A stretch of DNA of 64,000 bases. It comes from Eledone cirrhosa. Taxonomy: Eukaryota. The notes under the pieces were generated by a model. That model saw nothing but the letters and a program-made list of their open reading frames with translations. It was not told the DNA's origin and did not search any database. The translations under genes were made by a program, and so were the position numbers. Shown piece by piece: positions 1-64,000 of this stretch. The stretch lies in the NCBI GenBank assembly GCA_964016885.1, contig OZ024750.1, positions 21,328,001 through 21,392,000 on the forward strand. The letters run 5' to 3'. The first letter of the stretch is position 1. Each line of letters starts with the position of its first letter.

Positions 1-93
1 AAAACCATATTTATTTCATTATTCAACTTTTCAAATACAAGTCGATGTTGTACGGTATGTCAAATCTATTTATCTATAAAACTGTTTATATTG

Positions 94-159
94 TATTTTG
101 TCTGAGGAAGGCATAGCATATTGTTAATATGATATCCCTGAAATATATATAATGAAATA
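94..159 (+). ncRNA. Minimal type I hammerhead ribozyme motif in a Penelope-terminal-like repeat
   Basis: tattttgt-CTGAGGA-agg(catagcatattgttaatatgatatc)cct-GAAA-tatata-TA-atgaaata: intact core, stem I with two G-U pairs, stem II agg/cct plus catatt/aatatg, palindromic short stem III, AUA cleavage triplet. Confidence 0.75.
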
Positions 160-1289
160 AATATGGTTTTATAAATATAGTTTCCATTTATTTAATATCG
201 TATACATATATATATATATTTGTGTGTGTGTGTGTGTCTGTATAACTACCTATGCATATGCATACACAGATATAGCATAAAATTATAAATACACACTCAC
301 ACACGCATGCAAATTATTTTTATCGAAACATATTGAGAACTGGCAATGGTTATGAAGAATTTTCTTGGACGTATATTTGCTTGTCATCAAACTTGTGCAC
401 AGCAGATATAATTGAGAGTTCACACGCTATTAGTGGATTCCTTGACTAATTCTCTTAGATTTACAGAGATAATTAATGAGAGCAAACAATTCAGAAAAGG
501 GGTGATGTCGCTTCTTGCCTCGGTACAATACAAAAACGCCAACTATTAAAACAACACACATGTAAATTGCTGGAAGTGGTGTGGTGACAGGGCGGTTGTT
601 GAACATGTAAAGATGTGAGGAAAACAATCAAATTTTTCATTAAATTGCCCCAAACCAACTTTCGAATCGAAAACCAATCAGGAAGAATACTTTAAATGCT
701 GTAGTCATGCATACGCATACAAATATGAGATTGTTACCGCTAAAATATCTGATCATAAGCCTTTTTGATTGGGATATACCTGGGAATGAACAACATCAAT
801 CACGATAGCACGCAGAAGAATATCTATATAATTTGATTAGAGAGACCGTGAACTATTTATTGTAAGGAACAACATAGAGAGATGAGCTCTTAGGTTATAT
901 GTTTCATCTGTGGCACAATTTGCAAACATTCTGGCTACGGCAGACTAAATTATTCATTTCCAACCAGCCATAAATTTCAGAAAAAGTGCAAGGAGTAGTA
1001 GATTCTCTCTTTTCTTCTAGGTATAATCTGTTATTGAAAATATCAACCCACGTATAATACTAGTAATATATTTACTTAGTTCCTCATGACTGAAACAATA
1101 AAGATTATTCGGTGGCTTAATTTTCAAAACTGGTTAATGCATTTTAGTTTCTGATCTGAAGACGGATTCCATCATACCCCAAAGTCCTCCCATGTCTTCA
1201 CTTTGGATGCATTTACTGCCTCTGCTGCGATTCTACGTGTTGCTTGTAAAGCAAGTGCAAGCAGGAGGACATATTTTCAGGCTAAACTT

Positions 1290-1730
1290 TGTAAGCCTCC
1301 TCCAATTCACTATCTTTAATTCAGTATTCGTGCCACGCCTTACCCATGGTCATGAATCGCGGGTAACGAAAGAAAGAGTACCATCGCGAATACAAGCCTC
1401 CGAAATAGGGTGCCTGCGAAGGGTATTTGGAGTAAGGTTACTCGATAGAGAGATCAAAGACTCACTCTAGGTAGAGCCTCTACTTCTCCGAATTGAGAGA
1501 TCACCGCTCTGATACTATGGACATGTGGTTAGAATGTCTAAGGCAAGAATCGCTGGACAGATTTTACGGGAAAACCAATCGGCAGGAGACTCCGGCATAG
1601 AACCCGAGCCAGGTGCTTGGCTGGTCTCACTTCGGGATCCAGCTGGAGCAGGTGGAGACGGTTGCTGAAGAAGAAGAGGAGGAAATTTAAGGGTAATACA
1701 TGACGACGTCACTACGACTTCACCAGGAGT
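1290..1730 (+). mobile_element. Decayed RTE-clade LINE, 3' fragment
   Basis: Translates to FNSVFVPRLTHGHES..SRIQASEIGCLRRVFGVRLLDR..VEPLLLRIERSPL*YYGHVVRM, typical RTE post-RT region; in-frame stops. Confidence 0.8.
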
Positions 1731-3340
1731 TAAGTAACCATAGCTGACATGGATGCAATGCCATATATGTGAACACGCTTCAGACAGAGATTGAAGCTAT
1801 AACGTCGTTTAATGATTCATGGAGATTCTTTATTCCATGGCTGGGAAGAGCACATATTAACCACAGGTTTGCGATCAGAATGCTATCAACTAATACGCTC
1901 GGTATAAATCATCTAAGAACGAAATGGTGGCGTTACTCAATGTAAAGTTTTAAATCTACAACTCAAGATGTGTTAGCACTAACCCAATTGTCTTCCATTG
2001 TTTGCTCGTCTGCCAAAATCTACTCACAGTTTTTGTGTAAATTTGCAATTATAGCAAAATTCATTTGCTGAAAAAGCTGCACAAAACTATATAGCTGTGA
2101 AGTAATACATAAACCAATTTTTTTAATGAGTGCTTATGGTCACCACAATTGTATACACCCCAAATTATTATAACATTAAAAAGAAAATACGACGGTGTGA
2201 TGATATCTGTCATATATACATGATATTAGGTAAACATAAACGATAGCTATAACTCATAAAAATTGTACAGATTTATATCAAAAAGCAATTCCCTGGTATA
2301 TGTTTTTTAAAGATACGGAAATATTCTTAACAATTTTGTTTACTGTACGATATAAACCTACAATTTTCATACGATTTTGAAATATATATTTCTTTGTATC
2401 TACCAATATTATTCGACGTTTTTATGTAGTAGATATCGTGAGATCGTTTGGAGATCTGATAAACTAATTTGGATACTGATAATATCTGATAATATCTAAC
2501 TTATATTCTGATTGTGGCTCGTCTTTCCTGCTGAGTTTGAAGAACACTGATGTACTACAAGTTCTGGAATAAATATTTACACAAATCTTGTTAAAACAAG
2601 CAAATAGCTGTCCAGATGAAAGTAATTTCATGATATTGGAATCAGTGCAGCCAATACGCCTCGTAAGAGGCAATGGGTAAACGCTTATGACTCTTATAAA
2701 AACAGACGTGCCAAAATGTACATGTTAATGTATATGTTATTACTTGGGTTTAAAAGAAATCTACAATCAATAGTGTGTTATGATATCTATAATATTAGAT
2801 ACTTTGCAAAGGAAATTTGTTTCCTTGGTGTAATATTCATTCAAGTGTCATTAACTTCTAGTTTGAGACATTATACTAAACATATATTAATACTCTAAAT
2901 ATGATGCAACTATACAAACTGCGAATCGGAGAAAATACGACAATACGATGCGTTACGTTACGGAAATGTATGTGCTCAGTTCAAATCTCATCGTCATCAA
3001 CTTTGATTGTTATGCCACCAGTATTGATAAAATAACGTACCAGTCACTTTTGTGTGCGATTTAATAGATTTACTCTTACTCTTAAATTACTGGTCCATGT
3101 CGAATTTAAATCTCATTATTTGCTTCTATTCTTCCATGCTGGATTCAATGCAATGGAGTTCATCTTTACTTTCAATCTTTCTGGAAAATTCCACGACTAG
3201 CATATAGGCCCAACTTCCAGTCATTTATCTTTGTTGCATAGTAATATGATCCCTACCTTGCATCGGGGTTTCAGTCCACGGTATTTTATAAAATATTGTC
3301 TATCAGAAGGTATTATGAACAAATAATATTATTTACTAAT

Positions 3341-3532
3341 GGCGGCGGATTGGCAGTATCAGGAGATGGACTGACGCCATGCTTTACAGCAATGCGTTAC
3401 GGCCCTTTATGGTCTGAGTTCAAATCCCGCCGAGTTTAACTTTGCCTTTCATCCTTACGGGGTGGATAAAATAAAGTATCAGTAATACACTGGATCATTG
3501 CTGGCCTTGTGCCAAAAGAAGAAACAATTATT
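3341..3532 (+). mobile_element. tRNA-derived SINE (octopus-type)
   Basis: A-box-like tggcagtatcagg, B box gttcaaatcc, body actttgcctttcatccttacgggg..gataaaataaagta, end ctggccttgtgcc..gaaac; multicopy in the window. Confidence 0.85.
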
Positions 3533-5193
3533 TACTAATATTACCCATGTAAATCCCATACATGAATAAATGCATGCTCGTGTAAGAAAAATGTGATTCG
3601 TACTTAGTACAAACTGGTCGCAAATTCCTAAACACATTGTCGCATGCAGAGAGAAAGGGGGCGGGAGAGTGAGAGGGAGAGGGAAAGAGAGATATAAGGA
3701 ATATTGCATTCAATGAACTTTGGAGAGGGCATTTACTTATTTCTTGTTTGGAGATGCTTCGTTAAATGCTATTGTCTACATTTGTTGCCAACGTATGGAA
3801 TATAATTCTTAAGCGATTTCATATCCCCGTACGGCAATCCACCATCCATCGTGTATTTATTTATGAATACATACAAATATATACCTAAAAGACAAATCTG
3901 TGATAGCTTCTGAAATACAAAGGACAGTAATAATATATTGCTTTATTATATACTGTCATACAATAATTCTGAATAGATCTGTTCTCCCCATTTTACAACT
4001 GTAATAAAATGACACAGTATCAAAATATCAGTTACGAAGGCATACCAGGGATTCTTTAGTAATTCGGTCGACGTAGCAAGTTAGAGAAGTAAATCACTTT
4101 TATTGGACATTTTAGTAAGGATCACCTGCTCTAAGATGTAATCTGAATTCAGTATTCTGCAACATCCAAATAGAATGATTACATTTTAGAAAACCGATAA
4201 AACAATGCTTAATTTAACTAGAAGAGAAACCGAGCCATAGATTTAACAGCGCCAGCCTAAGGCTTTTGATAATTACAGCCTAAAGGGTTTGTGATGTAAA
4301 TTACTGCAATCTACATCAGAAAATCGAAACATTGATCAAGTAAACAAATTAAGTAACTTCTCTGCCAATTAAAGCCTGTAACCCACACCATAGATTTGGA
4401 GTATCAGCCAGGCCAAACCTGGGGTTGGTGAGAAGCGATATGTAATATATAGCAATGGGCTGTGATGATTGATCGAGAAAATACAGTAAGCTACTATATC
4501 TTGCCAATACAAACATTCTTTTCGATGTCTAATATTTGTATTTGACTAAATGAAAAAATCTTATAAATTACATTTACATAGACTCTGCACACACTAATGA
4601 AATGTATTCGATAGAACACAATATACACATATACACAAGCATACACATGGGCCAGATTATATATACTGCCGTGTTTATGTATATATTATTGGTCTAGCAG
4701 TACTGTACATTGCTTCATATAACTGTATAATGCGTGTGAGGTAGGAATGTATGTATGTGTATGGAAATGTATTATGATTGTGGTATGATAATGTTCATAT
4801 ATAATTGTGTATTATGTGTGTAGTAGAAGAGTATGTATGAAATGGGTCTGATAGAAAGGTCGTAAACGTGGAGCAAAATTAGTCCACGTAAGTCTTTCGA
4901 TTTCCTGTTGAAATTGTTTCATTATCTTCGCTAACATTAAGAAGAACAGCATGAAAATAGAAGAACGCAACAAACAGAATTTTCAATGACCTAGGAATTG
5001 TATTCTTATCATATATGAGCTTGATTGTTTATGTAGTGTATATATATGTATGTGTGTATGTGTGTATGTGTGTCTGTGTGTGTATGTGTGTAACAGAAAA
5101 TAGAAGGAATCACGTAGAGTTTATGTATACGTTCAATGAGAATGATTCAGACTATGCACTATACATAGGATAATATGAAATGAATATATACAA

Positions 5194-5272
<79 letters not shown>

Positions 5273-5660
5273 CACATACATAGATTGTGAGTAAAACAAC
5301 AACGGACGAGAGAGATGTTGAAACACAAAGAGAATCAGACAGATTGAAAACACAGTAGCAATGCAAATATACTATCATTAGACAGTAGTGCTTCATTGAA
5401 AATAAAAGTCACTGTGTTTTGACATGAGAATGGCAGGAACACGAAGATCAAATGATTGCTGAGATGACTTCAAATGTCAAAGGCCATTCTTATAAAAGTA
5501 ACCAATAAGAAGTAATGATTTCTTATGCACAAATATGGAAATAAGGCGATGTAACTTTCGTGCTACTTTCGATAGCTTTTTAGGTATTCAGCGTAAAACC
5601 GATCTCTTTTGGTAGATTAGAGTAACCGATTTCCTTTTAAACTGCTTTAACCTTATTATT

Positions 5661-6525
5661 ACCGGTCGATGGTCGGACGACATGCTTTGAAGCATAGAGT
5701 TACCTCTCTGTACGATCTGAGTTCAAATCCCGCCGAGGTTGACTTTGCCTTTCATCCTTACGGGGTCGATAAAATAAAAACCAGTAACGCACTGGGGTCG
5801 ATTTAATTGACTTTTCCCTCCCCCCAAATTACTGGCCTTGTGCCTATACTAGAAATTATTATTATTATAATTATTGGCGGATTGGCAATGTCGGTAGAGC
5901 GTCGGACAACATGCTTTGCAACATAGCTATGACCCTTTGCGTTCTGATTTCAAATCCCGCCGAGGTTAACTTTGCCTTTCATCCTTACGGGGTCGATAAA
6001 ATAAAGTGCCAGTACCAGGTTGATTAATCGACTCTTCCCTCCTCCAAAAATTGCTGGCCTTATGCCTAAAGTAGAAACAATTATTATTAATATTATTATT
6101 ATTGGCGGATTGGCAATATCGGTAGAGAGTCGGCCAACATGCTTTGCAGCACAGAGTTACGTCTCTTTACGGACTGGGTTCAAATCCCGCCAAGGTTAAC
6201 TTTGCCTTTCATCCTTTTGGGGTTGATAAAATAAAGTACCAGTCACGAACTGGGGTGGATTTGATCGACTTTCCCCTCCCCAAAATTGTTGGCCTTGTGC
6301 CTATATAAGAAACCATTATTATTATTATTATTGGCTGTATCGGTAAAGGATTCGACGCAATGCTTTGCAGCATAGAGTTACGGCCCTTACCATTCTGAGT
6401 TCAAATCCTGCCGAGGTTAACTTTGCTTTTTATCCTTACAGGGTCGATAAAATAAAATACCAGTAATACACTGGGATAATTGCTGGCCCTGTCCCAAAAG
6501 TAGAAACAATTGTTATTATTATCAT
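5661..6525 (+). mobile_element. Four head-to-tail copies of the tRNA-derived SINE
   Basis: B box plus body repeated at about 5720, 5950, 6180 and 6400; copies are diverged from each other and separated by (TTA)n tails. Confidence 0.9.
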
Positions 6526-7057
6526 TAGTCATAGGATGACATACACTGACTAGGATTCTTTGTAGGATCCCATAAAATTCTGATGGGAAAAATGCAGTAA
6601 AGACTTGATAGGCTACTGAACATTCGGTACAACTGTGTGCAAGATATGTGCTATACTCACGGCATCCCCGTGGTGTTAAATGGAGAGACATTAGGTAATC
6701 TTGTACAGAAATAGGTACAGTCTTCTCGACGGTCGTCATGGAGGAAGAAACCAATCCAGAGAGCATACGTCAGAAACATTGCAACATTCTGCATATCACT
6801 AAATCCAGCCTCTCTACATGCTGAGAGCTCAGACCGGACGACAGATCAAGAATAGTTACATACACATACATGTCTGCATAAAATGGTTGTTAGTTATGTC
6901 GTCTAAATACATTTGGCTGTCCTCTTATCAGAATTCACAATCCTGACCTGAAGTCTGATAAACAGTCAACTTCCTAAATTCTACTGATACTTCATAGAAT
7001 TACAAATATTTATATGTTTCTTAAAAATGAAATGTTGGACAATCGAGTTTATGTGTA

Positions 7058-7250
7058 AATAATAATTGTTTCTACTTTTGACACAAGGCCAGCAATAATC
7101 GCAGTGTATTACTGGTACTTTATTTTATCGAACCCGTAAGGATGAAAGGCAAAGTTAACCTCAGCGGGATTTGAACTCAGGCCATAAAGGGCCGTAACTC
7201 TGTGCTGCAAACCATGGCGTCCGACCCTCTACTGATACTGCTAATCCACC
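7058..7250 (-). mobile_element. tRNA-derived SINE
   Basis: Reverse complement of the same family (ggatgaaaggcaaagttaacctcagcgggatttgaac). Confidence 0.88.
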
Positions 7251-7732
7251 AAATAATAATGTGCAACACACACACTGAAGCTTCATATACTCAATCTTAT
7301 ATATTAACGAGCACCATACGTAAAATGTTACATACGATAAAACGCTGAAGTTTCTAACTACACATCACTTTTAATCTGTGATTATTAATCAAACAGTGGT
7401 CTAGTATAGCGTGCAAAATTGTGCCAATCTCTAAAGAAACACACTACGGAAGAATGATTAACCCTTCCCGAATTAGCCAGTCGGGTAGCTAGCTCGATGT
7501 AATGCACAATAGTGTTAGTATGGCGTTACACGGCAGTTATCTACACAACAAACATCTGTAGTATAGCTGATAAACATTAAACCGTACACACTCCTTAAAC
7601 TACAATCAATAGTATAACATAATTTAGGCAATTATTTTCATATATTTTCCTCTTACTTCTACTGACAATTGTCCCGAAATACCATCAGAATTTATTTTCT
7701 ATTCTCTGGCCTCCTATCTCCAGTAAAGAATG

Positions 7733-7734
<2 letters not shown>

Positions 7735-7816
<82 letters not shown>

Positions 7817-7857
7817 AAATGTATATATATATATATATATGTAAATGTATATATGTG

Positions 7858-7888
<31 letters not shown>

Positions 7889-8143
7889 ATATGTATATAT
7901 CTATATATGTATATATATATATATTTATATATATGTGTATATATATATGTATATATATATGTATATATATGTGTATATGTATATATATATTTATATATAT
8001 GTGTATATGTATATATATATTTATATATATGTGTATATATATATATTTATATCTATGTGTATATATATATATATATTTATATATATGTGTATATAAATGT
8101 ATATATATATTTATATATATGTGTATATATATTCATATATATG

Positions 8144-8175
<32 letters not shown>

Positions 8176-8185
8176 CGTGTGCGTG
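7735..8185. repeat. (TA)n/(TG)n compound microsatellite
   Basis: Direct reading. Confidence 0.97.
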
Positions 8186-9600
8186 CGGGTTATTCTTTTG
8201 TTCATTTTTAAAAGATTTTTCTTCTCTTTGTATTTCATGGTTTATCTCATCATTAAGCATTTTCGCTTCCATTTCCATTTATTTATTTATTTATTCCGCC
8301 CCTCATTTTCACGGAACTCTAAACACCTAATCATCTAAATTGATTTAAGAGAAACTGAAACAATACAAACGCTGTGAATAATTGCCCCCACCCAATGAAT
8401 CGATATCAAAAACAAAACTAATCATAGCATTGTTTGTTCCTCGATAGTATTAAGAGCGTGCGAGAGATGGCGATTTAAAAATATTTCGATCTGCTTCGCT
8501 GGTGAGGAGTTGCTCAACCATAAATGCTCTTTTATTAATTAATTCAAATTATGTCGATATATTTTTTTTTCAAATAAACGGACAAAAGTAAAACAACATT
8601 ATTTCTCTGTTGTTCCGTTGTTTAAAGTTTAACTCTGTAGTTAATTAGCCTTTGCTTCTTTCTTTCTTTCTTTTGTCGGGCGACTGTACATAACTTAGGG
8701 TAATTTGTTACTTCAATATCGTTACAAAAAATGTATAAATATATGAAGATTCGTGTAAAAGGGAAACATTTACTCTTATATTTTGATATAATGGTTTCAC
8801 TATATAATATTAAAGTTATTTATCTCTTTACCTCCGTATTTTTGTTCATGCTTACACGGGTTCGACTGTGTAATGTTATATCTAAATAATTAAACTATTT
8901 CCCATTTTTATGTTTGACAGATTAGGCAATATTGATTTCGTACATATACATATATTGCCACACAGTTAAAGGAATCATGAACTGTCCATAGTTTCCCTAG
9001 TGTCAACATGGACATAAGGGAAATAAACACGATGAAGCTATTTTAAATTTGAATCTATACAAGATCATAGGCAAAATCCTTAGACGGAAATTATTTAGAA
9101 GCAGTCGGATAGATTATACGTGTAATTCAAAGAACCGGCTTTCACACACAATATTACGCTGAATCTGTATAGGATCTAAGTTATGGCATGTGCAGCCAGC
9201 TACAAGTTATTTTCACGAGGACTTTCTTTGTTTGAATACCTCGAATACACTTCGTCGAAAACTTCCAAGGTTTTATCCATCCAACATTTATGTTTGGGAT
9301 CAGAGAGAATTTCCGAGATATGTGAATTAACTCGTACCAATTGGTTGTTTGGTGACACAGTAAATACATTTGGCGGAGTTTGCTAAATATTGCTAATTTC
9401 AGATTTGTTTTGAGAATACCTAATCACTCTTAATGATTAATATATTATAAACTAACTTATATCATATAAGTTATAATGAGAAATGTAATGGTGATGGATT
9501 AGCCGAATATTTAAAGAGGTGGACAAGTAGGTATGATATATGGTTTTCTATTTAGATCCTGTGTTCAAATCCTACATTACCTTTTAGACTTCCGTATTTA

Positions 9601-9767
9601 CCGTATTTCCCGGCGTCGAAGCCGCTACTTTTTTCCTAAAATAAGTCTCAAAAATCTACCATGCATCCTGGCGGCCGAAGGTTGTTTATTATTTATTTCA
9701 AATTTTTGGTTGTCAAAATTAGGGTGCGTTCTCGAGGACGAAGCGTCTTCGGCGCCGAAAAATACGG
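9601..9767. mobile_element. MITE, pogo/Tigger-like (Tc1/mariner superfamily)
   Basis: Imperfect TIRs ccgtatttcccggcgtcgaag / cttcggcgccgaaaaatacgg, TA on both sides (9599-9600, 9768-9769), no coding capacity. Confidence 0.75.
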
Positions 9768-10650
9768 TAGGTACTGAAATCTATGTAATCATATAACCCC
9801 TCCTATAGTACGTTGCTCGCCGTGTGCTTATTTTAGAAATCACATAAAGAGTAGAAACTTAATAATGGGTGGCAATAATAAATGTTAACATTAGTAGACA
9901 TTGAACATACAAAAATAGTACTGGAATTTGATGATTATAGAGATACCGTAGGCCTACGTATTCCTTTATTTTGATGACTGCTTGCACATGTACAGAACAG
10001 AGCACATCGCTAACTATGATTTAAGTTTGGGTGGTAGAAATAGAAAATCTACACTACACTCGAGCCTCTGTTTCTTTTCCCCCTCTCTGATTCTATAATT
10101 CTGTCTTTCTCTCACTCTCACTCCAACAAACAACCGAAGTAAAGTAACCTCGTCTTATATCATTATCCTAACTGGTTTCTGTCTCATCTCAATGGAGACT
10201 TGAATTGTTATGTAATAATCTCTCTCTACATTAAGCATCAATATATTCAATCTGTAGGAAGAGAAGATCAATTTCAGAATTTCGATGAAATATGATACGT
10301 TTTCATGTGAATGATTCTCTCTATTAAGTTTCAAATTTGAAAAACGATTAAATAGAAATATGAATTGCAGATAAACGATTAAAATGGCGGAATAAACTAA
10401 CCGATAAATTACTAATCATGCTTAAAAGCAAACTCACCAAAGTTCACAATTGAGTAGAATAATAATTAGGCTATAATTGCAAACAGGCAAGTACATGATT
10501 AATGAATGTGAGTGATTATGAAAGTATTAATTAAATGCAAGCAATCAATATTCCCCTAATGTATCATATTATTGAAACAACGACAGATGTTATGCTCCTC
10601 TCCTCACCAAGAGAATATTCCTCACTGAATTATATATTATTTGTTGATGA

Positions 10651-10717
<67 letters not shown>

Positions 10718-10726
10718 CACACAGAC

Positions 10727-10760
<34 letters not shown>

Positions 10761-11213
10761 GTGTGTGTGTGTGTAGTATATATAGTAATGCGTATTGATT
10801 TATCGTAGGTCAACTATTTATTTTAATCGAAACATATATACAAACATAGATAAATGTGTGAAAGTTGATGAGAGTTTCAAACATAATTTATTATGGATAT
10901 ATATATGATACTACGAATTGCTAAATCACAGCAGCAATGTATAATGTCTAACACAGACACATTAGTAGCAGAACTTATATGTATGTGTGTTATGAAATCC
11001 GACATAACCAAATGATATCTGACATACATTTTGCTTAAAGTAATAATAACCTGAAAAATAATTAAAAAGTGTTCATGTGGCCACAGTTGGGGCATATTTA
11101 CAGAGTTTATCAATGTATATTGTATGTTGAATATTCCTGCTCTTTGTATACTGATTTCAGATGCTGCCAGAGTCAAATTAGCTACTCGGATAGAAGAATA
11201 TATATATATATTA

Positions 11214-11302
<89 letters not shown>

Positions 11303-11644
11303 TGAAGAAGTATTCATATCTCTACACGAGTATGGATACAAGTATAGATACATACATACGTACAGACTGTCCAACCTATACTGACTTTGGTTCAAATGAA
11401 AGAGGTAATAAAATTAACAGATTTAGAGCCAAATGATATCAAATATGGAATAAGCTAACAAGTAAACAATCTTTACTTACTCACTTTAATGTCCCTACTG
11501 CAGTTTCATTAGGAAAATAGCGGCACTCTGTGTAGAATATCGCGAGAAAGCCTAAATCATCAGGAGACTTTCTCTGTCCATAAACAAAATTCAAGACAAG
11601 ATTTCGAATGAAAAAACTATCACGTGACAAGTATATATATATAT

Positions 11645-11675
<31 letters not shown>

Positions 11676-11818
11676 TTTTATGCCATAGAAACTGATTGTC
11701 AGAATTATGTGGGCATCATATGATACTTTTGTAGTCTTTGTCCTGGTTCTTTGCTTTTTTCTATTCAAGCCCATGTGTAGCCTGATTGGGTGTTAGACAT
11801 TATATAGCATAGTTTCAA

Positions 11819-11884
<66 letters not shown>

Positions 11885-11932
11885 CGTGATGGACTAGGAA
11901 CAAGAGAACTCAATACCTAAGTGGAGTTTAGA

Positions 11933-12082
11933 TATTCATTTATTACACCTAAGTAGTAAGACCTGGTTACTCTGGAGTGTCACAAATGCACTCGCCGGAT
12001 CTTCAGACATGAACCTAGTCTCATGATCCTGCGTGAAACTCCAGAATAACAAGACTCACTACTTAGTCGTAATAAGTGAATA
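11933..12082. repeat. Imperfect fold-back between (TA)n tracts with decayed hammerhead-like cores
   Basis: Arms tattcatttattac..taagtagt..tctggagtgtcac / gtgaaactccaga..actactta..gtaataagtgaata; CTCATGA-tcctgcgt-GAAA on + and CTGAAGA on -. Confidence 0.55.
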
Positions 12083-14869
12083 TATATATATATATATGTG
12101 TGTGTGCGTGTGCCTGCGTTTAGATCTGTATATTTAAATATAGAAATATTTATGTAATATTTTCCTTTAATACACAAATGTTAATATTTCCTATCTAATA
12201 TGTGTGTATTTACATTAGAGACACGAGATACACAGGAGAAATATCATTACGAGATGTATACACGGGCCTCTTTATACGTTAATGTGAATATTCATTTCGG
12301 ATGACGCGACGTTGATAAATGAAGCGTTATCTAATATCTATCCGATTCTCTCTTTCCTGTGTCACCACAGTCTGGTTTGGAGACAGCGTATACGGAATAT
12401 ACCCTTTCATGTATGCTGGCCAGGTTACGCCCAGAATATCAGACTTCATCAAAACATGTACTTTGTAATTTAAAGAGTTTAATCCAAGATCCCATGCATA
12501 TTTATATCTCAAATTCCAATTATCCTCCCATGATTATATCTAGGGCAAAACCATTGTAGTTGAGATAGGTTTTGTTCTCAGATGTGTTGACGAGATCATT
12601 TCTGATAACAGAGACTAGTATTTAGTTAGTTTTTAGCACTGACAGTCAGATGTATGAAGTATTAGAGAATTGACCTTACATTGTGAACTTCGCAGATTGT
12701 TCATTAAGTTAAATTTGCTACCATATGGATTCCCGAATATGGTTTTGCATTTCAGGTTAGAGCAGTACCCTCTGTGACAACCTCTGTCAAAAAGTAGTTT
12801 CTTTGTTTTATAGTTGCTAAATAGTCCTATGAGTAAAGTCCTATCTGGTGATCATGCCTTCCTTTATATCACACAAAGCAGTGTTTATTACACAATTCAT
12901 TATTTAGGTTACTATAGTGTCATTTCAGACAGAATCGGCAGTTATTTCTAACAAGTTATGTGACCATGTTTATTACTCTGACGCAAGTTTCTAAAATAAA
13001 GCATTTACATTAGAAAGTAAAATCCATTATAATATCTCGAGTTTGTTTTCTTGTGCTCTTCAAACGTTAAACGATAATGTATGAGAAACAATTTTACTAA
13101 AGTGACAATTTAACCCAGGAGCTATATGTTGACGCGACTATTATTACAAAATTGAATTAAATATACTTCTTTGCTTCATCAGAAATGTCCATTATGTTTT
13201 CTAATATCAAGTGAATGATTAGTCTCCAAGAAATCTAAAGTTGCTATACGTTTGAAAATAGTAAATACGTAGTAGATTAAAATAGATTGCCGTGCCTGAG
13301 TCAGAAGTGAAATCTTATTTCGAGCAGATTCTTGCGTGTGTCGACGTTATATGAAGGAAAATTTTCTTACCTCTAACTCTGGACCTCTTTTATTCTCCAT
13401 GGTGATAAACATCATCCAGATTTGTAAACTTCTATTGTAGTCAATAATAAATTAAACTAGTGTGACTCAAATTCAGCAATAACCATTGAAAAACCACACG
13501 ATCACTTGGCTTGTCAAGAAACAAGAGAATATACTGGCTATCTTAGTCTAAGATATATCTAAAGAAAAACTCTGAATCCTCACATCTTTCATCATAGGGC
13601 TGATATAAACCTAAACAGCAATAAAAACAACAGCAGCATTATAAAAGAATTATTGCCGCTCAACATATATATCAGCAATTTTTCTTTACTACCGCAATTA
13701 TTTACTGTTTGAAAGAACTAGAGTTTAGTGAAAATCTGTTAATGTTTACGTGGTATACGCCTATAAAAAGTAAACATCTTGGATATCGAAAGAATGGCGA
13801 GAAGACACTTAGAAACGACGGCTCGCTTCTGGCTTTCATAATTCTCCCTTGGTTACATCCTGCACATGTATGAATTCTTTTCAGAGCAACTATTCTTTAG
13901 GAGATGAATACTATAACTTTCTTTCCAAGTATCACTTTCAAATAGTACTTTTTTAATAAGCAATTTTATTGTATTACATTCTATTTCATTTTCATTTTTC
14001 TTTATCTTTTCCCCGAAAGTAACCATTTACCCGGTGTGTATGAATCAATACCCCCTTAATAAATCAATCCAATCTTTTTCTTTCATCTAACTGCGAAGCA
14101 GAGCAGCCTTTCGATTTCGAATTCCTATAAGTAAACAGAACTGACACAACAAAGCAGATCACAAAATGGCCGTCTTTTCTCCATTATTCTAACAACCATT
14201 TCAGCGTGACCATACCAATTTGTTCTCTTTGATGTCAAGCTTTTCTTCTGGCTGTTTAATTTCTCTATATATTGATAAATCTTTCGTAGGCTCTTGACCT
14301 ATAAATTTAAGACGCTGACAAAGGTCAAACAATCACATTAACTCGCTCATTTCTTTTCTATAATATACCTTCTCTCTCAGTTCAATTTCCTTTGACTTCT
14401 AATGCTTAGCATCTCGCGTTTTTCTCATTCTACTATATATCAATTATTTCTTTTTCTAGAGGTTGTGTTGAACGCAGCAGTGAAATGCTGCCACAGAAGT
14501 TGTTGATTCAGTACATTATGCAATTCGTTGCATCACACATTTGAGTTCATATCTCACATTATATTTTTCCAAACAATTAAAACCGATAATCTACGAGAGT
14601 TTATCCTAATATCCTTCACAGTAAACTTTAACCTTCTATTAAGTCAAAAAGATTGAGTAATATTTTTTATTCTATTGTTTACCCATTTTTTTTCTCTAAT
14701 CATTCCTTTCATATTGCGCATTTATACATATCATTCACATAGCTGCAACATTCATGCACTTATGGTTCCTTAGAAACGTTAACATATATTTACGGCCACA
14801 TATACATATTCATATATAAACTTCCATGAACATACGCACATACACATATACCTTTTTGCATATTCTTTA

Positions 14870-14955
<86 letters not shown>

Positions 14956-15492
14956 GTGAGGTCGTTTTACAAAATGAAAAATAACCGAGGTGTCTTACAC
15001 GAGTGAAAGTATAAAGAAAAAAAGATGAATTCGAAAATGCAACTGGAGTCTTATTTTTAAAACAATATATATATTTATTTGGTTCCTTTACCGGTTTCGC
15101 AGCTCTTCTGCTTTTCAAAAGTAGAGTTGAGATGGAGGGTCTGTGGTTTTTCTCACATATATATATATATATATATATATTTATTTATATTGGGGGGTGT
15201 AAATATCCGTATGCACAACTACGGAAACCACACACTTGCTTATACATACTCATGTATAGTAATAACGTGTTTTACGCACACGTATACCGACATAATTTCT
15301 TAAATAAGTAACATTACCCTCTTATTCTCTTACGCTCATATTCTCTTACTTATATTCTCTTACACATATTAATATACATATGCAAGTAACACTCCTGCGT
15401 AACAAAGCTAACAAAAACTACCCATAATAAATGAATATATGAAATCTATTTCGGTATTTTACTACTCACTCTCATGTCCGTCATTAACACAT

Positions 15493-15556
<64 letters not shown>

Positions 15557-15901
15557 GAAAAGAGTCAGGACCCCGACGACTGATCCGAACTGAGTTCGGA
15601 TCTAGCTGACTCTTTTCGTATTACCCACTGTACTACCCTAAATATCGAGTACCCTGGTGCGTTACGGTCCAGTAGGTATCTTACCACACTTTCTTTGTTA
15701 TATATACATATATATATATATAATTATAATTGAATATAAAAGACTAACGAACACAGATATATACATATATGTGTTCAAATCGCAAGGGACCAGACTCACT
15801 AAGGTGAACAGAATACTAACTATAGACAATAGGGTTTGCCTGTCTCAATTTAAGAAAAAATCAAGAAAATAAATACAAACAGGAATTGTGGTAACTACCA
15901 A

Positions 15902-15981
15902 TCACCCAGACAGCTTAGTGTTGTTTCGCAATACTAATTAATTGTGAATAGAAATACCAATTCTTGCTCATCAGTGGGTAA
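15902..15981 (-). ncRNA. Type I hammerhead ribozyme motif (canonical core)
   Basis: Minus strand: ttaccca-CTGATGA-gcaa..ttgc-GAAA-ca(acactaagc)tg-TC-tgggtga; 7-bp stem I, G-C closed stem II, GUC triplet. Confidence 0.82.
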
Positions 15982-16119
15982 CAAATTAGTATCCTACACA
16001 CTTCTAAGTATATTAAGTAACTGAATAGTGTGCTATATATAATAACGCACATGGTATCTTAGCGTGTCTCACAAACGTACACCACTAAAAATAGCAGCCA
16101 TGTTTATTCGACATTTGAA

Positions 16120-16154
<35 letters not shown>

Positions 16155-16359
16155 TTGTGGTAAAAAACGGGGAGGTTATATCCAAAGGTGACAGAGCACT
16201 CACTCCATTGTACAAGTTCGGTATAAAGTTAGTTCCACACCAAATTACCAACTCTTACTTAAAAATAAGTATTCCACCCGAAGGATTCCTCAACTGCGTA
16301 CTCACAGGATCATCTTGTTTAATGATACTTAGAGTACGCAGTTGGAACTTCTGAGTAGG

Positions 16360-16525
16360 ATATATATATAGTAGTATATATATATACATGTATGTGTGTA
16401 TATATACATGTATGTGTGTATATATACATGTATGTGTGTCCTCCACCTACCCCCCACTCTCCTGGGCGTGAATTTAATAAACATTTGTCGTACTGCCTCT
16501 CTGTTCTGTCCCTGTTCAATTTTTC

Positions 16526-16578
<53 letters not shown>

Positions 16579-16793
16579 ATGTATGTGTATGTGTGTATGT
16601 ATATGTGTGTATATATATATATGTGTGTGTGTGTATGTATATATGTATGTGTGTATGTATATATATGTGTGTATGTGTGTATGTATATATATGTGTGTGT
16701 ATGTATATATATATATATGTGTGTATATGTATGTATATGTATGTGTGTTTGTGTATGTATATATATATATATGTATGTAAATGTATGTATGTA

Positions 16794-16859
<66 letters not shown>

Positions 16860-16952
16860 AACGAGTTGCAGAATCCTTCGGGTGAAACGCGTGTTCTCAA
16901 GTACAGCTAGCTATATTGTGGAACTAATTCTCTCTCTCTCTCTCTCTCTCCT

Positions 16953-17014
<62 letters not shown>

Positions 17015-17035
17015 CATACACACATACATGTATAT
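16360..17035. repeat. (TA)n/(TG)n compound microsatellite with short unique inserts
   Basis: Direct reading. Confidence 0.93.
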
Positions 17036-18214
17036 TTTTCACTTCCTCAACCGCTATCACTATAATATGGATAGATACACACATATTTCTTCTCAAGTTC
17101 TGTTTCTCAAATCATCTTATGTGTTTGCGGCTATTTGCCTTCTTCCGCTTACACTACTCCAGCCTTTCTCCCTTCTTACACGTATCTTTCTCTTTTATTC
17201 TTTTTTCCTTATTTCCCTTTATTCCATCATTTCTTTTCCCAATCGGTTTCCTTTTTATAATTTTATTTCTTTTCTTTTCCTCTGTTTTATTTCATCTCTT
17301 TCACTAACATTCTCTTTCCTTATTCTTTCATGTTTTTCTATTGACCAATTTCTTCGTTTTCTTGTATAGTTCTTCTCTCTCCACCAGTCAAATTTTTCTT
17401 ACATCCATCCATCTATCTCCTGTTCTGTACAACTTTTGGTCATTATCCCCAACAGATCACACACTAAACGCATATTGCACACATACACACACATTAAACT
17501 ACAGCACACTGTGTTCTTGTTGCCAATAAACCATGCTATAATGTTTGATCAAAGCTACCATTACAGTTTTTACAGCAGCTAAACCGTTTTTACCAGCTAA
17601 ATTTCTATCAACACCACAAACCGTCAACATTAGTTTTCATCATCTCTTCTTGGTTTAGTCACATCTATTCAACGTTCAATATATTCTCTCCCACAGAAAA
17701 ATAGATATTTCAATACTTTAAGCATATAAAAGAAAAAGATTTCAATCTATGTCTGGATTTTCTTTAACATTTTCTTAGAAATATAATTGTGTGTGAGAGT
17801 GTGTGAAGTGTGGCTTTGGGATATAATATATTTATTTTTTTCCATTTAATTCTGGTCTATTTTTTATTTTGTTCCAAATTATATATCATGAATTTCTGGT
17901 ATATTTCTTTATGAACAATTAACAGAACTTACTAAGACTAGCATATCTTGTCAGAAAACTACCAGAGCTTTTACAATGCTATACAATTGCTAATATATAT
18001 ACATCAATTTAGTTAACAATATGCATAATATACAGTATAGATGCAAGAATAGCAAGAATGTTAATCACTATCAAACAGTAGTTTTATGTTCTCGCTAACA
18101 TGAATAAACAGGTAGATTGAAAAGTAACTCCCTATTAAATACCGAATGGGACCTTACCATACTGCAAGATGAAACCTAGCCAGTTATCAGTACTTAGACA
18201 AATAATGAAGATTT

Positions 18215-18445
18215 GATTTGCTATTGTTGTTCGTGAATGGCTGAATGCCAACTTCCCTGGCATATGGATGGGTCGTCGTGGTCCACATGAGTGGCCAGTA
18301 AGAAGCCCCGACTTAACACCCTGCGACCTTTTTCTTTGGGGTTGGATAAAGGAGGAAGTCTACTCTACAGACCAACGACTTTGGAAGAACTTGAAGGGCG
18401 AATACGAAAGGTTATGTCTTCCTTGCGACAAGAATTCCTTTAGAA
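18215..18445 (+). mobile_element. Tc1/mariner-family transposase C-terminal fragment
   Basis: VREWLNANFPGIWMGRRGPHEWPVRSPDLTPCDLFLWGWIKEEVY: WPxRSPDLTPxD motif around the third catalytic residue; truncated and frameshifted. Confidence 0.88.
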
Positions 18446-18476
18446 TCATTGTCCTAGAGGCAGGTTTAGGTCTCGG

Positions 18477-18547
<71 letters not shown>

Positions 18548-18583
18548 TGTGTGTGTGTGTCTGTGTGTGTGTGTGTGTGTATA

Positions 18584-18974
18584 CGAGGGCAATCCCAAAA
18601 GTAAGGTCTCCATCCGATATTGCAACTTTTCCGTTAAAATCCTGCGGATGGTGCTTCAGGAAACCTCAGAACCAGAATGCAGAGAGCATCCAGCGATCCG
18701 CCGATATTTACGCATGTTTTCCTCGGAAGGAGACCTTACATTTGGCATTGGCCTCGTATATAATAACTGCGCGAAATTCGCACTTGGTGGTAGCGTTCAA
18801 CGAGAGATCCATTCCCAACTGCTGCCAAGCCAAGATACAGCTTCCCAACGAAGCACGTGCATGCTTGTTTGGGAGTGAAGGAAGCACCAATCACACCAGT
18901 CTTTCCAACAGCCGTACGAACAGTTTCTCTGCGTCCCCAGCTCCCTGGAGAGCTTACTTTTGGGATTACCCTCG
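18584..18974. mobile_element. Non-autonomous mariner-type element (391 bp)
   Basis: 29-bp TIRs cgagggcaatcccaaaagtaaggtctcca / tggagagcttacttttgggattaccctcg (2 mismatches), TA on both sides. Confidence 0.88.
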
Positions 18975-19060
18975 TATATATATATATATATATATATATA
19001 TGAGGTAGGGGACCGACCGCACGTATCGAGTACAACTTGATTTGCGGTCTTCTCTACCAC

Positions 19061-19131
<71 letters not shown>

Positions 19132-19846
19132 ATTATTTAAAGTCTATTTGCACTGATAACATGGGTTGGATTGGTTATCAATCGGGATAGAGACACATCT
19201 CCCTTATGTACTGTCCCTTACTCTATTCAGTGCACTATATATTTAATCGTCGTATCAGCAGTAACAACTCGTTATATCATGGAAAGAACTTGAGTCCGCT
19301 CTACTCCTTCTTTGGCAAGTTTTCCAAGGCTGGATGCGTTTCCTCTCATCACCACTTGTGAAACGAGTAAAGTTATATAGCCTCTAATACAGACAAAAAA
19401 TACACAATACATTTATCTGTTATCTAAGAGAAAATATTGAAGATAAATGTATTTGAAACTTATTGAAGGAGAAATTATGAAATATCTAGAAAATACAGGT
19501 TATTTTTGAGTTTTAGATACATCTTTTAAAACGACCCTTAAGAAATGTAAAAATTAAAAATAGATAATCGATAATATCATTATTTAAATATCAGTAAATA
19601 CGTGACAAGGTGCGCTATATAGCTTCTGGATAATCGGAGTAACACTCATTATTATAGTTATTTATGGCTAGATGCCCTTTGAAAATTGCCCCCTTGCCGG
19701 TACTATATGTATATATATATATAGTAGGGGGGATCCGGTAACAAAATATTCACGCATTCATGTATATTGGATATATGTATGAGCTTGTGTGAAAGCAAAT
19801 GCACGTTCTATATAAAATTAATGCACCTGTGCGTGCAAACATAAGC

Positions 19847-19932
<86 letters not shown>

Positions 19933-19972
19933 TTATATATACATAAACGCTTACATACACACACACATATTT

Positions 19973-20180
19973 ATATATAAAAACTTACATGTATACACGC
20001 ACACAAACACTTCTATGTAAGCATGTATGTATATATATATATGTGTGTGTGTGTATGTAAGCGTTTATGTATATGTACATAAACATATACATAAACGCTT
20101 ACATACACATACATATATATATACATACATGCTTACATAGAAGTGTTTGTGTGCGTGTATACATGTAAGTTTTTATATAT
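19973..20180. repeat. About 100-bp-arm near-perfect palindrome
   Basis: atatataaaaacttacatgtatacacgcacacaaacacttctatgtaagcatg.. is mirrored by ..catgcttacatagaagtgtttgtgtgcgtgtatacatgtaagtttttatatat. Confidence 0.9.
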
Positions 20181-20416
20181 CAAGATACTTGTTAAACTAA
20201 CATTACATTCCAAATACAAGAAGAATAGAAAGCATACGAGTACATGGGAGCATTTATGCTTTAGGCCATTCAGATTTATTACACTTATCTCACCAAGGAA
20301 TACGAAACACCGATAAAATCATATTTGCAGAAACTAATCGAAAGACTACGTAATCTTTCATTCTTTGAAAATGGATTGAGACAAGTGCTAAGAACGTGTT
20401 ATATATATTTATATCA

Positions 20417-20486
<70 letters not shown>

Positions 20487-21033
20487 ATGTATGGATATAT
20501 AACTTCCTTAAATACATAAATAATGTTATACAGAGAGAGAAACTTCAAGTTCTTCTGGGACCGAGGGTATATTTCTAAAGTTATCCAACAAACAGATATT
20601 TCGACAATGAAATTGTTTCGAGTTGTTAGGGCGTTCTTATCCAATCAGAAGATAAGATATTTTGAGAGTTATCACTGGGATGATATAATGCTTCTGAATG
20701 TTGCTCCCTCCCTTTTTTCCTTCTTCCTCTCTTTCTATTTGTGCTTTCCTCAGTGTGGATTATATATCAAACGAGGACACAACATTGATCTCAAAGAGAG
20801 AATTATATTATCTTTGTTACTAGGTTATAGTAGCAAGTTGCAATAGCCGTTACAATGTTATCAAGAAAGATGAATAGTCATATTGTTGTTACTAATACAG
20901 AACAAAATTATTGAACATAGAAATTCAACCTCACGTACTGTCCTTCATTTCAACATTCCACATATACTATTTCCAAAAGACAATGTATATCGGCTCATTT
21001 ACACACACACACAGTCACAAACACGTATTTACA

Positions 21034-21065
<32 letters not shown>

Positions 21066-21073
21066 TATAAATA

Positions 21074-21198
21074 TAGTAATAATAATAAATTTGAAGACTA
21101 AAATCCAAAGAGGGCTCGATAAGGATAAATATATATAGTTTCAGAAGATCCCGTTAAGGGTGAAAGTAGCGATTCTTTGCTTAAACTTTAATCTGTTA

Positions 21199-21206
<8 letters not shown>
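21074..21206 (+). repeat. Dispersed (TA)n-associated repeat, internally deleted copy
   Basis: tagtaataataataaatttgaagactaaaatccaaagagggctcga..ttcagaagatcccgttaagggtgaaag..ttaatctgttatttta; also at 43235-43360, 63298-63694 and partly at 32708-32758 (-). Confidence 0.85.
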
Positions 21207-22462
<1,256 letters not shown>

Positions 22463-24523
22463 TGAATATAGACATAGAATATTCGAAAATATTCTGTATG
22501 TTTATAATAAACATTTTGAAGACCTAATCGCTATAGAATAGAATACGTCACGTATTACAATTAGATTCTCGATAAAAGCAAGGGAAGTAATCTACGCGTT
22601 TCATTCTTGTTAGAAATCATCAGGACTACATATCCAGTGCTTTTATCGAGAATGACACAGCTAGAGACTTATAGAATACTTAGCTGTGTACAGGAACTGG
22701 TTTGAAAGAGCGGTTGCCGGTCCGGCAGAAATTAGAAATTGGAATAAATGCTCTGAAATAGCGATATATATGTGAATATAGACATAGAATATTCGAAAAT
22801 ATTCTGTATGTTTATAATAAACATTTTGAAGACCTAATCGCTATAGAATAGAATACGTCACGTATTACAATTAGATTCTCGATAAAAGCAAGGGAAGTAA
22901 TCTACGCGTTTCATTCTTGTTAGAAATCATCAGGACTACATATCCAGTGCTTTTATCGAGAATGACACAGCTAGAGACTTATAGAATACTTAGCTGTGTA
23001 CAGGAACTGGTTTGAAAGAGCGGTTGCCGGTCCGGCAGAAATTAGAAATTGGAATAAATGCTCTGAAATAGCGATATATATGTGAATATAGACATAGAAT
23101 ATTCGAAAATATTCTGTATGTTTATAATAAACATTTTGAAGACCTAATCGCTATAGAATAGAATACGTCACGTATTACAATTAGATTCTCGATAAAAGCA
23201 AGGGAAGTAATCTACGCGTTTCATTCTTGTTAGAAATCATCAGGACTACATATCCAGTGCTTTTATCGAGAATGACACAGCTAGAGACTTATAGAATACT
23301 TAGCTGTGTACAGGAACTGGTTTGAAAGAGCGGTTGCCGGTCCGGCAGAAATTAGAAATTGGAATAAATGCTCTGAAATAGCGATATATATGTGAATATA
23401 GACATAGAATATTCAAAAATATTCTGTATGTTTATAATAAACATTTTGAAGACCTAATCGCTATAGAATAGAATACGTCACGTATTACAATTAGATTCTC
23501 GATAAAAGCAAGGGAAGTAATCTACGCGTTTCATTCTTGTTAGAAATCATCAGGACTACATATCCAGTGCTTTTATCGAGAATGACACAGCTAGAGACTT
23601 ATAGAATACTTAGCTGTGTACAGGAACTGGTTTGAAAGAGCGGTTGCCGGTCCGGCAGAAATTAGAAATTGGAATAAATGCTCTGAAATAGCGATATATA
23701 TGTGAATATAGACATAGAATATTCGAAAATATTCTGTATGTTTATAATAAACATTTTGAAGACCTAATCGCTATAGAATAGAATACGTCACGTATTACAA
23801 TTAGATTCTCGATAAAAGCAAGGGAAGTAATCTACGCGTTTCATTCTTGTTAGAAATCATCAGGACTACATATCCAGTGCTTTTATCGAGAATGACACAG
23901 CTAGAGACTTATAGAATACTTAGCTGTGTACAGGAACTGGTTTGAAAGAGCGGTTGCCGGTCCGGCAGAAATTAGAAATTGGAATAAATGCTCTGAAATA
24001 GCGATATATATGTGAATATAGACATAGAATATTCGAAAATATTCTGTATGTTTATAATAAACATTTTGAAGACCTAATCGCTATAGAATAGAATACGTCA
24101 CGTATTACAATTAGATTCTCGATAAAAGCAAGGGAAGTAATCTACGCGTTTCATTCTTGTTAGAAATCATCAGGACTACATATCCAGTGCTTTTATCGAG
24201 AATGACACAGCTAGAGACTTATAGAATACTTAGCTGTGTACAGGAACTGGTTTGAAAGAGCGGTTGCCGGTCCGGCAGAAATTAGAAATTGGAATAAATG
24301 CTCTGAAATAGCGATATATATGTGAATATAGACATAGAATATTCGAAAATATTCTGTATGTTTATAATAAACATTTTGAAGACCTAATCGCTATAGAATA
24401 GAATACGTCACGTATTACAATTAGATTCTCGATAAAAGCAAGGGAAGTAATCTACGCGTTTCATTCTTGTTAGAAATCATCAGGACTACATATCCAGTGC
24501 TTTTATCGAGAATGACACAGCTA
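22463..24523 (-). mobile_element. Retrozyme-like tandem array, left block: about 6.6 copies of a 310-bp monomer, 7 hammerheads on - strand
   Basis: gacatagaatattc recurs at 22471, 22781, 23091, 23401, 23711, 24021, 24331; hammerheads at 22587-22629 and every +310 to 24447-24489. Confidence 0.9.
22587..22629 (-). ncRNA. Minimal type I hammerhead (first of 7 minus-strand copies)
   Basis: Minus strand: gtagtc-CTGATGA-tttct(aaca)agaat-GAAA-cgcg-TA-gattac. Confidence 0.87.
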
Positions 24524-26804
24524 TTCTATAGCGATTAGGTCTTCAAAATGTTTATTATAAACATACAGAATATTTTCGAATATTCTATGTCTATATTCAC
24601 ATATATATCGCTATTTCAGAGCATTTATTCCAATTTCTAATTTCTGCCGGACCGGCAACCGCTCTTTCAAACCAGTTCCTGTACACAGCTAAGTATTCTA
24701 TAAGTCTCTAGCTGTGTCATTCTCGATAAAAGCACTGGATATGTAGTCCTGATGATTTCTAACAAGAATGAAACGCGTAGATTACTTCCCTTGCTTTTAT
24801 CGAGAATCTAATTGTAATACGTGACGTATTCTATTCTATAGCGATTAGGTCTTCAAAATGTTTATTATAAACATACAGAATATTTTCGAATATTCTATGT
24901 CTATATTCACATATATATCGCTATTTCAGAGCATTTATTCCAATTTCTAATTTCTGCCGGACCGGCAACCGCTCTTTCAAACCAGTTCCTGTACACAGCT
25001 AAGTATTCTATAAGTCTCTAGCTGTGTCATTCTCGATAAAAGCACTGGATATGTAGTCCTGATGATTTCTAACAAGAATGAAACGCGTAGATTACTTCCC
25101 TTGCTTTTATCGAGAATCTAATTGTAATACGTGACGTATTCTATTCTATAGCGATTAGGTCTTCAAAATGTTTATTATAAACATACAGAATATTTTCGAA
25201 TATTCTATGTCTATATTCACATATATATCGCTATTTCAGAGCATTTATTCCAATTTCTAATTTCTGCCGGACCGGCAACCGCTCTTTCAAACCAGTTCCT
25301 GTACACAGCTAAGTATTCTATAAGTCTCTAGCTGTGTCATTCTCGATAAAAGCACTGGATATGTAGTCCTGATGATTTCTAACAAGAATGAAACGCGTAG
25401 ATTACTTCCCTTGCTTTTATCGAGAATCTAATTGTAATACGTGACGTATTCTATTCTATAGCGATTAGGTCTTCAAAATGTTTATTATAAACATACAGAA
25501 TATTTTCGAATATTCTATGTCTATATTCACATATATATCGCTATTTCAGAGCATTTATTCCAATTTCTAATTTCTGCCGGACCGGCAACCGCTCTTTCAA
25601 ACCAGTTCCTGTACACAGCTAAGTATTCTATAAGTCTCTAGCTGTGTCATTCTCGATAAAAGCACTGGATATGTAGTCCTGATGATTTCTAACAAGAATG
25701 AAACGCGTAGATTACTTCCCTTGCTTTTATCGAGAATCTAATTGTAATACGTGACGTATTCTATTCTATAGCGATTAGGTCTTCAAAATGTTTATTATAA
25801 ACATACAGAATATTTTCGAATATTCTATGTCTATATTCACATATATATCGCTATTTCAGAGCATTTATTCCAATTTCTAATTTCTGCCGGACCGGCAACC
25901 GCTCTTTCAAACCAGTTCCTGTACACAGCTAAGTATTCTATAAGTCTCTAGCTGTGTCATTCTCGATAAAAGCACTGGATATGTAGTCCTGATGATTTCT
26001 AACAAGAATGAAACGCGTAGATTACTTCCCTTGCTTTTATCGAGAATCTAATTGTAATACGTGACGTATTCTATTCTATAGCGATTAGGTCTTCAAAATG
26101 TTTATTATAAACATACAGAATATTTTCGAATATTCTATGTCTATATTCACATATATATCGCTATTTCAGAGCATCTATTCCAATTTCTAATTTCTGCCGG
26201 ACCGGCAACCGCTCTTTCAAACCAGTTCCTGTACACAGCTAAGTATTCTATAAGTCTCTAGCTGTGTCATTCTCGATAAAAGCACTGGATATGTAGTCCT
26301 GATGATTTCTAACAAGAATGAAACGCGTAGATTACTTCCCTTGCTTTTATCGAGAATCTAATTGTAATACGTGACGTATTCTATTCTATAGCGATTAGGT
26401 CTTCAAAATGTTTATTATAAACATACAGAATATTTTCGAATATTCTATGTCTATATTCACATATATATCGCTATTTCAGAGCATTTATTCCAATTTCTAA
26501 TTTCTGCCGGACCGGCAACCGCTCTTTCAAACCAGTTCCTGTACACAGCTAAGTATTCTATAAGTCTCTAGCTGTGTCATTCTCGATAAAAGCACTGGAT
26601 ATGTAGTCCTGATGATTTCTAACAAGAATGAAACGCGTAGATTACTTCCCTTGCTTTTATCGAGAATCTAATTGTAATACGTGACGTATTCTATTCTATA
26701 GCGTTTAGGTCTTCAAAATGTTTATTATAAACATACAGAATATTTTCGAATATTCTATGTCTATATTCACATATATATCGCTATTTCAGAGCATTTATTC
26801 CAAT
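24521..26804 (+). mobile_element. Retrozyme-like tandem array, right block (inverted): about 7.4 copies of the same 310-bp monomer, 7 hammerheads on + strand
   Basis: Reverse complement of the left-block monomer; hammerheads at 24743, 25053, 25363, 25673, 25983, 26293, 26603 (43 nt each). Confidence 0.9.
24743..24785 (+). ncRNA. Minimal type I hammerhead (first of 7 plus-strand copies)
   Basis: gtagtc-CTGATGA-tttct(aaca)agaat-GAAA-cgcg-TA-gattac; stem I gtagtc/gattac, stem II ttct/agaa, palindromic CGCG stem III, GUA triplet; enclosed by the 16-bp IR attctcgataaaagca/tgcttttatcgagaat. Confidence 0.87.
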
Positions 26805-27266
<462 letters not shown>

Positions 27267-28640
27267 TGAAAAATGTAGCTTGAGTTCTCGAATTGACTTA
27301 CATCAATGTTTACCGTGTGTGTGTGTATATATATATATAACAGTAGTAAAGGTTTAGCAATATTTGCCATTAATAATATTGACATTATTCACAGAATATT
27401 GACTTTTCAGGCAATTCAGTTCTTGTCATATTCTGGTTTCTATGCTTAACATTATATGGACTGCAATATACAAACCCTTACATGTTAAATGTGTTTCTAT
27501 ATGCAAAGTTATCTTTGCCAAATAATCCAGCAGGTTTGAGATCATTATACTCTGGTATTGATATTTTATGTACCGAAATATATTGAAAGATCAGGCTGTC
27601 CTTTCCCTAAACATTACTGTTGATGCATGAAATTAATTCTTAAATACTTGACGTGTATTCCTTTATTTAGAGTTGCAAAGAATTGTCGATAGGTTTTCTC
27701 AATTCTTTATACAACAAAGATAGCAATCCTACTAAGAACTTGGTTTATGTATGGCATTCACAACATGACCTTTTAAACATATATATCCATCCTCGCAAAT
27801 ATACATGCATATATGTAAGTGTGTATGCAGGCATGCTGTTGATAAATGCTTTCTTTAATATTGACAAAACCTTCATATTATTCAGGGCTTTAGGTATTTA
27901 TATTTTAGCATTTACAAATTGATTGAATAATACAGCACCAGCCTATGTTACATTGGTTCACAATTATATTATACCAGGTCATGGGATCCGCACGAAATTG
28001 CGGTCAATTTACTCCCAAATCACAGCTTACATACTTCAACGAGAGCTTATTGCACAATGTACTATTGCATTCGCTATGACTATAAAAATACAAAAACAAG
28101 CAGTAACAATGAGATGACTGGTGAAAGGTATTTGATGGAATATATATGTGAGGATGATTGGCCCAGTATCAATCTACAGCAACAAAAGCATGTACACATG
28201 TTTCACATGTTTCTTTACTAATCAAGTTTAGTTTTTTTTTTGTTCTTATCATATAACATATCTTAACACACACAACAAACATTAAATTGACAGTGAATAA
28301 CCTTTCACTTGAAACTTTTACATTGCTATCTTATTTTATGTTTGTCGATTTTTGAAATATTTCCAATTGTATTCTGTTCTGTAATTTAGCTAACATCTAC
28401 CATCATAGCTGCTAGAAAAAAATAATAATATGTAGCCATTGGTTTTTCAATTGCATGAGATTACATTTAAATATCTTATTTATATTCTAGTATATTTTTG
28501 AATACTCTCAACTCATAGCTACTTCTAGCAACAATTTACTAACTTTCCGTCTTTTATACAATCTCTCATTTTCTTTTTACCCTCTACCGAAACTCACTTT
28601 CATCCTTGCTCTTATTTCTTTGGTCTCCCCGTCTTTCCGC

Positions 28641-28753
28641 ATGTATGTATACATATATATATATATATGTATGAATATATGTATGTATATATGTATATAT
28701 ATGAATATATGTATGTATATATGTATATATGTATATATATGTATGTATATATG

Positions 28754-28814
<61 letters not shown>

Positions 28815-28903
28815 ATGTATGTATATATATATATATATGTGTATGTATGTATATATATATATATGTGTGTATGTATGTATATATATATATATATGTGTGT
28901 GTA

Positions 28904-28944
<41 letters not shown>

Positions 28945-29268
28945 ATGTATATATATATGTATGTATATATATTTATGTATGTATATATATGTATATATAT
29001 ATTTGTGTGTGTATGTATATATATGTTTATATGTATATACATATATATATATATATATAACATATATATACATACACACATATATATATATATATGTATA
29101 TACATATAAACATATATATACATACACACACACATATATATATACATATATATACATACATATATATATATACATACATATATACATACACATATATATG
29201 TGTATGTGTATGTATATATATGTTTATATGTATATATATACATATATATGCGTGTGTGTGTATGTATG

Positions 29269-29319
<51 letters not shown>

Positions 29320-29354
29320 TTATGTGCGTGTGTACATTTATACATAAATACACA

Positions 29355-29430
<76 letters not shown>

Positions 29431-29480
29431 TGTGTATTTATGTATAAATGTACACACGCACACACGCGTGCCTATATATA
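28641..29480. repeat. (TA)/(TG)/(CA) compound microsatellite
   Basis: Direct reading. Confidence 0.95.
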
Positions 29481-29965
29481 CGTTTATCCCTTGTATTCTG
29501 CTTGACTATTTACCAATCTCCCACATCAATATTTTTATCTCTTTTTGAACATTTAACGCCTACATGCGTTCGTGAGTTATATCTTCTCTCCTCATTTCTC
29601 TACTACAGCAGCAGCAGCAATGGAAGTAGTGACACGATGTATTTATTGTGTTGTATGTTGGTTGTTTGTTTAGTTTGATCGCTATGGAAAAGTGTTCAAT
29701 TAGCGGATGAGTGTATTTAAATGCAGTTTCGTATATAAGAAAAATCTGATAGGTTGAAGTACTTTAGAGAAGCGTAGCATGCATTCATTGCTTTTGGTAC
29801 ATCACCGACATGTTGTATTCCCCGAACATTAGTATATGCAAGTATAGAACCATCAGCTTGTAGTATATGAACGTGTGGAAATATGTTTTTTACATCTTAA
29901 AGGGATACATGACAAGTGCTGTATGTTTTATTTCTATTTCTCATTAATCAAAACACCCTTGGTTA

Positions 29966-30614
29966 ATATATATATATATATATCTATGTATATATATCTA
30001 TGTATATATATATATATGTATATATATGTATATATATGTATATGTATGTATATATATATGTATATGTTTATATATATGTATATATATGTATATGTATGTA
30101 TATATATGTATATATATATGTATACATATGTATATATGTGTATATATATATGTATATATATATATATGTGTATATATATGTATATATATATATATGTGTA
30201 TATATATGTATATATATATATATGTGTATATATATATATGTATATATATATATGTATATATATATATGTGTGTGTATATATATATGTGTGTGTATATATA
30301 TATATATATGTGTATATGTATATATATATATGTATATATATGTATATATTTATGTATATATATGTATATATATATGTATTTATATATATGTGTGTATATA
30401 TATATGTGTATATATCTATATTTGTGTATATATATATGTATATATATATATGTGTATATATATATGTGTATATATATATGTGTATATATATATATGTGTG
30501 TATAAATATATATGTGTGTATATATCTATATATGTGTATATATATGTGTGTGTGATTATATATATATATGTGTGTATATATCTATATATGTGTATATATA
30601 TATATGTATATATA

Positions 30615-30653
<39 letters not shown>

Positions 30654-30692
30654 ACATATATATATATGTATATATATATGTATATATATATA

Positions 30693-30737
<45 letters not shown>

Positions 30738-30880
30738 ACGTATATATATATAGAGAGAGAGTGATATATATATATATATATATGTATTGGGAAACAGAGA
30801 TAGAGACAGTACATAAACATTTGAGTCGCGCATTTCAGTGTGGGCATATATATATGTATATATATATATATATATGTAAA
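29966..30880. repeat. (TA)/(TG) compound microsatellite
   Basis: Direct reading. Confidence 0.95.
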
Positions 30881-31610
30881 TATGATGATAATAATGGAGC
30901 TGCGGCGTTGCAAATGGGATACATATGAAAAAGTGAGTCCTTCATCAGTGACCCTCCAACCGTCCTCGGCATTTCATCGCTTTAAGGGCCATATGCCTCA
31001 GGTTGGTGCGAACAACGGCTAAAAAAAGTCGTTGGGACACGTAAATAAAGGGGGACGCTAGAGTAACAACAAAAAGGTTTAAGCAACGGAAAGTGAGTAG
31101 AAATAGACAAGTCCCAGATCTCTATGAATATAAATTCTGTGAAATCGTGAACAAGAGACGAAAGACCATCAGACCTGGTTGAAATGTGAGCAAGGAAAGA
31201 ATTTCGCCCAAGTTTGACGGGGGGAATATATAAATAAACATATATATGTGAGTGTGTGGCTGACTGTCTGTCTGTATGTGTGTGTTGTGTAGAGGAACCA
31301 TTCCTATGAAAATCATATTAACGCTAAGTTATCCCTATGAAAACTAGTATAATATTTCTGTATATTTAAGGAGTATGTTTTTGATATAACAGATAAACAC
31401 ACACAGTCACTATCCCTCTACCCCTCCCTCTGTCTATCTATTTATCCATCCATCTCTCTCTCTCTCTCTCTATCTATCTCTCTCTCTCTCTCCCTCCCTC
31501 CCTCCCTCCCTCTCTCCCTCCCTCCCTCTCTCTCTCTTTCTCTCTCACTCTCTCTCTCTAACGCATTAATAATTTTTGAAAACCATGTGCCTCTATCCAA
31601 ACATTATTGT

Positions 31611-31798
31611 CGTGGATTGGCAGTATCGGTAGAAGATCAGACGACATGCTTTGACGCATAGAGTTACGGCCCTTGCCATTCTGAGTTCAAATCCCGCCGA
31701 GGTTAACTTTGCCTTTCATCCTTACGGGGTCGATAAAATAAAGTACCAGTAATGCACTGGTTCGCTGTGGCCTTCTGCCAAATGTAGAAACAATTATT
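31611..31798 (+). mobile_element. tRNA-derived SINE
   Basis: tggcagtatcggtag A box, gttcaaatcc B box, family body. Confidence 0.88.
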
Positions 31799-32250
31799 GT
31801 CGTTTTCTTCAAACAGCCTAGCATTTAAATCACCAACAAATGTTTACGTTAACAATATGTCATATAGAGTGCAATACAGAAAAAATATATGTCGCATCCT
31901 TTCTAATAATCGTGACTCGAAAATTAATACCATCCTCATTTTCATAATACACTTAATATTAAAAATATAAAGTTGCAGAGTTATTTATATATGAATAAAA
32001 TTATTAACTGAAGGAAGTGAAATCACTGGATAGACAATGAAACCAATGATTAGAAATATATTTCTACCCAAACACAGATAAACAAACAGAGACACTTTCA
32101 TACAAAGTTTGTTTCGTTGTCATTAGTAGGCTGTACTTAAAATACATAGAAGCAGATTCATACACATACACACACATATGCATGCACGTAAACAAGCACA
32201 TACACATATAGGAACACAAGCAAAGACACACACACACACACACACACATA

Positions 32251-32305
<55 letters not shown>

Positions 32306-32413
32306 TAACAATCTATATGCATTGAGTACACTAACCTTCTCTCTACTGGCTAATAAACTGCATAACTAATCACTTTTCTGTCCCCCTGATTAGCTTACTT
32401 GCTTTTTACCATG

Positions 32414-32458
<45 letters not shown>

Positions 32459-32537
32459 TATTCCGGGTTGAATCGGAAGTAACCAGAGCAAGCAAGGCAC
32501 TCAATACGTAGCAGAGTATAAAAATTTTAATATAGAA

Positions 32538-32590
32538 GAGCTTCTACAGGACTAGAACTGTTTCATTCGTGAGAAATCATCAGAAAGCTC
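32538..32590 (-). ncRNA. Type I hammerhead motif, left arm of a divergent pair
   Basis: Minus strand: gagcttt-CTGATGA-tttctcacgaat-GAAA-cag(ttctagtc)ctg-TA-gaagctc. Confidence 0.75.
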
Positions 32591-32595
32591 CTGAT

Positions 32596-32644
32596 GCTTC
32601 CTGATGATTTCTCAAGAATGAAACAGTTCTAGTCCTGTAGAAGC
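32596..32644 (+). ncRNA. Type I hammerhead motif, right arm of a divergent pair
   Basis: gcttc-CTGATGA-tttctcaagaat-GAAA-cag(ttctagtc)ctg-TA-gaagc. Confidence 0.78.
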
Positions 32645-32752
32645 TCTTCTATATTAAAACTTATATATATATATATATACATATATGTAAATATAAATAT
32701 AAATATAATCCTTATCGAGGCCACTTCGGATTTTAGTCTTCACATTTATTAT

Positions 32753-32786
<34 letters not shown>

Positions 32787-33199
32787 GGGGGGGGGTCATA
32801 CATATATGCACAGCCACACAAATTCGTGAACACATACTACTTTCAATAAATTTATATATATATATATATATATATGAATCATATTTTCCCTTTGCTTTGT
32901 TGAAGAATGATTTTTAACAAATATTACCTGTGACAAGCTTGCCGAAAATTTATGCGTTGTGTGTGTAATCATGTTCGTGATAATTGTTTAGTTCTGAGAG
33001 AAATAAAATGTAGAATATTACTGTTTCTTTGGGATGTTTCCAAAATAGGTCTAACCCATCCGTACTTCAAGACAGTGTACACATCATAATATATATACGC
33101 ATATAAGAAAATATATTGGAAAAAACCACTCATACACGTACACACACACATATGTATATATGGTGTATATTTATTTTTATATACATATGTATACATATC

Positions 33200-33231
<32 letters not shown>

Positions 33232-33524
33232 TTTCATAAATGTACACACATATATGTCTCTCTATATATACACATATATCTAACCACATATATACTGTAT
33301 ATATTACATCTGTATACTCCTATATACATGCACACGCTCGCAAAACGCACACACATAAACAAATATGGGTGTGTGGGTTTATTTGTGTGCGTTTTTGTGT
33401 GCGTGTGCATGTATATATATATGCATATATCTATACACATGTATATGTGTATATGTATATATGTATATATATACGTATATATTGAAATACATATATATAT
33501 AGAGAGAGACACAGACACATACAC

Positions 33525-33617
<93 letters not shown>

Positions 33618-34458
33618 GATATATATGGAATATGATTTTTTGTCTCCGTAATATTCTTGTATTTTTATCTCCAAAGGTCACGGGGAACATAGAAATAAGA
33701 AATATCTTTCGTTTGTATGGTAATCATGTATAAAAGATAAATTACTCAGACTCTGACTTTTATAATGTATTCTTTGAAGGGAAAAATATAGTAGGGAGGG
33801 GTGTACTGTTTGATACTTGAAAATCGGCGAGTGTTACTGTCTGTTAAGTTGGTGCAATTTGTGCTTTAGTTGCTAGAGAACAAATCATAGTGGTCTTCAA
33901 CGCTACGAAATATGATTATAGAAATTGCGTGTACAATAGGTCAGTAACTTCGCTTGATTAAATACTTTGTGGTCATGCACGGAGCTTAACTTAGAATTTG
34001 ATCTAAATGGAGATTTGTAAAGCAAACCTCTGTAAGCAAAACGACATGAAAGAAAAATTTATCTTACAACTCAAGAATTTCACAAAGTAATGATTTAGTG
34101 AAAATGGTTTTGTTCGCCAGATTAATTTGTTCTGAAATGTTTAAAGCGTCGGTAAGGGATTGATGGAAAAGAAGAAAGTAATATATTTATGGCTTTGATG
34201 AAAATATATTACGTCAACGAAAATACGAACACGTGTATTATTTCCTGAAACCTGAAAGAATAAATATTGATTTATATTGTGTAAAGGAAATGCCTAATCC
34301 CACGATGTCTCAGTATATTACTGATATATATTTCTAATTATAATTGTTGAAATAGAAGGTAAAATTGGCAAAACACTGGCAAGCTTTTAATATAGAATTA
34401 GCAGGGATGAATTAAAATGTAAGAAATGTAAGAATAGTAAAGTGTCACTCTGTTAAAG

Positions 34459-34600
34459 TTTAATTTCTATCTATTAAGTTAAATTAACAAGTTAATATTT
34501 GAAATTTAATTTTTATCTATTAAGTCAAATTAATAAGTTAATATTTGAAATTTAATTTTTATATATTAAGGTAAATCAACAAGTTAATACTTGAAATTTA
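34459..34600. repeat. 46-bp AT-rich tandem repeat, about 3 copies
   Basis: tttaattt(c/t)tat(c/a)tattaag..aagttaata(t/c)ttgaaa starting at 34459, 34505, 34551. Confidence 0.85.
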
Positions 34601-34721
34601 CTTACAGCATTTCATGTATGCCAAGAGGTGTAATAAAACTAGCCATTTGAAAGGAATAGACAGAGAAAAATAGATAAAAATAGAACCAGTGTAATGGGTT
34701 ATAATCATGGCTTAGCTAAGA

Positions 34722-35110
34722 TTATAATTTAAGAAAACATTTGTGCTTACAGTTGAATATCCTAGCTTGTTTAGAAATTAGAAGGTTCAATCCCGTCAAG
34801 ATTAGAAGTACTTCCATCGCACAAAGATCACATTCCTTTTTTTCACATCGATAGGGGTGGGAGAATCCTAGACTTAACCATGACTGTTTATATTCTATTT
34901 TTTTTTTTATCCCCATATGTTTCTTCATTTCTAGACCTTTTAAATAGCAGGCTTTATCACATAGAAATGTCCACCATTTCAGCTCTAACTTATCTTTATC
35001 AGTCATGCTGACACTACTAACATTCATGAATTTATGGCCTGTTTATTTTTAACCACAATAGCCATACCCACCACATATATGATCCCCTTTGATCTAGAGA
35101 TTAACTATTT
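34722..35110 (-). mobile_element. Decayed Penelope-like element, GIY-YIG endonuclease/C-terminus
   Basis: RSKGIIYVV.. then, after a frameshift, ..YKQSWLSLGFSHPYRCEKKECDLCAMEVLLILTGLNLLISKQARIFNCKHK; the W..PY..CxLCxxExxxI..LL..CxH pattern matches PLE endonuclease C-termini and the fragment at 60.2 kb. Confidence 0.75.
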
Positions 35111-35357
35111 CTCAGCCAATGACATATCTTATTTATGTAGTACCAAACCGTCCATAGGTCAATTCATCACTCCTTCCCCTTCTTTATTTTTTTCTACTAA
35201 TAAACCTGAAACATCTAAATATTCTGTTTATATTCTCTGAGGATTTATTGAGTAATGATGTAATATGAGTGAACACTTAATATATCTTAACAGGTATTGT
35301 AGATGTGACTTGATGGGGAAACACTTGACAGGATGCGTCTGTTTTTTCCTTATGTAA

Positions 35358-35398
<41 letters not shown>

Positions 35399-35422
35399 TA
35401 TATGTATATATATAGAGATAGA

Positions 35423-35467
<45 letters not shown>

Positions 35468-35576
35468 ATGTGTGTGTGTGTGTATGTGTGTGTGTCTGTG
35501 TGTGTGTGTAAATATATATATATATATATGTATATATAATATAAGATCAAAAGATGGTTCAAAGAGTTCCAAGTAG

Positions 35577-35641
35577 TTTATTATGCGCATTTCAAAAACA
35601 AATATCAGCATGGGATGATATCTGCGTTTTCATCAGATAAA
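35577..35641 (-). ncRNA. Type I hammerhead motif with long stem II, inside a 100-bp-arm fold-back (35536-35804)
   Basis: Minus strand: tttat-CTGATGA-aaacgcagatatca(tcccatgc)tgatatttgttttt-GAAA-tgcgca-TA-ataaa. Confidence 0.75.
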
Positions 35642-35890
35642 ATAGGGATACATGATATGAAGCTTAAAAATCACTTGTGAATAGTGAAGTTTTAAATCAA
35701 CATATGATGAAAACGCAGATATCATCCCATGATGATATTTGTTTTTGAAATGCGCATAATAAAGTACTTGGAACTCTTTGAACCATCTTTTGATCTTATA
35801 TTATTTATACTCCAGTCCTACAAACGGTAGAGTGCTACTTATCCGATATTTGCATTGCTTTATTGTGCTACAATAAAACTCACCTCCTAC

Positions 35891-35946
<56 letters not shown>

Positions 35947-36367
35947 GTGTGTATTTGTGTGTGTGTGTAAATATATATATATATATATATATATAGGAAC
36001 GAGTAGGACCCCGACGGCTGAGCTCAAGCCGTTTCGACGGCTAATTCTGGACATATATATATATATGTACAGCGAATGTAGATTATTATTATTATTATTA
36101 TTATCATTATTATTATTATTATCGCACACGCAGAAATCTTGCTAGTTCCAAACACAACACAACACATACAGATGCTCACATCTATATGTTCTAGAAATAT
36201 TTTAGGAGGCAATGACATCGTCTAGAATGTTAAACTAATGTAAGAAGTATTATCCTATATTAGTGTCAGTTTTATGTAGTAGGATGATCGTCTTTAGCGT
36301 CTAGCTCACCAGGACATAAATGGTTATGTATTTCTACAGTTAATGCTCAATATCGAGTGAGTTTCTC

Positions 36368-36445
36368 CAGAATGTTCCTATTTTAAACTCATACTTTAAA
36401 TCTAATATCAGAATGTTCCTATTTTAAACTCATACTTTAAATCTA
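36368..36445. repeat. 37-bp direct duplication (period 41)
   Basis: cagaatgttcctattttaaactcatactttaaatcta twice. Confidence 0.9.
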
Positions 36446-38229
36446 CATTAGTAGAGACATTTGAAAAAAAAAAAGAAACTAATTCTATGTTCACAATACT
36501 CGTAGCTAACATTTGAATGAAAAGTGATTTATCTTATATAATTTAAACAGTATATTACTGGGACTTGTTTTATTAGCCCCAAGTAGTATGTAAAGAGTAA
36601 AATCATTTAATTTATAGTCCATGTGAACGTTTCAATTTGCTTCATGGGAGAAACCATATTTAACAGTTTTGTCACGTAAGAGCATACTAAGACGTTGCTA
36701 TTATATTAAATACTTAATGGAATGAAATCCTATACTTTATTCTCCCACCATTGTCGAAATCCGTGGAGTTTCCTTTCTGCATTTAGAATACATATATGTC
36801 AGATGTGATGAAATGCTTTTATGTCAATATCTTTCATCCATTATATGGAAGAATTAAACTGAAGAACGGACGAAATATTCTTCAATAAATATCAAACAAA
36901 TGGTTTACGATTTCATCAAAAGACTCCTAGTAGCATTAGTAAACTAAGTAGATTTGGATTTCACAGACGGTAGCGAATTGTCACGATATGATTTCTGACG
37001 ATGGATTCACAGAATATTAAAATGTACAATAAAATACCGCGCAATATTTAATCCTGCTCTCTGGAATTTGAATTCAAATCCCACCGAGGTCAGTTTTCAC
37101 TCACATTATTTTGGGATCGATAACATATAGAACCACTCCTAGCCAGTGGATTGGCTTAATTCTTAGAATATCGAGGGCAGTGTTTTCTAGTGTATATTTA
37201 GATCTTTATCGGTGGTAAACTTAATCCTTCAACTGCTTTATTACTACTGCCTAACCACTCTGCCGCAAGCCTTCCGCTCTGGTCAAGTTTCTAGTCTGAG
37301 ATTACTTTCCTCACCCCACCCCCACCCCACAGTCTCTGAAATCCTAAATGGATTATACATATTGCAGCCTTTTCCCTTCCTCACCAGTAAAAATAAAGTT
37401 GCTTGCCACATCCACAATTTGGCACTAAGGAAGAACCTCAAATGTCGTAACCTCATTTTACTTATTGACGAAACGAGTAGTTATTTAAATTCCATCGAAT
37501 TCATGTAGGACAATAACTGGATTTTAACCAAATGAAACCAATGAATATTTGAAGTGTCTTTCGGTAGAATAATTGATGAGATTTCAATGACAACTTCAGA
37601 ATTGTATACAGTTCATATTGGAGAAATTGCAAAATATTTATAATTCTGTATTCAAAGAATGTCATTTACATTTCTCAATTACAATAGTATTTTAAAATTA
37701 AATTCGTTCCTAATTAATTGAGTTCATATGTATAACTAATTAAATAGATAATACCTCTTTGTGTAACAATTGGTTCCACTGATTCATCATTCAATTTGCT
37801 TGAACTATGCGCAATCAATTTTATCATTCGGCTAATATAACTAAAAATGACAACGGTGAACATTACTCTATATAGATATTGATGAGAGATGTTTCATATA
37901 TGAAATATACATTGCACTTTCTCATTCATTCTTAACTATTCATACGTAAAATGCTCATGCAACGTCGATTACAACATACACGTGATTTACTTTGTTAACC
38001 ACCACTAGCTGCGGATATTGTGCTCAAGCACATGTCCGTTTGAATTGGGAAATTCCACAGGATTTTGCGAGAGTCCCACTCAACCCTTTCTGGGCTTTGT
38101 GGTCGTTTTATGTCTCAACTTTCTCTAACCACCACTTTTCATACAGTTTAGAATACAGAACTTTTCTCACCTCACCATGTCTCCAAATCTCATAATGGTT
38201 TTGAGCAGGTCTAGAACTAGAACATTATG

Positions 38230-40270
38230 TTACATAATGGGTAAACTGTTTACATACTCGGCACAACAATGATTCTTGCTCATTTCTAAGCCTGACGCTC
38301 CAATGTATGGCCAAAGCTTAGTCTTGCGCTGCAAGTATAGTACACACAGTCTCACGCCAGTATAGAAAATGTCTATCTTCTTCTTGATTTGTTTTCCTCT
38401 TCTTCCCTGTTTTAATATGCCCTCCTCTCTTACCACTTGCAAGATTTCCTCCCTTTCAGCCACTTCTCGTATTCAATATGCACACAGTCTTCCTCACTTA
38501 TCAGTCACCTTCCTCCATTTGCCTCTGCATGTATAGACGATCAGTGTCTGCACGTGGATGATGGGCCCCATTCGTATTAATAAGCTTTCTTGTCTTCCTG
38601 CCCATCTTTTTATCGCAACCTCAGCCCACTTCAAAATTATACGTCCGTACTGAAACCACTGCATCTGCGAACAAATCTATTACCGAAATTATGTTACCGG
38701 CATTCAACTTTAAATCCAGTATCTTTCTCAACCGTCGCAGATATTCCTTCGCTGTCTTAGCTTTCATATGATTATAATTAATTCTATCTGCTATAAGTAT
38801 TCCCAGCTATTTACATCCGGGTTCAGATTCAATTACCTTCACTATTTCATCACTCGAAATACTTATAATTTCAGTTCTTACAAATTTTATTCTTCTCATC
38901 AATAACACAGAACATTTTGAAAGTCTTATTTCCATCTTGAAATCATTTGAGAAAATCCGCACAGAATGGACTAGGCTGTCTAATTCTACTTCATTTGTTT
39001 GCAAATATCTTCAAATCATCCATAAATAGGTGATTGAGCTTTCCTTTACTACATCCCATATCATACCCCAACTTTGTTTTCCACAATATTTTACTCAATG
39101 GAAACATTTCCAGTACAAAGATCCATGGGGATACACTGTTCCCCTGGAGGATTCCTCTTCTTATTTTAAATTCTCCTAACACATGATTCCCTGCAATCAA
39201 TTCAGTGCTCCAGCATATCATTCTGTTCCATACAAGGCTTCAGATATTTTTGCTACTCCATTCATTTCCATAGATCTTGTTATCCATGTGTGTTGTGTCA
39301 TTAATGCCTTATGATAATAAATCCATGTCTTGCTGAAATTGTGTACCTCCTGTTGTAGTTTCTAATGATTAGCTTGTAAATAAATAATTGATCTTTTGTT
39401 CACAGACTACTTTTTCGAAACCTCTTCCATGTTCTAGTCATTCATAGAATTCATCGTTCAGAACACCTATCAGATTGTTCTACGTAGCTGAAAGGCAGGT
39501 TATTGGTCGAAAATTGGATACATTGTTACCTTTCTCAATTTCCCTAACACTTAACAATCTCTTTCACTTTGGGAATAAACCTTCTTGAAAGCATCTATAC
39601 AGCTGCTGTGCAATCATTTCATAGATCCTTCTCAGCGCCTTCATCTAGTATCCATGGACACCGTCCAGCGGTTGGCTCTTTTACTTATCTGACTTTTTTA
39701 TCTTTTCTGTATTTATTTGTATGTTGAGTTGCATATTTCTTAATCTATCTCGGATTTGATGAAATCTCTCCACATTATCGTTATGTTGATCCCAGATTTC
39801 CCATTAAAAGCTATGCGTTTTTCTGCATCTGGTACCGATGTTTCCTAATTGCCTGTCTAAATTCTTCAAACAGATCTCTCTGATTAGCTTAAAACAATCT
39901 GTTCCGCCTACATAGTTTGCTCTATAGTCATATCTTTCCAATTTTCTCTTGATAACTACTATTCTTTTTTCAATTCTTCCAATACCACTTCATATCCTTT
40001 TTCTTATATTCTTTATGTTCTTTCCAGCCTTATTTTCGAGGTTTCATTCCGCAATCTTTCAAAGAGGTCGTAATTCCTACGTGTGTTATTTGTTTGTGTA
40101 TAGAACGCTCTTAACGGCAACCATTGTTGCAACTCTGTTAATAATATTCTTATTAATGTCAGTTATATCTCCTGTCTGACATAGGCCAAGGTCAGATTCT
40201 ATTCTTTTCGGTGTCTGCTTTTATGTTATGCCTATCTACATACCTCAGATTGGTAGATGCTTGAACCTGC
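38230..40270 (-). mobile_element. Decayed R4/Dong-clade non-LTR retrotransposon (RT region)
   Basis: PLDGVHGY, NFRPITCL, IRRGILQGNSVSPWIFV, KLNHLFMDDLKIF, ELDSLVHSVRIFSNDFKMEIRLSKCSVL, NGAHHPRADTDRLY; many stops and frameshifts; may extend to about 40830. Confidence 0.88.
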
Positions 40271-40834
40271 TTTTATGTAATATATCACCACACCATCCTC
40301 ACTATTTCTTGTGGATCATCATCATATCCTTACATTACAGCCATTTCTACTAATTCTGCTTCATTTGCTAAGAACACCTTAGCAAATATATCTTCACTGC
40401 TTCATTACATTTTTCTATCCACATTAGGCACGTTCTCTGCTGGTGCAATACTACCATTGTTTTCTCCATTCCTTTTTTCTTTCTTCAATTTTCATGACCG
40501 TTAACCACCCATCTGTTCTTATTGCTTTTGCACGACCGGTTAAACGTTGTTCCCTTATCTCAGAGAGTAACAAGGAGGAAGTACTTGACCACTTGACAGG
40601 TTGTCACTCTGGTGACTCAGAAGTTCCGAATATCCCAGTTTCTAAATCAGATACTTCCTTCTCCTGGACAGACAGTGAAGCAACGCTAATGAGATCCCTC
40701 TCCCCGTTTATGAATATTCTTTAACTCAACTGAATTTCGCTGCCCATTACCTCGTTTGATTTTTCATCTAGCAGGGTGTGTAAATATCAACCTTCTCACC
40801 AAGCAAGCTTGATGGGGTTGCCGGTTTAGTCGCG

Positions 40835-41185
40835 GCATATAGCTACTGCCCTTTTCATTCGGAGTTCAAATCCCGTCGAGGTTAGCTTTGCCTTTCATCC
40901 TTACGGGTTCGATAAAATAAAGTACTAGTCACGCACTAGGGTCGATTTAATCCCCTAAAATTGCTGGCTTTGTGCCTATAGTAGAAGCCATTATTATTAT
41001 TAGGGGATTGGCAATATCGGTAGAGGGTCGGACGCCATGCTTTGCAGCAAAGTATTACGGCCCTTTATGGTCTGAGTTCAAATTGCCTTTCATCCTTACG
41101 GCGTCGATAAAATAAAGTACCAGTAATGCACTGGGATAATTGCTGGCCTTGTGCCAAAAGTAGAAACAATTATTATTATTATTAT
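40835..41185 (+). mobile_element. Two head-to-tail SINE copies (first 5'-truncated, second internally deleted after the B box)
   Basis: Family body twice, with (TTA)n linker and tail. Confidence 0.85.
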
Positions 41186-42198
41186 ATTCATTTTTTTAGA
41201 TCTTGATTATTATTGGATTTGAGTCCATGACTAACGTTCGGTTACCGCCACCAGTCTGTGAATAACCCAATGTTCTTGATACCCCTGCCTTCTACTACTG
41301 CTCATCTGTCACGAATATTACCAAAACGTCATCAGCGTTCCTCTTTGCTTCCGGTATCTAAACAAAACTGAAATTTACAGCTCATACTTAATATACATCA
41401 ACTGATCTCATTCGACATTACGTCTCAATAAGATGATTTTCAGGCGTTTCAATGATAAAGAAGCCATCGTATTGTTAAACACATTAAATGAAGCAGGCAT
41501 AAAGCGTCATTAAAGCGCCAGGCTAAGGAACCTAACACACCGTCAGGTCTATGAGCCAGGAACTCAAACCACTGAGCCATGCAACTTCAATCTTTATAAT
41601 ATCTACTCGTGCCTTTCACCTCTACACACCTCAATTCTTTAATAATGTTTCTTCCCTTAATACATTTCTAATACACAATCATAAATATAAAACAATGTAT
41701 GTACACACCTTTAACACTAAAAATGATTATTGGTTTCGGAACTGCCTATAATTTTAGTATATGTAAACAATACACTTTCGAACAAGTCATATCTTAGAAA
41801 CAGGGTTGTTATGGAGTCATACAGAAATCCATTCCAATGTATACAGCACGCATATATATATATATATATAAACAATATTTGACATTTAATGTATAAAGCA
41901 AGATTATCATATACATAGATTTAATTACATTCTTAAAATGTTGTAGTATTTTGTAAAACAAAACAATTTTTTTTTTGTCATTATTTTATTTCAAAATGTC
42001 TTCCGTTTTGCTTGTAATATCCTAATGTTTGCCAGGATCTCCTTGTACTATGATAAAGAGTTTACACAGGCTGATAAATTTCTAAATCAACATGTCTATA
42101 TCTGAAATCCCGATAATTTTAATTTGTACAGTTATATCTATATACATATTTTAAACACTCATTTACTCTCTTTCCTTCTTTGCCCTTTCTCCCTCTCG

Positions 42199-42199
<1 letters not shown>

Positions 42200-42264
<65 letters not shown>

Positions 42265-42678
42265 TATATATATATATATATATACACTATATATATTTAT
42301 AAACACTATATATATATATTTATATACACTATATATATATTTATATACACTATATATATATTTATATACACTATATATATATTAATATACACTATATATA
42401 TATACACACTATATATATATACATTATATATATATATATATATACACTATATATATATATATATATATATATACACTATATATATATATATATACACTAT
42501 ATATATATATATATACACTATATATATACACTATATATATATATACACTATATATATATGTATACACTATATATATATATACACTATATATGTGAATATA
42601 TATATATATATACACTATATATGTGAATATATATATATATACACTATATATGTGAATATATATATACACTATATATGG

Positions 42679-42734
<56 letters not shown>

Positions 42735-42772
42735 TATATATGTGAATATATATATATATACACTATATATGG

Positions 42773-42844
<72 letters not shown>

Positions 42845-43149
42845 TATATATGTGAATATATATATATATACACTATATATCGGAATATATATATATATAC
42901 ACTATATATTGTGAATATATATATATATACACTATATATTGTGAATATATATATATATACACTATATATTGTGAATATATATATATATACACTATATATT
43001 GTGAATATATATATATATACACTATATATTGTGAATATATATATATATACACTATATATTGTGAATATATATATATATACACTATATATTGTGAATATAT
43101 ATATATATACACTATATATGTGACTATATATATATATACACTATATATG

Positions 43150-43207
<58 letters not shown>

Positions 43208-43366
43208 ATGTGTGAATATATATATATATATATATAGTAATAATAATAAATTTGAAGACTAAAATCCAAAGAGGGCTCGATGAGTTTCAGAAGGTCCCGT
43301 TAAGGGTGAAAGCAGCGATTCTTTGCTTAAACTTTAATCTGTTGTTTTAATAAATAAATATATGTG

Positions 43367-43427
<61 letters not shown>

Positions 43428-43513
43428 TATATGTGTGAATGTATATATGTATATATATATATACATACACTACATGTGTGAATATATATATAAACACTAT
43501 ATGTGTGAATATA

Positions 43514-43572
<59 letters not shown>

Positions 43573-43580
43573 TATATATG

Positions 43581-43615
<35 letters not shown>

Positions 43616-43694
43616 TATATATGTGAATATATATATATATATATATACACTATATATGTGAATATATATATATATATATACACTATATATGTGA

Positions 43695-43725
<31 letters not shown>

Positions 43726-43778
43726 CACTATATATGTGAATATATATATATGTGAATATATATACACTATATATGTGA

Positions 43779-43809
<31 letters not shown>

Positions 43810-43859
43810 CACTATATATGTGAATATATGTATATATATATATATACACACTATATATG

Positions 43860-43914
<55 letters not shown>

Positions 43915-43922
43915 TATATATG

Positions 43923-44006
<84 letters not shown>

Positions 44007-44017
44007 TATATATGTGA

Positions 44018-44095
<78 letters not shown>

Positions 44096-44120
44096 TATAT
44101 ATGTGAATATATATATATAT
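42200..44120. repeat. (TA)n-derived minisatellite with cactatatatgtgaa core, including a perfect 30-bp sub-array at about 42890-43110
   Basis: actatatattgtgaatatatatatatatac repeated about 7 times; variable (TA)n spacers elsewhere. Confidence 0.95.
43235..43360 (+). repeat. Dispersed (TA)n-associated repeat (same family as 21074 and 63298)
   Basis: Shared sequence at both ends; different internal deletion. Confidence 0.85.
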
Positions 44121-45495
44121 TATTTATCATAATTTTAATAATTGTGACTGTTTACCACAACGAGAATTCGAAGTAAACAGCCACCATGAATAATGCATAT
44201 TATTCTGATGCTATAGATAGTATTCAAACTCTTCATGTACGTGTGTATGTATGTATGTACGAATGTAAGGGATAGTTTCTTCTCTGTGATTTACTTTCTA
44301 GTTTGTACTCATGCACAGTGCGTTTTCATCTGTGTGCAGGAATCAATTTATTATATAAGAATGCACATTTATATCTATTTGCTTATGTAAGCACGTATCA
44401 AGCTGAACCTCTACTGTATTTGTAATTATTCATATGTATATTGATAGATGATGCTTTCTATGTTTAGTTTTGTGTATTTCTAACTTAACAACTGAACAAT
44501 TTATGTGTGTACATATGTGCGTGTGTCAGTGGGCATATAAGAATAGTATGGAAAAGAAAAATGTATATATGTGTATATATTTCTCTGTGTGTGTGTGTGT
44601 GTTTCAGTGAACACATATCTTCTTGGGAATGGTATGTATGTAGCAATTGGCATTACATATATATATATATATATATTTGTATGTATGCGTAAGCATGCTA
44701 TGTGTATGTGCACGTGTGTGCGTCTATGTGTGTTTGTCAATGGGCAAATACCTTCATGAGAATCTCATGTATTTGAAAATGGACAATGCATATATATGTA
44801 CTTGCATATGTGTGCGTGCTTTGAGGATTGTGTGTCTTAGGGAAATCATATTTTCGTAAAAATACGATTCATATGAAAACCAACAATATATATCTATGTA
44901 TGTGCTTGAATGAGTCATATATCGTTGTAAGAATACCATGTATATAAAAATCTAGATTGCTATCTAAAGCAAATTTATTTACTGCTTCATTATTGATCAA
45001 GAATATTTAAAAATAATATATATATGTAAAAGAAATCGATTGTTGATCAAAATGTAAACGCAAGTATTGATTAACGAGCTAAAACGACCAAAAAATACAT
45101 CTTCAATTTCTTTATCGCATCTTTTTGTTTAATTAATTTTGTTGATTCCAAAGGGATAATGTACGTTATGTGGGTAAACCACGTCAGCATGTGGGCGAAT
45201 CATATTCCAATGGTTAATAAGTTTGTTTTACAATCTATAGGTCTTGGATTCCATTCCACTCTGTAGCCCATTGAGGAAGTGTCATTGCCCATAGACACGG
45301 ATAGTGCCATGCCTTGCTAGTGGCACTATATATATATATATATATATATATAATAGAATAATTGAAAGTGGATAAATCCGGTCTTGTTTCCGCAAGCTGT
45401 GTAACGTTAATCATGTCAAATATTGCAAGTAGTCACAAAAAATAGGGTGCAATACATATATATATGCGTGTGTGTGTGTATTTATAGCATACAAT

Positions 45496-45526
<31 letters not shown>

Positions 45527-46407
45527 ATATATCATCATCATCAATTTGAGAAACGTCTGATAGTAAACATGTAGATTTTATTTAATTTGTTTATGCCTTG
45601 ATGATCAGAGCTAAATATATATATATGCGGAACTATTTGTTTAGTAATACGTTCACTCTTAGCATACTTGTGAATGAACATGACAATATATGACATTTCT
45701 GGGACTTTCAATTACATGTATAATTCTACTAATGTGCCGCCACACAGCTTCCGTCTACTTAAATTCACTCAAATTCTTGTTCGAGCTGAAGCTTTAGATA
45801 AGCCAACGTACCCACGATATTACGCACAGTGATCGATCCTCGGACCTCATGATGGAAAAATGTACTCTTTACCCACTCAGCCAGAAGTATACTTGTATGA
45901 TAACTGCTGAACACGAAATATAAATATACAAAGGAAACTAACCCACACCCTTTCTCTCTGCTAGCTCAAGATTATATAACATCAAACACATGCTATTATG
46001 TCTTTAACTTTGCGTAAAATAATTATTTCTTATATTGATAACGGTGAACCTGATATCAGCTTATAAAGCATTTTGCCTGAACTCGCTGCTGATTTCATCA
46101 TCCAGTAACATAAGATATCTGCCGATAAAATATATTCGTAGCGAGAGAAAATAATTTCAGTTCTGAATTATTAGCGAATATAATCATAACCAGAAAAAAA
46201 GCAATCGGACTAACATCGAGTGAATTCGTATATAATAACGATAATTTCGATTGTTCATCGGTTTTGTAGACGCTAGTGTTTAGTGACTGCATTAATAGTA
46301 ATAAGATGATTTTAAATCAGAGTAATCGAGTGAATGGAGACAATAATTAGAGAGAAGGATATCTATCAATATCTATCAATCTATTTCTCTCCCCCCCCCC
46401 CCTCTCC

Positions 46408-47023
<616 letters not shown>

Positions 47024-47154
47024 TGGAAAGTTATATTTAAATTGTTGGGTTAACAACGAGTAAATATTTATAACTGATATAAAAGCACTCAACAAGTATT
47101 TGGAGTATATTTATGATATTAAATAAATGGAAACTATATTTATAAAACCATATC

Positions 47155-47220
47155 TATTTCATTATATATATTTCAGGGATATCATATTAACAATATGTTA
47201 TGCCTTCTTCAGACAAAATA
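47155..47220 (-). ncRNA. Minimal type I hammerhead, second copy of the family at 94-159
   Basis: Minus strand: tattttgt-CTGAAGA-agg..cct-GAAA-tatata-TA-atgaaata; surrounding 47115-47279 is the reverse complement of about 33-200. Confidence 0.75.
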
Positions 47221-47394
47221 CAATATAAACAGTCTTAAAAATAAATAGATACGACATACCTTTCAATCGACTTGCATTTATATATATATATACATATATA
47301 TATATATTTATATATATATATTTACATATATATATATATATATTTACATATATATATATACATATATATATATATATTTACATATACCTATATT

Positions 47395-47440
<46 letters not shown>

Positions 47441-47631
47441 GGGGGGGGTTATATATAGGTAGGTAGAATGAGAGGAGAGAATATGTAATAGATGCCAATC
47501 ATTACAAAATAGTGGTCATTCGGTATAAAATCATGAATGTCATTGTGACCTCGCAACAAAAGCACTCGCTTCTACGACAAATACAGAAGCTCATTTGTTA
47601 ATATTTGAATCCTTTAAAAGATTTATTTCTG

Positions 47632-47679
<48 letters not shown>

Positions 47680-48409
47680 CTTGTTGTTGTTTTTTTTTTT
47701 TGTAAAGTAATTTATTATCATCTGTTGGATGTCATATGTGTGATGTAATCTGTGGAATCTAATCTTTGTGAAGTAATTAGTGTGATGTAATGATGATGCT
47801 TTAGTATAGGCGATTTTAATCTGTGTTGTAGTATGTATGAATTAATCTATTCGCTGCACTATATGCAACTAAATTTGCGTTGTTAATTTTGTGATATACG
47901 ATATATATAATATGATAATTACATGTGTACTATATGCGATACAATGTAACTGATTGAAAATGTGTAATAGAATTCTGTAATGTACAGTAATAGAATTCTG
48001 TAATGTTCAGTTCTTTGAACGCATTTGCAAGCATTTAGTAAAATATGCATAATTATTTTAATTGAGAAAACATTGTCTTGAATTATCTTGAGACTATACT
48101 TAGTGCATCTACTTAAAGAATCCTCCGTTGTCATAGACGACTGCTTCAATACAAGTTATGAAACGTTACATGCCCGAGTCAGATGATCTTTATCTATTTT
48201 GGACATCTGCTAATTATAGCAAACTTCAGAGATTCAGGTCTAGAGAGCTAGATAATAATATGTCGTTGTTATGGAGATTTTAACCCATCTATTCTTGGGT
48301 AATCTTGACTTTATAACACTGCGCAGAATTTTTTGATATGTGTATGAATTTCCTTCATTCACGCTCTCCATCCAAAGCATCCCAACCCTTTGCATTATTG
48401 CATTATATT

Positions 48410-49100
48410 CAGCAGCATAAGTCCTGAGGGAAAAGCTGTTGGGGCATGAGACCTTCCTCCTTGCTCACGACTCTCATAACAGTTGCCGGGAACTCTCAGT
48501 GCATGATCGTTGGAAAGTTTTTAGGTTTCTACATAACCATCTGTCTTTCCTTCCTTCCGTTGAGCTTTTAGTCCTGATCAACGTATATCTCATGAGAAAC
48601 ACCAAACCATCTCAGGCTCTTAACACGTAATTATCTTCTGTGTTTGCAGGTATGAATTGGCCTCTCTGCCTCACATATGACTTGCATCGAATGTTCTCAT
48701 GATTTCTTTTCCAATAGCATGCCATGAAACATTGACTGTTTTGGATTTGCACCATAAACAAAGTTGAGTCTTCTGATGATATTTTACATTTGGTTACTGC
48801 TATATAATCACATGTACAACTTCCAAGAAGTGAGCAATCTCTACATCACTTTTAGGCAACGATTACAGCGTTCATTGTTATTTGCTGTGGTAGATTTATG
48901 TCTGTCATCATGTATCTGAACAGCAATGATAATCAGAACAAGTTAGAAGAAAGTTACAGCTTTTGGAAGCCATGTCCTCAAAGAACTGATCAACCATGTA
49001 GTTTGTGAGGTAACCTTTATGGTGTATCCAATGTGATACACCATGTGTAACGGATGTGGCGTAATTCATGTTATGCGACTTGCATGTGAACACATATGTG
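48410..49100 (-). mobile_element. Possible highly decayed RTE-like LINE 3' end
   Basis: Only a KSLRWFG remnant in plausible context; no continuous frame. Confidence 0.35.
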
Positions 49101-52100
49101 AGCCATTATGTGTTCCAGTTTAGGCTGGAAAGGTTATTTCTCTAGTTTTGAGACTTCTGATAAAAGGGGAAGAATCATTTCTGATCCTGTCAGTTTGAAT
49201 TACAGCGTGGATCACAGTTTAAGTACTGTTGACTTAATGTCGTCTACAGTTCAAAGACAGACGGACTACAAAGAGAATTGTTTCGATAGTTCCAACAGGG
49301 TTTTCGTGGATATTTATTTTTGTTTTTGTTTTTGTTTTTGTTTTGTTGTTTTTTTTCCGATTGTAGTGCGCAAAGTTGAAAGCAATGATATCTAGACAGA
49401 TTTAGTCGCTAAGTATAATTTATGTTCGTTAAACTCTCGTATTTTTTGCGTTTGGAAAATGGTTTGTAAGTGATAAAGATAACATGATTATGTGGTTACA
49501 ATATGTTTGTGAAATAAGAAATTGAATCCATTTTCTAAATCCTTTTATGTATATATGAACTTCTCGCTAAAATGTATTCTTCGCTAAAGATATGTCGAAG
49601 GGATCGCTTCTTTAGAATGAATCTATACGAGCATGAATTTGAAATTCTTCTCCTAATTCCGGCTAAGGTCTTGATCCTATATAACACAACACCTCATGTA
49701 TGTATGTATATTCAAAGGGCCGAGGTACTCAGTAGAGTCAACGGCCATCCAAATAGTGTTTTTCTTCACCTGGGACTGAAAGGCCGCCATTTATGTCACA
49801 ACAAATTTCTAGGAGAGGAAAACTCTGAAAATAACCTGCGGCTTCGGAAGTATCCGATGATGTTGACCAGTTCTCCTTTCCGGGTAGAGTTTTCTATGCT
49901 GAAAGAGTGGGTTTGGTCGAGCTCGAGGCCCTTCACCACTTTAAAAACCCTCAAAGCACAGACATTGCTTGTTCTGGTTATGTTAGAGGTTCGTGTGGCT
50001 GGCCTAGAAGTGTAGCATTTTCTATAATCTGACACGCGATTGCAATACTCTTAGCAGAGATTTCGGCCATCATGTATGTGCGTGTGTATGTGTCTTTATG
50101 TGTGTGTATGTCCATTTCTGGGTTTATCAATTTGGCGACGCAATTATGTCCCTAATGTGAAAGCATACTACAGTCATTCGACAAATTAAAGAAGAAAATC
50201 AAATATATACCAGAATGGTCCCAATCCTCTGAGTGAAGCAAGCAAAGGAACAGTCAAAAGAAACAACCAATGCCATCCTATTCACAAAGGTCAACTTAGG
50301 GTTACTGTAAACTTTCCAGAAATTTATTCATAAATATTTTCTATTTAAATTTTTCTTTTCATTTTCTTTCTTGATGTGTTTTCATTATAATTTTTCCCGT
50401 ACATTATGCAATCAGATTCAGGTTGACACAATATAATAATAAATTAGGTGATCTCAACAAATGTTCTCTAATTGTTATAATCGTTGTTACTTCCTTTTAA
50501 ACGGAATACACCGTTAATTGCCGAATTTATTGTATAGTTAATCACCTCGCCTAACCTCTTTCGGCTATACTCTGAATTAATTAATACTATATAAGAATGA
50601 ACAGTTATTACCCAAACACACCATTAGTTGCACGTATGTTTACCATATAGTAAGGAAAGCCGTTCATTTAATACAAAATTGGTAGATTAATTAATAGCTC
50701 ACCCAAACCTACAATTAATTTAATTTCCTTACAACCTTCGTTGATACACCAAGAATTTGCATTACTCAGGAAAATATTTTATTTATTACACTGTGTTTAT
50801 TTTTGTATGTTTTTCTTTTTTGGTTTGTTTTCCACAATCACCATAATGAATCTTAGTCGGTTTGAAATAAGCGAAAATCGATTTTATTTTGAGTTATAGT
50901 ATCCAATTTCTCATTTGGTGACCTTGTGAAGTAGGTCTTTGTATTGAATTTTCAATTACATTCTAGTAATGTATTTTAGGTGCCTAAATGACTGTAATGA
51001 TAGTGTAGCTGACAAGCTGCCGAAAGTGGACAGTGACTATAGTGCCACAAAGTCACACCGCTATGTTCAAAACGAAGACACTTAACTTGATTAAGATCAT
51101 ATTCGCTTAGCCAGACGTAGATAGCAAAACGAACGGCAGCTATTTCAAACAGCTGAATCGCATTTTATTAATTTGTAATGCTTTGTGATTTGTCACACAT
51201 TTTGGTCAGAATCAATGTTTCTCCCATTTCGATATTAATTCTTTGATTGTGGAATTGTGAGTTAAGCTCTGGTTAACTCTAGTCGAGTAGAAACATATCC
51301 GAAGTTCTCCTTGGCATGGCCTCCCTAGTGTGGAGTACTACTTTATATATTGAATCCTTCCTTCTCTAAGACGATAGAGTATTTATTTAAGAGAAATTTG
51401 GAAGCTAGTAATATCAGGTATTTATTGACAGAACACTTTGAAGGTCTCTCTCTGGGTTAATTATTAAGAGAGACTTGCTTGCACTGGTGAATGCTGGACT
51501 TCCGCAATGACCTTTCCTTGAAGGTGCAATTTTCTATGTCTGTAAACTTATTAGAGAATCAGAGACTCTGAACATATACCATTCATTCTCTGAAAATTCA
51601 ATAGCGCTTTACACTTCCATTTATTTATATTTATTTTCGAATTCGTGTTTGATGCGTCTACTGAGACAGATATCCCCAGTTCTATGCATCATCAGCTGTG
51701 CAGAACCGTATTGAAGTTTAACTTCGTTTCGATCAGTAGTATTTGTAAACTTTCCGAATGAAACCAATAGAAAATATAATAAATACATTGACGTATCTTT
51801 TTAACGTTGCTTTGCAGCAGCTTAGCTGAAGATTTACTTAAATCTCCTCTCAACAATGAATCTCCACATTGACAGAACGGATATTTGTAAAATTTAGAAA
51901 GAAGTTTCATACTTTTTTTATTCATCGGTTTATTTGATTTTATAATGTTCTGAAACTATATTTTCTTCTGGATGACTGATTCTATAAATAGCTTATACGA
52001 TAGAACTAAAGTATTATGCAGTGATGTCATATTCTCAATAGACGTGTTTCAGAGATTCAATAAATAAAAGTGTAAATACATAAAGAGAATATAGGCTTGA

Positions 52101-53084
52101 GTGACGTTCATAAAATAGTCAAAGGCATGAGTAGAGTTAGTGACACACTTACATTACAGAAAATAGGAATCGGGTCTGCTTTTTGTAGACTTATATAGAA
52201 TGGGCATGCGAGGCTTTCACCTAATTCTGTATTGTACAAAATACATTTTTAGACTTTTTTATCTTTATTTCCGCTTACTTCAGAGAATAGTCATGATGTC
52301 CTCTTTTTAAACCAATTACGCCCTAGGAGAGGACAGCAGGATGAATAAGGAGTATACTATATGATGCTCATAATGATTGATAGAAGATTCATTGCTTTTC
52401 CGGTGTTAGGAGTTAGGGTTTGAATGCATAACGCACACAGCTGGAAAATGTATCACAAAATATCCGGTCTAAAATCTTTTAACGATTTCGCGGTTCCACC
52501 AGCCATGGAGTGGTACTTTATTTTATCAAAACTGAACGAAACAAAGACAGCGTTTAGCACATTGGGAAAATACTGGGGCATTTAACCCGACACTCTAACA
52601 TATCTGGCAATCGCTGTGGTTTTTCCATTGGCCATATTATCTAATGGTCGCATCTCCTCACATATATAAAGCACGTTGCTCAAGGGCACCTTCACTAAAA
52701 TTGGAGCAGCCAGGTTTAAGATTTTTAGTAAACACCCTAAAGAATAGGTTATAAGTTATACAAACATCAATGTCATTGAATAAATTATTCTAAGGTTGGA
52801 TCGTATAGAACACGTGAAATTAAATGCAAAAATTAAAACACTTAAATCAAAACACTTAAATCAGACTCGGCTCCCATTAGCTACGATATATCGATGAATC
52901 TCCTTTACTACATACACACAGTAATTTAAATTTTCATTTCTAATTCACAATCTATAAATGTTGATCATGTCCTATTGGCACATATTGTATCAACTTCACT
53001 TGGGTTGAGGTGGAAGACACCGCATTCACTCAAACATAATATATATATATATATATATATACAATTATATATATGTGTGTGTGT

Positions 53085-53136
<52 letters not shown>

Positions 53137-53963
53137 AAGTATATATGTGCTGTAGTATAAGCATACACACATGACTATATATGTGTGCGTAATTGTAAAT
53201 ATATTGAAGTAAATTTACGTAACATTTGCTTGTCTTATGCACAGATATTGCTTCACGAACGGTCTAATATTACTTCCATATATACATCTAGTACTACTAT
53301 TACTAATAGTATTGCTGGTAATATTACTAATGCTACTATCGTAAATATGGGCTAATGTTTTATAACTTGATCCAATATGAAACGCAATAAATAGTTCTTT
53401 CGTTATATAAAAATATTTTTTTTAATATATATATATATATTTATATATGGAAACATATAAAATATATTAAAAATATTTGATTGAATAATTTCTTGTTTCT
53501 CCATCCTTTTTCCCACATGAAACAATTGATCTGAGAATCAATTGTCTGTGAATAATTCGATGAGGTCAAACGTAAAATAAGCCCGACCAAATTACGGAGG
53601 AACTGCTTCAGATTAAAATAATTACACAGTAAAATGCATCTCAAGATTATTTTCTGCGGATCACAACGTACGAAATTGCATAAACCAGATTCTCTTTTAC
53701 TCTTCTTCTTTAGTCTTCCTTATTCTTCCTCTTTGTTTCTTTCTGTTTTTTTCCTATTTCTATTGTCAGACTAGATTTATTTTCTTCAAAAGTTCTTTGA
53801 AGTTCCATTACTGCCAACCAGGCAGTATTTCTAGAAATCTTAGTATTTGTCCTTGTTATTTTTGTTGTTATGTATTTTTCTCAAACGACAGTGCAATTTG
53901 GCACAACACTGTTTCACACACACACACACGCACACATATATATACACATATGTATGTATGTGC

Positions 53964-54001
<38 letters not shown>

Positions 54002-54024
54002 GTATACATATATATATATAAATG

Positions 54025-54082
<58 letters not shown>

Positions 54083-54111
54083 AATCTTGACATTTATTAT
54101 TATTACTATAT

Positions 54112-54144
<33 letters not shown>

Positions 54145-55921
54145 CCACTGTCAGTAGATGAGCCAAGCATGTCCATGAAAATATTTTATTTTTTATTTTA
54201 TATTCGATAATAATCATTTACTAGTGTCTCTGCCTAATCGGTTTGATCATTGGTTTTAACATAATTGGGTCATTGATCTTAAATAAAAACCGGATTTCAC
54301 AGTGACACAAACTGCGTTGTGCGTCTTGATATCATACATCTGGGATATAATCAATTGTTCTCTGAGGATTTTGTGCCAGACGCATCACCTGAAGAGACAG
54401 GCATGAAATTTCAGCCAACATTGCTGTCTGCATTACACATTTCTTCAACCTTTCTGATCTCTGTCTGTGATGAGAGACACTAGGGTTTGCACCACTTGTT
54501 TGTCTAGATTTGGGGTGAAATACCTGCCCTGTGTAATGCTTTGTGGCAGGTTTTAAAGGTGCAATTTCTGTGCCTGTAATAATATTGATATTAATATGTC
54601 TAGTCTGCTCTCCTTTTCTTTCACCTTCCATTGGTCTATTAACCTTTGACCACTCTTCAAGATATCTGTCATGAAAACGTCTCAAGTTGCTGCGGTCTAC
54701 TGCCTATATTTTCCAGCTTTATGCTACTCGCCTACACATAGCGCCTGGCTACATGCTTTTCGTATGGAAATCGTGGTTACCTTCTCATATAACATGTCTT
54801 TGTGGAATCGGTCGTCTTTCATTTGTCTAACATGGCCAGGACATGCCAAGCTTAACTGTGTGGGGATAGCAAGCAACGCCAACGAATAAAATAATTGGTA
54901 GAAATATCCATTGATTACAGAAACTATTCTGGAGAAACAGAAATAATTAATTGAGCTTCGAGAATTATTAAATAGCTGTAATTAGTCATAGCATTCTGTT
55001 TACCGCAGGAAACACCACACCTAAGACATTTTGAACACTTTGGATTAACGAGGAAACTCTTATATGGTTAAAATTTACTAAAATTTAGGAGTCACATCTA
55101 TACAAACATATATTAGATAAGTCATTAAAGACATATAGATATAATCATCGTTGAAGCCTCTTTTATCATTTGTTCGCTATTGTTCGGGATGAATTAGAAC
55201 TAAACTACAAGAACAGACAAGAAAAACAACAAAGTTGAGGACAGCAGCAACAATCTCTCATTGTGTATCTTCCTTGGAACGGGAAGTTGAAACAGGCAGT
55301 AAATCACTATAGGGTCTTTCAACTCTACACTATTCTAAATAACATATAGTATTTGAAAGCGTTTTTCTCCGTATATAAATATATATCTAATTCTAGAAAT
55401 CATATAAATCAATAAAACGTAGAAACATAAAGAAACTTTTGACAACAATTTAAACATGTCATTTAAACTATTATATAATTAATAATATAATCCTTAGAAT
55501 AGGTAATTTACAATAAAATATTGATGGCCATCGCTAATGTGTAAGAATTGTGTTTCAATGAAAGCGAGGTAATAGAAATTTTAATTCTTCATTATATTTC
55601 ATGGCGCCAAGTAAAATCTTAAATAAAAGACGTAATTATTTTATTGTTAGACGAGTGAAGGAAGAAATATTAGCACATTAATGTGTCTACTTATAATTTC
55701 AGCAATAAAAAAATGAATTGTGATAAACGAGTGAAATAGGTAATCTCACATATAAATCTTTAATGCCATGGTAAAATTAATAATCCTATTAATTGTTAGC
55801 TACCGAGAAACAAAGCACAATGGCATTATGTTTAAAGTAAAGTAAATAACAAAACGCAGCTAAGATAAACCACGTGTAACATACTTTGTATATTTCACAT
55901 TATTGTTAAATAGTTCATAAG

Positions 55922-56342
55922 GTATTGGATTGGCAGTATCGGTATTGCATCAGATACCATGCTTTGCATAGCGTTTTGGCCCTTTACGTTCTGAGTTCAA
56001 ATCCCGCTGAGGTCAACTTTGCCTTTTATCCTTACGGGGTCGATAAAGTAAGGCGCCAGTAATGCACTGGGGTCGATTTAATCGACTTTCCCCTCCCAAA
56101 AAATTGCTGGCCTTGTGACTTTCGTAGAAATCATTATTAAATAGTTCATAAGTTATTGGATTGGAAGTATCGGGACAGCGTCAGACACCATGCTTTGCAG
56201 CATAGAGTTATGGCCCTTTATATTCTGAGTTGAAATCCCGCCGAGTTTAACTTTGCCTTTCGTCCTTAGGGGGTCGATAAAGTAAAGCACCAGTAATGCA
56301 CTGGGGTGATTGCTGGCCTTGTGCCAAAAAGTAGAAACAATT
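55922..56342 (+). mobile_element. Two head-to-tail SINE copies
   Basis: A box, B box and body twice; upstream ttaaatagttcataag precedes both copies. Confidence 0.88.
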
Positions 56343-59300
56343 ACATATCATAGCATGACGTTTGTAGTCGTATCCCTCAAATACGTAGAACATTATCAGT
56401 ATCATATTCCGTCAACCAACCGTGCTCTTGGTTAATTAAGCACCACACTAAATAAATTACAGTACATTTTGCTTTTGATTGTAAATGATATTGATTTTAG
56501 TTTTAATAATCTTTAATCGATGAAATATTTATTGCGTTTAAATATTTCAACGGCCGACCGACCTCTCTGCAGGTTGGCTGCGTTTTTATGATACGTCTGT
56601 TACACATATAATTTTGGTACATGTATTTTACATGTGTTGCGTATATAACTATGATTTTGACAGTTTGGTAAAGGATGTAGCTGAGACTAGATTAACCTAA
56701 TAACTATCGACCATAAAGTTTCCGTGACAAAATGCTTAATCTTGCAATAGTTATTACTGTACACAACCACAAGGATATGGTCCGAACGTGGAAGAGCCGA
56801 ACTCCCACTGCCATCGCCTCCATCTCTCTCGCCCTTCCCATCTCTCTGTATGGTGAGCAAATGGGGTCCCACGTGCTGGCCTCGCCACAGTCCCAACGGA
56901 CAGAATGGAGAAGGTGTTTCCCCGGAGGTTATTATAAATCATAACATGAAGCATATTTTGAAATAAATATATCATGGCGACACCATCTACCTATATTTCA
57001 AGTACAGATAACTGACTCAATTAGAGAAAGCTATAGAAGATGGGTTTATTTTGAACTCAAACAAAATCTTAAATTAATCTAAGATCCCCATTTCCACTGT
57101 CGCAGTATGATTATTAACGATACCTTCTATAGATAAATCCCTACATGCTGCTTAATAAGTTGTGTAGTAGTTTGAAAGTAATTTCTTAATTGTTTTCTGT
57201 ATAGGTCTATCCACCCAAGATAGTGTGAGTGAGTGTGTGAGAGAGAGAGAGAGAGTGTGTGTGTGTGTGTGTTTGTGTGTGTGAGAGAGAGAGTGTGTGT
57301 GTGTCTGTCTGTCTGTGTCTGTGTGTGTGTCTGTGTTTATATAAATATATTCGATTTGTATTGACATAAATACATATGTGGTTCTAATTAGTGGAAATGT
57401 AAACCATAACGGGATTCGAAGTCAAATTTGCGACGGATAGAAAGAAAAATGTGTAGAGACTTTACTCTAATATTCTGACAAATCTAGTAACTTCTAGTTT
57501 CGGAAATAAAATAAAGAATTGAGATGAACTAAAAATAATTTCTAGTTAATACAGTATTTAAAGAAGAAGTAAAAAATCAACAACCACAAATCAATAGGTA
57601 TGGAATGTTAAAGTTTAGTCTCACTGCTTATTTTGTATGAAAGCAAGATGTTTGTTTCTTAATAGATGGATATCTGTAAATTAGCATTTGTAATCGCCAT
57701 TATTAGAAACCAGTTGTACTGCAGTCTCATGTAACAATACCAAATAGCAGGCCTGATATTTATCTAAGGCACTTATATCTAGTAAAACTGGCGCCTAAAA
57801 GGCTAAAGAAATTTCATCTATCCTACAACGTTCATAAAAGTTAACACATTTTTCTCTCTATTAAGTTGCTGCGTAGCGAATTGGAGTATTGTAAAGCTGT
57901 ACATTTATGTACGTACATCTGCATTTCGATCAATTAAGCTAGCTTATATACGACCATCTTTTCTAGTCAGCACTTTTGTTATTTTTCATACGTCAGAAAG
58001 AAAAAAATGCACTTGCATTAATACAAATCATAAAAACTATTTAAAGCAAGCAGTTACGTCGACGAAGAACCGACAATCAACACAAGATGGACACTATCTT
58101 GTGATAAAATACAATTCAACGCAATCTACTAAATACATGATGTCTTTTTTCTTTCTAGTTCTGTTGTATTATACAATAGAAAAGAAAAACACATATAGAT
58201 ACTAATATAATCCAGATTAGTTTTAATAGTGAAAACCTTTCCGAAAATTGTACTTTTATGCGATTCTCTTCACCTATTTTATAATTCTACGCACAAAAAT
58301 ACTCCTCTCATAGAATGTTTTCAGTTTTTGTATTCTGTTATTTACGAGAATTAGGAATAACAAAAAATATCGTCAGCACTGACATTAGAATGATAGACGA
58401 GATGCTCTGTTGTTCTCAATAAATATGTATGGCGAGCAATTTGTAAAGATGAGCCAAACTCTCGGTCAACTGATTTTGTGACCTGACTTCCATATAAGGC
58501 TTTCTTTCCTTTATTAAGTTAATGAAAAGGAGAGTGGAAGAACTCATAATTTGTATATGCCTATTTTCACAAACCACATAAAGTTTGATGTCTACGAAGA
58601 AAACCTGGGGGAAGTTAAGAAAATTAGAGTTTAATGTGACGCAGTAGTGGTTGAAAAGGGAAATGGCTTTGAAGATGGTATGAAGCCAGTTCAGAAGAGC
58701 CTTGTTAGTTTTTCTAGCACCTGAGTGGCCTACAGTAACGTGAATTAAAATGTATTGCACAAAAAGCCAACGCGCCACCGGGAATACATGATTCAAACTC
58801 ACGACCTAACGATAGTGTGCTGAAAACCTCACGTGTTCACTTGCAATGATGGCACTTTGAATATTTTTAAACATATAAATAGAGGTTAGCAATTATAACA
58901 GTAGCAGCAATAATTGATCGTTCCTCTGATAATAATTAGTTCCCCAAATTCTTGATAACGTATTTTCGCGTTGACACCGATAACATAGAATTCTGAATAA
59001 ATTCCTGACTTAGTTAGATTGCCTTGATAAATACATTACAAACCAATTTTAAATTTACTCTCACACGCACATACATATTCACAAACTCGCATAAATGTAC
59101 AATAAGTATATATACAAACAGATAACCGCATACCTACACGCAACATCACATAGACACGCAAACACGCATTCATATAAACAAGCATATACTAAAACACACA
59201 CACATACATACTCACATACTCATGCCCACATGCACAAATGAAGCCACACTCAGAAAGACGCACATATACAGTGACACACAAAATCATTCAGTGATAAACG

Positions 59301-59493
59301 AATGCACGAATACATACACACAAACTCGTACTCGTGCAGCCAAACACATATATACAGATACGTATGTAAACATCTATGTTTAGTTGTAACATTTGCTTCA
59401 ATGTGTTTATTAATGCTCACACATTTAGAGATGAGCCTCCGGCTGCTGTGATGAGGCTTTTACCAGATGCTCAAGGAAAAGGTCAGCTTACTC

Positions 59494-59612
59494 GTTCTGA
59501 GTTCAAATCCCGCCGAGGTTGACTTTGCCTTTCATCCTTACGGGGTCGATAAAATAAAGTACCAGTAATACACTGGGTTATTGCTGGCCTTGTGCCTAAA
59601 GTAGAAACAATT
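59494..59612 (+). mobile_element. 5'-truncated SINE
   Basis: gttctgagttcaaatcccgccgagg..ctggccttgtgcctaaagtagaaac. Confidence 0.85.
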
Positions 59613-60189
59613 AATATGCAAATAGACGTGTATTCTAAGACACGTGTAGCTCTGAGGTAAATCTCGATACGATATGTGAGATGGATGTACCTATAAATTA
59701 CTGGTGTAGACAATCTGATGGGTGATGGGCTTTTGAACTGTTTCTACAAATTTAATTTCTCTCATTTTTTTTTGGAATCGTATTTACTAGTATAGAGAGA
59801 GGGGGGTTAGGAAGTAGAGGGACAAACGGAGATGGAGGGAGGGGTAAAGATGGAAGGATTCCACGATCAGTTTTTATTCGTAGACTTGATGTCGTCAATT
59901 TACAGTATAAGGAGTTAAAGAGAATTAAATTGCTTATAGTGGGAGGGAGAGAGAGAGGGGGGAGATAGAGGGATAGATATATATATAAAAAAGGGGGAAG
60001 AGAAAAAAGAAGAAAGAAAAGAGAACAAAAAAAAGAGAGAAGAAAAGAAGAAAACGAAGAAAGGAATGAAGGAGGAGAGAGGGACATACGTATTGTTTTC
60101 TGTGGGTAATTAAAAGGGTTAGATTCAATAAGAGGGTAGAAAGTCTAAATATATGCAGTTTGTCAGGTGGTAGTAGGAGGCACTTGTAG

Positions 60190-60545
60190 TGCGAACATTT
60201 TCCTTTAAGTCTATGGTTGCAATAAATTGATCTTTCGATTTTATTGTTGAGTAACTTATTCTTCGAACTCAAAATGTGGAACAGTTCAAGGTCACACAAC
60301 CGACAGATTCTCATACCACTCCGATATGCAGGCGCGTTCGATAATTTCTTCCACTTCAGGGTGTATTGATGGTTGCTTTCCCTCAGTTGCCAGGTCTTGT
60401 TCGCAAGGTTAAATAACGATGCTGGAATGTTTCATTGCGTAACGATGTGTATACCAACGAGCTTTAAATGTATTCCCAAGCGCTCCGATGTTATACCACT
60501 TCTGGTTGTCTGATTCGACCGTGCATTGGTAACTTATTCATTATT
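60190..60545 (-). mobile_element. Decayed Penelope-like element, GIY-YIG endonuclease
   Basis: SYQCTVESDNQKWYNIGALGNTFKARWYTH.. frameshift ..LANKTWQLRESNHQYTLKWKKLSNAPAYRSGMRICRLCDLELFHILSSKNKLLNNKIERSIYCNHR. Confidence 0.85.
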
Positions 60546-61058
60546 TTGAAAATTTGGAGGTGAATAACAATTATTATCGATTGGCTGCTATTTGCAGTAT
60601 AGCGATATAAAGTTGCGCTTACCAATGAAACGGTCGTAAATACCTGGATAAAATCCTTTTTTTATGCTTACCTGTGTTTTCTCTTTTATTGTTTATATTC
60701 TAAGTTTGAAAGGGATCTACTAACCGGATTCTTGCAAACTTGTGGAGTTACCCCTAACCGTACGTTGGAAACCGTCCAAGAAACTGTATGTATGTATATA
60801 TATATATATATATAAGTCGGTCTCTGACACACATAGCCACAACAGCCAAGTCTTTCACAAACAAATGTAATGACCTGTTCGAAATATTCCAGTAAAGAAC
60901 TCAAAGACGCCAATCGTTTAAATTATTAGATGTTTTTCACGATGAAGTTACATATCTCTCCCTCTCTCTCTCTCTATCTATCTATCTCTCTCTCACACTC
61001 TCCCTCTCTCTATCTCTCTCACACTCTCCTTCTTTCTCTCTCTCTCACTCTCCTTCTT

Positions 61059-61100
<42 letters not shown>

Positions 61101-61565
61101 CTCTACCTCACTCAATCTCTCATTCTCTCCTTATATATTTTTATATTTATATATAGAGAGTGTGAACCTAATAAACCTTTATCTGTCTGCCTCTCTGTTT
61201 TTGTTCCCGTCCAATTTTTCACTATATATATATGTGTGTATATATGCATAGAGATGAGAGAGATGGAGATATTTATGTATGTAACTTCCTCGTATATGTA
61301 TATATATTATATAATATATATTGCTTGTTTTTTCCTATCTTTGCGTTGCTATCATTCCTTCTTGTTTGTTTACTTGTCTCGCCCGCTTTACGCGATTTAC
61401 TTGTCCCAATAGCTTTATTTAGCTATTGCTCGCACCAACCGCAGGTATATGATATTTAAAGCGATGAAATACCAATGAAGGTTGGAAAATCACTGACGAA
61501 GGACTATTTTTATCATATGTAACCAATGTGCAACCACGCAGTATTCTTTCTTCTCATGTTTTTTA

Positions 61566-61618
<53 letters not shown>

Positions 61619-62084
61619 TAGAGATGGGGAGAGAATGAGATATGTATGTAAATATGTATGTAACTTCATCGTATATATATATAATGTTGATTCAATGTAA
61701 TTTATTTTATTTGGTAAAAGCTATAAAATCTATTTAAATTGCATTTAGCGAGAAATTAAATTGTTACTTTCAATCTTATCTCAGCATGTTTAGTCCTACG
61801 GTGTTTTAAAATAGATATCACATTATCTGAATCTCACCTTCATCGGAGGAATTTTTATCTTTGCTGCTCGCTAAACTAAACTTTCAAAACATCAGGACAC
61901 ATATACAAATACAGACGTGTGCATATATATATATATATATATTTATTATTGTTAAAACAGAAAACAAAAACAAAGCGAAGAGTGCAGTACAAAGTGTTAG
62001 TATTAGGTTCACGCTTATGTTTATGTATGTATGTATGTATGTGTGTGTGTGTATGAGTTCATGCAATTGACTTATGTTTCGTCA

Positions 62085-62153
62085 CTATATATATATATGT
62101 ATATATCTGTGTGTGTATATATATATATATATACGTATATATGTGTGTGTGTG

Positions 62154-62207
<54 letters not shown>

Positions 62208-62217
62208 CGTATATATC

Positions 62218-62258
<41 letters not shown>

Positions 62259-62808
62259 ATAACTTTGGGTATGTATGCGCCCCTATACATACGCAACTAC
62301 ATATATATATAAAATATATATGTATATATATATATATATGTATATGTATATATATATGTATATATATATGTATATATATGTATTTATATATGTATATATA
62401 TGTATATATATGTATTTATATATGAATATATATATATGTGTATATATATGTATTTGTATATGTATTTATATATGTATTTATATATGTATATATATATATG
62501 TACTTATATATGTATATATATATGTATATATATATATGTATATATATATGTATATATATATGTATATATATATGTATATATATATATATAATGTATGTAT
62601 CTATGTATATGTATATATATATATATGTATATATACATACATATATATATATATAATGTATGTATCTATGTATATATATATATATGTGTATATACATACA
62701 TACATATATATATATATAATGTATGTATCTATGTATATGTATATATATATAATGTATGTATCTATGTATATGTGTATATATATATGTATATATACATACA
62801 TATGTATG

Positions 62809-62858
<50 letters not shown>

Positions 62859-62945
62859 CATATATATATATATATAATGTATGTATCTATGTATATATAT
62901 ATAGATATACATAGATATACATAGATATATACACATAGATATACA
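62085..62945. repeat. (TA)/(TG) compound microsatellite
   Basis: Direct reading. Confidence 0.95.
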
Positions 62946-63213
62946 GGAAGATATACGTGTATACACTTACGTACTTACAAAAGGATTCATACGTACCTGA
63001 ACTTATAGATATTTACACCTATACAGGCGGCATGATATATATTTCGTTTGTATCTAATCACAAACTTTTGCCCAATAAGATGCGTGTATGCACATACATA
63101 CAGATAAAAATTGTAGTAGACTAGCTAAAATTAAGATAAAAGCTTCCGTTCTGTCTTACACATACGGAGCCGCTTACACACACACACATATATATATATA
63201 CACATACACACAC

Positions 63214-63297
<84 letters not shown>

Positions 63298-63302
<5 letters not shown>

Positions 63303-63694
63303 ATAATAATTAATTTGAAGACTAAAATGCAAAGAGGACTCGAAATATATTTTATTATTACTGATTTCAATAATTTATTTACATTATTCTTAACTCTGAA
63401 GCTGAAAATACTAGTCTATCACTTCATTTATACCATAGACGTGGTTTTGTCTTTGCGTGTAATTGTCCTCTCACTCCACATAACGACGTATTATCTTCTC
63501 TTTTTTCCGTTCATTGCCACGGAACGTCTTCACGAACCAAAGTATCGTCTTCCTGTTTTCTTCGGTTGCAACCTTTTTCGAAATATTTACTTCTTCGTTC
63601 ACAGATTGATTTTTTTTATTTCAGAAGATCCCGGTAAGGGTGAAAGCAGCGATTCTTTGCTTAACCTTTAATCTGTTATTTTAATAAATAAATA
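63298..63694 (+). repeat. Longest copy of the dispersed (TA)n-associated repeat
   Basis: Both ends match 21074-21206 and 43235-43360, with about 270 bp of extra internal sequence. Confidence 0.8.
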
Positions 63695-63704
63695 TATATA
63701 TATA

Positions 63705-64000
63705 GGGAGATTAGCTAACCAGTGTAGAAAGGCCCTGAGAAAGACCCACTTAAAAATAAAGGTGGTAGAAAAGCCAGGAACCACCATAAAATCCCTGATC
63801 AGCAAAACCTACCCTTTTAAGAAAACCCACTGTACCAATAGGAAATGTATCATATGTAAGGTGAACCCCCGGATAAACTGTAAGACTAGAAACGTAGTCT
63901 ATAGAATAAGATGTACAGAGGGTACTTGCAGAAACATGACAACAACATATATAGGTAAGACAGCTCGTAGCATAGGTGAAAGGATAGACCAACACTGGGG
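63705..64000 (+). mobile_element. 5'-truncated Penelope-like element ORF: Cys-rich linker plus GIY-YIG endonuclease (runs off the window)
   Basis: Uninterrupted frame not in the ORF track: GRLANQCRKALRKTHLKIKVVEKPGTTIKSLISKTYPFKKTHCTNRKCIICKVNPRINCKTRNVVYRIRCTEGTCRNMTTTYIGKTARSIGERIDQHW (VVY..YIGxTxR..R..H). Confidence 0.92.

Follow-up and report, generated by a model that had tools for sequence, protein, structure and literature searches.

Two-armed insertions of a 310-bp hammerhead repeat in Eledone cirrhosa suggest Penelope-type priming at two sites of a single, probably circular, RNA

The window, a 64,000-nt stretch of the Eledone cirrhosa genome, contains two tandem arrays of one 310-bp unit flanked by (TA)n tracts, which, judged from the assembly, are a genuine young two-armed insertion. 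Our preferred reading, to which we assign a probability of roughly 0.6, is that an animal non-LTR retrozyme was inserted by two-site priming of the Penelope-like element (PLE) type at a (TA)n break, on one RNA that was probably a monomer circle. New here are two measured regularities, one end of each of two types (T and S) and one haplotype per insertion, implying a single, probably circular, template; the class of element and the PLE footprint were already known.

Structure of the two-armed insertion

Features of the locus are listed in Table 1, where monomer position 1 is the base just 3′ of the predicted hammerhead cut. The arms (left 2061 bp, right 2284 bp) meet 5′-to-5′ with their sense 3′ ends facing outward into (TA)n, and only three single-base differences were found within them. 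A first-pass annotation of the window had described this head-to-head inversion at a shared CTA, with blocks of 2.06 and 2.28 kb that are non-integer multiples of the unit and with ends and junction off the ribozyme cut site, all of which the present coordinates bear out: the four ends lie at monomer positions 130 (or 139 with one mismatch tolerated) and 165 on the outside and at 240 and 52 on the inside, none of them at the predicted cut. Its remark on different phases holds for the arms, which do differ in phase; the outer phases, however, are not arbitrary and keep a fixed 35-nt offset throughout the family. It was also right that the flanks keep the same CATATC orientation, which it had held against a fold-back: the motif occurs five times in the left and nine times in the right tract, and its reverse complement GATATG in neither. 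No poly(A) was found at this insertion, and a target-site duplication would be illegible within (TA)n flanks. The 35-nt junction sequence has one occurrence in the 3.0-Gb assembly. By itself the 3-bp overlap is weak, because random joints of the 310-bp monomer reach at least 3 bp in 6.7% of cases, and it becomes significant only across the family.

Table 1 Features of the two-armed insertion in the window
Feature	Position in window	Strand	Remarks
Left (TA)n target tract	21204..22462	.	CATATC interruptions, orientation as in right tract
Left arm, 6.6 tandem copies of 310-bp monomer	22463..24523	-	Outer end 130, inner end 240
Left-arm outer (sense 3′) end, short 'S' end			Without tail, monomer position 130
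Innermost of left arm's 7 type I hammerhead motifs	24447..24489	-	Motif read by hand
Inversion junction, CTA common to both arms	24521..24523	.	Single occurrence in assembly
Right arm, 7.4 tandem copies	24521..26804	+	Inner end 52, outer end 165
First of right arm's 7 type I hammerhead motifs	24743..24785	+	Predicted cut after 24779
35-bp PLE-type 'tail', monomer positions 131–165	26770..26804	+	Other insertion end without tail; cf. PMC8557442, PMC11167929
Right-arm outer (sense 3′) end, 'T' end			With tail, monomer position 165
Right (TA)n target tract	26805..27266	.

The monomer and its hammerhead motif

By the sequence criteria in use for animal non-LTR retrozymes (units of about 150–450 bp, GC content under 45–50%, no LTR or ORF), the element is one of them, with predicted self-cleavage: its period is 310 bp at ~34% GC and it is putatively ORF-less. 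The hammerhead layout, read by hand, comprises CTGATGA, stem II, GAAA, a palindromic stem III, a GUA cut and a 6-bp stem I. Fourteen intact type I motifs were counted in the window, one per unit, and an Rfam scan of the window returned nothing at gathering score. The monomer is predicted to fold stably as a circle (-67.8 kcal/mol versus -48.1 ± 4.9 for 100 shuffles, z = -4.0).

Scored across the family against the unit of the window, the 33 fixed variants all spared the 12 core ribozyme bases, although 12 fell within the 43-nt motif, where about 3 of the 12 would be expected in the core at random (p about 0.02, calculated by hand). This hints that the copies passed on keep a working (predicted) ribozyme. 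Fixed variants concentrated at the variable positions of the ribozyme (monomer 2–3 and 276–295; 12/33 in 14% of the length), and several of these preserve or improve pairing.

Insertions of the family have one end of each type

Exact pattern matches across the assembly gave 4,177 copies of the 43-nt ribozyme, together with 1,220 T-type (165/167) and 1,253 S-type (130/139) ends joined to TA, and about 1,200 dispersed insertions of the 310-bp hammerhead unit in the genome. The first 218 Mb of C1 contain 94 T ends and 100 S ends, from which 63 divergent pairs arise, all of them T+S (63/63); no T+T or S+S pair was found in this region, where such pairs were countable.

A total of 91 loci were examined: the window, 12 loci selected by the ribozyme core, 56 from the list of paired ends and 22 at unpaired ends, out of 64 such ends not covered by the other sets (L114 was excluded as a duplicate of L060). 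Two arms were present at 82 of the 91, each pairing an outer end at ~130 with one at ~165 (82/82 T+S), so that a tail of ~35 bp stands at one end of every two-armed locus, and the loci chosen irrespective of their ends gave the same result (10/10 T+S). Most loci had been selected via end patterns containing TA; outer flanks were TA-rich also at the 12 loci selected by ribozyme core. A single arm was visible at nine loci. One of them (L106:602-712) apparently has a second arm of ~10 bp with a T end, and the one-armed class is thus perhaps overcounted. Arms ranged from less than one to 45 units, T and S arms did not differ significantly in length (p = 0.08), and lengths were fitted poorly by a pure exponential (p = 0.009) and adequately by a log-normal distribution. 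Related hammerhead repeats, 74–78% like parts of the monomer, were observed at L127:2449-2864, L156:97-205, L165:7591-7668 and L167:4216-4289; two of them run into TA at the point corresponding to position 165, which indicates that several related families exist.

Penelope-like elements as the likely source of the enzyme

PLEs are described as leaving an inverted 5′-truncated copy at (TA)n targets, often with a 30–40 bp tail at one end only (available text of PMC8557442). According to the portion of PMC11167929 at hand, a PLE protein, a predicted dimer, cuts and extends both strands in vitro; reverse transcription begins at two neighbouring internal sites, one at each border of the tail, with no strand difference between start sites observed in bulk, and ribozyme cleavage is dispensable in vitro, uncut RNA being the main template.

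The genome has many GIY-YIG elements with a reverse transcriptase (RT) and a C-terminal endonuclease, among them PLEs with open frames of 750–940 aa and the matching layout, whose cysteine linker points to the Neptune/Nematis type. In one PLE family, which bears a hammerhead-like motif, the two end types lie about 40 nt from each other; the first 69.5 Mb contain 100 of its S ends and 98 of its T ends, which form 52 divergent pairs, 52/52 of them T+S. PLE-like protein sequence was present in 11/11 long spans retrieved between PLE ends, three with frames of 752–784 aa; the frames of L186 and L187 measure 784 aa. From these pairs and protein-bearing spans it follows that the footprint of the retrozyme is the PLE footprint in this genome, and a borrowed PLE-type RT likely made the retrozyme insertions. 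No autonomous partner with a pseudo-LTR close to the monomer was seen among 44 loci that bear PLEs, taken from 150 scored GIY-YIG-bearing loci as the top 30 by score and a further 14 with long frames; the search gave only 74–78% matches to other small ribozyme repeats.

Nine short two-armed PLE insertions of ~445 bp, picked by equal span (L170-L178, on C1), are joined at or beside the same 12-nt palindrome in 9/9 cases, occur in both T/S orders and share private variants between arms. The recurrent joint would mark either a preferred site of joining or a constant 5′ end of the RNA; retrozyme junctions, in contrast, are scattered.

Both arms share one haplotype

Among the 58 loci with at least two units in each arm, 55 had the same majority haplotype in both arms, compared with a mean of 8.5 and a maximum of 18 under permutation (23 haplotypes in total). 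In addition, 17 locus-private variants at 15 loci were present in every covering unit of both arms, as in L082, where 25/25 units carry the variant. Given this sharing, private variants included, one RNA probably templated both arms at each locus. Sporadic changes were rare (141 in 263 kb, and three in 845 crossings of the seam at the cut), and most were single rather than common to both arms.

Of the discordant loci, L098 probably reflects an alignment effect at the arm end, and L116 carries its variant in 7/7 S units but only in the inner two of six T units. Variants recurring in several units of L066, L036, L054 and L034b suggest that some long arrays later grew, were converted or were misassembled. 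The 45-unit arm of L066 (L066:510-14588) has two linked variants in nine units, a sign of later amplification or misassembly.

Junctions are distinct and rich in microhomology

The 81 simple junctions analysed (L046, with a duplicated junction at 2127-2304, is counted among the 82 loci only) were all distinct (81/81). Filler sequence was present in 24, and of the 57 filler-free joints 37 had an overlap of at least 2 bp versus 18% by chance (p about 1e-14) and 21 an overlap of at least 3 bp versus the 6.7% expected. Priming from both target ends with joining by microhomology, as the first-pass annotation had suggested, agrees with this excess and with the T+S rule. Its call for a survey of other loci for inversions with variable phase was answered in part, in that junctions vary and outer ends are fixed; a junction identical at all loci, which it had named as fatal to its proposal, is contradicted by 81 distinct ones and by the uniqueness of the window's own.

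Clustering of junctions at the ribozyme cut was rejected, with 2 of 162 inner ends at most 5 nt from the cut versus 5.2 expected, so the arms are not run-off copies that stop at a cleaved 5′ terminus; inner-end phases were nearly uniform (Rayleigh p = 0.04). Junction symmetry was likewise rejected: 8 of 81 junctions lay within 15 nt of symmetry versus 8.1 expected, and since symmetric junctions are no commoner than chance, fold-back is excluded as the rule. At L036 (4099-4370), a 272-bp GC-richer foreign sequence was captured between the arms.

Circular and linear templates

The uniformity of the units and the absence of inner ends accumulating at the cut speak for a monomer circle, and a new variant fixed in all units of both arms would most simply have passed through one monomer. 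Alternatively, a circle may have given rise to a uniform linear concatemer, which then served as the immediate template. In the proposed sequence of events, array transcripts would self-cleave into monomers, which would then be ligated into circles; a PLE protein, probably a dimer, would bind the RNA and cut both (TA)n strands, one DNA end would be primed at each of two RNA sites 35 nt apart, and each RT would make several turns (about 7 in the window) before halting at an arbitrary point; the two cDNA ends would then be joined via 1–6 bp of microhomology or filler, with host repair finishing the insertion. The more specific version, in which a PLE dimer loads once on the 310-nt ribozyme-made circle and both RTs travel round it, displacing strands as they go, for as many as tens of turns, is put forward tentatively, at somewhat under even odds. 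If it were true, the arrays would document, at the level of the genome, that rolling-circle reverse transcription takes place in an animal, and the tail of PLEs would reflect how far apart the two active sites sit on one RNA.

The strongest alternative, which we regard as unlikely though deserving serious attention, is PLE two-site priming on a long linear multimer, produced by read-through of a uniform array or as an RNA-copied concatemer, with circles as a by-product or occasional bottleneck. In vitro, RNA that has not been cleaved serves as the main substrate (PMC11167929, in the text available), and autonomous PLE copies, presumably made from linear RNA, show the same T+S footprint. Two loci share variants in register from the outer ends: at L076 both arms (3 and 17.7 units) change haplotype once two turns, counted from outside, are complete, and at L063 one sporadic variant is common to both arms. 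No donor locus was found for the L076 junction, which is unique in the genome, and together with the switch in both arms this makes it probable that some templates were linear multimers; L076 itself fits a linear mixed multimer better than a monomer circle. However, templates drawn from arrays predict up to 42 variants shared in this way (an upper bound that assumes templates as varied as the arrays seen and counts later mutation and assembly error among sporadic changes), as opposed to the two loci observed. The 17 private variants fixed in all covering units would demand a single-monomer bottleneck at or shortly before each such insertion, inner ends do not pile up at the cut, and arms reach 19–45 units, whereas linear-only copying can only shorten arrays. 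The rolling circle of about 7 rounds on a circRNA envisaged in the first-pass annotation is retained in part: a single and probably circular template, with at least one locus, L076, departing from it.

Dual priming on two separate RNAs, alike in haplotype through one dominant source locus in the cell, we consider improbable. Such priming has been proposed for L1 (PMC2837659, available text), L116 is discordant between arms, and a haplotype match cannot separate one molecule from two identical ones. Yet T+T or S+S pairs would then be expected about half the time unless the complex is asymmetric, as against 0/63 for the retrozyme and 0/52 for the PLE family, and concordance at 55/58 loci is reached despite the 23 haplotypes.

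Slightly less probable still is that short two-armed insertions were later expanded and homogenised in DNA by unequal exchange, arm-to-arm conversion or fold-back copying. The repeated variants in L066, L036, L054 and L034b speak for it; the predominance of single sporadic variants confined to one arm and the asymmetric junctions speak against, and fold-back would yield identical outer ends. Long near-perfect palindromes in simple repeats are prone to fold-back and assembly artefacts, and no piece spanning the window junction was present among the pieces listed from public runs (307-bp junction stretch, four runs compared), but the unmirrored flanks, the asymmetric window junction, the fixed tail distinguishing the two ends at 82/82 loci and public-run contigs that show the S end joined to (TA)n plus the commonest variant leave an artefact very improbable.

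Comparison with known elements

Animal non-LTR retrozymes, as portrayed in the available parts of Cervera and de la Pena 2020 (PMC7229834) and Li, Clavereau and Pollet 2026 (bioRxiv 10.64898/2026.07.22.740005), resemble the present family in being ~300-bp low-GC non-coding tandem repeats with thousands of copies and one type I hammerhead per unit. Both papers propose circRNA-templated tandem cDNA and mobilisation by PLEs; a circle-by-PLE route was thus proposed earlier, and the fixed ends and matching arms suggest it here. In the present family, most insertions (82/91 loci) consist of two divergent arms, one with the fixed S and the other with the fixed T end. The word 'inverted' is absent from the searched text of PMC7229834, as are 'tail', 'junction' and 'priming' from that of bioRxiv 10.64898/2026.07.22.740005, and no description of two-armed retrozyme insertions was found in the accessible main texts searched.

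EN+ PLEs with a C-terminal GIY-YIG (Neptune/Nematis; Craig et al. 2021, PMC8557442; Frangieh et al. 2024, PMC11167929; both in the text available) likewise insert at (TA)n, leave an inverted 5′-truncated copy with a 30–40 bp tail confined to one end, carry a hammerhead upstream of two internal start sites and extend both target strands. The retrozyme differs in being putatively ORF-less and in having arms made of many exact turns of one 310-nt unit; moreover, the one-T-one-S and one-haplotype rules are measured here, whereas the tail pattern is qualitative in the accessible text of the two PLE papers.

L1 twin priming (PMC2837659, in the part available) shares the priming of both target strands on one RNA, the outward sense 3′ ends and the microhomology at the inner joint. 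There, the poly(A) end and an internal site serve for priming and an internal deletion is left. Here, poly(A) is absent, the two start sites are fixed and adjacent (~35 nt apart), the arms copy the same sequence and overlap fully with no internal deletion, the target is (TA)n and the two-armed form is the rule, not a variant. L1 twin priming, the precedent cited in the first-pass annotation, was consequently rejected as the mechanism in favour of that of PLEs.

The available text of PMC7229834, PMC8557442 and PMC11167929 treats as open both how retrozymes return to DNA and why PLE insertions carry a tail at only one of their ends alongside an inverted copy. In this respect, ~1,200 near-identical, haplotype-tagged insertions indicate that both ends probably use one RNA and one each of its two start sites, and the family offers candidate enzymes and, in its 310-nt unit, a template with which the copying of circular and of linear RNA could be compared directly. 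An RT able to integrate multi-kilobase cDNA copied from a small circle, working from both sides of a break that it makes itself, would interest developers of gene-writing tools.

Public sequencing runs and other observations

Most words of the stretch were contained in 20 public runs from 16 studies, none recorded as RNA. Of the four runs compared, X2 yielded 557 contigs, in which the commonest variant appears and the S end abuts TA, and X1 and X3 one closed 340-nt contig each (depth 10–12, without flanks). The monomer was present in runs of 17 organisms in 16 studies (compared with window 24200-24850 and 24402-24708), a spread that would seem better explained by traces of a very abundant repeat or RNA contaminating other samples than by the species having it in common.

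Elsewhere in the window, positions 5672-6465 hold ~3.5 diverged tandem copies of a 220–230 bp SINE-like repeat, which we take to resemble a cephalopod SINE.
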